A model generated the notes under the pieces. The model worked only from the letters and a program-made list of their open reading frames with translations, searched no databases and was not told the origin of the DNA. From NCBI GenBank assembly GCA_963726195.1, contig CAVSBO010000004.1, positions 64,001 through 128,000 on the forward strand: 64,000 nucleotides of DNA. The letters run 5' to 3'. Below, piece by piece: positions 1-64,000 of this stretch (positions within the stretch are counted from its first letter, which is position 1; each line of letters begins with the position of its first letter). A program made the translations under genes and the position numbers. Source of the DNA: Candidatus Thorarchaeota archaeon. GTDB lineage: Archaea; Asgardarchaeota; Thorarchaeia; Thorarchaeales; Thorarchaeaceae.

Positions 1-1050
1 TTCCGATGGTCGGATGCATTATTCGTCGAACTTGAACGGGACCTTGCGCTCTGCCGTCCGCATACATCCTTGCCAGTCCCTCGAGAAGGAAGGCAAATGC
101 CGGGTCCCAGGATACAGAACAGAATCACCGCCATCCAGAACCTGTATGTTGTACCAAAGAAACTCAGCATCAAGCTGGCTCTCTGTCGAATCTCTGGTAG
201 GCACACGGTATGGTTCAAGGATGGGGGCCAGAATGCTAGCATTCGGAGTTGGCATCTCCACTATCACATCTGTAGTGGCAAGTCCGAGGCATCCTTCAGC
301 TTCAGATATTCGATTACGCACTACCTTGTCGTAAAGTGCGCCAAAATCTCCCCAGTCCTTGCATGCCAATATGTCTGTGCAAGGGTTGCAAGTCACGACA
401 GCGTCGGCTACGTGTTGCCAGAGATATGAAAGGCCCTCTCTATAGCCTTCAAACATGCGTTCAAAGAGCCCGCCCCTCTTGAATGCGGCTGTTCGTTTTC
501 CAAATCCAAAATCAGTGATGCCTGATTTAAGCGGCATCTTCAGCGTTCTCTGCTGAGTCAGGCTCGCCAAGAACTCCATCGAGCAGAAAGCCAATCCCCG
601 TTCTTTTGACACATCCTTCGCTCGGCCACGAAAGACCGGAATGCTTTCTCGGATACCCCTGAGCGCGGATAAGTAAGGCCCAAAGCCTCGTTTATTTGCA
701 TCAAAGAACTCGTCGCAATTCTGCGCCTTAAGAGATTCTGTGACTCTCGAATCCAAACCACGCAGAACTTGTGCCAATTCCGAATCGCTTGGCACGAGCC
801 GCGCGGCACACCCAACGAACACGGCCCTCTTAGTCATCAAGTCCCGCTCCAGATAGAAAGGCGGTCCGTCTTCAAACACCCACTTCTGTTTGTCAACTAC
901 CGTGTTAAGTAGGAGTTTCAATCCAAGAAGCAACTTGCCAGATTGACCATGTACGAGACTCTGCGCGTTGAGAAAATCGAGAAACGGCTCATAGGCTGCA
1001 AGACTCAAGCGATGACGAGCCTCCAAACAGCTGGCCCAAAGTGTAAGCAT
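1..1050 (-). CDS. Hypothetical protein; probably continues past a frameshift near 100 and off the left edge
   Basis: 343-aa ORF. An alternative frame after YPGT reads PAFAFLLEGLARMYADGRAQGPVQVRRIMHPTIG, open to position 1. Confidence 0.6.
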
Positions 1051-1316
1051 TCATACCGGTCGAAGTAGGCTTGCTCAACTCGCACTCACCTAAGGTGTCT
1101 TAATCGCGTTTCCCTTTTGAGCTCTTCCTCGTGATAGAGCCAAGGCTTTTTCCATGAGTCAATATCATGATTGCCGGGGATGAAAAGACAAGAATGAGTC
1201 CGTCCACAGGATACTTGAGCGGCGGTGCATGCGACCTAGCGTGCGTTCTGCGGGATTGCGGACCGCAATCAGTGTCGACGAGGCTATACAGCAGCAGGAC
1301 TCTTCAGAGTAGTGTG

Positions 1317-2036
1317 CTAGTCGCTTTCAGTCTTTGCCAGAGTTGTGGCCAAACCTGCTGCCTCAAGAAAGTACCCTGCTAGGGAAATAGAGACTGCGTC
1401 GCCAGTGATAACGTAAGCCAAGGCTCCGGCGATTGGGGGAAGAAGAAGACACATGAGAATCACTGGGTAACCGATTCGTTTCTTCTTTGGCTTTGAGGCT
1501 CTTATCGACGTCACTCCCGCTGATGGGGACTCAAGGGCTTCCATACTTTCCTTGCTTCCACCCTGTCTGCTTCCTAGACACGGTTCGTACGGCGGTTTCT
1601 GTCTTCTAACTGGAATCCAAGCTATTCTGAGATGAATGACCTTCTCTTTGGTCTGTGCGTTCTCATTTGAGAGGACCACACCATAACTACCGTCTCGCGT
1701 GAAGGTGTATGTGTCTTCAAAATCGTTTATTGAAAACTCTCCAATGAGTGCTCGTTGTGCTCTGTATGCCTGCTCTAGTATGTCCTCCGTTGGCAGAAGA
1801 AGGATGTCGAAGGAGCCTCCGTTTTCTTCCCAGGCAGACACTTCGACAGTGGATCCACTTCTTGCCTCGAAGTGGACATCATCCCACTCCCCGGGAGCCA
1901 GCATTATCGTCTGAGAGTATTTGTTCCCTTTGAACTGCCGGACCACGTTCAGCGCTTCACCTCTGGTACTGTTTGCTAGTTGACAGTTGTGATGATTGGG
2001 GGCTTGATCACAGGTCATGTTCTGTAGTTGCAGCAT
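1317..2036 (-). CDS. Hypothetical protein: beta-sandwich-like N-terminal domain, two C-terminal TM helices (true start probably ~1945)
   Basis: Beta-rich segment (EDTYTFTRDGSYGVVLSN), hydrophobic C-terminus, GAGGTGA RBS-like motif near 1960. Confidence 0.6.
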   Translation of the reverse strand: MLQLQNMTCDQAPNHHNCQLANSTRGEALNVVRQFKGNKYSQTIMLAPGEWDDVHFEARSGSTVEVSAWEENGGSFDILLLPTEDILEQAYRAQRALIGEFSINDFEDTYTFTRDGSYGVVLSNENAQTKEKVIHLRIAWIPVRRQKPPYEPCLGSRQGGSKESMEALESPSAGVTSIRASKPKKKRIGYPVILMCLLLPPIAGALAYVITGDAVSISLAGYFLEAAGLATTLAKTESD

Positions 2037-2039
2037 ACG

Positions 2040-2060
2040 TTTATATGCTATATCACATTA
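2040..2060 (+). promoter_or_regulatory. TATA-like box followed by ATATCACATTA, upstream of wHTH paralog 1
   Basis: TTTATATG at 2040 and ATATCACATTA at 2050-2060; the identical 11-mer lies upstream of paralog 2. Confidence 0.55.
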
Positions 2061-2085
2061 GAATATAGGAGTTAATGGAACAACC

Positions 2086-2736
2086 ATGAGAACAGCATTC
2101 GAAGTGCCACCGAAAGAAGGCGATATATTGGTGTGGTTGCTAGAACATGGTCACAATATTGCGTACCAGATAGCGAAATCCTCGGACCTAAAGCAGAGTA
2201 CAGTTTACGCGAATCTCTCGAGACTCGAACAAAAGAGAATGGTAGAATCAAAGGAACTTGAGGGCAAGAACAAGACGAAGGGAGAAAAGGAATATGCTCT
2301 CACAGTTCAGGGTCTTGCCTATGCTTTCATAGAATCTGCAAGGCGAAAGAAATGGAGTCCAAAAGCAGACACGTGGGCATATCTTCTTCCTCTCATATTC
2401 GGGAAATGGCAGCTTTTCGTAGACGGTGGATTTGAACACGATATGCAGGAACGTCTTGTGTCGACTAGCTATTTCTTCATCAGCATGTATGTTTGGGGTG
2501 ACGATGATCTGAAAAGAGAAACAGCAACAGACAGGTTTCAGTATTCGTTCTATGCTTTGAATGATGAGGCATTAGATGAGGAATTTCCTAAAGAACTCAA
2601 GCAGTTGAGGCGATTATACAGAATCTCTGCCAAGGACAGAGAAATACATCACTTCATCACCCAATACTTGAACAATGAGATATCGCAGCTGTCCAAGAAG
2701 AACGGGACCTTCCAGAGCCTAAAGGAAATCCTCTAA
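2086..2736 (+). CDS. Winged-helix transcriptional regulator (TrmB/PadR-like N-terminus), paralog 1
   Basis: IAYQIAKSSDLKQSTVYANLSRLEQKRMV...YALTVQG wHTH pattern. Confidence 0.8.
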   Translation: MRTAFEVPPKEGDILVWLLEHGHNIAYQIAKSSDLKQSTVYANLSRLEQKRMVESKELEGKNKTKGEKEYALTVQGLAYAFIESARRKKWSPKADTWAYLLPLIFGKWQLFVDGGFEHDMQERLVSTSYFFISMYVWGDDDLKRETATDRFQYSFYALNDEALDEEFPKELKQLRRLYRISAKDREIHHFITQYLNNEISQLSKKNGTFQSLKEIL

Positions 2737-2801
2737 CCGCTCGGAGAAGCAACCGAAAACACAGGCCGTGCCTGTCGAAGAGGCTAGGCACTGGGAGGCG
2801 C

Positions 2802-3314
2802 GTGATGCCGCAAAGCTCCTGCCAGGCGACGACCGCTGACTCAAGCAAGGACATTGTACCATTGGATAGTGATGCTCTGGCAGAGGTGTACTCCAACCAC
2901 AAATCCAAGATAATGCTCTCCCATATGCTTGCTTTTCAAGCGTTTCTGCCGGACCTGATCAGGCACGGTTTCATCGATGCTGATGAGCTTCTAAAAGAAG
3001 CAACCCTTACGTTCGAAAGCGAGGCCCTACAAGGGATGGCCGACGATAGTGCGGAGATGGAGGACACGCGTCAGAAGGGCATGTATGTTACGATTTCGGA
3101 AGAGGACGATGGTTCGCTCACGGTTACATCACCCGACGACATGAGTAGAGAAGATACGATGGCCCTCCTTGAGAAGGTGGTGGATTTACATCGCTTCCTC
3201 ACCTTCGTGATTGACACAATAATGAGCAATAAGCAAACACGAAACTCATTCCGAAAAGCTGTGAAGCAGATTATCAGTGAAGCAGCAGCACCAGACGCTG
3301 ACTGCCAAGTGTAG
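2802..3314 (+). CDS. AbiV-like (HEPN) protein, N-terminally truncated or frameshifted
   Basis: NHKSK and RQKGMYV resemble the AbiV H-x-x-K and R-x3-(L/M)YV motifs; N-terminal helices missing. Confidence 0.45.
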   Translation: MMPQSSCQATTADSSKDIVPLDSDALAEVYSNHKSKIMLSHMLAFQAFLPDLIRHGFIDADELLKEATLTFESEALQGMADDSAEMEDTRQKGMYVTISEEDDGSLTVTSPDDMSREDTMALLEKVVDLHRFLTFVIDTIMSNKQTRNSFRKAVKQIISEAAAPDADCQV

Positions 3315-3330
3315 CTGCATTTTACGGTGA

Positions 3331-4098
3331 TCAGAATATCCTCCTCAGGGCCTCGATTCCTTTTTCTGTCATGCGCAAATCAGCTAACACGTCACTTAGA
3401 CGTTGAACTATGAAAGTGCGAAGCTCTGCATCTTTGGCAACAAGAGGATACAATGACTCAAAGAGTCTCTTTTCGAAGTAACGGGATTCAAACAATTCAT
3501 TAACCCACTTACCCGGACCATAGAAGAATTCTGCCAAGGTCCTCCCGCCCTCTTCATCCATGAAGGTTTCTGGAGGTTCTTCGATACTGACATATTTCCA
3601 GAATGATGGGCGAAGCAATTCAAGTAACCATGTGCTAGCCCGGTACAGACGTCTTACTGCTTCGCTTGCCAATCCATTACTAACAAAGATTTCCCACCTC
3701 TCCAGTATCAGAGGTGCGAGATACCCCCAGTTGTCTACAATGGGTTTCCAATTCACCAATGCCAATAGACCGTCTTCGGTTGTGAATGCCTGTACAAGAC
3801 CACGAATGGTCAATTTGTATTGTCGTTCTCCCTTCGTTTGCCTTTTGCCTCTAAGCTTTCGCGAGCTTACCATCTGCTTCTTTTCGAGTCTGGATAGAGT
3901 CACGTAGATCGTGTTCTGTCTCACACCTGAATTGTGGGCTATTCGATAGGCAATGTTGGGCCCGTTTACAAGGAGACATGTCAGGATACTGACTTCTTTC
4001 TTGGGTAACTCGTCGGTGAGGCCGTTAAGCTCCTGTCCCTTCTTGACAAGCCAATCTTCGATGGTCTTTCCTTTCTTTGGCATTTCGGCTCTCAGCAT
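3331..4098 (-). CDS. Winged-helix transcriptional regulator, paralog 2
   Basis: Aligns with 2086-2736 (NIAY.IA..S...Q.T.Y..LSRLE.K.MV...TKGE..Y.LT..GL; W.YL.PLI...W..FV..G). Confidence 0.8.
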   Translation of the reverse strand: MLRAEMPKKGKTIEDWLVKKGQELNGLTDELPKKEVSILTCLLVNGPNIAYRIAHNSGVRQNTIYVTLSRLEKKQMVSSRKLRGKRQTKGERQYKLTIRGLVQAFTTEDGLLALVNWKPIVDNWGYLAPLILERWEIFVSNGLASEAVRRLYRASTWLLELLRPSFWKYVSIEEPPETFMDEEGGRTLAEFFYGPGKWVNELFESRYFEKRLFESLYPLVAKDAELRTFIVQRLSDVLADLRMTEKGIEALRRIF

Positions 4099-4119
4099 AT
4101 CGTATTATTAAATCAGTCA

Positions 4120-4140
4120 TAATGTGATATCAGATATATA
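4120..4140 (-). promoter_or_regulatory. TATA-like box followed by ATATCACATTA, upstream of wHTH paralog 2
   Basis: Minus strand reads TATATATCTG-ATATCACATTA (4140 to 4120). Confidence 0.55.
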
Positions 4141-4170
4141 GACTCTGCCACTACGCAGAAACGACCTACA

Positions 4171-4374
4171 ATGAAGGGAATAATCACCACAACCGTCAGG
4201 ACTCCAGAAGGCACGGACAAGCTGATTATGTGTGTCACCCAATCGAGGACCGAGAGCATCAGTGCTTTCATTCGTCGGGTTACCTTGAGGAGATTAGCTG
4301 CCTTGAGCTATAATCCTTGGAGTCTGAAGAAATCTCTGTGTGTTCCTGTTTCTGAAGAGGTGACTGCCCAATGA
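4171..4374 (+). CDS. Ribbon-helix-helix (CopG-like) small protein
   Basis: TTTVR beta strand then helices with SISAFIRR; divergent from wHTH paralog 2. Confidence 0.55.
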   Translation: MKGIITTTVRTPEGTDKLIMCVTQSRTESISAFIRRVTLRRLAALSYNPWSLKKSLCVPVSEEVTAQ

Positions 4375-4601
4375 ACATGGACAAAACACTCCGCCAGCTC
4401 GTTTGCTGGGTACTAAGGAAGTTGCAAGAGCGGTTAACGCCGCCTGACTTTCAAGCTGTTCTAGAGGGAAGCAATTTGTCGGTGACTACTGCGTGTCAGA
4501 CCTGCTCCAGCGCTTGGTCGGCGGTCCTCAATGTCGAGTTTGCCCGTGAGTCTGTCCGGCTTCGACTGTATCAGCAGAAGCGGAAGAAGACCGGACACTG
4601 A
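4371..4601 (+). CDS. Small hypothetical protein coupled to the RHH gene
   Basis: ATGA overlap, GAGGTGA RBS. Confidence 0.4.
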   Translation: MNMDKTLRQLVCWVLRKLQERLTPPDFQAVLEGSNLSVTTACQTCSSAWSAVLNVEFARESVRLRLYQQKRKKTGH

Positions 4602-5083
4602 GTAACAAGAGAGCGACATAAGGTCGCCCTTTCCTCTTCTTGAGCAAGTGCGGAATCCTCTGCCACTAGGAGCGAGGTAGTCCTTTGCCATCCTAGTCCT
4701 AGGCTCTAGGAATGAATCGATATCATTGGCGGATGTCGTCGCATGGATTAGTATGCCAACCTCAAAGATTCGGACCAGTTCGTCTTTCGTTGGCGAGTCC
4801 CACTGTCTCGTCATGGCAACCGGGAGCTCTCTCATTCCCTCCCGGACACTTCTCTGCGGGTAGATCGAAGGAATCCTGACAGAGATTGCGATTCAGTTTC
4901 CTCTTGACTCTCCTGAGAAGATGCCTCGTCAATCGCAACAGACTCTGATAGGCACATTTCGAGTGCGTCTGACTGAGATTCCTCGCCCAACAACATCTGG
5001 AAGATTACGCACTCTCATGACAGGTCCACGGAGCGCGTAAACAGAATAACTAAATACAGAACCAGAACTGGGAGCAGCCAACC

Positions 5084-6670
5084 ATGACACGGCTAGGAAT
5101 AACAGATACAGTCCTGCGTGACGCTCACCAGTCATTGCTCGCAACACGGATGAAGACAGAGGACATGATTCCCATCTGTGAAAAGCTGGACAAGGTAGGC
5201 TATCATTCGCTTGAGATGTTCGGCGGCGCTACCTTCGATACGATGATGCGTTTTCTCGAGGAGGACCCATGGGAGCGACTGGAGGTATTGCGGGATGCAC
5301 TGCCCCATACAAAACTCCAAGTCTTATTGCGCGGGCAGAATATCGTCGCCTACAGGAATTTTCCGGATGACGTACTCGAAGCATTCGTGGTCGAAGCAGT
5401 CAAAGCCGGACTGGACATTTTCAGGATTTTCGATGCTCTGAACGACGTTCGTAACATGGAGGCCGCGATGCGCTTCGTGAAGCGAGAAGGTGCTCACGTT
5501 CAGGCGGCGATATGCTACACACTAAGCCCGTATCACACAATAGAGAAGTTCGTCGAGGACGCAAAGACGCTCTATTCAATGGACGCTGACTCGATTTGCA
5601 TCAAAGACATGGCTGGACTGATTTCTCCACAGGCTGCATTTGAGCTCATTACAAGACTGAAGGAAGAGGTTGACATCCCGATTCAACTCCACACTCACTA
5701 CACGAGCGGGATGGCCTCCATGGCATACCTGAGAGCCGCGGATGCAGGTGTTGATGTTGTCGACTGCGCGATCTCTTCCCTGTCGATGGCAACATCGCAA
5801 CCAGCCACGGAGTCCATAGTTGAGGCGATGAAAGGAACGCCGAGAGACACGGGGCTCGATGTTTCGTTGCTCGCTGAGATTGCAGACTACTTCAAGAAGA
5901 TTCGAGGCAAATACTCTAAGTTCGAGGGAGCCTTGCAGGGCGTTGACCCGCAGGTGTTAGTTTTTCAGATTCCCGGCGGAATGCTGTCCAATCTTGATAA
6001 CCAGTTGAGGGAACAAGGCGCCCTTGACAGGTATGATGAAGTCCTGAAGGAGGTACCGCGCGTCAGGGCAGAGCTTGGCTATCCCCCGCTTGTCACTCCC
6101 TCAAGCCAAATCGTCGGGGCACAGGCCACGATGAATGTTGTCACGGGAGAACGTTACAAGGTTGTCCTGAATGAAGTCAAGCAATATGTCAGAGGTTTCT
6201 ACGGCAGACCTCCTGCACCAATTGACCCCAAGATCAAGAAGCTTGTAATAGGCGATGAAAAGCCCCTCAGTGTGAGACCAGCCGACCTGCTTGAACCCGA
6301 GCTACCGAAGGCTCGTGAAGCCCTGAAAGATATACCACATGTCCCTAGGGACGAGGTTTCGTACGCATTGTTCCCACAGTACGCTCTTGAGTTCTTCAAG
6401 CGGAGAGCTGAGCGTCAATCCAAGGGCAAGACCAACATAGAGCAAGCCATTGCCGTGATTGCCGCTGTGCTTCATATGAGCAGCCATCAGACTGCCTTTG
6501 AGCAACCCGGTGCTGCGGGAGGCAATGCGTGGGCAGAGGCCGGTGTTGCAGAGCTCGTTGCAGGAAGGACTGACCAGAACGCCCCCGGTCGATGGGAACG
6601 AGGCTCCTCCGCTTGGGCATCGGCTGGAAGAAAGGATCTGATGAAAAGCCGCGAACAGGGCGAGATGTGA
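5084..6670 (+). CDS. pycB: Pyruvate/oxaloacetate carboxyltransferase (PycB/OadA/transcarboxylase 5S family) with C-terminal extension
   Basis: LRDAHQSL, GGATFD, IKDMAG, HTH, QIPGGM, LVTPSSQIVG motifs. Confidence 0.9.
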   Translation: MTRLGITDTVLRDAHQSLLATRMKTEDMIPICEKLDKVGYHSLEMFGGATFDTMMRFLEEDPWERLEVLRDALPHTKLQVLLRGQNIVAYRNFPDDVLEAFVVEAVKAGLDIFRIFDALNDVRNMEAAMRFVKREGAHVQAAICYTLSPYHTIEKFVEDAKTLYSMDADSICIKDMAGLISPQAAFELITRLKEEVDIPIQLHTHYTSGMASMAYLRAADAGVDVVDCAISSLSMATSQPATESIVEAMKGTPRDTGLDVSLLAEIADYFKKIRGKYSKFEGALQGVDPQVLVFQIPGGMLSNLDNQLREQGALDRYDEVLKEVPRVRAELGYPPLVTPSSQIVGAQATMNVVTGERYKVVLNEVKQYVRGFYGRPPAPIDPKIKKLVIGDEKPLSVRPADLLEPELPKAREALKDIPHVPRDEVSYALFPQYALEFFKRRAERQSKGKTNIEQAIAVIAAVLHMSSHQTAFEQPGAAGGNAWAEAGVAELVAGRTDQNAPGRWERGSSAWASAGRKDLMKSREQGEM

Positions 6671-7194
6671 TGAGCGAGGAATATGTCGCCAAGTCAGATG
6701 GTCGGGACTTCAAGGTCGAGGTGCGACCTTCGGGCGAAGAGGGTGCGTTGGTCGTGAAGGTTGGGGACGAGTCCTTCACCCTGAAGCCATCTCTCAAGAA
6801 GGATGGGACATGGTCAGTAGACAATGCCTCGCTTCACCACAGTGTAAAGGTTGTCAAGAGAACGGGCAAGAAGGTCCTGATGGAAGTCGACGGTGAGGCC
6901 CGAGAGATTGAGTGGGAGCATGTTAGGAGAGACGAGGCAGAGGAGAAGACAGGCACGCAAACCAAGAGCGGCAAGAGAGTAAGCGGCGGTATCTATCCTC
7001 CGATGCCAGGGAAGATTTCTGAAGTCAGGGTAAAAGTCGGAGACAAGGTTCAATCAGGTCAGACTGTGTGCATCCTTGAAGCAATGAAGATGTTCAATGA
7101 GTTGAAAGCCCCATCCAATGGTACCGTCAAAGAGGTCACTATCAAGCCGGGTTCACTTGTCGCTTTGGGAGACCTGCTTGTTCGCATAGAGTAG
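6670..7194 (+). CDS. Biotin carboxyl carrier protein with N-terminal beta domain
   Basis: PPMPGKI...LEAMKM biotinylation motif; ATG overlaps the pycB stop. Confidence 0.9.
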   Translation: MSEEYVAKSDGRDFKVEVRPSGEEGALVVKVGDESFTLKPSLKKDGTWSVDNASLHHSVKVVKRTGKKVLMEVDGEAREIEWEHVRRDEAEEKTGTQTKSGKRVSGGIYPPMPGKISEVRVKVGDKVQSGQTVCILEAMKMFNELKAPSNGTVKEVTIKPGSLVALGDLLVRIE

Positions 7195-7208
7195 GGGGAG
7201 GTCGAGCG

Positions 7209-8373
7209 TTGGAACAGGTCTATGTTACGGGCGTTGGCATGACGAAGTTCGGAACGCTGGACGAATCTATTACAGAGCTTGCCAAGTCTGCCGGGTTGGA
7301 GGCAATCCGGGATTCGAATGCACTGGACGCCAAGTTCGACTACGTTATCGTGGGAAGTCAGAACCCTGACGAGTTCACTGGAGTGGGCCACCTTTCAACG
7401 CTGATGGCGGACTCGTTGGGCCTGGTGCCGGCTGGAGCTGCAAGAGTGGAGACCGGCCCCTCCGCTGGTTCGAGCGCGTTTGAGGAAGCAGTGGCGCTTG
7501 TGAAGTCTGGGCTTGCCGAGCTTGTGTTGGTCATCGGCGTGGAGAAGATGTCAGGGATCGACCGAGGTGCAGCTTCCAAGATACTCGCCAAGATGATTTC
7601 TATTGAGAGTGAGGCTAGACTCGGTGGAACACCAGCCGCTCTTGCGGCCATTGTTGCCCGAAGGTATATGCATGACTATGGACTGTGTCGTGATGATCTG
7701 TCTCTCATCCCTGTCAAGGCGCACAAGAATGGAGCGAAGAACCCACTTGCACACTTCAGGGAAGAAATCACTCTTGAGAAAGTCAAGACAGCGAAGTTAG
7801 TTGCTGATCCGCTGACGCTTTACGATTGTTCTCCTACCTCCGATGGTGCGGCGTCAGTTGTTGTTGCGTCGGCCAAAGCTGCCAAGACGCTTGCCCGGGT
7901 CGACGATTCGGTGAAGGTTCTTGCAGTGGGCCATGCTACAGACTACCATGCGGTTCAACATCGGCTGTCTCTCACTTCTCTAGGTGCAACCGTCATCTGC
8001 TGCCAAACACGCATTCAAGATGGCCAAGCTCAAACCCGAGGACATTGACTTATGCGAACTGCATGATGCTTTCTCGATACTGGAAATCATCGACATGGAG
8101 GATGTCGGGCTGGCGAGACCGGGTCATGCCATAGATATAGTGAAGAATGGGGAGACGAACATCGACGGCCGCGTACCTATCAATACTACCGGGGGCCTGA
8201 AAGCAAGGGGGCACCCAACCGGTGCAACGGGCGTCGCGCAGATAAGAGACGTAGTCCTCCAGATTCGAGGAAAAGCACCAGCAGGGCTCCAAGTCAAGAG
8301 TCCTCAGTTTGCATTAACGCAAAATATCGGAGGATTTGGCAACAACGTCGTCGTTTGCATCTTTGGAAGGTGA
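7209..8373 (+). CDS. SCP2-type thiolase-family protein lacking the N-terminal Cys (frameshift ~7995)
   Basis: GVGMTKFG, DCSPTSDGA, ELHDAF, GHPTGATG. Confidence 0.85.
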
Positions 8374-8579
8374 CGATGCGCCGCTGAATTTACACGACGG
8401 ATTCTCACGTATACCAAAAAGAATCACACATCTGTCGAAGAATCTCTTATTAATGAGACAAGGAAATACCTCTCCTGAGACTATTCATGCTACCAGTGCG
8501 CCGAAGATGAGGAACAGGTTCTGGTTCCGATCGTACACTGTGAAGGGCAGCCGAACCGAGAATCAAGGATATGGGACCA

Positions 8580-8979
8580 ATGGGCATATTCGATACATGG
8601 AGAAGAAAGAAACCTGAGCAGCCAGGTGGAACGGCACCCACTACTTCACGAGACATTATGCGCGCGGGACTTGCCAAGCCGTCTGCTGAATCCCAACCAG
8701 CTGCGGCTGAAGCGTCACGACCGGCTGTCCGCTCGCCCGCATCTCAATCAGAGATGAACAGCCTCCTCAGCTGATTACGAGCGTCTCTTTCAAAGACGCG
8801 AGGAACTTCGGGTCCAGGGAAATGAGCTGATGGGTCGTCTCGACAGAGGAGAAATCACAGCTCAAGAGTGGCGTAAGAGCCTGATGTCCAGAACTCAGGA
8901 AGCGGCGCAACTAGCTGAGAAGCTGCGGATTGCCAGGTCACGTCTGAAGTTTCTGGGATACACGGGTCTGCTCGGATGA
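8580..8979 (+). CDS. Hypothetical protein with low-complexity N-terminus and helical C-terminus (frameshift ~8770)
   Basis: Frame continues DYERLFQRREELRVQGNELMGRLDRGEITAQEWRK...LLG*. Confidence 0.5.
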
Positions 8980-9019
8980 TTCGTTGGGACCCGGTTTTCC
9001 CGACTTTCTGCCATTGCGG

Positions 9020-9429
9020 ATGTCGCACAATGAAATGGCAACTCTTTTGACCAGCGAAAAGCAGCCAAGGCTCGGTTGTTTGGATTGGCAATACAGGTCT
9101 CCAGATGCAATAGATGCAATCGCGTAGTAGTTCCGCCGAGAGACATCTGCCCATATTGCGGTCCGGGAGCCGGTGGGACAGCTCGCATCGCCGTGAAGGG
9201 AGAAGGGAGGGTGGCGAGCTTCACGGTCTCTTACATGCCTCCTGAGGGTTTCAAATCGCCGCTTCTGTTGGTGCTTGTCGAATTGGACCAAGGTGGGACG
9301 GTCTTATGTCTTGGCGATACAGAAGACACGGCTCATGTTCGCATAGGCGGAGCGGCAAGTGTGTATGTTGACGATGAGGGGAGGTATAGATACACACCGG
9401 CGGCTTCAGAGGGGCACAGACCCGAATAG
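9020..9429 (+). CDS. DUF35 Zn-ribbon/OB-fold protein (frameshift ~9070)
   Basis: CNRC..VVPPRDICPYCG; GRVASFTV; LVELDQG. Confidence 0.8.
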
Positions 9430-9570
9430 ATCGTCAGCCTTTCATGGTCAGCCAGCCTTGCCTTGTTTTTCCAACAGTACTGCATAATCATTGATAGACG
9501 GTCTCGTTGCCTGCTTACCCAGCTATTGATTTAAGGCGCTACTGCAACGCCCGGACCGGGTCAGCTTATC

Positions 9571-10735
9571 ATGGACTATCTCAGCAGGACTTTCTGGACG
9601 GACGACGAAATCAAGTTCCGTGAAGAAGTGCGGGCTTTCTGCGACAAGGAAATCACGCCCATCGCAGACAAGCTTGACAAGGGTCCGTATCCAAGGGAAC
9701 TGATTCGGAAGATCGGCAAAGCCGGCTACATGGGCGTACATCATGAGAAAGCCGCGGGTGGGTCTGCCAGAGGTCTCTCCTACGAGATTATAGTGGCAGA
9801 GGAGATTAGCAGATGCAATGGCGGCCTTGACATGGCGAGGATGGCGTCTGCTACTCTATACGGTATGCCGGTTAGCAAGTTCGGGACTCCAGAACAGAAA
9901 GAAGAAGTACCTCACACCCATTATCCGAGGCGACAAGGTTGGCTGCATTGGCATCACAGAACCGGACGTGGGCTCCGATACGGCCGGCATGAAGACGCAT
10001 GCTGTGAAGGACGGTGATGATTGGTTCATTTCTGGGGAGAAGAGATTCATCACGAATGGCAGCCAGGCAGATTACATGTGCTGTTTCGCAATAACTGACC
10101 CAAATGTGGATCCCAAGAATGGCATGACCGCTTTCATAGTTGACACCAAGACCAGCGGTTTCAGTGTGCTAAAGGATCACGACCTTCTTGGAATGAAATC
10201 ATCAAGAGTATCATGGCTTAAGTTCGACAGCGTTCGTGTCCCGCCTGACATGGTGCTTGGCGCGCCGGGACAAGGTTTCAAGATACTGATGGATGAACTG
10301 GACAGCGAACGCACCGCCATTGCAGGTGAGGCAATAGGCTATGCACGAATTCCGTATGAGACCGCAGTCAAATACGCTAACGAACGACAGCAGTTCGGAA
10401 AGCGAATCAGGGAGTTCGAAGGAGTCAGTTTCAAGATTGCTGACATGGCAATGAAACTTGAGGCTGGCAGGGCATTGACACTGAACGCTGCCCGAATGCT
10501 TGACAAAGGGATGAAAGCCACGAAACAGGCTTCCATTGCGAAACTGTACACAACTGAGGCTGCTGTCCAAATCACAAACGATGCTCTGCAGATTCTCGGT
10601 GGTTTGGGGTACACAACGGACTATCCTGTAGAACGCTTTCTCAGGGATGCAAGATTGATGACCATTGGCGGCGGTACAGCAGAAATCCTTCGGTTCCTCA
10701 TTCAACGAGAAGTGTTCAAGGAGTTCGAGCTATAG
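9571..10735 (+). CDS. Acyl-CoA dehydrogenase (frameshift ~9900)
   Basis: ITEPDVGSD, GEKRFITNG, RQQFGK, QILGGLGY, IGGGTAEI. Confidence 0.92.
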
Positions 10736-10773
10736 CGCGTCACGAGGAGGAAGGGGCAGCTACCCCTTCGTTC

Positions 10774-12550
10774 CTAGTTCTTGACAATGGCGATTATCTG
10801 GTACTGTCCCTGCACCACATGGATGGTAGCAGTGAAGCTGTCACTGACGTTTAGGTTCAGCAGAGTGTACCAGTCAGTGAGGTTCATCCAAGCCCGAGCG
10901 CCCTCGATGTACGGGATAGGTCGATTGCTGGTGCCCAGAACAATGTGCGTATTGCCATCTTGGACATACTGGGTCTTGTTCATGACAGTGGCTGTCATAT
11001 TGAACGTGCCCTTCGGCCCCTCAACTGTTCCTCCGAGTCTGGTTATGTAACCTTCTCTCGCTGCTTGAACAAGCGTCGGCCCTGAAAGCGTGCCGCCTAA
11101 CTCCTGAATGTAGAATTTGTCAACGTTGGCCGCGTCTACGAGTGCAAGAGCGTGCAGTCTCATGTCAGAAACCTGGAATGTCGAATCCGAATAGATGCCG
11201 TCCTCCCAGTAGAGCGGACAATACCATGTCCACTTAGTTTCCGTGGGACTAATCTGGACCGGATACAGTAAAGGCATGGCGCCGTAGTAGCTGCCTGTGG
11301 CTGGAGGAGGCAGCTGACTCAACACGTTCGCCTTCGCCGCTTCTCCACTAATGAATCCAAGTGAACTCATATCATAATACCACACGCCGTCATGGGTTGC
11401 CCTGAAGACACCGGCCAGCGCACTTGAACTTGTTATTGGATGAACACATATGAATGCCTCGACGGTCTGTGTTCTCAGGGTTGAGAATGTACCGGGTGTC
11501 TTCGGACATCTCCAGTCGGTCGTTGGAAGGGGCAATGAACCAGAGGAATCCTCCAGCGAAGAGATCGAAACCACTTCCTCTTCGATAGCTGCCCCATCTT
11601 GTCACCTGCCGTTCGAGCCATTCTTCGGAGTACGCCTGAGTAATCCACTTGGGCGTTTCAGCAATCGAAGGGTAGCTGACCACAGTGCCGTTTTCGCAAT
11701 ATACAATGGGACCTATGGCACGTTCGACAAAATCGAAACCCAGTGGCGTTCGGGTCTGGACGTATACCATGTGCCCGAGTGGGTCCCAAGTTGGATATGC
11801 GTACTCATAGCTCGAGGACATATCGTTCAGGTAGTTGCCAAACTGAATGTTGCGATCCCAGAACAACCCTTCTCCGACGGGGATTGAGGTCTGGTTGATA
11901 AGAATAGGGCTCACCGTTTGCGGGTCATTCGCATCCACAACGATGAATCCCTTGAGGAAATTCGCCGCGATTACATTCGATGACACTATCGTACAGACCC
12001 ACACAAGACGCCCCAGACGGGTGGTGATGTGTGCGGACGCCACTACGACATTCGAGCCGAACGGGGATAAGTGCTGACCGGCAACATATGTAGCATATTC
12101 CTCAGTGACCAACCTTACTTTGTCATCTGGTATCGGTGAAGAAAACAGGGACCCGTTTGCCACCGTGATCATTGAGTTGAAAGAGTTTGCATTAGAAACA
12201 TCTGAAGTCCACCCTATTATGCCCGAGAACAATGGAATGATTAGAACAAGTAGTAGACCCACGCACAGTACTGGCATTCGGAATCCCGAATCTCCCGCTC
12301 CCCAAAGGCGCCTTGGACGAAGGCCGCTCGAGATAATCATGAGTATTCCGAAGCTGAGCAGTAGCGTCAGAGTTGCCCAAGGCAATATCTCGACGAGGGC
12401 TAGACATATCACAATCCAAGCAGCTGTTCCCCAGACAAGTCTGAATGGTAGCCACCTAATCAGCCGCTTCGGGCTCAGCATCTCCTTCGAGAAAGGAATG
12501 GGTATCGAATGCAGCAGGAGTGAAATCAGGAGGAAGAGTACAACATTCAT
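10774..12550 (-). CDS. Membrane protein with ~4 N-terminal TM helices and a large extracellular region (frameshift ~11455)
   Basis: Two overlapping ORFs that join; hydrophobic N-terminus; many N-x-S/T sequons. Confidence 0.65.
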
Positions 12551-12657
12551 TGATCTTTCACCGGGTCGGGTCGACTTGATACCTTGTCGGGGGCTCATGG
12601 TTTATAGCGTTTTGCAGTCCCAGAGCCGCTAGCGCTGGCGGTCTATCTTGAGACCTG

Positions 12658-13176
12658 CTAGGGGCGCGCTTTCTTCACTTCTCGAAACCATGAAACTGCG
12701 CCGCCGGCTTGTAGTATGTCAATGACCATTGGCGACAACGGCTGCCCGCCAAGCTTCTCACCGCTTTCTTTGATCAAAACAGTGGATTTGAGCAGGTTGA
12801 TGTCCAGTGTCATGCCGTCTTTGACCGATTGTGCTACATTGGGTACTACTAGCACGGGGAGCCCAATATTGATTGCATTCCGGTAGAAGAGCCGGGCAAA
12901 CGATTGGGCCAAGACGCACCCCACACCCAGCTGGGCCAACACACGGGGTGCTTCTTCTCTGGATGATCCTCCTCCGAAGTTCTCTCCTGCCACGACCACG
13001 TCGTTCTTCTTCACATTCTTGGAGAACTCCGGTCTCGGTATCTCAAATGCATGCTTTGCCATTTCGGAGTAATCTAGCAAAGTTAGATACCGACCTTGGA
13101 TTATCTGATCCGTATCCACATTGTCACCAAAGAGCCAAGCTTTTCCACGAATAACCTTCAGGCCGATTGTCATCAC
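12658..13176 (-). CDS. leuD: 3-isopropylmalate dehydratase/homoaconitase small subunit
   Basis: DNVDTDQII, NFGGGSSRE, SFARLFYRNAINIG. Confidence 0.88.
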   Translation of the reverse strand: MMTIGLKVIRGKAWLFGDNVDTDQIIQGRYLTLLDYSEMAKHAFEIPRPEFSKNVKKNDVVVAGENFGGGSSREEAPRVLAQLGVGCVLAQSFARLFYRNAINIGLPVLVVPNVAQSVKDGMTLDINLLKSTVLIKESGEKLGGQPLSPMVIDILQAGGAVSWFREVKKARP

Positions 13177-14451
13177 GTGAGCCTCCGTGGATCAGTGATT
13201 ACACCTTTTACTGCACTGGCAGCCACCGTCGCCGGGGATGCGAGGTAGACCTTGGAGTCCGGGTGCCCCATTCGGCCCCTGAAGTTTCTATTCGTGCTGG
13301 AGATGCAAACTTCTCCGGGTCCTAACACACCTAGGTGACCGCCAACGCAAGCGCCACAGGTCGAGTTCGTGAAAATCGCGCCAGCGCTAAGGAAGGTTTC
13401 GATATACCCCGCTCTCAATGCTTCAATATAGGTCTCCTGACTGGCAGGAGTGATAACCAAACGAAGGTCTGGATGGATTTTCCTTCCTTTGAGAATCCGA
13501 GCTGCTATCTCGAAATCTTCCAGCCGCCCGTTAGTGCAGGACCCTATGAATGCCTGGTCCACGTGCACGCCCTCAACCTCTGAGACCGGTCTGCCATTCG
13601 CCGGGCTATGAGGCGTAGCGACTATTGGGTCGAGATGCTCTGTGTTCAAGTCAATCTCAATATCTGCAACATACTCGGCGTCTGCATCGGGTTCTACAGG
13701 AGTCCATTCTGCAGACGGATTGTGAGTCGTGACCCATTCCTTGACCGCATTATTGACCGTCATCAATCCACACTTGGCTCCAGCTTCGACAGTCATGTTG
13801 CACATTGTCATTCTTGATGCGACGGACATTGATTCGATAGTAGAGCCGTGAAACTCGATCGAACGATAGTTGGCCCCATTGACTCCAAGGTCGCTCACAA
13901 TCTTCAGGATGAGGTCCTTACTCATCACCATCTCAGGCAATTGCCCGTTTATGTTGATTCTCAAAGATTCAGGGACCCTGAACCAGCACTTCCCGGTTGC
14001 CAAGATTATCGCACTGTCTGTTGCAGCGAGAACCTGTTGAGAATGCATTGAAGGCTCCGTAAGTAGTCGAGTGTGAGTCGCTCCCAATAACAAGATCGCC
14101 CGGCTTGACAAGCCCCATCTCTGGCAATACCTGATGACAAATACCGCAATTGACATCACAGAAGTGCTCTATGCCCTGCTCTTTCACGAACTGCCTGTTT
14201 CTGATATGAATTTCCGCGCTCTGGGTGTCGGATGCCGGTGCCCAGTGGTCGTTGACTACTAACACCTTTGCCGGGTCCCAGATTCTCTTCACACCCATCT
14301 CCTTCAGTATGGGGATTATTCTTGAGCCTAGTACTTCGTGTACCATCAAGAGGTCAATGGAAGCATCAACGATTTCACCGGCCGATGCCTTTCGGTTCTT
14401 GGTATGAGAGGCGAGCAGCTTTTCCGCGAGCGTCTTTCCCAGCTGGCTCAC
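13173..14451 (-). CDS. leuC: 3-isopropylmalate dehydratase/homoaconitase large subunit (frameshift ~14030)
   Basis: GICHQV, DSHSTTYGA, GSCTNGR, CGACVG, STNRNFRGRMG. Confidence 0.9.
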
Positions 14452-15610
14452 CCCTTCACGGCTTGTTTTCCCACGGCGTCTGCAACTGCAGCGGCAACAG
14501 TCTGAGTCGATGAAGGTGCCACCTTTGCGTACTTGCCGATGCATAGATCGTAGGTTCGTGTTCTTGCATCTTTCAGGACTGATGCGACTGCCTCTCGGAT
14601 GAGTCTGCCGCCCTCAGTGCAATTGCGGTCTCGATGTGTGGAGCCCAGCCAGTCCAGCATCATGCCTGCCGAGAGAATCGAGGCGATGGGATTTGCTTCG
14701 TTCCGGCCATAGTGCTTTGGTGATGAGCCATGTACAGGCTCGAACATTCCATGCTTTTCACCAATGTTCCCGGCAGGGGCCACTCCAAGCCCCCCTTGAA
14801 CTGCAGCTCCTAGGTCCGTGATTATGTCACCGAACTCATTAGGAGCAACGACAACGTCATAGTACTCAGGTCTTCTGAGGCACCACTGCGTCCATGCATC
14901 GACGTATGAGTAGTCCTTCTGCACTTTTGGGAAGTCTTCTGAGACCTCGTCGAAGACCTCTCTGAAGAGCTGACATCCAGAGAGAAGATTGCTCTTGTCG
15001 ACACAAGTCACTCTCCTTATCCCATCAACTGGAGCGCCGTTTCTCGCCATTGACTGCTCGAATGCGAACCGAGCAATCCTCTCGGAACCTTTTCTAGTGA
15101 TTATTCGCACATCCACGGCGAGTTCCTTATTCTCTCCCCTAGACAGACTTCCTCTGATTGGTGCGTACAATCCTTCCGTGTTCTCTCGAACTATCACCAT
15201 GTCAATGTCCTTGCTACCCTTGTCAGCAAGAGGCGTTGGCACTCCTTCGTAGAGCTTCACGGGGCGCACGTTCGCATACAGGTCCAATGCCATCCTCAGG
15301 CCAATTACGACACTGTAACCTGCCATGTTGCCATCCGGCAGCCGTACTTGTTCGCCATTGCTATCCAACCGCGCCGACTGCGCCAAGCAATACTGCGTCG
15401 GCTTCGTTCATGACGAAAGTCTCGGCTTCTTCTGGCCACTCCCGTTCAGTTCTTAGATAGTACTCCCCTCCGCACTCGAATTGGTTCATTTCGAGCTCAA
15501 GCCCGTTGACTGCATTCTCAGTTGCTTCTAGAACATGGACTGCCTGCGGAACAACTTCCCTGCCTATTCCATCACCCGGTAAGCACAGCGACTTTGTATT
15601 TGCGAACCAA
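14448..15610 (-). CDS. leuB: Isocitrate/isopropylmalate dehydrogenase family (frameshifts ~15375 and ~15585)
   Basis: PGDGIG, RENTEGLY, VDKSN, NEFGDIITD, FEPVHGS, ANPIASILS. Confidence 0.85.
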
Positions 15611-15620
15611 TGTGCACCAC

Positions 15621-15950
15621 CTAGTAGTTACCAAGCCAGCCTAAATCATTGCCTCGGTCGTCGATGAGGTTTACCATGGTATCAATCCTTTCGCCATCCA
15701 CATATCTGATTTTACACCGAATAGTGAATTGCCTTCCGCATTTTGCGCATTTCACAAGCCAGTCTTCTGTCACCTTCTCCAATCCCCTGCCCTTTATGCT
15801 CTGGGGATTCTTTTTCATGCTGACAAGTGAAATTTCCTTTCCGTCACACGCGTAGGTGCATTCTTTGAGAGGTATTGGCTCCATTCCTCTCTGGCCGAGG
15901 GGCGCAAAGACTTCGTTAGGCAGGTCATCGAGACTTGGTGCGGGTTCCAA
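15621..15950 (-). CDS. Small Cys-containing hypothetical protein, likely Zn-binding
   Basis: CTYAC and CAKC pairs; first gene of the leu-family operon. Confidence 0.65.
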   Translation of the reverse strand: MEPAPSLDDLPNEVFAPLGQRGMEPIPLKECTYACDGKEISLVSMKKNPQSIKGRGLEKVTEDWLVKCAKCGRQFTIRCKIRYVDGERIDTMVNLIDDRGNDLGWLGNY

Positions 15951-16015
15951 GTACTACACCACGTTTCCGATTTACTGGCGATACGGATAAATGAGGCGGT
16001 TGGGATACTGAGCCC

Positions 16016-16921
16016 ATGCGACTCGTCACTTATTCGAGGCTGGGTGTGCCTTCCATAGGTTTAGATTTGGACAGCGGTATTCTTGACATACCTGACGCTG
16101 CCTCTTGTTTTGGCAGGACCTACCATGTTCACGGCCACAAGTTTCCGAACACGATGATTGACCTTCTCAACTGGGAGTCAGGAATTGAGGTCGTGAGGCA
16201 GATTCTGGGAAGGTACCTGAAGACTCCTGCGGAGGAGCGACCACTCACTTATCAGCACTCCTCTGTGCGTTTTGAGGCACCCGTTCCTCGACCTGGCAAA
16301 ATCATTGCCATTGGCACCAACTACAAGAGCCACATAAAAGAACTTGGCCAAGAAGTACCGAAGTTTCCTATAGTTTTCGCCAAGTTTCCTTCTTCAGTCG
16401 TGGGACCTGACATATCCATATCCATTCCCAAGGTCACGAGCAAGCTGGATTGGGAAGTGGAACTGGCCATCGTAATCGGAAAGGCATGCAAGGATGTTGC
16501 GGAGAAGGACGCGCTCAAGTATGTTGCTGGATACACTGTTGTGAATGATCTCACTGCGAGGGAGCTACAGAAAAGCGATGTTCAGTGGGTGAGGTCCAAA
16601 TCGCTCGATGGGTTTTGCCCGATGGGTCCAGCAATCGTCACGACTGATGAACTAGGCGACGGGTCGGGGCTCAGATTGTATACAAAGGTGAATGGAGCTG
16701 TCAAGCAAGACTCGAATACATCTGACCTGCTCTTTGGCGTGCCCAAACTGGTTTCTTGGCTCTCTGAGTCCTTCACGCTTGAGCCTGGTGATGTCATTCC
16801 CACAGGCACACCTGGTGGGGTGGGTTTCTTGCGCAAGCCCCCTGAGTACCTGAAGGCGGGCGACAATCTTGAGCTCTACGTCGATAAGATAGGCTATCTG
16901 AGGAATACGATAGTGGCCTGA
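16016..16921 (+). CDS. Fumarylacetoacetate hydrolase family protein
   Basis: GTNYKSH, DWEVELA, NDLTAR, KSLDGFCPMGP, TGTPGGVG. Confidence 0.92.
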   Translation: MRLVTYSRLGVPSIGLDLDSGILDIPDAASCFGRTYHVHGHKFPNTMIDLLNWESGIEVVRQILGRYLKTPAEERPLTYQHSSVRFEAPVPRPGKIIAIGTNYKSHIKELGQEVPKFPIVFAKFPSSVVGPDISISIPKVTSKLDWEVELAIVIGKACKDVAEKDALKYVAGYTVVNDLTARELQKSDVQWVRSKSLDGFCPMGPAIVTTDELGDGSGLRLYTKVNGAVKQDSNTSDLLFGVPKLVSWLSESFTLEPGDVIPTGTPGGVGFLRKPPEYLKAGDNLELYVDKIGYLRNTIVA

Positions 16922-17140
16922 GTCTTCCAGATGGTGGGGGAAACGGGGTGCAGGGACAGGAAATGACCAAGAGACGGCGAAAGCTAGCAAAGAGGGTTCG
17001 AAGGGCTGTGGCTGCCTCGCCAGAAACCCAAGCATTCAACGGGTCCATCTCAGAGATTGATACCGCCTACCCGGTTCCGATAGAGAGGCTGATCTCTGCC
17101 ACTTTCACTTTATGCTAGTCTTCTCTCTTTGAAAAAAGCC

Positions 17141-17926
17141 CTAAGCTTCATCTGACTGAGGGAAATCCAAGTTCCTATAAATCGCTTCTATTATTTGCTC
17201 CAAGGGAACCCAAGCCACCGACAACAAATGCTTCTTAATCTCTGCAAAATCCCTCCAAGCAATGTCATCCTTGATTTTGCTGAAATCAGTGTATTCTTGG
17301 AGTTTGTAGTAGTAGAATCTGCTCTTCTTTCTGTACAACTCTGAAGGAGAACACAACAATACGACAAGCCTTTGATCCTTCTTGAGCCTTGATATGCCTA
17401 CATCGACGGTTCTTGCCAACTGATTCCTATGAACATTGAAAGTCGTCTGAGAAGAAATGTCAGAGGTAAACTTCACTTCAACCAACATCAGCAGATTCTT
17501 AGCTTCGAGGACAACATCAACATGAGTATTCGTTTCCAGAGGCTTTCTTGCTTCAGCATGTTCTCTTCCCTGCTCTCTGATATATCTTATCGGATGCTTG
17601 CTCACTTCTCTATCAAGCCACTCTAGGTAACCTTTTGGAGGACTGAGCTGTCTCTCAAAATCAAGAGTCAATGGTTCTTCAACAGGCTCACCTATGCCAC
17701 AAAAGCCCAGAACCTCTTGAACCACCTTTTTCTTGTCTTTCCTCAGATCAAGTGGTGCAAAAGTGTAGAAACTGATCAGCTCTTCAGCCTTGTCATACTG
17801 ATTGTCTCCGGATTCTAATGATCCTGACTCTCTCGCTCTGCTTGTATTCTCAAGCCATGCTTCATACTTGCGAATCCTTTCCTTACTCAAATGATCCTTT
17901 GCCAAATCTTCAAAAAGCATCCTCAT
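17141..17926 (-). CDS. PD-(D/E)xK-type nuclease-like protein
   Basis: THVD...VEVKF...NQLAR motif; AT-richer than its neighbours. Confidence 0.6.
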   Translation of the reverse strand: MRMLFEDLAKDHLSKERIRKYEAWLENTSRARESGSLESGDNQYDKAEELISFYTFAPLDLRKDKKKVVQEVLGFCGIGEPVEEPLTLDFERQLSPPKGYLEWLDREVSKHPIRYIREQGREHAEARKPLETNTHVDVVLEAKNLLMLVEVKFTSDISSQTTFNVHRNQLARTVDVGISRLKKDQRLVVLLCSPSELYRKKSRFYYYKLQEYTDFSKIKDDIAWRDFAEIKKHLLSVAWVPLEQIIEAIYRNLDFPQSDEA

Positions 17927-18181
17927 TCGAGCACCTCGACAACACTATTGGATTTCAGATAACTGATTTCGCTGCTTATAACATCTGGCGAGTCTTTGCT
18001 GGAAGAGCTGCACAGTCCAATTCCCTACACGCAAGCATCAAATGCCTGTATTGAGCCATGCGTATCCATCGGCCGTGCCAAGGCAATCAGGGTTGAGAAC
18101 CCTCAAGGTTTCGGACTCGGCCGGTTCATAAGACGGCTCTTTCTCTCCAGGCATATTCTTCAGACCGCGTCTGCCTTTCCT

Positions 18182-20473
18182 CTAGACCCTGTAATCGACC
18201 CTGATAGTTTGACCCCCTTGAAGACCTGTCGAACGGCAATCACTTCTTGGGCGACTCGCTCGAATTTGACTTCTTGGTCGTCGACGAAAGCAGTCTCGGG
18301 AATCCATCCCTTCCCTGTACAAAGAACACGGCCTCAGGCTTTCTTGTGCTTCTTTTCACTGTGATACTGAGCTCTCGCTTGTTAGAGTTCCAAGCAGAGT
18401 TGTCGAGTTCAACCGCTCCTTGAGTGAAATGAATGCTGGTGCCCAAGACGGATGGCGTGGCCGATTCTGGCTTGACCGCGAAGAGCTGACAGGAATGCGG
18501 TTTGAGATGCTTGATGGTCATTTCATTCTCAGTAAGTCCGAGGTACTCCTGCTTCCAGAATTCAAAAACATGGTGAGGTTGACTCGCATCTAGACCGGCG
18601 TCTTCGAGTCGAATTGAGACATCGATAGGTCTCTCAGTCAGGTTCACAGCCGCAACGACTGCCCATCGACCGAGTGAGGTCTCAATGGGAAGCACGAACG
18701 AAGTCGGTTCGCTCAATGCAAGGGAGTCGAGTGCAATTGCACCACCGCCATAGGGCGGGAGGATCCTGTCTATGATTTGGAGTCGTTCTTCCGAGACGTC
18801 CATCATCCGGTCGCTCAGCAACAATGCCCCGCCGCTCATTGCCACGACTGAGGCCCAGAGAAGCAATTCATCAATGGTGAGCTCGCTGTCATCTTCGCCG
18901 CACTAGCAAGCAGTCCGGGTCGTTTGTCCACCACCGGCGATGCAACACCGCTCGAGTCATTGTGTTAATCGTGCACTCATAGACTCCTGGTCCCGACTCA
19001 TAGCGCCAAGCCGGAGCTATATCATTGCCTATGCGCATGGCATTGACGATTCCGACACAAGGACCGAACGGTGCGCCACACCCAAGGATTAGGTCGTCAC
19101 CCACAGTCTTTCTTATTGCTTCGAGACCTTTTCTTAGCGCCTGTGCCCGAGTGATACGCATGTCATTGCGAATGCCTTCCGCAACTGCATGGTAGAGAAA
19201 GTCGATTTTGAAGTATTCAAACCCGTCTGCCTTAAGCGTCTTGAAGACATCCTCGATGTGTCTCAGAACCTCGGCGTTGGTAAGATCAAGGGCATAATAC
19301 TTGCCCAGCCAGAGTGGGTTTTGATCGACAGCTAGGGGTTCATTCTTCTCGTTTCGAACGAACCAACTTGGCTTCGTTTTGAACAACTCAGAATGCTCGG
19401 TCGCAACAAAGGGGGCGACCCATATGCCAGCCCTGTAACCGCTCTTCTTGACATTCTCCACAATGCTCTTCAGGCCTTTCCCGAATCTGGAATTCACCTG
19501 CCAGTCGCCAACTGTCTTCTGATATCCGTCATCGAGCTGAATCCATTCAATCTCATTGCCGAATCTTCTCTCAAGGAAACGGGTGTTTGCAAGAACCTCC
19601 TCCTCATCAGGCATCGTGTAGTAAAAGTACCAAGAACACCACCCTGTTGGAATGTTGGTCCAAGGAACAGCTTTCATGCGTTGTGATGCAATGTCCACAT
19701 ACTTGCATAGACCATCGAGGGCTCTTTCGGTGGCAACAACCAGCATCTCCTCAGACATGATTGACTGTTTCTCGGACACAGGGATGCTATCAGTGTGGCA
19801 TCTGCAAACTATGCGTGCCAGTCTCTTGTCTTCCGTCTGCCCGCCCCACAAATGTAACCGTTGATAGCTGGTCGGCCGCAGTGGTGAAACCAAACACGAG
19901 CGCGGCGCCGCTATCTATCTCATGTAGCACAGAAAACAGATGACTTGTATTGTCACCAGAAGAGATTGGCTGAGCTTGGCTCAATTCCCACGACTGGAAC
20001 CCATTCTTGAAGAAACGGAGGCGCTGCCCGTTCCAACCTGTGTACACTCTTGACTTGTCATCAACATCGATTACGAGAGTATCAATTGACTTCACGTTGA
20101 TTACGTTGCCAGTACGGTTCCTGAATTGAACAACGCAGGCGAAACCTGCTAGGTTCTTGATTACGACCAGCTTGATGTAAATCTCACCAGTAGCGCCGCT
20201 GTCTTGTAGCCTGAGGACTACAGCCTTCCCCTCCCCTCGCTCATCGTTGAAGTCGAGGCTGCTTACACCGCGATAGACCATCTTGCGTGAGTCGAATACT
20301 TGCGATGACGTTTGCACTTGGACGTAAGCCCGAGAGAAACACATGGTCTTCTCATCGGAGGACGTGAGCATGATTAAGCCGGTTCGCGTGTCAAAGAACA
20401 CAGACACGAGTCCATTGCCGAGTCGTATGCCTGTGTCCGCTACTTCGAGCCTGCATTCATCTTGACCTGACAT
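18182..20473 (-). CDS. Alpha-galactosidase, GH36 family (several frameshifts; 3' end approximate)
   Basis: GWCSWY, QLDDGYQ, KIDFLY, MRIGND, NDPDCL. Confidence 0.85.
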
Positions 20474-20551
20474 GAAAGCTGTCCTCCAACATTGCACAAA
20501 GGGGCGACAGGAGTTCTTCTTATTTCTTACCAATTGGCAGGGGCAATAGGA

Positions 20552-21091
20552 TTAGAGACGGGATGCCTTGGCCAGAGCATCATCTGCTTCTTCATATTCA
20601 AACAGTCTCTTATGAGCTCGTGCAAGCATCTCCCAAACTTCCTTGTCCTTGCTTTTCATTTCCAGGTACTTTCTGCAGTAGAGCTTGACTCCTTCCCAGT
20701 CCGACAGCTCCTCGGAACAACGGGCAGCATAATACAGGGCCCTTTTGTGATTCATCTTGGGCCCCATGAAATCTTTGAATACTGCCAGAGCTTCTTGCCA
20801 TTGTTTGTTCTCAAACAGCTGCATTCCCTGTCTGAACTGAATCTCCATGTCTTCGTAAGCAGGAATCTTGGCTGAATAGGAGCTTATCGCAAGGTAAGAC
20901 GAACAGCAGAGAAGAATGACCGAGCTCGTTATTGCAGCTCCGAGAATAAGACCAGGCGAGATAGGCCATGCGAGCCAGCTTGCGACCCATGCAAGCACGG
21001 CTCCCACCACGAAAAATGGGATGGCAAGGAGGGCGATGGCCTTGATATGACTGAACCCGACTATTTCGCCTCTCTGAGCTTTGGATGTCAT
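20552..21091 (-). CDS. Two-TM membrane protein with C-terminal TPR repeats
   Basis: Hydrophobic pair then ALYYAARC / VWEMLARAH TPR helices. Confidence 0.75.
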   Translation of the reverse strand: MTSKAQRGEIVGFSHIKAIALLAIPFFVVGAVLAWVASWLAWPISPGLILGAAITSSVILLCCSSYLAISSYSAKIPAYEDMEIQFRQGMQLFENKQWQEALAVFKDFMGPKMNHKRALYYAARCSEELSDWEGVKLYCRKYLEMKSKDKEVWEMLARAHKRLFEYEEADDALAKASRL

Positions 21092-21152
21092 CTGTGTATC
21101 TTCACCTCGATGCCCGTGCGCTCTGGTCATGCTTGTTACGTTGTAGATTCTA

Positions 21153-21803
21153 CTATTCCGGTCCACGCAAGTCCTTATCGAGTCTCTTGTTTGGGTCCGT
21201 CCTGCGTTCGTATTCGTCCTGCAGCTTCCTGGCTTCCAATCTGGCCTTTGAGACATGAATCCATTGCTCTACCAGCGGCCCCAGCTCGGGGTCCAACTTC
21301 ACAGCAAGCTCTCCGTAGGCGATGGCATGCTCGTCGTCTTCCTCAATGAAGTGAGCATTCGCCTTGTTGTAGAAAGCTTCTGCGTAGTCGGGTTTCAATG
21401 CAACAGCTCTCGTATAGAATTCGATGGCCTTCTGGCCTTCACCAAGTCTGGATAGGCAGTTCCCCAAGTTGTTCCACGCTTCAGCGTCGTCTGGTCTAAT
21501 CTCGACTGCCTTTTGGTAGCACTCCTTTGCACCCTTGAAGTCTTTCAACTGATACAGGACAGTTGCCTTGTTGAACCAACTCTCGAAAATCATGTTGTCA
21601 ATTGCTAGTGCTTCGTCGTATGCCTTGACGGCATCATCGTATCTATCACATTCTGCAAGGGCGACGCCCAAGTTGTACCATGCTTCAACCGAATGAGGAT
21701 CGTCGTTCACGAAGGCTTCGAGAGTATCAACTGCCTCCTCGTATCTGCCTGCCTTCATCATGGCGACGGCGCGACCTATGGGACTCGCCTTTACTTTCTT
21801 CAA
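21153..21803 (-). CDS. TPR-repeat protein
   Basis: AWYNLG, SWFNKA, AWNNLG, AFYNKA at ~34-aa period. Confidence 0.9.
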   Translation of the reverse strand: MKKVKASPIGRAVAMMKAGRYEEAVDTLEAFVNDDPHSVEAWYNLGVALAECDRYDDAVKAYDEALAIDNMIFESWFNKATVLYQLKDFKGAKECYQKAVEIRPDDAEAWNNLGNCLSRLGEGQKAIEFYTRAVALKPDYAEAFYNKANAHFIEEDDEHAIAYGELAVKLDPELGPLVEQWIHVSKARLEARKLQDEYERRTDPNKRLDKDLRGPE

Positions 21804-21843
21804 GCTGGTCTCGCACCAGTCTTCTTGGCGGGCTGAATAAGGC

Positions 21844-22290
21844 TTACGACGCAGTCTGTTTGCTCTTCCCTGCGGTCAAACGTGCGATTATTGAGAGCAC
21901 TGCTCCAACCCATCCAGCTGACTGAGACGCCACCATAATGAAGCTCACCACAGCTCCGAGGCCGGATGTATAGAGCATTTCTCCAAGAGAGACTAGAAGT
22001 CCTATGAGCCCTAGTCCTGCTCCCAGACCAATCAAGAGTTTCCCGGTGCGCAAGCGCCCCTTTGTCAGCAGAGAACCTCCGATGATAACGCTGATGCCTC
22101 CGAGTCCTGCAAGAAAGAACGACACGTACAAAACGAGATTGATGAGCCACATAATACCCAAGAGCTGCGGAAACAGGGTCGGAATGTCTGCGACGAGCTG
22201 AAGGAATCCGATACTACCCGTTGCGCCGTTGGTTATCAGCAATACGCCACCTATCAAACACAATACGAAAGCGAGTCGATTCTGCAGTCC
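21844..22290 (-). CDS. Gly-rich integral membrane protein (start uncertain)
   Basis: Four hydrophobic segments. Confidence 0.65.
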   Translation of the reverse strand, partial: GLQNRLAFVLCLIGGVLLITNGATGSIGFLQLVADIPTLFPQLLGIMWLINLVLYVSFFLAGLGGISVIIGGSLLTKGRLRTGKLLIGLGAGLGLIGLLVSLGEMLYTSGLGAVVSFIMVASQSAGWVGAVLSIIARLTAGKSKQTAS

Positions 22291-22325
22291 TGAACCTCAC
22301 TGTTAGATAGACCTCAACAATGCTA

Positions 22326-23186
22326 TCATCTTTTTGGTTCCATGCTGGACATGATTGCTCGCTTCTGCCGGAATGTTGACACGCTCGAGAATCCACACTC
22401 CTTGATCATGCTTAGAGCCTTTTCTACTCCAGCGCCAACGTCCTTTGGATTGTGCGCATCAGATCCTATTGTTACTGTCTTGATGCCTGCCCTGCGCAGA
22501 GCTTTGATCATGGAACTCTCCGGCAACGGCTGTTCCATGCCTCTTCTCCACGAGGAAGTGTTCACTTCGAAGCCGACATGGTACCTCTTCATGCTCGATG
22601 CCAGTTGTTTTACATGGGACAACCAGATCGAGTGTATGTCTGGCCCATAGAACTTCTCACCGTAACGTCTGTATACGTCAATATGGCCAAGCACATTAAA
22701 CAGCCCGGTTTCCGCACAGTCTGTCAGAAGCTGAAAGTAGCGATCACCAAGCCGCTGAATTGAGAGATTCGCAAATGCGTTCTGGGCCTCAGGCTCTGTG
22801 GTAATCTGCATGTGGTCGATGAGATGAACGGACCCCATGATCATATCGAAGTCAGTGTCGTGAAATCTATCTGGGAGGCCCTCCGCGACTCCGGGATAAT
22901 AGTCGACCTCGACGCCCAGAAGCACTGCGAGACCGCGCTCCTTGAAGGAATCGGCAGCGGCCCTCACGTTTGACTCGTAGTCTTCCAGCCAGCGATTGTC
23001 GAGCACACCGAGCCTTTTTCCGTTTACCACCACGTAGCCATCGTTTGAAGTCGGTTCGCTGTCCAAGTGTGTCGTGAAACAGATTTCACGAAGGTTGGCC
23101 CTTAGTGCAGAGACACAGAATTCCTCAAGAGTGCCTTGTGCATCGATCGAGTAGTTTGGATGAACGTGGTAGTCGATCATGACCAT
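22326..23186 (-). CDS. PHP-family histidinol-phosphatase (HisJ-like)
   Basis: DYHVH, GVEVD, GSVH, GHID, GSDAH. Confidence 0.85.
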   Translation of the reverse strand: MVMIDYHVHPNYSIDAQGTLEEFCVSALRANLREICFTTHLDSEPTSNDGYVVVNGKRLGVLDNRWLEDYESNVRAAADSFKERGLAVLLGVEVDYYPGVAEGLPDRFHDTDFDMIMGSVHLIDHMQITTEPEAQNAFANLSIQRLGDRYFQLLTDCAETGLFNVLGHIDVYRRYGEKFYGPDIHSIWLSHVKQLASSMKRYHVGFEVNTSSWRRGMEQPLPESSMIKALRRAGIKTVTIGSDAHNPKDVGAGVEKALSMIKECGFSSVSTFRQKRAIMSSMEPKR

Positions 23187-23352
23187 ATTGTTGCCTTCAA
23201 TGAGTGGTCTTGGTATGGGAAGCCACATGCAAAGGGTCTGATGTGAGTCTTTCCCGGGTGCGCATCCTCTTCGATGTCGCGGGACTGGCGATGTATAATA
23301 CGTTATCTGAGGAGCGTTATCCGAAAAAAAAGGAAGCAAGAAGCAGGTTTCC

Positions 23353-23935
23353 CTACTTCTTCTTCTTCACCGGTTTCTTAGCAGGCTTCTTCACTGCTGG
23401 CTTCTTAGCTGGCTTCCTCACTGCTGGCTTCTTCAGCTGGCTTCTTGGCTGCTGGCTTCTTAGCCGGCTTCTTGGCTGCTGGCTTCTTCAGCTGGCTTCT
23501 TACTGCTGGCTTAGGAGCTGGCTTGGGAGCTGGAGCCGGAGCTGGCTTGGGAGCTGGAGCCGGAGCTGGCTTAGGAGCCGGGGCCGGTGCCGGAGCTGGC
23601 TTGGGAGCCGGGGCCGGTGCCGGAGCTGGCTTGGGAGCTGGTGCCGGTGTTGGCGCAGGATAGGGCCGAGGAGCTGGCGTCGGTGTTGGCGCCGGATAAG
23701 GCCGAGGAGCTGGCGCAGGTGTTGGCGCCGGATAAGGCCGAGGAGCTGGTGCTGGACCCGTTCCTGGCTTTGGAGGCTCTGAACCCGGCTTTGGAGGCTC
23801 TGAACCTGATCTTTCCATCTTTTCCCAACTCATTTGTATGTGTGGGTTTGCTCCATCTTCCTCTGATTGAGTTGATGAAGCTCTGTCCCGCTCGTAACTG
23901 TGCGTACCCTCTGGATTTAAACAATATGTAGGCAT
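23353..23935 (-). CDS. Pro/Ala/Lys-rich low-complexity protein with H1-like tail (indels; start uncertain)
   Basis: PAPAPK repeats then KKPAAKKPA...KKPVKKKK*; frameshift ~23435. Confidence 0.6.
23356..23810. repeat. Nested coding tandem repeats (36-bp APAPRPYPAPTP x3; 24-30-bp PAPKPAPA units; KKPA units; 21-bp x2)
   Basis: Directly visible repeats such as ggagctggcttgggagc. Confidence 0.9.
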
Positions 23936-24134
23936 GGGCAGAAAACGGTCAAAGACTGGCAGAATTGGCCTCTTTTCCTGCTCATGGCATATCGAAAGAG
24001 CTGCAGATTGGTCACTGCATTCGCGCCGTTGTTACGCTATTCAACATGATTCAACCGCATTCAATACCAGAGGTAGTTGCAGAAAGATAAGAAACCCCGA
24101 TACAAAAACAGCACAGGACGGTTAGGGTTCGAGG

Positions 24135-24317
24135 CAGCCGCCGAAAAAGTGGACGAACTTAGACATGAAACTGCAGGAGCATATGAGCCTCAGTGAGGAA
24201 TTCAATCATTGAGGTTGAAACGACACGAACCTGACCTCGAGGAGTTTGAGCCCAGTGCCGTTTCTGGGCGGACGAAGACTCCTGTGTCCAACTTTGTCCA
24301 ACTGAGAATAAACGGTA
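24135..24317 (+). repeat. Structured intergenic element, copy A (candidate ncRNA or recombination site)
   Basis: Homologous to 47641-47820; shared cccagtgccgtttctggg and agactcctgtgtccaactttgtccaact. Confidence 0.8.
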
Positions 24318-24404
24318 ACTGGCGACCAGAGCATTGCTCCGGCCACCAGCACCGCTTCGACTCGGTAGTTTTGCAGGTAAGGCTTTACAATTCCTACTTA
24401 AAAG

Positions 24405-26432
24405 CTAGACACACCACGCAATCGATGTGGGCGAAGCCTCACATGTCCTATCATACGCGCAAACACGCCTAGGATGATAATGCATGAGCCATAGCACAAT
24501 ATTGAGTGCCAGTGTCCCATCATAATACGAATGGTATTGATGCGTCATGCCGTAATTGTCGAATTCGAAATTGGAACCTGAGATAACGATCCTGCCACCA
24601 CCAGCACCCTGAAGGCATGCCAACACCGGGTCGATGCCGTAGCTTCCCAGAGTGGTTGCGCCGCCGGGGACTTTGATGGGTGCTCCAAGGAAGTCGAAGT
24701 CGTAAACTCCCACGGTCGTGGGATGGGCGGTGACTTGAGTAACAAGAACAGGACTGTCGCCAGAACCAACTCTGCCGTTTGTCAGAGAGAAGTTGGTCCA
24801 GCTGAGGAAATGATTGAGAGAGTGAACATCCAGACTGTCGTTTGATAGAGCAACAACGAGTATTCCACCACCGCTATTGAAGTATTGATGATAGGCTGTA
24901 ATCTCACTGTCTGAAAAGGGCACAGAGAAAATAGATGGGTTGAATGCGTCGCTCTCGTTTAAGTCCCAGACGCATGGGTCCAGCAAGAGGACTGCGTCAA
25001 ACGTGGAGAGAAGACTGTACGTGATTTCCGAGCTGTTGCGCAACTCCGTCACTGAGAACGAGTTCGTTGTGAGCTTCTTGTAGAACTCTCTGAACTGACC
25101 ATAGATTGTGTCAATGGACCAAGTCGTGTGGCTGATGTCGAAGGCTACCCTTGCAGTAGCGTCTGGAGCTGTGAACCGAATTGTGACGCGCGATGTGCCG
25201 CCGGTGTTAGATACGAATGTGATGTTGCCGCTGTAGGATGTGATACCGCTAGCTGGCACAACCACCTTCAGAGGAACAATGCCAACTTGGTTGATAGAAA
25301 CAGGCGAAGACACATTGAATATGCCTGGGGTGCTGCTGGTGATCTTAATGTCGAATGTCGCCTGCGATGACGTGAAGAGCTGCAGATTGAATTCATAGGT
25401 ATCTCCATGGAAGAGGCTCTCGAAATCAATGGGAAGTTCAGCAGGGCTTACGTATGAAATGTTAGGCAAAAGCCCTGTGCTCGAACTACCGGCTATCACT
25501 TGGATTGAATTCGTGAGATCTAATGCGCCAGCGCCAACAACATACTCTGGATAAGGCAGCGTGTCAGCACCTTTCAACAGGGCAGTCATGATTGAACCGG
25601 GTGTGAATGGCAAACTGTTCTTGATGCAGTAGGCGACCAGCTCCGCTGCCGCGGCAGACACACGTGGAGATGAAAAGGATGTTCCATAGTAGGTGGTTGT
25701 CGTCGTCTGAACGTAGCCAGCGGCGGCGATGTCTGGTTTCATATAGCTTGACGCAGTTGGGCCTGTACTTGAGAAGTAGGCCGGGGACCCATTATCATCG
25801 AGAGCCGCGACCGCTAGGCAGTCCATGAATACACCTGGCGACGAGACGCTCGTGCCGGCTCTTCCGCTGTCACCCTCGTTGCCCGCGGCTGCCACAACGA
25901 CGACTCCCTTTGAAAACGCATACTGTATCGCCTTCTCAGTTGGATCATCATAAGTTGGCGTCGAACCAAGGCTCAGATTGATGACACTGCAGTTCTGTTC
26001 GACTGCCCAGTAGATAGCGGCGATTAGTCCCGGTGTGGTGGCTTGTCCATTCGAATCAAGGATTCTTCCATTGACTATCACACAGTTTTGGCTTTCTTGA
26101 GCGATTGTCATAGCCACGAGTGTACCGTGTGGCGTGCCACCGGGCCTGGAATCAGTTGTGGTAAGGTCGCTGGAGGTGTAGCCGTAATCGACCGAAATGA
26201 AGCTCTGCTGCGAGGCGATTCTGCCCTGAAGAACGCCAGAGCTATCCATCCCCGAATCCAAGACTGCAACTCTGACTTGCCCAGTCCCTGACGAGAAAGG
26301 CCCGAGCTGCAAGAGAAGCATTACGCCGGAAGACATCACAATGAGAAGAATCACAAACACTGCCAGGAGCTTGATAGCGGTTGACGAGGACCGTTTGGGG
26401 CCGCTATCTCTGATTTCCCAATAGTTCATCAT
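24405..26432 (-). CDS. Membrane-anchored S8 subtilase + Ig-like + GldG/DUF4350-like domain (site-1-protease-like architecture)
   Basis: VAVLDSG, HGTLVA, AAGNEG, GTSFSSP catalytic motifs; VAFDISH C-terminal domain; N-terminal TM. Confidence 0.85.
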   Translation of the reverse strand: MMNYWEIRDSGPKRSSSTAIKLLAVFVILLIVMSSGVMLLLQLGPFSSGTGQVRVAVLDSGMDSSGVLQGRIASQQSFISVDYGYTSSDLTTTDSRPGGTPHGTLVAMTIAQESQNCVIVNGRILDSNGQATTPGLIAAIYWAVEQNCSVINLSLGSTPTYDDPTEKAIQYAFSKGVVVVAAAGNEGDSGRAGTSVSSPGVFMDCLAVAALDDNGSPAYFSSTGPTASSYMKPDIAAAGYVQTTTTTYYGTSFSSPRVSAAAAELVAYCIKNSLPFTPGSIMTALLKGADTLPYPEYVVGAGALDLTNSIQVIAGSSSTGLLPNISYVSPAELPIDFESLFHGDTYEFNLQLFTSSQATFDIKITSSTPGIFNVSSPVSINQVGIVPLKVVVPASGITSYSGNITFVSNTGGTSRVTIRFTAPDATARVAFDISHTTWSIDTIYGQFREFYKKLTTNSFSVTELRNSSEITYSLLSTFDAVLLLDPCVWDLNESDAFNPSIFSVPFSDSEITAYHQYFNSGGGILVVALSNDSLDVHSLNHFLSWTNFSLTNGRVGSGDSPVLVTQVTAHPTTVGVYDFDFLGAPIKVPGGATTLGSYGIDPVLACLQGAGGGRIVISGSNFEFDNYGMTHQYHSYYDGTLALNIVLWLMHYHPRRVCAYDRTCEASPTSIAWCV

Positions 26433-26704
26433 TGGATTCACCATCGAGTCACAGCTCGGGACCTGCCAAACCAATCAATCCATTGTACATGAAGCTGTTG
26501 TTCTGATACAATGCGGTCCACAGTGGAGCGATTGCATTTGAAAGGACCAACCGCAAGCGCGTTCGGAAGCCGTCGACCTGCTCAAAAGAAGCTTCAAAAG
26601 GTGGCCAGAGGAGGCCGAGTACGTTTTGGACTCCACAGAACATGTTACAAGTTGATTTATCTGGAAAAGGGCAGTCGAAGTGCTCAATCAACGGGGAACT
26701 CATC

Positions 26705-29620
26705 GTGCCAGAACAAGACGCCATCACAACTAGCCTAGGAGCTGAAGGTTTTCATTCGATACCTCTCGACGACCTGCTGCAAGTGCTCTCTGTTGATCCC
26801 AAGATTGGACTGTCGGACGAAGAGGTGAAGTCTCGCCTTCAGCAATATGGCCCCAACTCCATTCCGAAAGTCAAAGGGTCCTTCTGGAAAGTCTACTTGG
26901 CACCAATCCTGAACTGGCTGATTAACATCTATATCGTGAGCTCTGTTGCTCTTCTCGCAATCTCGTTGCTCTTTCCGTCTCCAGAGAACGGGCTCTTACA
27001 AGCCACAATCTGGATTGCTGTGGTTGCCGTGAATTGCATTGTGGCCATCTTTCAGCAGTATAGGGCCCAAAAGAAGCTTGAAGCGCTCGAGAAGCTGGCG
27101 GCAGGAGAAACAAGGGTCATACGTGACGGTTCAGAGATGAAAATAGACCCTGCCCGCATCGTGCCCGGTGATGTGATTAAACTCGAGCAGGGCGACAAGA
27201 TACCTGCTGATGCTAGGATAGTCTCATGCTCCAACCTCACGACCAATGAGGCTTCATTGACTGGTGAGAGTGTTCCCAGCACGAAGGACTACGAGGCAGT
27301 CTTGCCAGCGGCTGCTCCTATCACGGATATGACCAATACGATATTTCTGGGTACCTACGTTGCCACAGGCAGGGCACTTGCCGTCGTGACAAAGACCGGG
27401 GCCGCCACTGAGATTGGGAAGATCCAGAGAGAGCTGGAGGCGCTCAACACCGGGGATATACCTCTCCGGAAGAAAGTGAACCGACTCGCCAAGTATCTCG
27501 GCATAACGGCTCTCCTCTTGCTGGCCGTGTCCATCCTATGGCAGGTCTTCCTTCTACCGCTCATCACGAACACTCCCATCGTCATCACTCCTGAGGCTAT
27601 CGCTGCTAACCTGGAACTTGCCATACCCAGAGCCTTGACGATCATGCCCATGAATATCCCGTTGCTCACCACAATTGTGCTTCTTACTGGTGTTCTTGTC
27701 ATGGCGCAACATGGAGTAATCATCCGGGACCTCTCCGCTGTAGAGAGTCTGGGTCGGGTCAGTGTCATATGCTCAGACAAGACTGGCACATTGACGCGGA
27801 ACCAAATGACTGTCAGGTTTTGCTGGGACACGCAGAATCTCTATTCTGTAACTGGAGATGGATACGAGCCCTCAGGTCAGATATACCGACTCAAGGATTC
27901 TTCGGGAATCATGTCGTTCAATTACGAACATGAAAGCAAGCCGACTGACGTGAGAACTTCGAAGAGCCTGTACAAGCTAATGATATGCGGGGCGATAGAC
28001 AACGATTCTGAGATAGTGAAGAAGGAGATTCCCAGCCAAGGTACCGCTTGGACCGCTATCGGAGATCCGACTGATGCTGCCCTGCTTGCGCTCTTCAGAA
28101 AGACCAACCTCGATGAAGAAGATGTCAGAAAGAAGTACAAGGTGGTCAAGGAGTTTCCGTTCGAGTCTGAGCTGAAACGTGTATCAAAGATATGTCATGA
28201 CGGAAAGAAATTTGTCGCCTTTGTGAAGGGAGCAAGCGAAGTCATACTGCCAAGATGCACCACAATCGATGGAAGCGATCGCCCCTCAAAGCTCACGACC
28301 GATACTGCAGGCAAGATTCAGGGATATGTCGATAGCTTTGCAGCGATGGGATATCGTGTCATATCACTTGCTTACCATGAGATGGACTCCTTCCCCGAGT
28401 CTGAAGACGCAAGAGACCTGACCGAGAAGAACTTGGCATACCTCGGCTTTGCGTGCATTGTCGACCCGCCCCGTGATGGCGCAAAAGAAGCCGTAGAGAG
28501 TTGTCACAGTGCGGGGATTAACGTTGTGATGATTACTGGAGACGCCTCCGCCACTGCACAGACGATTGCTCGCGATTTGGGAATCTCGTCCAAGAACTCA
28601 CTAGTCGCAGAGGGTGCTTCGATTGAGGAACTCAGCGATAGCGATTTTGCAAAGGTGAATGTGTTCGCGCGCGTCAATCCTCAACACAAGCAAGTCATTG
28701 TAGAGCGGTACCAGAACCAAGGCAAAGTGGTCGCGATGACCGGAGACGGTGTCAACGATGCGCTTGCACTTGCGATGTGTGATGCAGGTATTGCCATGGG
28801 TATCACCGGTACGGATGTGGCCAAAGAAGCGGCAGACCTCGTGATAACCGACGACAGCTTCACGTCAATAGTTGAAGGTGTGCGTCAAGGAAGGGGCCTG
28901 TTCAACAAGATCCGAATGATGGTCTACTTCTACTTGGCTATCAACCTGTCTGAGAGCATTCTCTACTTTGGAGGGCTCTTCCTTCTGCCTGCGTCAATGG
29001 CAGTGCTGACATCGTGGCAGAGTCTGTACCTGATAGTCACCACTCATTCGTTTCCGGGATTGGCTCTCGTATTTGACAGAACTTCGCGTACGGCAATGGA
29101 CGAGAAACCAAGGGACAGTGAGGCAATTATCACTCATCCACTTGCCAAGTTTATGGCCCTCAACATAGTGCTGATGGCAATCGGCGCAGGGCTCGCCTAT
29201 GCATTGACCGTAACCGGGTGGTTCGGAATCGAGGGTCTCTTTCCCGAAAACGTAGGCGGTATCTACTCAGCTTCAATTGATTCCGCATTCAAGGCGAGGG
29301 TCATGATGTTGAGCGTGATGCTGCTGACCGAAAGCACGTTGGTACTCATAGTCAGACGCGTGAACATGTCTCTGAGGCGGAGTCTTAGGGAACCAGGGAC
29401 GATGATATTTGTTCCCTTCCTCGCAATCATCTATGCCGCACATTTGCTTCTGATGTACGTCCCACAGTCCCAAGGGTTATTGTCAACTGTAGGGCTTCAC
29501 TTTTACTTCCTGCCTTTGACGCTCTATGACTGGGTCATCTGCTTCTTGCTAGCTATGCCGGCAATAGTGGGTATGGAAGTGTACAAGTGGAGACTTAGAC
29601 GACAGGGCAAGACCATCTAG
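26705..29620 (+). CDS. P-type ATPase, type II (Ca2+/cation-transporting)
   Basis: LTGES, DKTGTLT, KGASE, DPPR, TGDGVNDA. Confidence 0.93.
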   Translation: MPEQDAITTSLGAEGFHSIPLDDLLQVLSVDPKIGLSDEEVKSRLQQYGPNSIPKVKGSFWKVYLAPILNWLINIYIVSSVALLAISLLFPSPENGLLQATIWIAVVAVNCIVAIFQQYRAQKKLEALEKLAAGETRVIRDGSEMKIDPARIVPGDVIKLEQGDKIPADARIVSCSNLTTNEASLTGESVPSTKDYEAVLPAAAPITDMTNTIFLGTYVATGRALAVVTKTGAATEIGKIQRELEALNTGDIPLRKKVNRLAKYLGITALLLLAVSILWQVFLLPLITNTPIVITPEAIAANLELAIPRALTIMPMNIPLLTTIVLLTGVLVMAQHGVIIRDLSAVESLGRVSVICSDKTGTLTRNQMTVRFCWDTQNLYSVTGDGYEPSGQIYRLKDSSGIMSFNYEHESKPTDVRTSKSLYKLMICGAIDNDSEIVKKEIPSQGTAWTAIGDPTDAALLALFRKTNLDEEDVRKKYKVVKEFPFESELKRVSKICHDGKKFVAFVKGASEVILPRCTTIDGSDRPSKLTTDTAGKIQGYVDSFAAMGYRVISLAYHEMDSFPESEDARDLTEKNLAYLGFACIVDPPRDGAKEAVESCHSAGINVVMITGDASATAQTIARDLGISSKNSLVAEGASIEELSDSDFAKVNVFARVNPQHKQVIVERYQNQGKVVAMTGDGVNDALALAMCDAGIAMGITGTDVAKEAADLVITDDSFTSIVEGVRQGRGLFNKIRMMVYFYLAINLSESILYFGGLFLLPASMAVLTSWQSLYLIVTTHSFPGLALVFDRTSRTAMDEKPRDSEAIITHPLAKFMALNIVLMAIGAGLAYALTVTGWFGIEGLFPENVGGIYSASIDSAFKARVMMLSVMLLTESTLVLIVRRVNMSLRRSLREPGTMIFVPFLAIIYAAHLLLMYVPQSQGLLSTVGLHFYFLPLTLYDWVICFLLAMPAIVGMEVYKWRLRRQGKTI

Positions 29621-29649
29621 CACCAGAAGCCCATTGGGGGCCCTAGCAA

Positions 29650-31614
29650 ATGCTGCAACTGCCGTTCTTCAGTCCGTTGATTTGGGGCCTAATGCTCGCG
29701 GCCGTCTTCCTAGTTACGGCTGTAGGTTCCATCATTGAGCTGACCATGAGAGCGAGAACCCGTCAAGTGCAGAGACTGGACGCGATGCTCCTCACTCGGA
29801 TGACCATTCCTGTTCTGGAGCTGGCAAATGGTCTTGACAAGAAGGCCCTCGACAAGTCGAGTACATTGGCTGTTGTTAAACGCGCAAAGAACGCAATGCT
29901 GAGCTTTGCCGGGAGCTCAGTCGTTTCAGTGCCACTGATGATGCAGAGACTTCGCTCGCAGCTCGCTGACAGCAGCGCAATCCATGTGGCAGATGAATCC
30001 AAGCGTTGGGAACTCTCAGATGATCAGATTGCTTCGTTAGTAGAAACAATCACAACGGCTGAGGGCATGGATGTTGTTCTGACGAAGGATGGAGATTTCA
30101 TTCTAGTCACTGAATTCAAGGGACGCATGAGGGATGCGCTCAATCTTGGCGGGCGCTTGGATATCTCGTCAGAGGCCCAACGCATGAGAGTGGATCCCGG
30201 AGAGCTCAGAAAACTTGTACAGACCTGGGGTTGGGGACTGATTGAGGGGTCTGACGGTTCACTGGTTTCAACACGCTGGCTGAAGTCGACTCTTGAACGC
30301 GGTGTCGATAAGCTGGGCTATCTGGACCCGAAGGCTGAGGCAGCACGATTGCACATTCCTGTGGGAGCCATCACGGAAACAATCAAACAGCTGAAGTGGA
30401 CACTCATCGAGACACAGGACGGGAGACAGGTGCCAAGCCACCTGTTGGAGCAGCACCTTGTCGATAGCATTCGAAAGGAAGGGTTCATTGATCTCGACGC
30501 GGAATCGAAGGAGCTCAAGGTAGGTGTTCCGGACCTACTAAGACTGCTGCGCACGGCTGGCATGCGCATAGTCTCCACGAAAGACCATTCGGTTGCGACT
30601 GTCGAGTACGTGCGAGACCGAGTCAGAGACGACATGCAGCTCTCCGGCTGGGTGTCACCCGATCAAGAGGCAGAGGTCCTCGGGGTCGACAAGAACGTCA
30701 TTGACGATATCTTGAAGGGCCAGCCCGGTTTGAGAAGAGGAAGAGATGGAAGGTATGTTTCGCTAGAATCCCTTCGACGATGGCTTCTTCAGGAAGCTGA
30801 AGAAGCAGGTGTGATTCGAGTGAACGACGCGGAGACGCAATGGGGTCTGTCTCCTCTCGAACTCCAGTTACTTGTAAGAGAGTCGGGCTTGACCACGGTC
30901 GTCACGCGCTCCGGTGACTACCTATCGACCGCGTTTGTCCGCCGAAAAGTACAATCTGATCTCAGCAAAGGTGTTCGTGTGGAGCCTTCCGTTCTCGCCA
31001 GTGGTCTAGGGATCGACTCAAGAACGGCTGAAGGAATCATGGCACGGGTGAAGGGAGAAGGGCTAGTCACAGAAGATGGCTCACTAATTCCTGCGTCTCT
31101 CTTGCGAAAGAATCTTCAGCAGGCATTTGCGTCCACGGGGATAGTTGACCTGGTGAGGGAGGGCAGAACTCAGAGACTCGACGTTTCGGATCTCAGAAGG
31201 ATAGTAGTAGGCTTGGGAATAGAGACGCTGGAGACCGCAACAAACAAGCTTGTTGACGTATCGTGGATTATCAATGGCATGAGACAGGCTCTCAAACTGA
31301 AAGGAGTCTTTTACCTTGCTAGACTAGCGAGCACTCTCGAACTTGATTACGTGACAGTGGCGGAGGTTGTTGAAAAGAAGCTTGAAGCCAATGAGATGAT
31401 TGTAGACCCAGCGGGTGTGGTTGTGAATTCTGAATGGGTTGCGGATCTTCGCCAGTATTCCTCAGTTACAGACATGATACCGGTTACACAGTTATCGACC
31501 GAGATGGGCCTTAGCCCCGAGTCGGTGCTTCATTTGCTCAAGAGGTACGTGGGCGGTCTCTACAATTCGCGGACCGACTCATTCACCCCTCGACTGCAAC
31601 AAACAGGTACGTAA
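29650..31614 (+). CDS. N-terminal TM + ~11 tandem winged-helix repeats (UFL1/DDRGK1/PCI-like)
   Basis: ~55-aa period T.DG..v....l...l......G.id....a..l.v. Confidence 0.7.
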   Translation: MLQLPFFSPLIWGLMLAAVFLVTAVGSIIELTMRARTRQVQRLDAMLLTRMTIPVLELANGLDKKALDKSSTLAVVKRAKNAMLSFAGSSVVSVPLMMQRLRSQLADSSAIHVADESKRWELSDDQIASLVETITTAEGMDVVLTKDGDFILVTEFKGRMRDALNLGGRLDISSEAQRMRVDPGELRKLVQTWGWGLIEGSDGSLVSTRWLKSTLERGVDKLGYLDPKAEAARLHIPVGAITETIKQLKWTLIETQDGRQVPSHLLEQHLVDSIRKEGFIDLDAESKELKVGVPDLLRLLRTAGMRIVSTKDHSVATVEYVRDRVRDDMQLSGWVSPDQEAEVLGVDKNVIDDILKGQPGLRRGRDGRYVSLESLRRWLLQEAEEAGVIRVNDAETQWGLSPLELQLLVRESGLTTVVTRSGDYLSTAFVRRKVQSDLSKGVRVEPSVLASGLGIDSRTAEGIMARVKGEGLVTEDGSLIPASLLRKNLQQAFASTGIVDLVREGRTQRLDVSDLRRIVVGLGIETLETATNKLVDVSWIINGMRQALKLKGVFYLARLASTLELDYVTVAEVVEKKLEANEMIVDPAGVVVNSEWVADLRQYSSVTDMIPVTQLSTEMGLSPESVLHLLKRYVGGLYNSRTDSFTPRLQQTGT

Positions 31615-31701
31615 CCAGAAGTATGCTTGGCGTATATACAATATGTTCCTACCGCTCTCGATATGGGAACTCTATAAATAAGCGGTTTGTCTTGTATTCT
31701 G

Positions 31702-32565
31702 ATGGGTGCACTTACTGTGGGCCGCATGACCACTCACAAGATTAGGCAGATGAAGGGCAAGAAGAAGATCGTAATGCTGACCGCTTACGATGCTCCATGT
31801 GCTCGAATCCTGAGCGACAACGGAGTTGACATCATTCTTGTTGGAGACTCTGTCGGCAATTCGTTGCTCGGCTACGAGAGCACGATACCCGTGACCTTGG
31901 ATGACATAATCCACCACTCCGCAGCAGTGGCAAGGGCAAAGCCAAGCTCGCTAATTGTCGGCGACATGCCTTTCATGTCGTACAAAATCAGCGAAGAACA
32001 GGCTCTCGAGAACTGTGCCTTGATGCTTCAAGAAGGCGGAGCTGAGGCCGTCAAAATGGAGGGCAGCGGACGCGTTGCGGACAGAGTTGAGGCAGTTGTG
32101 GAGGCAGGGATTCCCGTCATGGGCCATATTGGTCTCACGCCTCAGTCAATCTACGAGTTCGGAGGATACAGGGTACAAGGGCGGACTTCGGAATCTGCTG
32201 AGATGCTTGTCCAGCAGGCTAGAAGACTTGAAGATGCAGGAGCCTTCTCACTCGTGATTGAACTGGTACCTGATGAAACTGCCAAGATGATCACTGAGGC
32301 CGTCGAAATACCCACAATCGGAATAGGAGCCGGTCCTTATTGTGATGGCCAAGTCTTGGTGCTGTGGGATATGCTGGGCCTGTTTGAGGATTTCAAGCCC
32401 AAATTCGTAAAGAAGTATGCAAACATCAGAGGCGTAATATCTGATGCAGTAAAGCAATATGCCACCGAGGTGCGAGAGGGCGAGTTCCCCGACTCGGAGC
32501 ATAGTTTCGCTATGGAAGAAGAGAACTCCGGTCGACTGTACGGACGTGAAAAGCCCCCTGAGTGA
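31702..32565 (+). CDS. panB: 3-methyl-2-oxobutanoate hydroxymethyltransferase
   Basis: MLTAYD, LVGDS, DMPFMSY, GHIGLTPQ, IGIGAG, DGQVLV. Confidence 0.96.
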   Translation: MGALTVGRMTTHKIRQMKGKKKIVMLTAYDAPCARILSDNGVDIILVGDSVGNSLLGYESTIPVTLDDIIHHSAAVARAKPSSLIVGDMPFMSYKISEEQALENCALMLQEGGAEAVKMEGSGRVADRVEAVVEAGIPVMGHIGLTPQSIYEFGGYRVQGRTSESAEMLVQQARRLEDAGAFSLVIELVPDETAKMITEAVEIPTIGIGAGPYCDGQVLVLWDMLGLFEDFKPKFVKKYANIRGVISDAVKQYATEVREGEFPDSEHSFAMEEENSGRLYGREKPPE

Positions 32566-32585
32566 AGGAGCTCTCCTTAGCCATT

Positions 32586-32825
32586 TCAGGAGTTGGCTAC
32601 TTCATTTAGTGCTTTCAACAAATCGTCGACCGGAATGCCGTGAGCCGCAGCGCCCTGTTCAATTGTCTCGAAACGAGCGACGCCGCAACCAAAGCAATAG
32701 AGTCCCATCTCCATGAAAGTGTTCTGCGTTTGTGGCCACTTCATTGCCACTTCAGAGATCTTCATGTCTTTGGTTATCTTCGGTTTCTCAATCTTTGTTT
32801 TCTGGATTTTTGCCTTTGCAGCCAT
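32586..32825 (-). CDS. DUF1858-domain small protein
   Basis: ITKDMKISEV...GLYCFGC...ETIEQGAAAHG. Confidence 0.85.
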   Translation of the reverse strand: MAAKAKIQKTKIEKPKITKDMKISEVAMKWPQTQNTFMEMGLYCFGCGVARFETIEQGAAAHGIPVDDLLKALNEVANS

Positions 32826-32887
32826 TGTATTTCCACCTTTCATTTAACTATAATTAACTCGTTCATCTGTGCTAATAAGCTTTCACA

Positions 32888-33868
32888 TCAGTGACTTTGT
32901 ACGATGTACCTGCTCCCGACCCCCGAACATGCATAGGCAGCAGGAAAGTTCCGGGCAAGAAGGTGTGTCGCCTGCCAGCCCGTGCAGTGAGCGGGCACAA
33001 TGAGACCTGGGCTCGTCTTTTCCAGATAGCTCACGGTCTGCTGCAATCCCGCTCGCGCGCTCTCACCGACAAGGTGAAACCCACCAAGCACTGCTTCAAC
33101 CCTGTCTACATTGGCCAAGCTCATCGCGTACTGAATCGTATTTGTGAGGCCTGCATGGCAGCACCCAGTCAGTATCACGAGGCCTTTGTTCCGGACGAAG
33201 GCCATCAGACTGGTGTCATCGATGATTGGCTCATCGCTTTCCCATTTGCCATCGACGAATGCCCTGTGGCCAGGGACGCCGCGCTCATAGTCTGCTACTC
33301 GTGGTATCTCCCCGCTTGTTAACAGAGTGTCTCCCGCCAACAGCTCGGGTTGTTTGGCCACGTATGGTCTGCCGCCGGATTCGATTATTGTCTTCTGCTT
33401 TGGAAAGGCTGGCTCGAGCTCCCTGACCTTCTCTCCTTGGTCCGTTTTGGTGAGCTTGCCTCTCTTGAGAAAAGCACGAGGATGAACATAGACTGGTGTA
33501 TGACTGCCACCGATTCTCTTCAGTACCAATAGAAGCCCACCGAAATGATCGTTGTGCCCATGCGACATCACAACCTCGGATGTGTCTCTCAGAGAGATTC
33601 CGAGAGCACTAAGGTTGTGAGCGATGAGTGTGGGAGACGGACCAGCATCATATACGACTTGATGGATTTCATCGTCGACGAAAGTTCTAACCAACATCGA
33701 AAGACCGTGTCCTGCGAATACATCAGTGGGTCTTGCTCGCTTTTCCTTGTCCCACTGCCAGGACTTCTGCACTTCCGGTCTTGAGTCGTCGGGCCCAAGT
33801 TCGACGACATTGTCAACCAGAAATGTAATCTCCACCGAATCGACAGGTCTGAGTTTGGTCATTGTCAT
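32888..33868 (-). CDS. MBL-fold metallo-hydrolase (dihydropteroate-synthase-like archaeal subfamily)
   Basis: LVDN, HGLS, SHGHNDH, TGCCHAG, GGFHL, HCTG. Confidence 0.85.
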   Translation of the reverse strand: MTMTKLRPVDSVEITFLVDNVVELGPDDSRPEVQKSWQWDKEKRARPTDVFAGHGLSMLVRTFVDDEIHQVVYDAGPSPTLIAHNLSALGISLRDTSEVVMSHGHNDHFGGLLLVLKRIGGSHTPVYVHPRAFLKRGKLTKTDQGEKVRELEPAFPKQKTIIESGGRPYVAKQPELLAGDTLLTSGEIPRVADYERGVPGHRAFVDGKWESDEPIIDDTSLMAFVRNKGLVILTGCCHAGLTNTIQYAMSLANVDRVEAVLGGFHLVGESARAGLQQTVSYLEKTSPGLIVPAHCTGWQATHLLARNFPAAYACSGVGSRYIVQSH

Positions 33869-33974
33869 CTTCCCACGGCCAGCCATACTAGGTCTGAGTG
33901 GGTTGCTGTACAATTGAGCCTTTATCTACCTGCCCTGCAAGTCAGATTCGTTACCATGTCAGCCAACCGGGAAT

Positions 33975-35273
33975 TCAGTGTGCGAAGAGGTACCTATCGA
34001 TCTCCCAGTCTGTTACTTTGGCGACACTGGATTTTCCTGCAACCTTGAGATACTCGCGCCACTCTGTACTGCGGGACTTGATAATGCTGGCCACGATTCT
34101 CTCTCCCAGTGCATGCCTGACTGTCTCGTCTTCCTCAAGACAATGCAGTGCCTGAATCAGGGATTCCGGGAGTGATGGTACATCGGCCCCTTTGCTGTAG
34201 AGATCCTCGGAGGTAGGCTCTGGTGGTTCAAGACCGCGTGCTATTCCATCGAGACCGGCCGCCATGATTACCGCAAGAGCAAGGTGCGGACTGCATGAAG
34301 GGTCAGGGCATCTGAACTCAATCCTCGCCTTTGCATCCGAGCCATTGAACTCAGGGATTCTGATCATTACGGTTCTGTTCCTCGGTCCCCAAGCAATGCG
34401 CGTTGGTGCTTCGAACCCCGGTCTGAGTCTCTTGAATGAGTTCACAGTGGGTGCGACAATGGCTGCCAAGGCAGGAGCGTGCTCCATTAGGCCCGCGACG
34501 TAGTGGTAGGCTATCTCAGAGACCGTGCCCGGAGACCCGTTGGCGAAAAGGTTCTTCCCTTCACTATCCCAGAGACTCTGATGAATATGCATTCCACTTC
34601 CGTTCCTGTCAGCGAATGGTTTTGGCATGAAGGTAGCCAAGAGCCCTTTGGAGTATGCAATCTCTGCTATTGCGAGTCTCGCAAGCAGCACACGATCCGC
34701 AATCTCCATTGCTGAGTCAAAGACAAGTCCAATCTCGTGCTGACCTGATGCCACTTCGTGGTGATGTGAAGTCGTGGGGATGCCCAATCCAGTTAGCGCC
34801 GACACCATGTCCCTTCTAAGCTCAAGTCCGCCGTCTGCTGGCTGTGTAGCGTAGTATCCTCCTTGGTCAGCGGGAGAAATGTAACGGTCTTGTGACCTGC
34901 TAACCATGAAGAACTCAATTTCAGGACCTGCTTTCAGAATAAGTCCTCGCTTAGAGCCGTCTTCTATCACCTTCCTGAGGACCTCTCTGGGATCACATGG
35001 GTGTGGAGTTCCCGTGACTTCGTATACACTGCAGAGGTGAATAGCGGCCCTCGTGTCCCACGGCTGGGTTAGGGGTGTACGTGAAACTGGCCGCAGCTGC
35101 AAATCGCTTGAGTTGACATCTGCATATCCTGGGATGGACGAGCCATCAAAGTACACTCCATCTCTGACCACTTCATCAAGCGTATCATAGCGTACCTCAA
35201 CAGAGCGAGTAGCACCGAGTGGAGTAGTGAATAGAAGTCTGAGGAATTCTGGGGTTTCTTTGAGCTGAGTCAT
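33975..35273 (-). CDS. glnA: Type I glutamine synthetase family protein
   Basis: FDGSSI, GPEIEFF, HHEVASGQHE, TFMPKP, NGSGMHIHQS, RIEFR. Confidence 0.85.
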   Translation of the reverse strand: MTQLKETPEFLRLLFTTPLGATRSVEVRYDTLDEVVRDGVYFDGSSIPGYADVNSSDLQLRPVSRTPLTQPWDTRAAIHLCSVYEVTGTPHPCDPREVLRKVIEDGSKRGLILKAGPEIEFFMVSRSQDRYISPADQGGYYATQPADGGLELRRDMVSALTGLGIPTTSHHHEVASGQHEIGLVFDSAMEIADRVLLARLAIAEIAYSKGLLATFMPKPFADRNGSGMHIHQSLWDSEGKNLFANGSPGTVSEIAYHYVAGLMEHAPALAAIVAPTVNSFKRLRPGFEAPTRIAWGPRNRTVMIRIPEFNGSDAKARIEFRCPDPSCSPHLALAVIMAAGLDGIARGLEPPEPTSEDLYSKGADVPSLPESLIQALHCLEEDETVRHALGERIVASIIKSRSTEWREYLKVAGKSSVAKVTDWEIDRYLFAH

Positions 35274-35380
35274 TGCTGCTGCTCACGTCTACGAGTTTCG
35301 CTAGTGTGAACCGCGTGTAGGTATAAGCATTTGCCGCCAAAACACGAAAGTATTTCTGTTTTGTACGGTAGAAAGTGCAC

Positions 35381-35908
35381 ATGGCCGAAAGAGTTTCGGA
35401 ATATGAGCCCGGGATTGGCCCAAGCGAGACCGAACTTGACGAGACGGACATCAGAATACTCCAGTTACTCCAAGAGAACTGCAAAATGAGCATCATGGAA
35501 ATCTCCAAGGAAGTTGACAAGGGAATCTCGACGGTTCATGCAAGAATCAAGGCACTCGAGAACTCCGGAGTAATCAAGAAGTACACGGCCATACTTGATT
35601 CCGCCAAGCTATCCCGGCAGACTCTCGCGTTCGTGCTCATCAGGATAAGATACTACGCTCCCGGACAAGAAGGAATGTTATCCCAAAGAGACTTCTGCAA
35701 GGAGATTGCACAGCATCCGCTCGTGCAGGACGTTCACGTTCTCAGCGGGGAGTACGACGTGCTGCTGAAAATCAGAGCCAAGGACATTAACGAGATCAAT
35801 CACTTTATTGTGGACTTCCTGAGGCACAAGCCTGCTGTGGACAGGACTCTCACGATGTTTGCGATGGACAGTTACCTGGAGTCAACAGAACTCAGAGGTC
35901 TTCGGTGA
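35381..35908 (+). CDS. Lrp/AsnC transcriptional regulator, divergent from glnA
   Basis: LDETDIRILQLLQEN...RIKALENSGVI; SGEYDVLLK. Confidence 0.92.
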   Translation: MAERVSEYEPGIGPSETELDETDIRILQLLQENCKMSIMEISKEVDKGISTVHARIKALENSGVIKKYTAILDSAKLSRQTLAFVLIRIRYYAPGQEGMLSQRDFCKEIAQHPLVQDVHVLSGEYDVLLKIRAKDINEINHFIVDFLRHKPAVDRTLTMFAMDSYLESTELRGLR

Positions 35909-36038
35909 GAACTATACTGATGTGACCATGTCTCAGATGGTAATCTCAGTATCGCACCACATCCGGCCTCGAGGGAGTCCAGATAGATTATTAGCCAAAT
36001 AAGCTGCCAGTTCCCCAAGAAGGAAGTGCACACCTCCA

Positions 36039-36592
36039 ATGACAGGGCAAGTATCTGACGAGGTACTGTACAGAAAGAAGTCTTCTCGCTGGTGGCTGTC
36101 AACGGCAAAGGTCTTTACACACCCGAGGATTTCGGGATGAAACCCTACTCCTCATGCACTGCCTGCTGGAGAGGCTACATGATGTGGTACAAATGCGAGA
36201 ACGACAAGCTCATCCTTGACGGCATGTCGATCAATGTTGACAAGCCGACGAAGGTAAACGGCATCCTACCGAAGCCGACAACGGACATGTTCAAGTTCAT
36301 GTACGAAGGGCTGTCCCTCAAGACGAGATTAAGCGGCTCCATGCTGATTGCCAAGGACTTCATCCAGTCGATGTACGTGCACATGGGATTCCAGAGCCCG
36401 GAGGCTTACAAGACTGTTCTCCAGTTAGAAGTGCAGAACGGAGACATAGTGAAAGAAGACGACCTATCAGCGAAAATGGAAGCGCGGCGAAGAGAGGGTC
36501 CTTTGGGCGCCCAAGCCCCTCGTTCCGGGGAAAAAGGAGACATGATGGAGTGGATTGAGCGTAGGTTCTCTCTTGACCGCGAATCAGGCTAG
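36039..36592 (+). CDS. Conserved hypothetical protein (frameshift ~36078)
   Basis: MTGQVSD start; TACWRGY and YVHMGFQ motifs. Confidence 0.65.
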
Positions 36593-36717
36593 GACTGCCA
36601 ACCTGCTAGTAGAGCGCTGAGCACAGTTTCCGAAGCTGTTAAGTACCACCTCCCCTCGACTGCGCATTGTAACGACCGATTGTTCTGACGGTCGCCTAGG
36701 GGAAAACACGATCAAAG

Positions 36718-37980
36718 ATGAGTCGTCGAGTCTGTTTAGCTGGCGGCGCGGTTACACCCTTTGACTACCCTATGCACCTAGAACCTGAGTCTATGATTGC
36801 GAACTGCATTGTGGAAACTCAGCATGACATCCCGGACTTTCATCTTCGGGACCTGCAGTTCATGGTATATTCTCACTTTTCTGTTCACTTTGGGAAGCAA
36901 CTCGCACCGGAGTGGATTGTGCATGACCATCTGGGTCTAGTGGGTGTGCCGCATTTCCGCATTGAGAACGGAGGTAACACAGGAGGGTCTGCATTGTACG
37001 GCGCCTTCCTTGCGATAAAGTCTGGTCTCTTCGATGTTGTTGGAGTGGCGGGCTGGGAGACCATGGACAACGTCACCCAGTCACAGGGTTCAGAGTTCAT
37101 CGCGCTCGCGTCGGACACTCGATACGAGGCACTAGCGGGCGGCATCTATCCTATCTACTACGCCGCGATGGCTTACAAGTTCATGAAGGAGAATGGTCTC
37201 ACAGAAGAGGACTTTGCACTCGCTGCGATTAAGAACCGGAACAACGCTGTCGACAATGAGAAGTCGCAATGGTACCGAGGCGAGTACCAGCAGTACAAGC
37301 GAGACCTGACCGTGGATGATATCATGAAGAGCAGGCTAATGAGCTATCCACTGAAACGCTATGACTGCTGCCTCATGAGTCGTGGTGGTGCATTCTGCCT
37401 TGTTACGAGCGAGGATTGGGCGAAGAAACATGCAGACGGCAGGTACGTCATAATCGATGGAGCTGGACTGAGTAGCTGCACGATAAGAGCCGGTGACAGA
37501 CTCAACTTCCCAGCATGGACTGAGATGTATGGCGAAGGCTACCCTGACATGACTGAGTTTGCGGCATGCAGGAAGTCGGGCGAGGTGGCCTACGACATGG
37601 CCGGCATCGAATACGACAAGGCATTGAAAGAAATCGACGTCGCAGAGATTCACGACGCGTTCAGCAGCTCTGAGGTTCAAATCTACAAAGCGCTTCACTG
37701 GTGCAACAAGGACAATGTCAGAGAGTTCGTCCGTGGGAAGCGCACGTTCATGGATGGTGATCTGCCTGTAAATCCGGGTGGAGGTCTGATGGGCTACGGG
37801 CATCCTGTGGGCGCCACTGGCATCATGTCTGCAGTAGAATGCTACTATCAGCTCACAGACATGACTCCGAAGAAGCACCGGAGCTCGAAGACCTACGTGA
37901 AGGATGCGAACACTGGCCTGGTCAACAGTCACGCAGGAACCGGAACAAGCATTTCGAACTTCATTCTGAGGAGGCCGTGA
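36718..37980 (+). CDS. SCP2-type thiolase-family protein lacking the N-terminal Cys
   Basis: IENGGNTGG, EIHDAF, NPGGG, GHPVGATG. Confidence 0.88.
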   Translation: MSRRVCLAGGAVTPFDYPMHLEPESMIANCIVETQHDIPDFHLRDLQFMVYSHFSVHFGKQLAPEWIVHDHLGLVGVPHFRIENGGNTGGSALYGAFLAIKSGLFDVVGVAGWETMDNVTQSQGSEFIALASDTRYEALAGGIYPIYYAAMAYKFMKENGLTEEDFALAAIKNRNNAVDNEKSQWYRGEYQQYKRDLTVDDIMKSRLMSYPLKRYDCCLMSRGGAFCLVTSEDWAKKHADGRYVIIDGAGLSSCTIRAGDRLNFPAWTEMYGEGYPDMTEFAACRKSGEVAYDMAGIEYDKALKEIDVAEIHDAFSSSEVQIYKALHWCNKDNVREFVRGKRTFMDGDLPVNPGGGLMGYGHPVGATGIMSAVECYYQLTDMTPKKHRSSKTYVKDANTGLVNSHAGTGTSISNFILRRP

Positions 37981-37983
37981 GAA

Positions 37984-38708
37984 ATGAGCAAGAAGACACA
38001 GAAGACTCCAGAGAAGAAGCCAGCTCCTCGTCCAGAGGCTGCGCCGAAGAAGGCTGTCGACCCACGCATGCACCCTATCCCCTTGAGGGTGGATTATGAC
38101 GAGAAGCATACGAACGACTTCCGCGGAGACGTAAAGGAAGTTGGCTTTCACTTCGCAGGTTACGAATGGTCCTCCAAAGAGGAGCAGCTTCTCATCGATT
38201 TGCATTATGATCAATTGTACTACTGGAAGTATGCGGAACTGTCAAAAATGGGGCGCGGCTTTCTTGACGGGGAATTGTGGGGAACTCAGTGCCCGAAATG
38301 CGGGGACAAGTTCTTTCCACCAAGGGTCAATTGCTGGCGTATCGAGGAAGACCTCCAGCGCACAAATTGGGTCAAGCTGGCACCCAGTGGACGCGTGCAT
38401 ACTTTCACTGTCGCGGGTTGGTCGGGCCGGTCGTCTCTAAAGAGGCTCCCGTTCGTTCTTGCATATGTAGTCGTAGATGATTGCAAGACTGCAATCGCCA
38501 ACGAACTCAGAGGCATCAAGCCTTGGGATGCTGAGTTCAGCATGCCGGTGAAGGTGGTCTGGGCCAAGAAGGAGGACCGACGCGGAGTGATAACCGACTT
38601 TTGGTTCGAACCGGCTGACGGCTGGAAACCCTCTCCGATGAATGCAGAGAAGGAACGAATCAAGGAGCTCTGCGCGCCAGTTTATGAATGGGTGAAGACC
38701 TGAAATAG
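37984..38708 (+). CDS. DUF35 Zn-ribbon/OB-fold protein (true end probably VKTLK* after a 1-base loss)
   Basis: CPKCG.KFFPPRVNC, GRVHTFTV, MPVKVVW; both downstream copies end VKTLK*. Confidence 0.88.
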
Positions 38709-38797
38709 TGGCAGCTTCTATGGAGTTGGAGATTTTGCCACTCTACGCTTTTTCCTATCGAGGCTGACATTACCTGAATCTCATCTCTCTTCGCATG

Positions 38798-39911
38798 CTA
38801 CATATCTAACTGGAATCTGTGCTGGAGTGGTGAGGTGGTATGATGGCAGGTTAATAGAAAGGATTGTGTGTGTGTGGGAAGAACAGATGTTCTCCATGTA
38901 GTTCTGTTGTGCAAGCACGGCGCCTGCGCTATCCGCAAGCAATGGAGTTTGGAATCGACATGACCATAAGAAGCAACGGAAACGCTACGCTTGCAGTGGC
39001 TGCAGATACACTCCTTCTTGAGCACTTGTCTTGACAGAGACGGACAACCAGCACACCAAAGACAAATCCAAAGAACGTCACAGGAAGAAGGCCAATCATA
39101 CTGAGTGGGTAGAGCCGAAAAATCCTGGTAATAGAAGTTGTAGTTGTCTCCGAAAGCGAATGTCCATAACGGCGCAATAATTACATGTTCCACGTAGAAA
39201 ACTTGATGGCCCACAATCCCATCTCCACTGATTGAACTAAACACTGCAATCGGTGCGAACAATGTCACAAGAGTCATCAAGAGCACAATCTGACGGATTG
39301 TGAGGGCACTGAACCATCTGATCGGCTCTTCATTCCCCGCTCGTTCCTCTCAAGGAGGTCACGCAAGAGTCCATATTAAAGCCATTGCCTGCACAACAGA
39401 ACGCGAACAGTGCAGTCTGTGCCGATGGAGCAGACAGGTGGTTACTATGACTGCAAACCTGATGAATTCAGCCGATGCCATCACAGACCTACTAACGATA
39501 TCGAGGAGTGAACAGTAGAACCTAGACCATGAATGATTGCAGCTATTATGACCTGACACGCCGTTTCACCAGCCAAAGAGTGTGGACCCAGGCAGCAGTA
39601 GAGTTTTTCGTTATGTTAACGCTCTTCAGCACAGTGTGGTAGTCGTTTCTACGCACGACTGAGTCCATGGGATGCATCCTGATGCGGAGATTCACGTGGC
39701 AATCATTCGCCTGCACGAGGAGATAGGGTCTCGGCTTCTGTATGGGCAGAGGAGTCAGTCCTAGTAGTGTGTTGAGAGGAAAACAGCCTCTTTCCAGTGT
39801 GCTTTCCTTGAGGAAGAGTGTCTCGAGCAACAGATTGATGGTAGAAGCCACCACTCTCAGCGACTTCTCACATCCTAGAAGAGAATAGACAGTGCTCCCA
39901 TAGTCAGCCAA
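38798..39911 (-). CDS. Two or more small hydrophobic membrane-protein genes, fragmented by indels
   Basis: Hydrophobic ORF fragments 38798-39286, 39359-39559 and 39546-39911. Confidence 0.4.
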
Positions 39912-39914
39912 TTC

Positions 39915-41588
39915 CTATTTCTCGGGGCGTCCTAGAGATCTAATACCAATCTGGAATATCAATAGGCCCGACAATGTCAGGGGAAGACTGCCAAACAGAA
40001 AGAACGCATAGCTGGGGTCCGTTCCAAGCCAACCTGAACTAATCACTGCGACTGGCAGTCCTAGCGAAAACACCATCACAACTACGAGGGCCGAGATTAT
40101 GTTTAGCTTGTACATGGAGGAATGTTGGTCCTCGTATGTAGGGTTTATGGCTGTAACTCCAATCCCCGTGAGAGTAGACCCCCACACCAGCAACAGAGCT
40201 TGGCCAAAGATGGTTAGGCTAAGGGGAATGCTGAGTCCTAATAACCAGGTTGCCACGGCAGGCAAAACTGCGAGCGGCAAGGACAAGATAACCATCGCCA
40301 TCAGACGTGCATGAACTAGCTTATCCGATCCTCTTGGCGTAGTCTTGAAAACCCAGAGATGGTTCCTGCTCTCAAGGAAGCCCGTGCCACTAAATGATGC
40401 AACAGCGACAGTCGGGTATACCATGGTTACTGCCATCACCGCAAGGAGGAATATGACTCTAGGAATCAGCGACATGGTTTGGCTGTCCAGCCCACCCATA
40501 CTAGTGACAACAATCTGTACCACAAACCCGGGGATGGTCCCCAGGACAAGCGCGTAACAGTATCTGACAATGTTTGCGGTCTTCCGAAAGAAGTCCTTCA
40601 TTGCAACAACCACAAGTGCACCGGTTGGCCACCCGAAGACACGCCTAATACCGCGAAAGAATCTGTTCTCTTTGCGGACAGTCCTCACGATTTCGGTTCG
40701 GGCACCCAGGTCAAAAGTGAACACTCTATCTGCCGCCAGTGCTCCAGCCACAAGAGACAACAATGCAAAGGCCAACATGAGTACAGCACATCCCTGCGCG
40801 CTAGAGACAAGTACTGACTCAAATGCTTCTAGCTGCGCTGGTGAGAGCAATACCCCACTAAACAGCAGAACACTCCAAGTAACCAAATCCGCTCCCCAAG
40901 TGAAAGGCAGGAAGATTACCAGCTCGCTCTTCATCGACTGGTTCAGCAAATCAGGCAAGTATAGAAACAATATCACGGGCACTATCAGAATCAAAGCAGT
41001 CAGAACGCTAATCACCTTGGCGATGGCATCCCCGCGAGAGGATTGTGCCAGCCTCCCTCGAACTGTCGATGCCAGTATGTCTGATATCCAGAGTGCCGGG
41101 AACGTCGTGACGAGAACGCTCGCGTATATCGCAAGCACCCCTTCCCACTGTACCTGAAAGGTCGATATGACCGGTGAGATTAGGAGAGGTGACAGGCCCA
41201 TGACAAGGAAGAAATAGACAGGAACCTTGCCCAGCCATTGGCCAAAGAGTATGCTACGTGTGCTTGTGCCAGTGCTGAGGAGTATCTCACATTGTGCTAT
41301 CTTCATTTCCTGAACTGCTTTCGATATAGGGAATGCAAAGAACAGTAGCCACAACATCATAGTCACAGCCCTGACCATTGAGGACGGGTCGCTTGCGATG
41401 AGAATACTAAGGGCGGGCAGGAATTGACCGAATACGATGTCCAGCAGCCTAAAGGCGATCGTAGAGACCCATATGATGACGCCCAGCAGAAGTCCGATAA
41501 GGGCACTCTTTCGTGCTCTTCTGATTCTCTCTGTCGAGAGTAGGAACTCAACTTTCGCAATGGCTAGCCATTCCCTAGGCATACTCAC
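39915..41588 (-). CDS. ABC exporter permease (duplicated ABC-2-like, ~12 TM)
   Basis: Multi-TM; AIAKVEF and VAMKDF repeat starts; adjacent to the ATPase. Confidence 0.8.
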   Translation of the reverse strand: MSMPREWLAIAKVEFLLSTERIRRARKSALIGLLLGVIIWVSTIAFRLLDIVFGQFLPALSILIASDPSSMVRAVTMMLWLLFFAFPISKAVQEMKIAQCEILLSTGTSTRSILFGQWLGKVPVYFFLVMGLSPLLISPVISTFQVQWEGVLAIYASVLVTTFPALWISDILASTVRGRLAQSSRGDAIAKVISVLTALILIVPVILFLYLPDLLNQSMKSELVIFLPFTWGADLVTWSVLLFSGVLLSPAQLEAFESVLVSSAQGCAVLMLAFALLSLVAGALAADRVFTFDLGARTEIVRTVRKENRFFRGIRRVFGWPTGALVVVAMKDFFRKTANIVRYCYALVLGTIPGFVVQIVVTSMGGLDSQTMSLIPRVIFLLAVMAVTMVYPTVAVASFSGTGFLESRNHLWVFKTTPRGSDKLVHARLMAMVILSLPLAVLPAVATWLLGLSIPLSLTIFGQALLLVWGSTLTGIGVTAINPTYEDQHSSMYKLNIISALVVVMVFSLGLPVAVISSGWLGTDPSYAFFLFGSLPLTLSGLLIFQIGIRSLGRPEK

Positions 41589-42338
41589 GTCCTCCAGTCG
41601 AGTAGACGCTCTCTTGGAACCTCGCCGCCAACTATCTTCATGTAAGCCCCTTCCAGACTCGTAGAACTGGTCTTGTCAACTATGTCTTGGGGTGACCCAA
41701 ACGCTATCAGGCGCCCGTTGACGAGTATTCCCAAAATCAGAGACCTCGGCCAGGTCCGTCATGTGAGTACATATGAAGAATGTCGTCTTCGTTTCTTCCG
41801 ACAGAACGCGGATCATGTCCTTGACCAGAATGCTGGCCGCAGGATCCAAATGCGATGTGGGCTCATCAAGAAATACTAGGGAGGGTTCATGTATCAATGC
41901 AGAGGCTACGAGGACCTTCTGCTTCATGCCGGCGCTGTAGGACTCCATCTGGTCATCTTCTCTTCCAGTTAGACCCAGTAAATCAAGCATCGTATCGATG
42001 CGTTTCATCAGAGCACCGTGATCCATATTGCGTAGTGCTCCAAGGAACTCCAGAAACTCGACTGCCGAAAGCTTGGAATAGAGACCAGGTGTTTCAGGGA
42101 GGAAGCCCGTAGCCCTCTTGATCTCGTTTCGCTGCGAGTGGATGTCGAAACCGCACACGGTAGCGCTCCCTTGAGTGGGTCTTAGGAACCCCACAAGTAT
42201 GCGAACAGTTGTTGTCTTTCCAGCCCCATTAGGGCCCAAGAATGCGAATCGACTTCCCTTCGGAATGTCGAGGTCCAGGCCTGCTAACGCCTCAATCTTC
42301 CCGTAATTCTTTGTCAACTTCCTAGTTGTTATTTCCAT
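41585..42338 (-). CDS. ABC transporter ATP-binding protein (3' indels)
   Basis: GPNGAGKTT, YSAGMKQK, FLDEPT, CTH. Confidence 0.9.
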
Positions 42339-42369
42339 TATCTCCCGTTCCCAAAGCGTAGAGGCCGAT

Positions 42370-42740
42370 TCAGTCTGTATGAAAGTAGTAGAAGGCTGAC
42401 CCCCAAGCAATCGCAAGAGCGACAATCCATAGGGCGAACAACGCGACGGCCGCATTCACCGCGAGCACACCGTATCCTATGTAGGCGGCCATCCACGGCA
42501 TCGCAAACAGGAGGAAAATGAATGCATTCCGGGAGCCTAAGACAAAGAGTTGCATGCTCCGTTCATCCTTCCTCGAGTCTATCTGGCGCGCCACAAAATA
42601 AGAAGAATCACTGCCACAGTTGCAGACGCTACTATGAGCAGATGGAACGCTTGATCCGGGACGGCAATCATCAAGGATACAATGAACACGACAGCAATTA
42701 CTAAAAACGCCGCGTTTGCCAGTATATCCCTACGCTCCAT
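42370..42740 (-). CDS. Small membrane protein (DUF2178-like; frameshift ~42590)
   Basis: TM pair, KDERS motif, TM pair; follows the XRE gene. Confidence 0.55.
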
Positions 42741-42965
42741 GACTCTTCCCCCATAGTTGAAAATCTCCTCGATAGATATCTCGAACTCGGCTGCTAATCG
42801 GAATGCGAGTTCCAAGGATGGGTTGTACGTGCCCCGCTCTACAGCTATTATCGTTTGGCGAGTGACGCCCACCCTTTTTGCGAGAGCCTCTTGAGTCCAA
42901 ATCCCTGAATTGTCGTCTTCGTTCATGCGCTTTTCCCTCAGTTCCTTGACACGGTTGACAATCAT
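42741..42965 (-). CDS. XRE-family HTH regulator (3' end uncertain)
   Basis: TQEALAKRVGVTRQTIIAVERGTYNPSLELAFRLA. Confidence 0.9.
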
Positions 42966-42986
42966 CCTGATCACGCAGGCCGAGAT

Positions 42987-43018
42987 GTAAAGTATACTAT
43001 ACGTAAAGCAAACTTTAC
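42987..43018. promoter_or_regulatory. Tandem 16-bp palindromic operator GTAAAG-N4-CT(A/T)TAC x2
   Basis: gtaaagtatactatac and gtaaagcaaactttac back to back, ~20 bp upstream of the XRE start. Confidence 0.75.
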
Positions 43019-43050
43019 ATAAGTGCTTTGCGGTGACGGGCCGCGGCAGC

Positions 43051-43257
43051 GCGAGCTCTCGGGATTCGACCTTGGGATGTGAGTTCCTATGCCGGTGAAG
43101 GTGGTCTGGGCGAGGAAGGAGGACAGACGCGGAGTGATAACCGATTTTTGGTTCGAACCGGCTGACGGCTGGAAACCGCTCTCCGATGAATGCAGAGAAG
43201 GAACGAATCAAGGAACTCTGCGCGCCAGTTTATGAATGGGTGAAGACCCTCAAGTAA
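43051..43257 (+). repeat. Displaced 3' fragment of DUF35 gene, copy 2 (close to the resident gene)
   Basis: Hand alignment of 43070-43257 to 38521-38708 gives about 10 substitutions and 4 indels. Confidence 0.95.
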
Positions 43258-43267
43258 TCATTTCGTT

Positions 43268-43295
43268 GAGTCAGCAGATACTCCACTGCTGGCTC
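43268..43295. terminator. 10-bp hairpin after DUF35 copy 2, between convergent units
   Basis: gagtcagcag / ctgctggctc. Confidence 0.4.
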
Positions 43296-43432
43296 CGCTT
43301 CATCTTGTCCCGGACGAGATACCTACGACGTTAGGGCGACTGGTGCAATAAACCAACACTGAGTCCCGGACAAGGACTATCGAAGGGTAGGGCAGGCACT
43401 GACGGGCTACCATAGTTTCTGCAGTACAGACT

Positions 43433-43815
43433 CTAGATGGAGTATGAATGCATTCTCATCCACTCTGCAAGCTCTGTGGGTGCCATCTCTCCCTGAGCGA
43501 CTCTTCTGACAGTAGTCTCAGCGTTTTCTGTCGATGCATTGAGTCCAAAACCATTGAGCAGTAAGAAAACCCTGGCTGCTGTCCAACCAGTCCTCTTATT
43601 CCCATCCACGAAGGGATGACGTATCACGATGCAGTGCATAAGTGCAGCGGCCTTGACCACACGGATTTGCCAGTTTCAGTACCGAAAACTGGCATCATGG
43701 GAAGTGCGACGCAGTTCTCCAATGATTCCTCGGATAGGATACCTGCTTCGCCGCCAAAGTCCATGATCATCCTGTCGTGAATCCGGAGTATCTCATCAAA
43801 GCTGAGATATCGCAA
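43433..43815 (-). CDS. doc: Doc-family (Fic) toxin (frameshift ~43660)
   Basis: YLSFDEILRIH; HPFVDGNKRT. Confidence 0.85.
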
Positions 43816-43840
43816 GCGAATCTAAGTCCTTATTCAGAGG

Positions 43841-44006
43841 CTATTGTGCTAACCGTCGTAAGAGTTGTGCATCTTCCTTCGTGATGTCGTCCAGCGCCTC
43901 ATCGAACGTGGCGTTGAACTCCTTTCCCCGAGGCTTTATCCGCAGAGTCGGAGGATGGTTTGGTCGAGTCTCTCTCCAGGAAGTCGTATCCTCTCCAGTA
44001 GACCAT
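43841..44006 (-). CDS. Putative Doc antitoxin (not in the ORF track; 1-base indel after ATG)
   Basis: GAGGAGGTG RBS; ...KEFNATFDEALDDITKEDAQLLRRLAQ*. Confidence 0.55.
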
Positions 44007-44108
44007 ACACCTCCTCAGAGACCGAGATTCTCTTTGTGGTCATTAAGGCCAGACCTCAGCGATACATTCGTTCTGATTGATATAAGGCTGTAGATTGAGT
44101 GAATGTGT

Positions 44109-44358
44109 ACGTATGTGGTCAAGGATGGGTGCAAGACCGCAGTAGCAAACGAGCTTAGAGGCGAGAAACCGTGGGATCCTGATTTCAACATGCCCGTGAA
44201 GGTAGTCTGGGCGCCGAAGCAGGATAGACGCAGCGTGATCACTGATTCCCACTTCGAGCCAGCAGACTGCCAGAAGCAGGGGCTCAATGATCTCGGAGAA
44301 AGAGCGAATCAAGGAGCTTTGTTTGCCCGTCTATGAGTGGGTAAAGACTCTCAAGTGA
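44109..44358 (+). repeat. Displaced 3' fragment of DUF35 gene, copy 3 (more diverged)
   Basis: YVVKDGCKTAVANELRGEKPWDPDFNMPVKVVW...KELCLPVYEWVKTLK*. Confidence 0.92.
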
Positions 44359-44547
44359 AAACAGGGGCGTCGGCAGACATGTCGCTGCTGACTGCCCACT
44401 TCTCCCCGATGAGGACGCCTTCCTCCAGAACGCCAACACATGAACATACTCCTTTGTCACGAGATAAGATCGGAGCAATCGCCCCAAGATTCTTTAGCTG
44501 GACCGAGCATCAAGAAGGATTGTTTTAAGAAAAGGAGATGGCGATCA

Positions 44548-44916
44548 TTGCCAAGAGTGAATTACTTTGAGTTTGTGGCCGATAACCCTGAGAGAGCGAA
44601 GAAGTTCTATCAGAGCGTGTTTGGTTGGAAAATCGAGAAGTGGAAGGGCCCAATAGAGTACTGGCTTGTGACAACAGGCGTCGCAAACGAACCCGGCATA
44701 GACGGAGGTTTCCTCAAGAGGCAGAGTCCACAGGATGTATCTGTTAACTTCATCGAAGTGTCTGACGTCGACAAGTACACGAAGCTCATAGAGAAGTCCG
44801 GCGGAACCATCGTACACCCCAAGCAGGCAGTCCCGGGTGTTGGCTGGATGGTCTACTTCAAAGACCCCGAGGGCAACGCTTGGGGTATGATGCAGAATGA
44901 TCGGTCGGCCAAGTAG
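44548..44916 (+). CDS. VOC/glyoxalase family protein
   Basis: YFEFVADNPERAKKFYQSVFGW...FKDPEGN. Confidence 0.9.
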   Translation: MPRVNYFEFVADNPERAKKFYQSVFGWKIEKWKGPIEYWLVTTGVANEPGIDGGFLKRQSPQDVSVNFIEVSDVDKYTKLIEKSGGTIVHPKQAVPGVGWMVYFKDPEGNAWGMMQNDRSAK

Positions 44917-45293
44917 TCGTACTTCGGGCTATGATCACAGGTTGCAGTCGATTACAGATGAGCACAGACCCGGAAACATCGGATCTTGAAGGCGGTAGAT
45001 TCTTGCACACCGTCACGTTCAGGGCCCTTCAAGAGTCCTTACCTTTGTCCCTTGCTCGCTACTATCCGCCATGTCATGGCACACTGTCGAGAAAGGTCAG
45101 AAATACCTTGCGCTGAGCACAATAGTGGACCACTTCCCGACAACTCAGAGGAGGGTGCGAAGCCACGGCTCCGAATCGCGAGAAATAGCGAATCTAGTCC
45201 TTCCGCTAACCCGAAGCTACTCAAACGATGAGCATTTATCGTGAAAGGCACGTAGTTCTGCTAGCCCGTTGAAGTTCATCTGTGAGGTAAGTC

Positions 45294-45524
45294 TTGACGA
45301 TGCGAATCGATTACGACCCCGTTGCGGATGCCGTCTACTTTCATTTTAGGACTGCCGCTGTTGCAGACAGTGTGGAGATACGCGAGGGAGTAGTAGTAGA
45401 CTACGATGCCGACGGCAGTATTTGTGGCATTGAGATTCTCTCATACTCGAGACGCAACATGGATCTTAACCATCTCATAACCCTCCGAGAGGAGGAAATC
45501 GTCGCTGAGGTCGCCGTTGTTTGA
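45294..45524 (+). CDS. DUF2283 protein (putative antitoxin)
   Basis: YDPVADAVY...DYDADGSICGIEIL. Confidence 0.85.
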   Translation: MTMRIDYDPVADAVYFHFRTAAVADSVEIREGVVVDYDADGSICGIEILSYSRRNMDLNHLITLREEEIVAEVAVV

Positions 45525-45759
45525 TCCTATTCACAAGGCACGCCTTGGAGCGGATGAAACAGAGAGGCGTTACCAGAGTGAAGTTGAGGCGGTCGTTGTT
45601 GGCGAGGCAATCACTGCTGTCGCAGATGGTAGTGGAAATCTAGTAGTGCAGAAAAGATTCAGGAATCGGATCCTTCGTGTGCACTTCCGTATTGTGAACG
45701 GCGACAGGCTCATTGTGACAGCATACTGGACCTCGAAGCTGAAGAAGTATCCGGCGTAG
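45517..45759 (+). CDS. DUF4258/RelE-like putative toxin (N-terminus possibly degraded)
   Basis: LRVHF...LIVTAYWTSK; overlaps the DUF2283 stop. Confidence 0.65.
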   Translation: MFDPIHKARLGADETERRYQSEVEAVVVGEAITAVADGSGNLVVQKRFRNRILRVHFRIVNGDRLIVTAYWTSKLKKYPA

Positions 45760-45887
45760 AATGACAGGCGCAGAGCCTCTCGCCCTTCGATTATACGGCA
45801 ATCAAGATGAGCACTTGGATCCGCCTGCATGTTGAGAAATGAATTTAGGCTACCAGTGGACTCGTTCTTTGGTCAGATGGTGACGAC

Positions 45888-46355
45888 ATGAGCGCATCTT
45901 CTCCTCTAGACGAATGGCTTTTCCTCATTGGCACTTGGAAGGGCAAAGCGAAAGGGGGTCAGTTCGGCGAGAAAGACACGATTGAAGGCAACGCTGTCTT
46001 TTCGAGTGAGCCCGGTGCTATGTTTATCATGAGTACAGGTGAGAACTGGTCCGGAGGTCAGCTTCTCCACAAGAACATCAGCATCATGTTCTATGATGAC
46101 GTCGCAAGGAAGTTCAGGCGCAAGACCTTCTTCTCATATGGATTTGTCAACAACGAAGTGGAATGTGCAAGAACCAAGAACGAGATAACATTCGACATTA
46201 CTATGGAGCCATTGCCCAAGCAATTCGAGGGGACCAAGTGGCGTTCCTACATGAGAAAGATATCTGACACCAAGATAGCCACGGGACTTCAGACATCAAA
46301 AGAGGGGAAGGAATTCAAGTCCTACGGTGAATCAATACTTGAGAAACAAAAATAG
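45888..46355 (+). CDS. Beta-barrel (lipocalin/FABP-like) hypothetical protein
   Basis: FLIGTWKG signature, beta-rich. Confidence 0.6.
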   Translation: MSASSPLDEWLFLIGTWKGKAKGGQFGEKDTIEGNAVFSSEPGAMFIMSTGENWSGGQLLHKNISIMFYDDVARKFRRKTFFSYGFVNNEVECARTKNEITFDITMEPLPKQFEGTKWRSYMRKISDTKIATGLQTSKEGKEFKSYGESILEKQK

Positions 46356-46477
46356 GAAGATATGGAAGGACTTGTTCTCAGTGACCAGTACAACTGATTC
46401 CATGAGCGCAAGACACAATGTCCTCTTGCTGCTCTGAATGCAAAGTCCATTCTGTGGTCGTCGGAGGATATTGAGAG

Positions 46478-46897
46478 TTACTTGAGCGATCTACTCACTG
46501 AGGTAATGAAGTCCTTCAAGTCCTTGATTGCAGAAATGGCACTCTCGTGAACGATAGTGGGGTCTACGTCCAGATACATATGGACCAATACGTTCCTCAA
46601 CTTCACGAGCTCTATGAGTCTCCCTGCGAGTGCCGAACTGATGATACGGTTCTGTCCGATAATCTTCACCGCATCAATGTATGATTCCGGTGTTCCCCAA
46701 TGGTTGTGGGCCACAAGGTGAGTTGAGATATCAATTACGGCTTGGGCTGCCAACTGCAGATTCCTCTCAGTTGCGCCTTGGAGCACTTGGTCAGATAGGA
46801 ACCCTTCCCGGTCAGTCGAAGCCGCGACCTTTAGCACCTCAACTGCTCTGGCAATTCTGTCCAATCGGAGCCTTATGACAAGCGGGTCTACTGTCAC
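46478..46897 (-). CDS. hepT: HepT-like HEPN RNase toxin (DUF86)
   Basis: ERNLQLAAQAVIDI; RNVLVHMY = R-x4-H-x-Y. Confidence 0.88.
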   Translation of the reverse strand: MTVDPLVIRLRLDRIARAVEVLKVAASTDREGFLSDQVLQGATERNLQLAAQAVIDISTHLVAHNHWGTPESYIDAVKIIGQNRIISSALAGRLIELVKLRNVLVHMYLDVDPTIVHESAISAIKDLKDFITSVSRSLK

Positions 46898-46902
46898 CCA
46901 GA

Positions 46903-47313
46903 CTACGCCTCCAGAGACTCATTCAGGTAGTTCTCAATGTAGGTTTTCCAGTCCGGATATAACGTGAGGACGGTCTCAACAAATCGTAGCCAGCATTCCT
47001 CATCTTTGACATAGAGCAGTTTTCCGTCCCTCACAACTCGAAAGCAGAGAGACAGAGGTGCTGAGTTAAGCAGTGTTATGTCTGTCTTCTGACCGGCCTC
47101 TGAGTCGAAAAGCCCCAAGAGATCTTTGAAGATGGGCGCCCATCGTTCCTCAGGACTGTGGACAAAAACCCCGATGTCCAAATCACTCATTGCATGAGTA
47201 TGGCCTGTTGCTGCAGAACCGAACAGAATGATGAAATCGACTTGGTCACCAAGCAAACCCAAGACCAATGTCACGATTGAGTCTAGTCGCTTCTTCAGTT
47301 CCAGGAGAACCAC
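46903..47313 (-). CDS. mntA: MNT nucleotidyltransferase antitoxin
   Basis: LFGSAATG...SDLDIGV. Confidence 0.88.
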   Translation of the reverse strand: MVLLELKKRLDSIVTLVLGLLGDQVDFIILFGSAATGHTHAMSDLDIGVFVHSPEERWAPIFKDLLGLFDSEAGQKTDITLLNSAPLSLCFRVVRDGKLLYVKDEECWLRFVETVLTLYPDWKTYIENYLNESLEA

Positions 47314-47640
47314 ACTCCTACGTGCTCGGGATTCTGTCCTGCGCGTCTGTATTTATGCACGGCGGTTATGCTTGCTCGTCCACTCGTCTGCCGGCAGTAG
47401 TAGTATGCTGGTTCCGATAGTAGGATCTCACATAGTCCATGTATGACGTCAGTCAACCAACGGTTAAGACATCTTGGTCAGGCTCACGTATTGGAGCGTA
47501 AGTGAAGCGAAAGAATGTCAATTGAATCACCACCTCTCGTAATGGCTGACTACATATTACGAAGCTTATCTGCCGATGACAAGCGGCCAGATGCCCGTAG
47601 CATAGCCTTCCTACAGAGCTCGTCCTTCAAGGGTATGCAA

Positions 47641-47820
47641 CAGCTGCGTAGAAGCTGGACAATCTTGGACATTTTCGAGTAGGGGCTTAAATAGCTTGAA
47701 CCAGACTGCTCTTTGAGGCTAACTCGACACACACCAGCCTCAAGGAGTGCGACCCCAGTGCCGTTTCTGGGAGGGCAAAGACTCCTGTGTCCAACTTTGT
47801 CCAACTCACAATGAACGGTA
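47641..47820 (+). repeat. Structured intergenic element, copy B
   Basis: Homologous to 24135-24317, same orientation. Confidence 0.8.
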
Positions 47821-47833
47821 TCAACTCAATGAT

Positions 47834-48151
47834 TCAGGTCATCGCTACGAAATCGGTACACCTTAAGCCGGGCGCTATCTCCACCGCGCTGCTTTCGTGT
47901 ACTGGTTCCATGTCGCTGGCTATCTTGTGGATTCTCTTGACGACCAGAATCTTGGTCTCACCTAGTGGCGCCACTTCCAGCTGAACTGTATCACCTATGT
48001 CGAAATCATCGCGGTCAGTGTAGGCATCGATCTTAACCTTCACCACAGTCCTGTTTTCTGTTTCCACAGCAATGAATCCGTACAGCGCGGGCGGATTGCC
48101 GAACCGACCGAGCTGACTCGATACTACGACACCACTTAGTATTGTGTTCAT
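47834..48151 (-). CDS. Small OB-fold-like hypothetical protein
   Basis: G.V...YGFIAVE...IGDTVQLEV. Confidence 0.55.
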   Translation of the reverse strand: MNTILSGVVVSSQLGRFGNPPALYGFIAVETENRTVVKVKIDAYTDRDDFDIGDTVQLEVAPLGETKILVVKRIHKIASDMEPVHESSAVEIAPGLRCTDFVAMT

Positions 48152-48293
48152 CTCAGTATCACCATTAACTATAGTGAATTCGACCTTTATACACTATTTG
48201 AAAGCGGATGTGAACCACGAGCCAACCTTCAGCAAGTGATGCGTGTGATGCCTGCTGGTAATCTCGCGCAATACACGCGGAATCTCGCCTGCC

Positions 48294-49812
48294 TTACCAC
48301 AAGTAGGTGCCAAACAGCTGCATTATGACGACCTGAATGAAGACGAGGACCAGCAGCGTAATCTTCTCTCGTCGGTCGATTCCCGATCTCTCAATGTAGA
48401 CAAGCACCGGGATTAGTGCGAAGGGCAAGACGAACATGCAGATTCTTGCAGTCTCGCCCTTCTTTGGTGCTCCAGTTAGGAAGAGGAGCAACAGAGCCAA
48501 CAGGGATGAAAGGAAGAGGTTGTACTGTTTCTTGCTTGTCGGATCTTTGGATACATCAGACCGCAGAATCTTGGCACCACGGTATGCAAGCACTGTCAGT
48601 ACCGGTCCGAAGAAGACCATGATATCCAGGATGTCTTCTGCTCTTGTCGACACGTAGTGACCAAGGCTGGACAATAGCATGAATCCTCCCGGGTTCTCTG
48701 AGGTGGTTGCATATTCGAAAGCCTGAACGTAGTTGAAGTCCAAGGAGAACAGAAGGAAGACGTATGCCAACGCAACAACTACACAGACAGCGACGAGATA
48801 ACGTACGGAGTATAGGATTTCCTTGAGCCAAGCAATGGTGCCCTTCGACCTGTCGAATCCTGTCTGGAGTCAGCTCGAAGATGAGCAGAAGCATCACCAC
48901 GTACACAAACAGGAAGGAAATGAAGGTTCCCAAGAAGAGACAGACGATGGTCCCTGCGAGCCTCGCCTTCACGTTCGGCTGAAGGTAGAAGTAGACCGTT
49001 CCGGCCACCAATGTGGCTACCACCGCATAGATGTTCGCCAGATAGTAGACTTGAACGGCTGGGAGAATGAGGAACAGAAACGAACCGTATCTAGAGGCCT
49101 CAGATCCAATCAGTCGATTGTAGATTCCCCTGACAAAGAACACCGAGGCGAGCGAGCATACTACGGCGAGAGCTATCGCGATAGCCCCTGCACTTTGAAA
49201 TAGCACATAGAACATGTAGATGGTCAACACTGCACCGGGCGGCTGAGTCACTGCATGCAACGACAGTGTCCCCTGAATTGAGTTGAAGCTGGCTATGAAC
49301 TGCAACGGGTTCAGAATCCGTACTGCGTCGGTAAGCAATTCAGAGCCGCCGCCAATTGCCGACACGATGGAACTCCAGCCCTGAATCAGGTTTGTGGCAA
49401 CCATGAGACCGATGCCTAGCGGAACCAGCAGTGCTGATCTCGGTATGTTTGAGTTGTTTCGCCTAAGAGCGTATGCAAACGTTCCGAATCCACCAAGCAA
49501 TGCACCGGCAAAAGCGATTTTTCCGAGCGACGGTGATACAAGGCTGCCCCACAGCGGCCATAAGTTGAAACCGAACATGCCCATGCCGGGCCGCACGAAG
49601 GCTCCCCCGTCTGGCGCTGGGCCTCCGAAGTTTCGGCCTGGCGGTCCTCCGAAGGATACGGAACCGCTGAACAGGTAGTAAAGAGAGACTACTACAGCAA
49701 CTCCCGCAATCATCATGAAATAGCCCTTGATGTGGTCTGAGTCTAGAAGCTTAGGATGTCTGGGTTCATCGTTAGTTGTCTCAGTCAACACTATCACAAT
49801 CCACAATCTCAT
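48294..49812 (-). CDS. Polytopic membrane protein, GT-C glycosyltransferase-like (frameshifts ~48790-48850)
   Basis: HAVTQPPG loop, GETARI motif, many TM helices. Confidence 0.6.
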
Positions 49813-49910
49813 GTGTTCGTCCTATTGTCATTGCACCTGGGCGTCAAACAGGATATAACGAATGGCCGACTTCGAGCCAGAATCATGCCCAAATCGTGCC
49901 CGCATTTCCT

Positions 49911-50342
49911 TCATTCAAAGCTGAGGTACAGCAGTACGATGAGGGCGAATGTGCAGAACAGGTCTGGGATAATCGCGAAGGGCCCGAGTCCAGTCTCATA
50001 GAAGCCGAACGAATAATGAATAATCGGGTTGGACGAGAGTGCATACATGAGGAGCACCAGAACCATGATAATAAGGCCCAGCGTGAAACGAGACCTGACT
50101 TTGCGATAGGTGCCCACGTATATCCAGAGTAGAGATAGTATCAGAGCCAAGTTGACAAAAGATACCACTGTCTTGATGGCAACTAGCTGGATTGTCTCTG
50201 CAGCCTGCGGAGGAGGTAGTGGCGGAAAGGGTGTGCCCGGACGAGGGAGGAACGATGCCGAGAGCGCCAGTCCTACGAAACCGGCGATTATGACTGATAT
50301 GACTATGCACAACATGAAGGCATTCTGTTTCATTTCACTCAA
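49911..50342 (-). CDS. 4-TM membrane protein
   Basis: NLALILSLLWIY...SRFTLGL; follows the ArsR-like gene. Confidence 0.7.
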   Translation of the reverse strand: MSEMKQNAFMLCIVISVIIAGFVGLALSASFLPRPGTPFPPLPPPQAAETIQLVAIKTVVSFVNLALILSLLWIYVGTYRKVRSRFTLGLIIMVLVLLMYALSSNPIIHYSFGFYETGLGPFAIIPDLFCTFALIVLLYLSFE

Positions 50343-50351
50343 CTTCTCTTT

Positions 50352-50654
50352 TCATTCACCGCTTTTGCCAGTTTCCCCAAATCTCACCCAGATTTCGTTG
50401 AAGGAATCGTAGTCGTCCTCTAAGTCCTGTGACAGGAAGTAGATCATGCCGTACCCATCACCTTGGGTCACGAGCAATCGATTCTTGACCAAAACATCCA
50501 AGTGATGCCGTACCGTTTTGTAGTCGAGCCCCAGCATCTGAGCAATCTGGTTTGCATTAGCAGGCCTATCATGAAGCGTACTGATGATTCTGGCACGGTT
50601 GGCTCCACCTCGGGTCCCAGCGATAAGCCACCACAGTACCCGTTTCATGCTCAT
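50352..50654 (-). CDS. ArsR-like winged-helix regulator
   Basis: WWLIAGTRGG.NRARII...NANQIA..LGLDYKTVRHHL. Confidence 0.88.
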   Translation of the reverse strand: MSMKRVLWWLIAGTRGGANRARIISTLHDRPANANQIAQMLGLDYKTVRHHLDVLVKNRLLVTQGDGYGMIYFLSQDLEDDYDSFNEIWVRFGETGKSGE

Positions 50655-50793
50655 GATATTCAAGCGAGGGCCTATGTTTCCGGTATTAAGTTCTTTTAGA
50701 CCACGCCGATCGACAAGAGCAGACAATGACTCGTCACGAACAGAATATAGAAATAGGCCCTCATCGCAGTCCACGATTCGTGGCGAGAACCTG

Positions 50794-51919
50794 ATGACCG
50801 TGCATGAAAGTAAGAAAGCATCTATCCCACGCACGTACTTTGCAATTGCTGTATCTGACGTTCATCTCGGTTACAAGAAGAGTGACCGTGACGCATTCAA
50901 GGCGTTCGTCTATGATTTCCTACCAAAGCAAAGTGTCGATCACTTTGTCATGATGGGCGACATCCTTGACCTGTGGACACGGGACGATGACAAGTTATTG
51001 AAAGAAGTCAGTGGCCTACTTGAGCAGCTTTCCTCACTTAAGGAAGAAGGAAGAATCGGCGTCATTGACTATGTAATTGGGAACCACGACTACGTCATTG
51101 AAAGTCATAAGGCCAAATTCCCCGTGCTCAATGCTTTCGATTTCAAGAGTCCGGCATCTGAACAACCGGCTTGGCTCCTCTTGGAACCTCCAAAGCAGAA
51201 GGGTACTCGAAAGAAGACGTATGGCTTCCTTCACGGGCACCAGCTTCTTGAGGGTCGTGCTGGAAAGACGTACGATGGCACCTGCCGATTCTTGTGCACT
51301 CAAGGAGACTTCAGAGGCTGGCTGTCACGTTTGCTCTTTGATGTCAGGAACTGGGTTCCGATTATCTTCGCGGCGGCATCACTCTTATTCTTGGCCCAGT
51401 CCAGATACTATTCGGCGTTGTTCGCAGCAATCATTGCTATCGCAACTGGCGTAACACTATTCAAGAGTCCTCCAAACCTAGAAGCTCATTTCCGCCAGTA
51501 GCTATGATGAGCAGATAGAAGAGCTGGTCAAGAGCATGCGATGGAGAGACCGACGCAAGCTTGTTCGATATTTGAAACAGTCTCCGGAAAAGAGAAGAGG
51601 TATGGAGCCTCTGCAATTGAAGGCGATTGAACGTGCTTACCACCCCGTTCGGCGCAAACTTTCTGACGTCAAGGTGCATGAGGCCCACACTGCGTTAAGC
51701 AAATCACTGGCAATGCCTCTGGATGAATCAGCGTACTCTGCGTTGGTCACTGCGGAGCATAGAGTGCTCGGACACACTCACAAGAAAGTCGAAGATCCAC
51801 ATTACACAAACTTGGGCTGTTGGGAGAAGAAAGCGCAGCATTGGTACTTCACCATTAGCGAGAACGGTGACTACCGTCTTGAGGAATGGAAGGTAGACAC
51901 CTCTTCGAAATCCAAATAG
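50794..51919 (+). CDS. Metallophosphoesterase (LpxH-like) with internal TM hairpin (frameshift ~51490)
   Basis: SDVHLG, GDILD, GNHD, HGH, GHTH, NLGCW. Confidence 0.8.
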
Positions 51920-52057
51920 CAATCCAGAACTGGCGCTTGACGGGGGACGTCCGGTCTCCGTCCACCAGTCGAAGAGCAACATTCATTGGCCCTTATCAGC
52001 GGATTGAATGCAAAATCCCCTGTCAGGGTGTCACATCTTGGGTGTCGTCCTTCTGCG

Positions 52058-54042
52058 CTAGATTTGATGCCGTGCCGATATTCTGACGACCGAGAGAAAT
52101 GCCAGAGCAGAAGCTCCGCCAATACCGACGAGCAGAATTGCCACCATGGGAGCTGATTGAGCAGAATCTGGTATGTGAGGGTCATGGCCCGTCTGGTATT
52201 CCACTATATTCGTGAGACCATCTCCGTCAGGATCCAATTGTGAATCGTCAACTAGCGGATTGAGGCCATGGGCTACCTCCCAACCATCAGGCATGCCATC
52301 TCCATCCGTGTCGTTGTTATGCGGGTTGGTCCCAAGTGAGTACTCGACGATGTTGATTAGCCCATCATGGTCGGGGTCTTCTCTCGAATCGTCAACAAGA
52401 GGATTGAGGTTGCTGTCGGCCTCCCACCCGTCTGGCATGCCGTCCCCATCCGTGTCATTGTTCTGGGGATTAGTGCCCAGATTGAATTCAGCGATGTTTG
52501 TGAGCCCGTCCTTGTCGGGGTCTTGCTTTGTATCATTGACAAGGGGGTTCAGACCGTATTTGATTTCCCACGCGTCATTCATTCCGTCGTGATCGGTATC
52601 CGCGCTAAATCGGTCTAACCCCAATATCATCTCTTCACCATTCGAGACTCCATCGCCATCGGAGTCGACATCGAACGCATTGTGCCAGAACTCATTGCTG
52701 TCTGTAATGCTGTCTCCTTCAAGGTCTGTGTCGTACGCCAGCACCACATCCACTCTGATTGGATTTACACCTGTGTTGGTTATCCGAAGTGTATGGATTC
52801 CCAGTGTCGTTGTATTGAGGCGTAGTACTGTTGCATTCTCTGCAGACTCGTCACCAGTACTGTCTGAGGCCAGTTCAGAGGAGTTAGGGTCCAACACTGA
52901 GAACCGGAGTCCTGTTCCACCTGACCACGATCCATTGACTTGGACTTGAGTCGGGATTGTCATTTCGAAAGGATAATCGCGGCTCTCACCCGGAGAGATA
53001 TCTGTTGTGTACTTTGAGCATGTCAGCTGACCCTGAACCCGGCTGAGAGTGAATGCAATGCTGGCACCGATGCTAGCGACAGCAATCGCGGCGACCGTGT
53101 AGTTGTACATAGGGTTGTTCCATGTGTCTTGTGGAGTGTGGTAAGCGTTGTCATGCGCACTCCCACTCTCGAAGACGAATATGTTGCGTTTGTACCCCTT
53201 TTGCACGAATGAGTAGTGGTCTGATTGTCTCCAATACTGGAAAGATGATGATGGCGATGGGAGAATGATAGGGGAGGCGAAATCTGCGCTCATGCACCTA
53301 GCTAGCTCAGCCCAGTATCTGGCATCCTGAGGAATTGTTCCACTGCCCACTTGGTAGTTCATGAGTATCCTCTCATCTGCTGGCAGGCCGGAATCCTGCA
53401 CAAGAAGCATATCGACATTGAAGTTCACAAGGACGTCAATCCTCCAGCTGAGAAACATGCTTGACACTTCTCTACTTCCGTAAAGACCCTGTTCTTCGTT
53501 GTTCCACAGGCAGAAGTAGATGTCCAGCGGCCACTCATACTGCGAAAGTACACGCGCCAGTTCAAGGACGGCTGCAACTCCTGAACCATCGTCATTTGCC
53601 CCGGGCGCACCCGGCACCGAATCAAAATGCCCGCCGATTACAATGGAAGGCCCGTTTGCCCCGAGATATCCTGGCAGCTTTCCTATGACAGACTTGTAGG
53701 TTCCAAGAATGCTGACACTGATTCTGCCGCTCGAAAGGCCGACTAGTTCTTGGGTCAGCCACGATATCGCCCGGGTATTTGCATCGGACCCAAAGTATCG
53801 GCTACCGTTTTCTGTGAGCTTGACTATGAACTGCCGATACGAAGTAAGCGAGAACGTTCTCATAGACCGTCTTGGCCAGATTCGTCGCATATACGAGAAC
53901 AACTGGATGCTTCTTGGCCTTGCGTCTCGGGAGATGATGGAGTGATGTTGACGAAACTGGATTCCCCTTGAAGCGTCATGGAGACCAGCGGGCTTAAAAT
54001 GAAGAGGAGTGAGCAGACTGTGAAGACGTACAGCTTCTTCAA
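52058..54042 (-). CDS. Secreted M28 peptidase with Ca-binding TSP3-like repeats and C-terminal anchor (frameshift ~53890)
   Basis: GGHFDS, GANDDGSG, NEEQGL, SDHYSF, YHT. Confidence 0.85.
52170..52680. repeat. Coding repeat, ~48-aa DTDGDGMPDGWE...DPD.DGL.N..E units x3
   Basis: Visible in the translation. Confidence 0.85.
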
Positions 54043-54254
54043 GGAGCGTTCCTTGGCCTCGGAGTGGTTCGCTGCTCTATTGTACTTTCTGATGAGCGCG
54101 GCATATGGTTTCGCGTGTGCAATGGGACCTAGCATCTGCCAGCATTCGACAGAACTTGACTCCGAAGCTCGGCAACCTAAAATTCATGTTGTTTCTACTT
54201 CGATAGAAAAGCGCAGAATGGACTCTTGTCCCGAACAGAAAAGGGGGCAAAAAC

Positions 54255-55926
54255 TTGAGAATAGCACTAGCTCAGGTCGACCCGACCATGGGCGACTTTC
54301 AGGGAAATCTGAGAAAGATTGGCAATCTTGTTGAGGATGCAAAGAAGAATCACGCAGACATTGTGGCTTTCCCGGAATTGGCCGTCTCAGGATATCCCCC
54401 GCAAGATCTGTTGTATGAGCATTCGTTCGTTAAGGCCAACAAGGCTGCAGTTGAGGAACTAGCTGGCAAGACTGATGGAATCGTTGTCATCGTGGGTTTC
54501 GTGGACTTCGATGAAGAATGGCACCTTTACAACTCCGCCGCACTAATACGAAATCATGAAGTGATGGCCGTTGTCCACAAGACGCTTCTTCCAACATACG
54601 ATGTGTTCGATGAAGCTCGTTATTTCCATCCGAACAGCCGCGAATCAATCGCTCCGGTGTTGGTCGAAGTGGGCAAAGCTTCTATCAAACTCGGAGTAGA
54701 GATTTGCGAAGACCTGTGGGACCATGACTACGACACAAAGGTAACTGACATACTCGCTGAGCGAGGCGCCCAGCTCGTGATCAACATCTCCGCTTCACCT
54801 TTCTACGTTGGCAAGCGGTTCGAACGTGAAGCGTTGTTGAAAGAGAAGGCAATGAAAAACAAGATACCGATGTTCCTTGTCAATCTGGTTGGCGGGCAAG
54901 ACGAGCTCGTTTTTGACGGTCAGAGCCTCGTCGTTGACGCGACAGGAGAGACAGTAGCTGCAGGAGCACCGTTCAAGGAGGACCTGCTCTTGGTCGACTT
55001 CTATCCCGGCAAGCGTATCTCGAAGAAGACCGCACTACCAGAGTATGACAAGGACGAAGAGATACTCAATTGTCTAGTGTTAGGGATTCGTGACTACTTC
55101 TTGAAGACAGGTTTCCAGAGAGCAGTTCTCGGTCTCAGCGGAGGCATCGATTCATCTGTAACAGCTTGCATCGCAGTGGAGGCCCTCGGTTCAAAGAATG
55201 TGATTGGCTTCTCCATGCCGTCCAAGTTTTCGAGTTCTCACAGCAGAACAGATGCCGAGCAGCTGAGCTCAGAATCTGGGCATACGTTTGGTCAAGTTCC
55301 CAATTCAAGACATAGTGGACTCATATCACCGTACTCTAGAGCGTCCCTTGAGTGAAGTCAGGGCTTTATTCGGGCTCGGTGTGGACAAAGATGATTCTGT
55401 AGCTGATGAGAACCTTCAGCCAAGGGCGAGAGGCAATTGCCTAATGGATTTCTCGAACCGGCTGAAGGATCTGAAGATACTCGTTTTGAACACAGGGAAC
55501 AAGACAGAGCTTGCCTTAGGATACTGCACACTCTATGGAGACATGAGTGGGGGAGTGGGCGCTCTCGGCGACGTAAGTAAACTCCAAGTGTTCAGGCTCG
55601 CAGACTACGTAAACCGCAGGGCCGGTCGAGAGATTATCCCAAAGAGCATTCTGACCAAGACGCCTTCACCTGAGCTCAGAGACGACCAGTTTGACCCATT
55701 CGACTTCTCCGTTGTTAGCCCCCTGGTCGATGAGGTAGTTGAGAACCGACGGAGCAGACAGGAATTGATTGAGATGGGTTACCCTCCTTCTGCTGTTGAG
55801 GACGTTTACACTCGAATTAGAAGAGCAGAGTATAAGCGATTCCAAGCTCCTCCGTGCATCAAGATCACCCGGAAAGCTTTCGGAACCGGATGGAAAATGC
55901 CCATTGTGAACCGTTACCGTGGATAA
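54255..55926 (+). CDS. nadE: Glutamine-dependent NAD+ synthetase (frameshift ~55270)
   Basis: FPELAVSGYPP, ICEDLW, GLSGGIDS, ENLQPR, TGNKTE, YCTLYGD. Confidence 0.93.
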
Positions 55927-56116
55927 GCCAATTGCAGGCATATGCTATCTTCGCAGCTGTATCGGACTGCCTCGAACTTAGGCAGAGACGAGTGAATTGC
56001 ATTCAGGTGCGACAGTCGGGTTTTGACACTCCAAGAGGTCTATGCAGAACCGACGCAGCGGTAACCGAAAGTCAAGCGGGCCTAGGGTTTTTATGTGTCC
56101 TGTCTCATGAAAATCC

Positions 56117-58366
56117 TTGTATCGAGGGGCCGTGTTGTCAGTGAAAGACAGCAGAAAAGCAACAATCACTTTCGCTTTTGTTCTTCTTCTCGGCTGCGTG
56201 CTCCAAATGGGCTGTTCCATGGTGCCGGGAAACGAGAACGTTTCCAGAGTGAATACTGCAATAAACAGTGCGCAACCAGTTCTGATCCAGAGTGACAACG
56301 ATTTCATCACTCAGGGTTGGCCTGGTAATGGAAGCTCAGTAAACCCCTATGTTATTCAAGGGTTGCACTTTCAAAGCACACAGCGGCCCTGTGTAAACAT
56401 CTCCAATGTCGAGAGCTACTTTGTAATCAGAGACTGTTCATTTGTTGTTAACTTGACCGAGGGGTATCCTATTTCCGTGAGCTTGTTGAAAGTCAAGCAA
56501 TTCCTGATTGCCAACAGTACATTCAATCAGGGTTTCATTTTTGTACGCAATTCCACAACTTGTGTCTTCAAGGGAAATAACCTGACCTCGAACGTGCCAA
56601 TAGAGGCTTGGTTCTGCAATCACATTGAGCTGACGGACAATCACATTGCCTTCTCCAACCAGCCTATCCAGGTATTGGATTGCGGAAACCTGAGTGCATG
56701 TGGAAACGAGATAGTCGGCGATGGGTATGTCTTTGCCGACTTCAGGAATGCATTTGAATTTGCACACAACAGCGTTTCTGGCGATTTATATTTTAGTCTG
56801 AACGCCGCTTTCGTGAATATCTCCGGAAATGCGTTCGCGAAGGCTCTAGTGACTAGTGTTGAAAATCGCATTGATGTTTCTTCGCCCACCATAATCGTAT
56901 CTCACAACAACTTCACAACCGGAGGCATTCTATTCAGTCGAGATAGGTCTCCGTACGTCAGGGGTCTATTCGACCTGAGCGGCAACTATATGGCGGGTCG
57001 GCTGATTCCATTCCTGAAAGGGCTTCACTCTCAGGCCATTGATTGCTACAGCTATCCAGAAGTTATCGCATATGACTGTGCTGACATCATCTTGTCAAGA
57101 GCACTATTCTCTGAGGCGGCCACGGCAATCGCGGTTCTTGGCTGCAAGAATGTCACTGTCGTTAATGTCTATCCGGGAGGATGCAGTACGGGAATCTTCT
57201 TCCAGGATTGTTACGGATGCACTGTGATGGATTCCCAAACGATGCAATGTGGCACTGGCATAGTCGTGACGAACTGCAGCATATCACGCATATTTCGGTG
57301 TTACCTTCAAGATGGGGGTACAGGGATCTTCCTGCGTAACGCAGACAACGCAACAATCGTTTTCAACACGATGGATGGCAACGATTATGGAATAATGATT
57401 GAGTTCTCCAGTGGACTGCTTGTCTATGGGAACACCTTTGTGGGAAATAGGCAGAGCGTTTTCTACTACTTCTATGCCTCACCCTTCGATAGATGGGACA
57501 ACGGCAACGGAGAGGGCAACGCTTGGAGTGACTACTTTGGAGTCGGGCCATACATAGTGTCGATTATGCCTGGCTGGACTCTTGCCGACCACTATCCAAT
57601 GTCAACACTTGCTCAGGATGCCACACCGATAGCATTCGTCAGAACAGTGGTCCTCATGGTCTCCGCGTTGGTTGTGTGTGTGGTCTGTGCTTGCAGGACA
57701 AGTGGGAGAGGAAAGGGTGCTCTTGCCAAAGCAATGACTTCCCGGAACAACCGGCTGTTGATGGTTTCGCTTGTTTGGCTGCTTGTCCCGCCGTTCGTCC
57801 TCATGATTGAGTTCAGTGACTACATTGGCACAACGGTAGTACTGGGCTCGATGTCATACACTATTTGGTATGATCTTGGTTCGGTCTATGCTTCGCCCAC
57901 TTTCTTCACACTCTCCGGGTACAACTTGTACTCCGTTACTTTTCTGATGCAGATTCTGTGCATCGTCCTTCTATTCGCCCTAGTTGGAATTGCGTGGAAT
58001 GACAAGAGGAGAGGGCAGCACAGGAGGCTAGTCTCTAATCCCATTCTATGGACCGCCGCTGTCTACGCCTTCTTTGCGCTGTTCTTGCGTGGCACTCCAT
58101 ACGATATGTGGTTCAACCCACTTGGAATACCGATACCAATCTCGCCCATCTTGGTTTTCCTGTCCCTTCGTTACGTGGTCCTAGAGGAACCTCATCCGGT
58201 GAAAGACGAATTCAGACTGACAACGGACACGGCGACGCGATGTCCATACTGCGGCGCATCCTACGTCTATCCAAAGGATCGAGTGGCTACTGACGGGACA
58301 GTGCAATGTCAAAACTGTGCAAAGAGGTTTCAGCCGGGTGGCGGATCCGAATCACAGGAGTTGTAG
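56117..58366 (+). CDS. NosD-type parallel beta-helix ectodomain + multi-TM + C-terminal Zn ribbon
   Basis: GWPGNGS..NPYVI, GNAWSDY...DHYP, CPYCGA...CQNCAK. Confidence 0.75.
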   Translation: MYRGAVLSVKDSRKATITFAFVLLLGCVLQMGCSMVPGNENVSRVNTAINSAQPVLIQSDNDFITQGWPGNGSSVNPYVIQGLHFQSTQRPCVNISNVESYFVIRDCSFVVNLTEGYPISVSLLKVKQFLIANSTFNQGFIFVRNSTTCVFKGNNLTSNVPIEAWFCNHIELTDNHIAFSNQPIQVLDCGNLSACGNEIVGDGYVFADFRNAFEFAHNSVSGDLYFSLNAAFVNISGNAFAKALVTSVENRIDVSSPTIIVSHNNFTTGGILFSRDRSPYVRGLFDLSGNYMAGRLIPFLKGLHSQAIDCYSYPEVIAYDCADIILSRALFSEAATAIAVLGCKNVTVVNVYPGGCSTGIFFQDCYGCTVMDSQTMQCGTGIVVTNCSISRIFRCYLQDGGTGIFLRNADNATIVFNTMDGNDYGIMIEFSSGLLVYGNTFVGNRQSVFYYFYASPFDRWDNGNGEGNAWSDYFGVGPYIVSIMPGWTLADHYPMSTLAQDATPIAFVRTVVLMVSALVVCVVCACRTSGRGKGALAKAMTSRNNRLLMVSLVWLLVPPFVLMIEFSDYIGTTVVLGSMSYTIWYDLGSVYASPTFFTLSGYNLYSVTFLMQILCIVLLFALVGIAWNDKRRGQHRRLVSNPILWTAAVYAFFALFLRGTPYDMWFNPLGIPIPISPILVFLSLRYVVLEEPHPVKDEFRLTTDTATRCPYCGASYVYPKDRVATDGTVQCQNCAKRFQPGGGSESQEL

Positions 58367-58443
58367 TCAAGTTGGACCTTCAGGCTCGGGGATTGCTGAC
58401 AGTAATGCTGCTCTGTGACCGGTTGCAGTAGTCCTCGCATATT

Positions 58444-59263
58444 CTAGCCGGGATGCCACAAAGCCACGGTTGCGAGACCCGCATCGATTACAGCATCCAG
58501 TCCCGAGAAGAATGCAGGCTCCATCTTTTCCGAGTCAAAGGGTCCTATTCCCGTCGCAGGCAGGTCCGAGATGCAATTGAGGGATGCCGATGGGATCGCC
58601 GCCTTGGTTGAAATCCCAAGTATTACGGAACTCTCCATATCTACAGCCGTTGCTCCCTTGGCAATCCAGCCCTCGAGGAGTTCCTTGGTTTGTCCTAGGA
58701 GAATATCCGTAGTCCAAATCGCTCCCGCATGTACTGAGAGCCCGCGCTTCTCTGCCTGCCCACCTACATACTTGCTCAGTTCGAAATCGCTGGCGACCTG
58801 TGTCTCCAATCCGAAGTACGCCGACCCGCAGCCATCACCGACAAGCGCCTCATTGGCAACAAAGGCATCTCCCACTTTCTGTGAAGGTCCAAGTCCCCCG
58901 CAGACATCGCCACGGACGACGAGAATGGGTTTCGTTCTCACGACAGCCTCCATCACCATTGCGGGCAGAAGGCGTCCCCATGCCCGTGTCGACTATTCCA
59001 ACCTGACTATCCATATAGACCCCGGTCGTCACCCTACCGTGCGAACGTGCATGTTTCAGTCTCCCACACGCCTTCTTCAAGATGAAAGAAGTAGCCACGA
59101 GTAGTAACCTCTTTGGGACAGAGTCTGCGTTCGTATCCAAAAGCCCGCGCACTATCCTCTCATCACCGTCCATGTTGCTGAGGACTCGAGATGCAATCCC
59201 AGCGATTACTTTGTCCTTCGTCTTGGTTTTCACAAGATGCACGTCCCAGAGCGGTCGATTCAT
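58444..59263 (-). CDS. Nucleoside phosphorylase (PNP/UDP family; frameshift ~58965; start uncertain)
   Basis: GMGTPSA, WTTD, AVDMES, ISD. Confidence 0.8.
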
Positions 59264-59293
59264 TCAACATTCACACACGAATGCAATAGAAAA

Positions 59294-59680
59294 CTACCAG
59301 CCTTGTGGCGTCTGCGGCAACGGTATCTCCGCCGTGTAGTTCTTGCCGCATTCGCAGGTCAGTTTCACAGACCAACGCTTTGGTGTTGGAACATTGAACT
59401 CTCTCACGACATCAGCCAAGTTCCTTTTGATTCCGTCAATCAGCTTGACGTAGGCAGCGCCCAGTTGTTGAAGCTCGTTTGGAAAATCCAAGTCTGACAT
59501 AAAGTACCTGTACGAATCTCTGCATTCGGGACAAGCTGTGGCCATGACGCTTGTCCTGTCACCGCATTTCTCACATACAACCTCAATCGAGTCCATCTTG
59601 GGAGCTAGCGGGATCTCAAGGGTGGTATCATTTCTCTGGCCGCATTTGTGGCAGAAGTAGCTAAACGCGAATTTCGGCAT
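59294..59680 (-). CDS. Multi-Zn-ribbon hypothetical protein
   Basis: CHKC, CEKC, CPEC, CEC. Confidence 0.7.
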   Translation of the reverse strand: MPKFAFSYFCHKCGQRNDTTLEIPLAPKMDSIEVVCEKCGDRTSVMATACPECRDSYRYFMSDLDFPNELQQLGAAYVKLIDGIKRNLADVVREFNVPTPKRWSVKLTCECGKNYTAEIPLPQTPQGW

Positions 59681-59941
59681 TCTGAGACCTCGGGAACTCG
59701 TTCGCTATCACAGCTTGTGACGCTAAAAGCATGTCTGATGCAACAGTCAGTGGTAATTCGCCTCAGCTCTATCAAGACTGCTCTTCTCGCTCCAGCGATT
59801 GAGTGGGATCTGGCTTTCTGGGCTGTTGAGAATCACATGTCACTGCCTCTTCATGTTGAGGCTCTCCCGGAAGTCAGCCTAATCGTATTCTATTCACTAC
59901 CCGGCTGGATTTATATCGTGACTCAGTATTGGGCGGTCATC

Positions 59942-60667
59942 ATGAGTGAGAGCGATATCCTGAAACTCATCCAGCAGAGGCAATCTGCTCGACTTCCCTT
60001 TGATCCGAACCGGCAGGTCTCCAAAGAGGACCTAAAGAAGATTCTAGAAGCGGGTAGGTGGGCGCCCACAGCTCACAATATGCAGAACTACGAAGTTCTT
60101 GTCGTTGATGACAAGAAGGTTCTGGAAAAGATAGGGAACATCAAATCTCGCATCTCCGTAGAGTTCTTGCGCGAGAACTATGAACAGCTCTCGTTCTCGG
60201 AAGAGGAGTTACGTAAGAAGAAGGTCGGAATCCTCGGTACACAGTTTCCGCCAGCGTGGAGAGACCCTGCCAAGATGGAAGAAGTCGCACGCAAAAGCGA
60301 GCCTTCGCCACTCACCCAAAGGATTGGTAATAGTCCGATGCTTCTGATTGTGATTTACGATTCCAAGAAGAGAGCGCCTGCTTCGGAAGGCGATGTCTTG
60401 GGTTTCATGAGCCTCGGTTGTGTCATGCAGAACATGTGGCTCATGGCACAGTCATTAGGAATTAGTCTTCAGATACTGAGCGCCTTCAGCGCATATCCTG
60501 TAGCGAAGGAGGTGAAGCGAATTCTCGGCATCCCTGAGCACATGAACATCGCATTTACTCTTCGCCTCGGGTACCCTGCTTCTCAGCCAGCTAAGTACCT
60601 GAGAGTTAGAAGAGATGTGGGAGAATTCACCCACCACAATCAGTATCAGAACACGGGCATTGACTGA
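59942..60667 (+). CDS. Nitroreductase family protein
   Basis: RQSAR, APTAHNMQ, QNMWLMAQSLG, LGYP. Confidence 0.9.
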   Translation: MSESDILKLIQQRQSARLPFDPNRQVSKEDLKKILEAGRWAPTAHNMQNYEVLVVDDKKVLEKIGNIKSRISVEFLRENYEQLSFSEEELRKKKVGILGTQFPPAWRDPAKMEEVARKSEPSPLTQRIGNSPMLLIVIYDSKKRAPASEGDVLGFMSLGCVMQNMWLMAQSLGISLQILSAFSAYPVAKEVKRILGIPEHMNIAFTLRLGYPASQPAKYLRVRRDVGEFTHHNQYQNTGID

Positions 60668-60771
60668 CCAAGCCGTGCTTTACTGGCCGATTACTCGTTT
60701 GCCCTCAAAGGCTGTCCTATGATGAGCATGACCAGTGCCGCCCTGAGTCTTATATGGACGTGTGAATCTGA

Positions 60772-61449
60772 TTGTACGCAACCATGCAGGAGGATCCGGC
60801 GGCAAGGGCAATCTTCGACAAGCTCAAACAAGAGATGGGTGAGTACTCCATTATACTTGAGACCCACGATCGTCTGACGCGTGCTCTGGGAGCTCCGCTG
60901 GGTGTCCTATTAACGGGAATATGGATACTAAGGCTTCCCATTGACAGGTTCTTCCAGATTGCGCTTGTCAGTACCTGCATGATTGCGACTTTGTTTGCCT
61001 GCATAAGGAACTCCGCCAAATCGACATTCACACGTAGAGATGGGCAGGATGTCTTTACCTACCAGAAAAGGGGTGTGTCTTGGGGTTTTCTTGTAAGCGG
61101 CCTGTTGGGAGAGGCAGTCGTTTTCACCGCTCTGGACTTCCTAACAGTGAACGGCATGCCTGATTCTCCGTCCGTTAGCGTAGGCGTTGCGCTCTTTGCC
61201 GTTGCAGTGACTGTGTTGATTGTTCCTGTGACACCTCTGCTCGCTAACTTGCAGAAGGTGGGATTTCTCAAGACGTCGCTCGAAGTTGTGATTAGCACAA
61301 ACGGCGAACGAGCGGCCCGCTCATCACTTCATGTTTGTTCTGCGGACCAATTTGCGCCCAATCGAGCAGAACAAGACGAGATCATACGGAGATTGGATGC
61401 TGCCTTTTCCGGGCTGACCCACGATACTCTGTCGTCTGGCGGAACATGA
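60772..61449 (+). CDS. Hypothetical 4-TM membrane protein (start uncertain)
   Basis: Hydrophobic segments. Confidence 0.5.
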   Translation: MYATMQEDPAARAIFDKLKQEMGEYSIILETHDRLTRALGAPLGVLLTGIWILRLPIDRFFQIALVSTCMIATLFACIRNSAKSTFTRRDGQDVFTYQKRGVSWGFLVSGLLGEAVVFTALDFLTVNGMPDSPSVSVGVALFAVAVTVLIVPVTPLLANLQKVGFLKTSLEVVISTNGERAARSSLHVCSADQFAPNRAEQDEIIRRLDAAFSGLTHDTLSSGGT

Positions 61450-61530
61450 ATCGGACTTAGTAGCTGATTGTCATTTCACCCCACGGTCGAACTCGAAGAA
61501 GGATGATGGTGAGAAAGCAGTCGCGAGCAC

Positions 61531-62796
61531 CTAAATGACATCAAAGACGATTTCCCAGAAGTCGTGCTCCGAGACCCCTGTGCGCAGTGCTTTAGTCTTA
61601 GCCTTGATTTCATCGAAAGTCTCAAGCGTCTGGCGTTTCTTTTGCTCTTCCTCAGTTGCCTTTACCCGATCGGTGATTTCCTTGAGCTGTTCTGGTGTAG
61701 CTTGAACACCGCCCATCTTCAGAAGATACTCTATGAAGTGACGGCCCGTGAACTTTCCCAGATGAAACTCTCTCCTCCGTCCGACGGTCAGCGGGTTAAT
61801 CGGCTCGTAGGTCATCGAATGAGTTAGCTGACCGTGGGAGTGGATGCCGCTTGAGTGTGTAAAGGCGTTCTCCCCTGTGATGGCCTTGTGTAGCGGTAAC
61901 GGAATGACGAAGCATTTCTCGACGAGTCTTGAAAGACTGTATATCTTCTCCTTGGTTATGCCGGTGCCTACGCCGTACAGCTCTTCGAGGCACATTACGA
62001 CCTCCTCGAATGCAGCATTCCCTGCTCTCTCACCATACCCATTGACGCATACGTGCGGATAGGTGGCTCCCTCTTCAATGGCAGCGAGGGTATTGGCTGT
62101 TGCCAAACCGAAGTCGTTGTGGCAATGGACCGAGATTGGCACCTTGTACTTTGATTTGGTCCAAAGTCTGGCCTTGATTTCGCGCATGATGAACCTCATG
62201 ACTTCTGGTCGGACGAAACCCACTGTGTCTGCTACGCAGATCTTGTCAGCACCAGCATCGATAGCGGTCCGGTAAGCTTGACAAAGAAACTCCATGTCGC
62301 TTCTTGTGGAGTCCTCAGCAATGTAGTCTATTGTGAGACCGTGTGACTTACCATACTCAATGCACTCAACCAGTCGTTCAAGCATCTGTTCTCTTGTCAT
62401 TCGAAGCTGATACTTGAGCCTGAAGTCCGATGTGGCGATGAATATGGGCACTTCCTTCACTCCGGCATCTATGCAGTCATCGATGTCGGATATGACAGCA
62501 CGAGCAGGAGCCCCAATGCTCGCATGACTGAATCCTTCACGAGCAACTGCTGTGACAGCTTGCTTCTCGTTCTCGCTTACTGCCGGAAAGCCCACAACGA
62601 CTATTGCGGCGCCTATGTCGTCAAGCATCTTTGCAATCTCAATCTTCTCATCCACAGTCAACGCAACGCCTGGGGTCTGTTCGCCGTCCCTCAGCGTCTC
62701 ATCCCAGATGAACACTCGGGAGGGAAGGCTTTGGTGCTTGGTCTCACTTCGCGTGTTGTAGTCAACTGCCAATCCGGCTTTGACAAGGGATTCCAT
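61531..62796 (-). CDS. LeuA/homocitrate/citramalate synthase family, no regulatory domain
   Basis: DETLRDGEQ, ADTVG, HCHND, GYGERAGNA, HSSGIH. Confidence 0.88.
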   Translation of the reverse strand: MESLVKAGLAVDYNTRSETKHQSLPSRVFIWDETLRDGEQTPGVALTVDEKIEIAKMLDDIGAAIVVVGFPAVSENEKQAVTAVAREGFSHASIGAPARAVISDIDDCIDAGVKEVPIFIATSDFRLKYQLRMTREQMLERLVECIEYGKSHGLTIDYIAEDSTRSDMEFLCQAYRTAIDAGADKICVADTVGFVRPEVMRFIMREIKARLWTKSKYKVPISVHCHNDFGLATANTLAAIEEGATYPHVCVNGYGERAGNAAFEEVVMCLEELYGVGTGITKEKIYSLSRLVEKCFVIPLPLHKAITGENAFTHSSGIHSHGQLTHSMTYEPINPLTVGRRREFHLGKFTGRHFIEYLLKMGGVQATPEQLKEITDRVKATEEEQKKRQTLETFDEIKAKTKALRTGVSEHDFWEIVFDVI

Positions 62797-62842
62797 AATG
62801 CATCTGCCTGCCTGATTCGCCGCTGTGTAAGATTTCTTGGTC

Positions 62843-63390
62843 TTACTCGAAGCGATAACGGCCCGTTCTTGGGAGCTTGGCCATGCTCTGTTCGAGCATA
62901 TCTCTTTGTTTATTGTACTCCGCCTGCGTAATCTCACCCTTTTCAGAAGACGACTTTGCTCTGTCAAGCTTGTACTGCAGCTTTGCTCTCTCAAGATACG
63001 CGTCCCTGAGTGATGACACTAGGACAGGCTTGGCTCCTGCTTTCTGGCCTATGCCGGTGAGCAACGGTGTATAGCAGATCTCCTCAATATGGAAGGCGTA
63101 CTCTAGGCCGCGCTGGAGGATCCTGTTCCAGAGCGGGCACGACTTGATTTCAATCTCCTTACCTTTCTGGTCCACCTCAAGTCCAATCGCCCTGAGTGTC
63201 TCTGCAGCTGTGCGTGCAGCACCTTCGGGTCCCTTGGCTGCAGCTTTTCGGCCGCCTCTTGTCCCAACTGCTTGAAACCACCGATGTAGCCTTCGTACAT
63301 CGAGAGAGCGCCGACTGTATTCCTGAGTGACCACCAGAGACCGTCCAAGAACGCTATGAACCCATTTCTGAGTATCTCAAGCTCGCTCAT
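62843..63390 (-). CDS. Hypothetical protein, possible 4VR-like ligand/metal-binding fold (frameshifted)
   Basis: FLDGLWW, SCPLW, EICY; joined from two ORFs. Confidence 0.55.
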
Positions 63391-63395
63391 GTCGT

Positions 63396-64000
63396 TCACC
63401 TCTTCTTAGAGAAAGGTTGCCCCCACCGATTCAGGAATGCAATCTGTTCTGGGGGTTGTCTTGGCGGGCCGAGAGTACGTTCGAACTTCGGATAGCCTAG
63501 GGTAAGACATAGGATGGGTACCCAGTGGGGATACGGTATCCCAATCTTCTCACATACAGCACCCACATCATCGAAATGATCGAGTTGGACTGAGGAAACA
63601 CAGCTGCCAAGACCCAGTGAAGTGGCGGCCAATGCCATGTTCATGAGCATCATCGAGCCAGCTATTACGGCATGCCTCGGTGATGACCAACCGAACACGC
63701 CACCGGTGCCTCTCAATGTTGCCTGGGAATTGCCTACATGAGTCTGGTCAACAGCAAGTACCAAGAGGACTGGAGCACCATTGGTTTCCGGTTTTCCCTT
63801 GATGTACTCGAATCTCTGACCAGTGATGAGAATATCGATTGTGTGTTCAAGGCTGACCTTTGATTCAATGTAACTCAGCCTGCGTTCAAGTTCCTGACGC
63901 GGAGTTGCTCTGCCGAAAAGCTGGACTGTACGGTCAACAGCAAGCTGGCCAATGAACTCTTGCAGTTTCTTGTCTCTAATCACAATGATTCTCCAGGGCT
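63396..64000 (-). CDS. Nitroreductase family protein (5' end outside the window)
   Basis: PWRIIV, NMALAATSLGLGSC, LGYP. Confidence 0.85.
   Translation of the reverse strand, partial: PWRIIVIRDKKLQEFIGQLAVDRTVQLFGRATPRQELERRLSYIESKVSLEHTIDILITGQRFEYIKGKPETNGAPVLLVLAVDQTHVGNSQATLRGTGGVFGWSSPRHAVIAGSMMLMNMALAATSLGLGSCVSSVQLDHFDDVGAVCEKIGIPYPHWVPILCLTLGYPKFERTLGPPRQPPEQIAFLNRWGQPFSKKR

Follow-up and report, generated by a model that had tools for sequence, protein, structure and literature searches.

Gene-less IS607-type mini-transposons with a putative omega-RNA scaffold in a Thorarchaeota genome

Introduction

What kind of genetic element is a structured segment of DNA that lies between the genes of a Candidatus Thorarchaeota archaeon and recurs, in altered form, elsewhere on the same contig? 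The question is raised by two such segments, here called copy A and copy B, in the window, by which we mean the whole stretch of 64,000 nucleotides that was analysed (GenBank contig CAVSBO010000004.1, positions 64,001 to 128,000). A preliminary description took them for a two-copy element, and proposed either an unrecognised noncoding RNA or a mobile unit structured as single-stranded DNA. From searches of the whole assembly and of related genomes, and from the comparison of many homologous copies, we conclude that copies A and B are very probably non-autonomous, protein-less derivatives of an IS607 element, which retain both transposon ends, a TATA box and an omega-RNA scaffold, and which would be served by TnpA and TnpB in trans.

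Limits and parts of the two copies

Alignment of the two copies over ~190 nt confirmed that they are homologous, and a 19-mer (TGTCCAACTTTGTCCAACT) and an 18-mer (CCCAGTGCCGTTTCTGGG) were exact in both, against a chance expectation of ~0.03-0.05 matches. The start of copy A, previously placed at 24135, lies 10 nt earlier, at 24125 (GGGTT...), and its end is at 24315 (...AAACGG). Both copies are intergenic and antisense to both of their neighbours. Copy A is located between the start of a 176-aa open reading frame (23405-23935, - strand) and the stop of an S8 subtilase gene (24405-26474, - strand), and copy B between a nucleotidyltransferase gene (46903-47313, - strand) and a 105-aa open reading frame (47834-48151, - strand). 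The parts of the two copies are as follows, with the basis of the assignment in parentheses.

24125-24315, + strand: copy A, whole gene-less IS607-type mini-transposon, GGG...AACGG (nhmmer profile positions 1-192)
24125-24127, + strand: copy A, left terminus GGG, which holds the GG crossover dinucleotide (18-copy alignment)
24135-24140, + strand: copy A, left-end CAGCYG box, here CAGCCG (18-copy alignment)
24149-24165, + strand: copy A, left-end subterminal repeat GTGGACGAACTTAGACA (inverted copy of the right-end TGTCCAAC motifs)
24180-24187, + strand: copy A, TATA-box position, degenerate, CATATGAG
24209-24240, + strand: copy A, hairpin 1, 8-bp stem with conserved CGACAC in the loop (covariation, RNAalifold)
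24241-24282, + strand: copy A, hairpin 2, outer stem GGAGU/ACUCC, inner stem CCCAG/CUGGG, loop UGCCGUUU (covariation)
24258-24263, + strand: copy A, pseudoknot 5' strand CCGUUU, in the hairpin-2 loop (covaries with 24310-24315)
24285-24303, + strand: copy A, right-end direct repeat TGTCCAAC-TT-TGTCCAAC(T), within the RNA linker
24310-24315, + strand: copy A, pseudoknot 3' strand AAACGG and right terminus ...ACGG
24316-24336, + strand: copy A, candidate guide segment, copy-specific flanking DNA (similarity among copies stops here)
47631-47818, + strand: copy B, homologous element (alignment with copy A)
47641-47646, + strand: copy B, CAGCTG
47655-47671, + strand: copy B, left-end repeat
47686-47693, + strand: copy B, TATA box CTTAAATA
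47713-47743, + strand: copy B, hairpin 1
47744-47785, + strand: copy B, hairpin 2
47788-47805, + strand: copy B, right-end repeats
47761-47766 and 47813-47818, + strand: copy B, pseudoknot strands

The A that precedes the GGG of copy A forms with it the (A)GGG junction, which is predicted to be the TAM side of the element, and hairpin 1 is predicted to form the 5' end of the RNA. The guide of TnpB omega RNAs begins at the transposon boundary (PMC8612924; 10.1101/2023.11.20.567912), and by analogy the guide of copy A would begin at 24316.

A dispersed repeat in the genome and its relatives

BLAST and iterated nhmmer searches of the whole assembly (2.9 Mb, 19 contigs, 89% complete) gave 34 and 30 matches, respectively, 19 of the copies being full-length and ~11 partial, so that the supposed two-copy element is instead a multi-copy repeat. 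When 18 copies were aligned with their flanks, similarity dropped sharply before (A)GGG and after ACGG(T), the flanks differed for every copy, and no target duplication was seen in them. Contigs of two peat metagenomes that contain the copy A locus have 10-20x raised depth over 24215-24336 and end or change at 24133 and 24316-24318; raised depth together with loose ends at these positions is what a dispersed repeat of this extent would produce. None of the public sequencing runs listed as containing this DNA is recorded as RNA. No empty-site joint was found among the peat-metagenome contigs at the copy A locus.

The distribution of the repeat was determined for the whole element and for its right part. 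By BLAST, the whole element was matched in 25 of the 36 genomes searched within its archaeal family, and in none of 24 genomes that represent 17 other families of the phylum. For the last 114 nt, which comprise both hairpins, the TGTCCAAC repeats and the right terminus (hereafter the RNA module), a covariance model was built, and it gave ~570 matches in 30 of 41 genomes of the family, with 2 to 65 copies per genome and variable neighbours. At the copy A locus itself, the right flank is conserved from the exact element boundary in two same-genus genomes, which read ...GTT-GG-TAACTGG... at the right junction and are without the element. The left side of the site is rearranged in these relatives, with an MFS gene there, and the empty site is therefore approximate only. 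An exact empty site for copy A or B was not found in three same-genus genomes, and the left flank of copy B had no match in them.

Structure of the RNA module

Both hairpins drawn in the preliminary description were found at the expected nucleotides. Hairpin 1 pairs 24209-24216 with 24233-24240 in copy A (TTGAGGTT/GACCTCGA) and 47713-47720 with 47736-47743 in copy B (TTGAGGCT/AGCCTCAA), and the CGACAC of its loop is present at 24221-24226. Hairpin 2 has an outer stem of GGAGT (24241-24245) with ACTCC (24278-24282) and an inner stem of CCCAG (24251-24255) with CTGGG (24264-24268), which encloses the loop TGCCGTTT (24256-24263).

Covariation was assessed on 55 distinct homologues from ~30 genomes, and compensatory changes back both hairpins as well as the pseudoknot described below. 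Pairing was kept in 94% of cells, compared with 80% in shuffles and 26-51% when the partners were slid, and 131 cells were changed on both sides, compared with 26 ± 4 in shuffles, none of 500 shuffles reaching as high a number; compensatory changes were present in 17 of the 24 pairs. In hairpin 1, changes on both sides occurred at all eight pairs, with 90% of cells paired, and in hairpin 2, 96-97% of cells were paired and 8 of 10 pairs were compensated. The inner stem and loop of hairpin 2 were found in every tnpB 3' end examined.

Because the 55-sequence alignment had been fitted to the model hairpins, the analysis was repeated on a structure-blind MAFFT alignment of 26 diverse copies, from which RNAalifold recovered both hairpins, with 11 of 17 pairs compensated. 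Covariation among the copies of this genome was modest, with 11 both-side-changed cells compared with 5 in shuffles. Folded singly, copy A adopts a different minimum-energy structure (z = -2.6), and RNAalifold applied to the full 190 nt pairs the inverted repeats; neither fold is decisive, and we therefore relied on the comparative structure.

The assignment of the structure to the + strand, which had been made from G-U pairs, was upheld by the larger data set, since the hairpins contain 62 G-U cells and 24 A-C cells, and the pseudoknot 26 and 10. This excess favours the + strand of copy A, which is also the tnpB sense strand.

The pseudoknot

Pairing of the hairpin-2 loop with downstream nucleotides had been suggested as a possible pseudoknot of eight pairs. 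Six of these, between CCGUUU (24258-24263) and AAACGG (24310-24315), are supported, and the last two (24316-24317) lie outside the element and are unsupported. Alignment columns 89 and 142, which close the pseudoknot next to the hairpin-2 stem, read UG in 24 sequences, CG in 15, UA in 10 and GC in 4, with 2 unpaired. A C at the loop position of this pair always meets a G at the 3' partner, and the four GC cells belong to copies with the loop ...GUUG and the 3' end CAACGG. A U-A pair is swapped for C-G in one copy of this genome (C5:228365), and the outermost pair changes from C-G to U-A in two tnpB-linked copies. Three pairs are invariant or nearly so, and thus uninformative, and a C-A mismatch occurs at one pair in six sequences. 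Since the pseudoknot was absent from the alignment model, the evidence for it is unbiased. TnpB and Cas12 guide RNAs have as their hallmark a pseudoknot formed with the bases that immediately precede the guide (PMC10097598; PMC11061315).

The right end and tnpB

The 3' partial copies of the repeat (its last ~65 nt) all lie at the 3' ends of open reading frames with the TnpB/Cas12f TNB domain (PF07282). The last 65-110 nt of the repeat overlap the tnpB 3' ends in this genome, with the RuvC-III motif HADINAARNI immediately upstream of the repeat, and in tnpB-linked copies the stop codon TGA falls inside CAATGAACGG. It follows that the right part of the repeat represents the right end of an element that carries tnpB. 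At 20 tnpB 3' ends, the RNA module is on the tnpB strand and extends over the tnpB 3' end to the right boundary, beyond which the flank is variable, and the RNA model matched 16 of 18 tnpB 3' ends from other genomes, the other two being cut by contig ends. Taken with the guide-type pseudoknot, these matches identify the module as the omega RNA of this TnpB lineage, both in this genome and in its relatives, and the module is thus not an unknown class of noncoding RNA. The Rfam scan that had been recommended, run on the window at gathering thresholds, gave no match, and a search with the element and two tnpB loci gave only chance-level matches (E at least 0.4), RAGATH-18 included. A tRNA or other known RNA was rejected.

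The upstream part of the module is less uniform. A counterpart of hairpin 1 within the tnpB coding sequence is clear only in some loci (GGACAT...ATGTCC in L010-L012; GACCT...AGGTC in L106 and L108), and since it is not general, the mini-element RNA may differ from the native omega RNA upstream of hairpin 2. An RNA with such a differing 5' part may not be accepted by TnpB.

The candidate partner protein is long and divergent. The only intact-looking tnpB in this 89%-complete genome is an open frame of 722 aa with PF07282 (C16:26999-29164), and several broken tnpB copies of the same ~700-720-aa lineage are also present; no left end was found upstream of the intact gene when one was looked for. 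The lineage is conserved over its full length at 46-75% identity, and those homologues with a named source are nearly all from Thorarchaeota, with one from Promethearchaeota. Its likeness to TnpB and Cas12f is confined to the last ~240 residues. The RuvC residues D489, E598 and D691 and four zinc-ribbon cysteines are invariant among 22 TnpB homologues, and a profile of the homologues matches TnpB and Cas12f structures. The C16 protein scores 61 bits against NF040570, below the cut-off of 100, and is therefore a divergent member. From its residues, the long TnpB looks active.

This TnpB subfamily is absent from all 11 of the 41 family genomes that lack the RNA module, and present in 24 of the 30 that have it. 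Because the genomes share ancestry, the co-occurrence does not amount to an independent statistical test. In six module-bearing genomes, for example G013 with 29 matches, TnpB of this subfamily was not detected.

The conserved structure, a promoter-like box, the intergenic position of copies and the lack of an Rfam match would also suit an independent family of host noncoding RNA genes, such as regulatory sRNAs, ribozymes or riboswitches, which only looks like a repeat. We consider such a family exceedingly improbable, because the same sequence is the 3' end of tnpB open reading frames, because copy number varies between 2 and 65 per genome with variable neighbours, and because the ends are common to a transposase gene, as described in the following section.

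The left end and the IS607 transposase

The first ~45-75 nt of the repeat are its left end, and the 5' partial copies are such left ends. One of them lies ~35-45 bp upstream of the start of tnpA at locus L009 of this genome, and a left end is similarly placed at locus L099 of a relative, G032; the CAGCYG box, which reads CAGCTG in most copies, occurs in both, and the left-end motif is also found ~45 bp upstream of the serine tnpA start in each. The product of L009 1550-2176 has Resolvase, HTH_17 and MerR domains, is the genome's only serine recombinase of this type, and reaches 174 bits, with a cut-off of 110, in a comparison with NF033518, an NCBIfam equivalog named 'IS607 family transposase'. 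A complete 3.2-kb element with homologous ends, in the order left end, tnpA, tnpB and right end, is present in G032, where the left end reads GGGT...CAGCT...TTTGACAAAGTTGGACA. Its parts in L099 are:

375-414: left end
443-1048: tnpA
1989-3533: tnpB frame
3464-3568: right end and RNA module

An element in this genome (C3:854969-863119) has a left end, tnpA, cargo, a split tnpB and a right end. A cargo open reading frame of ~1200 aa is often carried by the autonomous-looking copies.

The ends themselves have the anatomy of IS607 ends. G is found at the three left terminal positions in 14-16 of 18 copies, A at position -1 in 12 of 18, and the copies end in ACGG at the right; IS607 elements have GG termini and insert at GG (PMC6188088; 10.1101/2023.11.20.567912). 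The outer stem of the preliminary description is a real, imperfect inverted repeat of 17 bp (24149-24165 and 24285-24301), with 87% of cells pairing, but compensation was seen at only 1 of 16 pairs, the changes being one-sided or mismatches. tnpB-linked copies without a left arm nearby still retain the right arm in conserved form, and the left arm is upstream of the TATA box and therefore outside the RNA. The two arms are set 24 nt in from the left terminus and 14 nt in from the right one, and TGTCCAAC is present twice in direct orientation at the right end, while the left end has an inverted pair of TTGGACA motifs. IS607 ends have a subterminal imperfect inverted repeat at unequal distances and short direct repeats, without target duplication, and IS607 transposases bind the subterminal inverted repeat (PMC6188088). 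Judged from this arrangement, the outer stem is probably the subterminal inverted repeat of IS607 ends, that is, TnpA-binding DNA rather than RNA, with the TGTCCAAC motifs and the left-end repeat as probable binding sites of TnpA.

Since the ends are shared with tnpA and tnpB and the anatomy is that of IS607, the ~190-nt copies are internal-deletion, gene-less IS607 derivatives. The different flanks of every copy, the multi-copy depth and the loose ends of the metagenome contigs are indirect signs of a presumed mobilisation by TnpA. The ends of the repeat thus largely match those of a known insertion sequence, an outcome that the preliminary description had said would remove the novelty of the element. 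Of its proposal of an unrecognised noncoding RNA or single-stranded mobile unit, mobility, a structured + strand RNA module and the lack of an Rfam match remain; neither an unknown RNA class nor single-stranded DNA does, the latter because IS607 ends are acted on by a serine recombinase as double-stranded DNA and because no Y1 transposase (PF01797) was found in this genome, in a search that gave matches in control genomes.

The same observations bear on the possibility that the copies are palindrome-associated elements (PATEs) of the IS200/IS605 type, in which case a Y1 (HUH) transposase would recognise their hairpins and move them in single-stranded form. The copies have subterminal hairpins and a TnpB-family partner, PATEs with omega RNAs are known for IS605 (10.1101/2023.03.14.532601), and a single-stranded unit was what the preliminary description had proposed. 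Yet the genome lacks a detectable Y1 transposase, and both here and in G032 the left end is immediately followed by the gene for a serine transposase of the IS607 family. The termini are GG and are not accompanied by a TTGAT-like TAM, and the hairpins occupy the centre and right part of the element instead of being divided between its two ends. A PATE of this type is, in our judgement, highly improbable.

Other classes of mobile DNA were considered. A classical MITE, which has terminal inverted repeats and a target duplication, was rejected, because the repeat found here is subterminal and no duplication was seen, and 'MITE-like' applies only in the sense of short, gene-less and multi-copy. 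Integron attC sites or attP arm-type sites were rejected because there is no integrase and the copies are dispersed, and Tn7-like ends because the termini are not TGT/ACA and there is no TnsB.

A promoter box upstream of hairpin 1

In 25 of 42 distinct non-coding copies, an octamer TTTAWATA with at most one mismatch begins 25-29 nt, mostly 27-29 nt, upstream of hairpin 1. In another copy the sole match is at 34 nt, and the remaining 16 have none at this threshold, several of these showing a weaker TATA-like sequence in its place. When upstream regions were shuffled, an octamer of this type turned up anywhere in only 10% of them. The copies span many genera, and the spacer of 20-odd nt between the box and hairpin 1 varies freely. 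A TATA box at such spacing has the geometry of an archaeal TATA-box promoter with its start site at about hairpin 1. The TATA-bearing non-coding copies therefore look, from their layout, like independently transcribed omega-RNA genes that would use flanking DNA as guide. The box of copy A is degenerate (CATATGAG), and this copy may thus be weakly expressed or silent.

The copies could instead be dead DNA relics, which move or moved by way of their IS607 ends, and whose hairpins and pseudoknot are leftovers of the tnpB 3' end that are neither transcribed nor used. The weak box of copy A would fit with such a relic, as would the modest covariation within the genome (11 compared with 5 in shuffles) and the genomes that have many copies but no detectable partner TnpB. 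However, hairpin 1 in the non-coding copies is an 8-bp stem with all eight pairs compensated across genera, and is not merely inherited coding sequence, the hairpins have an excess of G-U over A-C (62 to 24), and the TATA box keeps its distance from hairpin 1 even as the sequence between them changes. These three features are unexpected of unselected DNA and argue against a relic, which we regard as quite unlikely.

Discussion

The evidence described above supports the reading of copies A and B as gene-less IS607 derivatives with an omega-RNA scaffold. With no protein encoded in the mini-elements, TnpA and TnpB both have to be supplied in trans, and we infer transcription, TnpB binding in trans, the TAM and homing as follows. 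A single IS607-type TnpA would bind the TGTCCAAC/TTGGACA motifs at both ends, and would excise and insert the element as double-stranded DNA, with exchange at GG and no target duplication. Transcription would begin at hairpin 1, ~25 nt downstream of the TATA box, and continue past the right end into flanking DNA, so that each copy would yield an omega RNA consisting of a ~108-nt scaffold and its own right flank as guide, and a ~720-aa TnpB encoded elsewhere would bind this RNA in trans. After excision, TnpB would cut the empty joint, in which (A)GGG is beside the guide match, and would spare the occupied site (ACGG), and repair from a sister copy would then restore the element. The logic of retention and homing has been shown for TnpB of IS605 and of IS607 (CboIStron) (10.1101/2023.03.14.532601; 10.1101/2023.11.20.567912).

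The elements resemble members of the IS607 family (H. pylori IS607, IS1535, archaeal ISC1926 and CboIStron) in having a serine TnpA with an N-terminal MerR-like HTH at the left end, tnpB at the right end, GG termini, a subterminal imperfect inverted repeat and short direct repeats, without terminal inverted repeats or target duplication. They are unlike them in that the copies in the window have lost both genes, are ~190 bp long compared with ~2-3 kb, and contain an internal TATA box; the partner TnpB has ~720 aa compared with ~390-430 aa, and a cargo frame is often present in the autonomous-looking copies. In CboIStron the TAM is TGGG and the right end TCGG, and the -3 position spares the occupied site (10.1101/2023.11.20.567912). 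The (A)GGG of the left junction and the ACGG of the right end could, by analogy, be a parallel to this arrangement. Unlike CboIStron, the elements have no group I intron.

Gene-less IS605 elements that encode omega RNAs used in trans have already been described (Meers et al., 10.1101/2023.03.14.532601), and the action of both enzymes in trans has been proposed for IS605 PATEs that bear an omega RNA. Our elements are like these PATE-like IS200/IS605 elements and stand-alone OMEGA loci in that they are protein-less and multi-copy, have left and right ends common to tnpB-bearing elements, carry a guide-RNA scaffold at the right end, and presumably depend on TnpA and TnpB in trans. They differ in the serine recombinase, double-stranded DNA and GG targets, in place of a Y1 HUH enzyme, single-stranded DNA and a TTGAT-type TAM, in the archaeal host with its TATA-box promoter, and in the RNA family. 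This is a known type of element in a new host, and what is new is that it is of the IS607 type, has an archaeal promoter and is partnered by a long TnpB.

With respect to the RNA, the omega RNA of ISDra2 has a 116-nt scaffold with four stems and a pseudoknot beside the guide (PMC10097598), and the IS607 reRNA of ISFba1 has 187 nt, a RAGATH-18 core, two pseudoknots and the TAM AGGAG (PMC11061315). As in both, the scaffold described here extends over the tnpB 3' end on the same strand, ends at the transposon boundary, and forms a pseudoknot from the nucleotides just 5' of the guide; its length is close to that of the ISDra2 core, and the predicted TAM is G-rich, as in IS607 TnpBs. It has no sequence or Rfam-model similarity to either RNA, only two hairpins and one pseudoknot were detected in it, and the predicted transposase-binding motifs are embedded in its single-stranded linker.

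Mini-elements outnumber the nuclease gene by roughly 20:1 to 60:1. The promoter-bearing copies might form a distributed library of trans-acting guides for the unusually large, ~720-aa Asgard TnpB, some of them co-opted by the host, an idea that we regard as unlikely. If it were true, co-opted copies could serve in RNA-guided binding or repression at neighbouring genes, or in the targeting of invading DNA, and an archaeal transposon would here have gone part of the way to a CRISPR-like or TldR-like system.

For annotation, the findings mean that the copies should be masked as mobile elements and not recorded as novel noncoding RNA genes; for genome editing, the RNA-protein pair is a candidate new TnpB system. 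For the biology of the Thorarchaeota, they explain a conspicuous structured repeat that litters these genomes and breaks their assemblies, and they define a guide-RNA family outside Rfam, with a compact scaffold of ~108 nt, two hairpins and a pseudoknot, that is tied to a divergent, long lineage of Asgard TnpB. They also extend the gene-less elements that carry only a guide RNA from the Y1-type IS605 to the serine-recombinase IS607 family, and to archaeal promoters.

The partner TnpB and its distribution

The TnpB subfamily linked to the RNA module, the proposed omega-RNA scaffold of the mini-elements, is represented by the following gene.

G000:C16:26999-29164 (L011 1000-3168), + strand: partner TnpB gene; homologues P0001-P0120

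The protein, at ∼700-720 aa, is unusually long for a TnpB and is conserved over its full length across Thorarchaeota. Its likeness to TnpB or Cas12f is restricted to the C-terminal ∼240 aa, and comparison of the N-terminal ∼480 aa with Pfam, NCBIfam and PDB sequences detected no similarity. Both the zinc ribbon and the RuvC triad are invariant. The related genomes G003 and G013 contain 14 and 29 RNA-module matches, respectively, and TnpB of the partner subfamily was not found in either at E ≤ 1e-30; either the RNA-module copies there are orphaned, or the partner gene was not assembled.

Cargo-bearing and deleted elements

Two further arrangements were located.

G000:C3:854969-863119 (L009 1470-9620): IS607-type element with cargo, 8.15 kb; related loci L094-L098 and L100
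G013:C81:166257-166758 (L037/L081): tnpA fragment and right-end/RNA-module piece

The 8.15-kb element carries, in order, the left end, tnpA, a 312-aa ORF and a 1223-aa ORF encoded on the other strand, followed by a split tnpB and the right end. An ORF of ∼1150-1220 aa, convergent on tnpA, is present again in six of nine loci of relatives and had no match in Pfam and NCBIfam searches; this ORF is possibly a conserved passenger gene. At G013:C81, the tnpA fragment (residues 1-117) lies directly 5′ of the right-end/RNA-module piece, which is a further deletion derivative, distinct from the ∼190-nt form.

Copy A and the clustered mini-elements

Two genomes of the same genus contain a gene for a 411-aa MFS transporter where the locus is orthologous to the left flank of copy A.

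G001:C12 (L084 1948-3183) and G003:C97: MFS gene, compared with window 23936-24124

Because this gene is missing from G000, the spot has undergone rearrangement. Two mechanical ORFs overlap copy A.

Window 24209-24472, + strand: 87 aa
Window 24206-24352, - strand: 48 aa

Both start within the repeat and extend into unique flank (window 24206-24472), and their annotation as genes is unwarranted. Elsewhere in G000, three mini-element copies lie inside 2 kb (C8:160746-162708), and an oppositely oriented pair (C3:337130-337717) has left ends facing each other, with ∼210 bp between them; such clustered or paired copies could give rise to inversions or deletions.

Transposon load of the genome

Across the whole genome, G000 has no detected Y1 transposase, a single IS607-type tnpA, and 35 matches to PF07282 (the TnpB TNB domain), spread over several subfamilies. 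Elements with tnpB only are a heavy load in this genome.

Follow-up and report, generated by a model that had tools for sequence, protein, structure and literature searches.

The window analysed here, a stretch of 64,000 nucleotides from a Candidatus Thorarchaeota genome, carries on its forward strand a gene (P0001, 29650–31614) for a membrane protein with eleven winged helices (WH), as defined by the open reading frame, its translation, the orthologues and an AF2 model. The frame is uninterrupted, running from an ATG start to a TAA stop and encoding 654 amino acids, and the ATG is kept in the orthologues that align from residue 1 or 2. Directly upstream on the same strand (26642–29620) lies the gene for a P-type ATPase of 992 aa, which is Ca-ATPase-like and has LMCA1, SPCA1 and SERCA as its best PDB relatives (E 1e-114 to 1e-99). 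The two genes are separated by 29 nt without a TATA-like box, and in 12 genomes of at least nine genera the ATPase gene is found directly 5′ of the WH gene on the same strand, at a spacing of −20 to +29 nt. Judged from sequence, the pair is probably co-transcribed. The following gene, panB (31687–32565, forward strand, with a likely ATG at 31702), has its own TATA-like box at about 31663–31672; in all related loci the neighbouring panB is 76–83% identical. A scan of the window against Rfam gave no match, and NCBIfam assigns the 654-aa protein to no family. Among sequencing runs, no RNA run was listed for the locus; the DNA runs that match it at a share of about 0.5 come from peat metagenomes.

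Twenty-two full-length orthologues (31–79% identity) were identified. When 1.84 billion representatives were searched exhaustively with the profile, only 35 matches came back, made up of 17 near-full-length orthologues together with fragments and multidomain relatives. The gene is confined to one Thorarchaeota family, where it occurs in single copy and always between the Ca-type P-type ATPase gene and panB; no paralogue turned up in the present genome when its ORFs of 70 aa or more were all screened by hmmsearch. Because the gene is missing from 63 of the 85 family genomes searched and has been lost at least two to three times within the family, any role of the protein is dispensable. In five genomes of three genera the ATPase and the neighbours are the same, the WH gene is absent and panB comes directly after the ATPase gene. 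The order of genes is kept throughout the region.

An array of eleven winged helices

The AF2 model of the 654-aa protein (mean pLDDT 84.3) consists of a long helix spanning residues 9–47, followed by eleven H1-β1-H2-H3-β2-β3 winged-helix units that repeat about every 55 aa. For the N-terminal four units the pLDDT is 90. A first-pass annotation, made from the letters of the window, had proposed one N-terminal transmembrane (TM) helix and about 11 repeats of about 55 aa; the model and hydropathy bear this out, with exactly 11 tandem WH units and one TM segment. The wings that it had listed (SFAG, TKDG, GSDG, TQDG, TKDH, GRDG, TRSG, TEDG, TATN, DPAG and NSRT) are all present and lie at the β2–β3 hairpin turn of successive units.

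In the order of the chain, and all on the forward strand, the TM anchor (residues ~9–31; 29674–29742) is followed by a juxtamembrane helix with WH1 (residues 32–93; 29743–29928), WH2 (residues 94–155; 29929–30114), WH3 and WH4 (residues 156–262; 30115–30435) and seven more tandem units, WH5–WH11 (residues 263–648; 30436–31593), which are recognized from the AF2 model and from their mutual homology. In the model, only about 16 helical residues (32–47) separate the TM helix from WH1, and the chain ends with WH11 (β-strands 636–639 and 644–647), with no C-terminal helical bundle. The sub-profiles of WH2–WH11 find one another, mostly with an hhalign probability above 90%, and hence these repeats are more than chance; WH1 is divergent, with a probability of at most 12% against the other units. 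Conservation is lowest in the TM segment (0.42) and ranges from 0.47 to 0.65 among the WH units, being highest in WH3 (0.65).

The anchor is the single hydrophobic stretch of the protein (Kyte–Doolittle peak at residues 11–29), forms part of the model helix 9–47 and is present in nearly all full-length orthologues. Since the N-terminal tail is uncharged and R34, R36 and R38 come just after the helix, the positive-inside rule predicts an N-out/C-in topology, in which the WH array is cytoplasmic. The predicted location of the array also agrees with the domain order of Thorarchaeota relatives, in which a signal peptide, PKD domains and a TM segment precede a homologous WH array.

Relationship to UFL1 and DDRGK1

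The only Pfam family matched by the 654-aa protein at E ≤ 10 was PF09743, the UFL1 family, with a score of 26.1 bits (cut-off 23.2; E 8e-6) over residues 117–216. The same family was matched by 21 of the 22 orthologues, the best with an E value of 5.6e-12. This anchor region (29998–30297, forward strand), defined by Pfam and by the family profile, corresponds to PF09743 positions 16–119 and to the pWH and WH1 of human UFL1; the segment that the first-pass annotation had likened to UFL1 (VVLTKDG...RMRVD) is exactly where PF09743 and human UFL1 align. In the family profile alignment the UFL1 pWH falls on the second half of WH2, and sequence likeness to UFL1 is limited to one region, WH2–WH3. None of the DNA-binding wHTH, SelB, ESCRT-II or PCI families of Pfam matched the protein at E ≤ 10, and any one HTH family matched at most five of the 22 orthologues.

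Among 177,635 PDB sequences, the family profile detected only 8b9x (3.3e-8) and the UFL1 chain 8c0d_A (4.1e-5). Such relatives are detectable with the family profile and not with the single sequence, which returned noise only (E 0.45 to a packaging enzyme of phage P4). With Foldseek, the top five matches of the model were UFL1 chains (4.7e-13 to 3.1e-9), ahead of the next fold class by 5–8 orders of magnitude; RPC82 and SelB followed at about 1e-4 (SelB 1.4e-4) and ESCRT-II at 6.8e-3. The model aligns to UFL1 residues 29–517 (VIA Z 12.1 over 345 residues), and the flexibility of the arrays keeps TM-scores against full-length UFL1 down at about 0.2. The exhaustive profile search described above contained no eukaryotic UFL1 at E ≤ 0.001; it is Pfam, PDB profiles and structure that connect the protein with eukaryotes. 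Overall, the 654-aa protein is very probably a true homologue, though a distant one, of the winged-helix spine in the eukaryotic UFM1 E3 complex.

Residues 28–265 align end-to-end with 8b9x_A, a DDRGK1–UFL1 fusion (231 residues, model 3..238 to chain 0..255, Z 11.1; Foldseek E 5e-9, TM 0.48–0.50, identity ~14–16%), and the HMMER family-profile alignment crosses the DDRGK1|UFL1 junction of this chain (query 95–188 to chain 76–169). In the end-to-end alignment WH1 sits on the DDRGK1 part as the positional equivalent of its WH1′, WH2 is the continuous equivalent of the eukaryotic composite pWH′–pWH, and WH3 and WH4 are the positional equivalents of UFL1 WH1 and WH2 (AF2, 8b9x alignment). WH1 is PCI/cullin-WHB-like, its best single-domain matches being the winged helices of cullin WHB, the proteasome lid and eIF3a PCI (Z ~8), and the WH of DDRGK1 has been described in the same terms (PMC9627666). 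The structural register of a single WH is ambiguous, since the units resemble one another, and 8c0d_E also fits model residues 68–154. Pfam DDRGK (PF09756) gave no match at E ≤ 10 to the whole protein or to residues 32–155, and it was absent among the best 25 of the 28 Pfam families listed for the 22 orthologues. On the strength of the 8b9x alignments, the 654-aa protein appears colinear with DDRGK1/UFBP1 followed by UFL1, in the order TM helix, PCI-like WH, split-equivalent WH and UFL1-type WHs, and the WH that is split across two eukaryotic proteins is continuous in the Thorarchaeota protein.

A second, large Asgard family (f9) comprises soluble proteins of about 790 aa, for example L051:1189-3348. 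In one f9 ORF a DDRGK match (66.4 bits, residues 105–219) is directly followed by E3_UFM1_ligase (61.6 bits, residues 232–436) and the chain aligns contiguously through 8b9x; the two matches are adjacent in many genomes. The f9 proteins score 50–72 bits on PF09743 and PF09756, much above the Thorarchaeota family. Comparison of f9 with the Thorarchaeota family gave an hhalign E value of 1e-6, and their colinear profile–profile alignment was top-ranked but weak (E 0.018). The first-pass annotation had raised the possibility of a prokaryotic single-chain precursor. Its single-chain part is supported by the alignment of residues 28–265 with 8b9x and by the presence of DDRGK and UFL1 domains in one chain in f9; direct precursorship does not stand, the fast-evolving and repeatedly lost Thorarchaeota family being a side branch. 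An origin of UFL1 and DDRGK1 in Asgards has already been published, and in the published view these homologues are older than UFM1 (Picchianti et al. 2023, PMC10183829).

UFM1 components and the proposed role

We searched the genome (88.9% complete) with Pfam for Ufm1 (PF03671), UFC1 (PF08694), Peptidase_C78/UfSP (PF07910), CDK5RAP3 (PF05600) and UQ_con/E2 (PF00179) and found no match. The earlier remark that no UFM1 machinery is visible in the window can thus be extended to the genome at Pfam sensitivity. These absences are weak evidence, because the same type of search with PF09743 missed the 654-aa gene itself, whose own match to that family is weak. A single ThiF-type E1 is encoded in the genome. 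No Ufm1 was found above the Pfam cut-off in 201 Asgard genomes, and a structure-based search has reported Ufm1 homologues in nine Asgard clades (PMC12962969). A 185-aa ORF elsewhere in the genome (L001), with a WH and a zinc ribbon, was considered as a candidate DDRGK1 and rejected, as its DDRGK score of 21 bits is below the cut-off.

In UFL1, a free N-terminal α1 helix and hinge bind UFC1 and are required for ligase activity (PMC10937380). Upstream of the UFL1-pWH equivalent, the Thorarchaeota protein has the first half of WH2, then WH1 and the TM helix, with no free helix; an intact WH occupies this place, and the α1 helix and hinge therefore have no counterpart.

The best overall explanation, to which we give an even chance, is that the 654-aa protein is a membrane-anchored, non-enzymatic docking scaffold of the UFL1/DDRGK1 type. 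It would span the membrane once, with some 620 residues in the cytoplasm folded into an unbroken row of 11 WH, and it would work without a ubiquitin-like modifier as a non-catalytic docking scaffold at the cytoplasmic face of the membrane. That no modifier would be needed is suggested by the missing UFC1-binding helix and C-terminal domain and by the failure to find UFM1, UFC1, UfSP, CDK5RAP3 or an E2, and it seems likely that the scaffold is UFM1-independent. By analogy with the human complex, in which WH domains run along the 60S subunit and contact its proteins eL13, eL36 and eL42 (PMC10937380), the client might be the large subunit of the ribosome or some other large assembly of the cytosol. 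We put forward the ribosome as a client of the WH array tentatively and with some doubt: eL13 is encoded in the genome and eL36 was not found there, and none of the parts to which the human complex owes its specificity for ribosomes (the N-terminal docking helix of DDRGK1, the C-terminal domain of UFL1 and CDK5RAP3) is present here. Broad binding of rRNA is unlikely, as the protein is mildly acidic (pI ~6).

The position of the gene raises another possibility, that the protein serves the adjoining Ca-type P-type ATPase as an accessory or regulatory subunit, its TM helix binding the pump and its WH array linking cytoplasmic partners. The close same-strand spacing in the 12 genomes, the intergenic gap without a TATA-like box, whereas panB has one, and the SERCA/SPCA/LMCA1-like character of the pump are all in keeping with such a subunit. 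However, the five genomes that keep the ATPase without the WH gene show that the pump does not need this protein, the adjacency may simply be inherited with the region-wide gene order, and conservation is lowest in the TM segment, although a helix that binds a pump would be expected to be conserved. We consider this role improbable. The protein could also be a true scaffold-type E3 for a cryptic modifier, with a divergent Ufm1-like protein and a divergent E2 that are invisible to Pfam. Its most conserved and most UFL1-like part, WH2–WH4, is the counterpart of the minimal ligase module described for human UFL1/UFBP1 (PMC9627666), and the ThiF-type E1 and the Asgard Ufm1 homologues reported from structure-based search would suit such an enzyme; but the Pfam searches of the genome and of the 201 Asgard genomes, the intact WH in place of the α1 helix and the published view that the Asgard homologues came before UFM1 all speak against it, and we judge it very unlikely.

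Winged helices are also classical binders of DNA and RNA, and the best structural matches outside UFL1 are the C-terminal WH arrays of SelB (E 1e-4, Z ~8), as might be expected of a membrane-tethered nucleic-acid binder that anchors a chromosome, a plasmid or mRNA in the way that SelB WH domains act on SECIS RNA, or in the way of classical wHTH factors. The protein nevertheless has a net charge of −5 and a pI of 5.9, most orthologues are acidic too, no unit after WH1 is strongly basic and no DNA-binding HTH family recurs among the orthologues; moreover, the UFL1-type PCI-like WH domains that it resembles bind proteins (PMC10937380). We give this alternative little credence. Scarcely credible is a generic or convergent WH repeat with no specific tie to UFL1/DDRGK1. 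The modest Pfam score of the protein itself, a signal that comes from one region and the low TM-scores to full-length UFL1 would fit such a repeat, but they are outweighed by the PF09743 matches of the orthologues, the restriction of the PDB profile search to UFL1/DDRGK1 chains, the Foldseek gap to the next class, the end-to-end alignment with 8b9x and the bridge provided by f9. The resemblance to UFL1 noted at first pass was far better than that to SelB, ESCRT-II or PCI in Pfam, PDB profile and Foldseek, and the generic wHTH reading was rejected.

The UFM1 ligase is odd among E3s in that it has no RING, HECT or RBR and is built of WHs, one of which is shared by two proteins. A docking scaffold of the kind favoured here bears on why the ligase is built in this way and what it did before UFM1. 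The 654-aa protein gives an indication of the scaffold's form before there was UFM1 tagging, and together with f9 it gives anatomy to the published pre-UFM1 view: one chain that has an ordinary WH in place of the composite one and lacks both the UFC1-binding helix and the tRNA-site domain. In one of the lineages an N-terminal TM helix already tethers the scaffold to the membrane, as happens with DDRGK1 at the ER. A more far-reaching scenario, which we think unlikely on balance, is that a single ancestral Asgard gene broke inside a WH and left eukaryotic UFL1 and DDRGK1 as its two halves, that the Thorarchaeota protein keeps the unsplit, already membrane-anchored state, that ribosome docking at the membrane predates both UFM1 and the ER, and that the UFC1-binding helix arose at the new N-terminus. 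Such a break, if it happened, would account for the composite WH that the human pair has to rebuild. A simple protein of one chain makes the pre-UFM1 function directly testable, by asking what the cytoplasmic domain binds. The Thorarchaeota protein also provides a naturally occurring model for the minimal module of the ligase, its value being limited by the dispensability of the gene in many relatives.

Comparison with known systems

Tandem WH arrays are also found in SelB (C-terminal WH1–4), RNA Pol III RPC82/RPC62 and ESCRT-II, but these are 5–8 orders of magnitude weaker in Foldseek, have no sequence-level signal and are not membrane-anchored. The f9 proteins, noted as Asgard homologues of UFL1/DDRGK1 (PMC10183829), are closer in plan: they are likewise archaeal single chains with a DDRGK-like WH followed by UFL1-like WHs, and they too have no UFM1 partner known from sequence. 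They differ in being soluble and in having Cys-rich zinc ribbons at the start, a strong PCI domain and a C-terminal β-rich module, whereas the Thorarchaeota family is TM-anchored, consists of WH units only and is confined to one Thorarchaeota family.

Human UFL1 (PF09743; PDB 8qfc_B, 8ohd_A, 9gy4_E, 8c0d_A) is likewise built of tandem PCI-like WHs whose first helices form a backbone, and the sequence likeness spans its pWH and WH1 (the GGR..I....VD region). It has a pWH and five WHs, compared with 11 in one chain in the Thorarchaeota protein, from which the C-terminal helical domain of UFL1 (CTR/CTD, tRNA sites) and its PTC loop are missing. The partial WH of UFL1 is completed in trans by DDRGK1, whereas WH2 is complete in cis, and, unlike UFL1, the Thorarchaeota protein bears its own TM anchor. 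In this respect it resembles human DDRGK1/UFBP1 (PF09756; PDB 8ohd_C, 8c0d_B), which has, to judge from the 8b9x alignment, the same order as residues 1–120 here, namely a TM anchor, a PCI-like WH and half of the next WH, and which shares a cytosolic C-terminus after the N-terminal TM helix, a topology that is predicted for the Thorarchaeota protein. DDRGK1 has a long helical N-terminal region with a ribosome-docking sequence in place of the ~16 residues found here, and its chain stops after the half WH where that of the Thorarchaeota protein continues. The 8b9x chain joins the two human parts by engineering, with four WHs and no TM helix, and the Thorarchaeota protein is the natural counterpart of this fusion.

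Architecture and UFL1 homology of the winged-helix protein

The gene at window:29650-31614(+) is an intact open reading frame of 654 codons. Its product begins with an uncharged tail of eight residues, followed by a hydrophobic helix (residues ~9–31) and by R34, R36 and R38, in agreement with the single N-terminal transmembrane (TM) helix proposed in the first-pass annotation. The ~11 repeats counted there were likewise recovered. In a full-length AlphaFold2 model (mean pLDDT 84.3), for which the input included seven orthologues, a helix spanning residues 9–47 precedes eleven winged-helix (WH) units of the form H1-b1-H2-H3-b2-b3, joined without linkers, and all eleven wing tetrapeptides that the annotation had listed are present, one unit after another, at the turn between b2 and b3. 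When sub-profiles of the units, taken from an alignment of 22 sequences, were compared by hhalign, WH2–WH11 were mutually detectable, mostly with probability >90%, whereas WH1 matched the other units with probability ≤12%. These comparisons indicate that the repeat is real and a product of duplication, with a distinct first unit.

A resemblance to UFL1 had been proposed from the sequence, with an equal or better match to generic winged helices named as the refuting outcome. The sole Pfam family matched at E ≤10 was PF09743 (E3_UFM1_ligase; 26.1 bits against a cut-off of 23.2 bits, residues 117–216). It was matched by 21 of the 22 orthologues (best 5.6e-12), and each other Pfam family by at most five of the 22. 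Against the full set of 177,635 distinct PDB sequences, a profile of the 22 sequences gave only two significant matches, the engineered human DDRGK1–UFL1 fusion 8b9x (3.3e-8) and the UFL1 chain 8c0d_A (4.1e-5). With the structural model as query, Foldseek placed five UFL1 chains at the top (4.7e-13 to 3.1e-9) and generic winged helices below them (RPC82 and SelB at ~1e-4, ESCRT-II at 7e-3); the latter were rejected as an equally good match. VIA aligned UFL1 with the model over 345 residues (Z 12.1). Thus UFL1 outranks the generic fold, and homology to UFL1/DDRGK1 is supported, the sequence signal being concentrated in WH2–WH3.

Correspondence to the DDRGK1–UFL1 pair

In human DDRGK1 (UFBP1), a TM helix is followed by a long helix, WH1' and a half WH; human UFL1 comprises helix alpha1, a half WH, WH1–5 and a C-terminal region, and the two half WHs together make one composite domain (PMC9627666, PMC10937380). 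The UFL1 half WH aligns on the second half of WH2 in the window protein, and the HMMER alignment obtained with a 7-sequence profile crosses the 8b9x junction into the DDRGK1 half (query 95–188 to chain 76–169). A separate model of residues 28–265 (pLDDT 90.3) found 8b9x as its best Foldseek match (E 5e-9, TM-score 0.48–0.50), and in VIA the alignment ran the whole length of both (231 residues, Z 11.1; model 3..238 on chain 0..255). WH1 and the preceding helix resemble PCI or cullin-WHB winged helices, in keeping with the human domains being described as PCI-like. Since single units are also compatible with other registers and the colinear profile–profile alignment is weak, the register is taken from the sequence anchor in combination with the alignment over the full length and with where the TM helix lies.

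PF09743 is present in 177 of 400 Asgard genomes, and in 118 of the 135 genomes of a second GTDB family, f9. The f9 proteins are soluble, ~790 aa long, with N-terminal Cys-rich zinc ribbons, and their DDRGK matches lie in the same ORFs as the UFL1 matches, directly upstream of them. One example, L051:1189-3348(+), carries DDRGK (66.4 bits, 105–219), E3_UFM1_ligase (61.6 bits, 232–436) and PCI (82.9 bits), and by itself aligns contiguously through 8b9x (E 1.6e-8). The f9 and window families are related at profile level (E ~1e-6). The single-chain form suggested in the first-pass annotation is therefore supported in both families, and the domain matches indicate that eukaryotic UFL1 and DDRGK1 are one predicted chain in Asgard archaea. 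Asgard UFL1/DDRGK1 homologues were already known (PMC10183829); we found no published description of a single-chain or TM-anchored Asgard form. What is new is the TM-anchored, all-WH chain of 11 units, together with explicit evidence for a correspondence of the eukaryotic pair to one archaeal chain. Proteins of the f9 type, encoded at L051, L022–L033 and L052–L058, also bear a beta-rich C-terminal module after the PCI domain.

Distribution and gene neighbourhood

A word-based search returned nine proteins, the query and two fragments among them. An exhaustive search of 1.84 billion representatives with the family profile gave 35 matches, 17 of which are near-full-length orthologues (475–665 aa), almost all with an N-terminal TM helix; public records label the orthologues Candidatus Thorarchaeota and annotate them merely as 'hypothetical protein'. 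Among the 400 Asgard genomes the family is confined to one GTDB family, f1, where it occurs once each in 22 of 85 genomes (10 genera). No second copy was found in the source genome (2.9 Mb, 19 contigs, 88.9% complete). ARAGORN detected only 20 tRNAs in that whole genome, many tRNA genes perhaps being intron-bearing or unassembled; a predicted tRNA-Sec (anticodon TCA; G000:C13:134005-134095) makes selenocysteine use probable.

In 12 genomes from at least nine genera, the local order is a divergent S8 peptidase gene, a P-type ATPase gene (LMCA1/SPCA/SERCA-like), the WH gene and panB, with an ATPase-to-WH-gene spacing of −20 to +29 nt. In the window, the 29-nt gap holds no TATA-like box and panB has one, which makes co-transcription of the WH gene with the ATPase gene likely. 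The panB start is probably ATG 31702 rather than the TTG 31687 of the ORF list, with the box CTATAAATA ~30 nt upstream of it (window 31663-31702). The S8 subtilase (24405-26474(−), 689 aa, N-terminal TM or signal segment) keeps its position in every related genome examined. Two ORFs have no Pfam family: one of 166 aa (36092-36592(+)), whose counterparts close to this locus in several relatives share 37–44% identity, and one of 557 aa (39915-41588(−)).

Five genomes from three genera lack the WH gene in an otherwise unchanged neighbourhood, panB directly following the ATPase gene. Together with the three presence/absence changes needed on the ATPase tree, of which two or more fall on branches with good support, these loci show that the gene is repeatedly lost and dispensable. 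Its sequence, moreover, changes more quickly than those of the adjacent genes (32–52% identity, compared with 60–70% for the ATPase and 76–83% for panB).

Topology and possible role

The WH array is predicted to lie in the cytoplasm, on the basis of the positive-inside rule and of Thorarchaeota relatives that combine a signal peptide, PKD domains, a TM helix and a homologous array. These type-I membrane proteins (P0032, P0031, P0037, P0042 and P0045, from Thorarchaeota and metagenomes) have extracellular PKD/DUF2341/NosD/NHL domains, a single TM helix and a cytoplasmic array homologous to WH8–WH11 (E 1e-25 to 1e-4), which suggests that surface proteins of this lineage use WH arrays as their cytoplasmic tails. 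P0032 ends in an unannotated module of ~265 residues, present in several copies in 43/43 f1 genomes searched, on widely differing N-terminal parts; by eye, the beta-rich start of this module is like the C-terminal module of the f9 UFL1-like proteins. In the source genome it ends a 758-aa protein with repeated zinc ribbons encoded outside the window (L063:1470-3746(+), equivalent to G000:C4:161969-164245) and recurs at G000:C17:37251-38103. A 773-aa ORF on contig C20 of genome G063 encodes a hybrid relative, its N-terminal ~120 residues resembling the TM helix, WH1 and WH2 of the window family (E 5.5e-6) and its C-terminal part containing the module.

The absence of UFM1 machinery, remarked on for the window, extends to the source genome: Ufm1, UFC1, UQ_con, Peptidase_C78 and CDK5RAP3 had no match at Pfam-level sensitivity in this incomplete (88.9%) assembly, which encodes one ThiF-type E1. 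No Ufm1 exceeded the Pfam cut-off in 201 Asgard genomes; structure-based work has reported Asgard Ufm1-like proteins (PMC12962969). A role as ligase for a cryptic UBL is one rival explanation to be set beside these results. The protein might instead be a partner of the P-type ATPase encoded upstream, or a nucleic-acid tether, although its mild acidity counts against general nucleic-acid binding. The best reading is that it would act as a non-catalytic, UFM1-independent docking scaffold on the inner membrane face. Because human WH domains touch eL13, eL36 and eL42 of the 60S subunit (PMC10937380), the large ribosomal subunit may be its leading candidate client; of these proteins eL13 was found in the source genome, and eL36 was looked for there and not found. 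Homology and the single-chain architecture are supported; the functional role is a putative one.

In comparison with human UFL1, the proposed scaffold has no free N-terminal helix like the UFC1-binding alpha1 and no C-terminal helical domain. In comparison with human DDRGK1, ~16 residues lead from the membrane to WH1 where the human protein has its docking helix.
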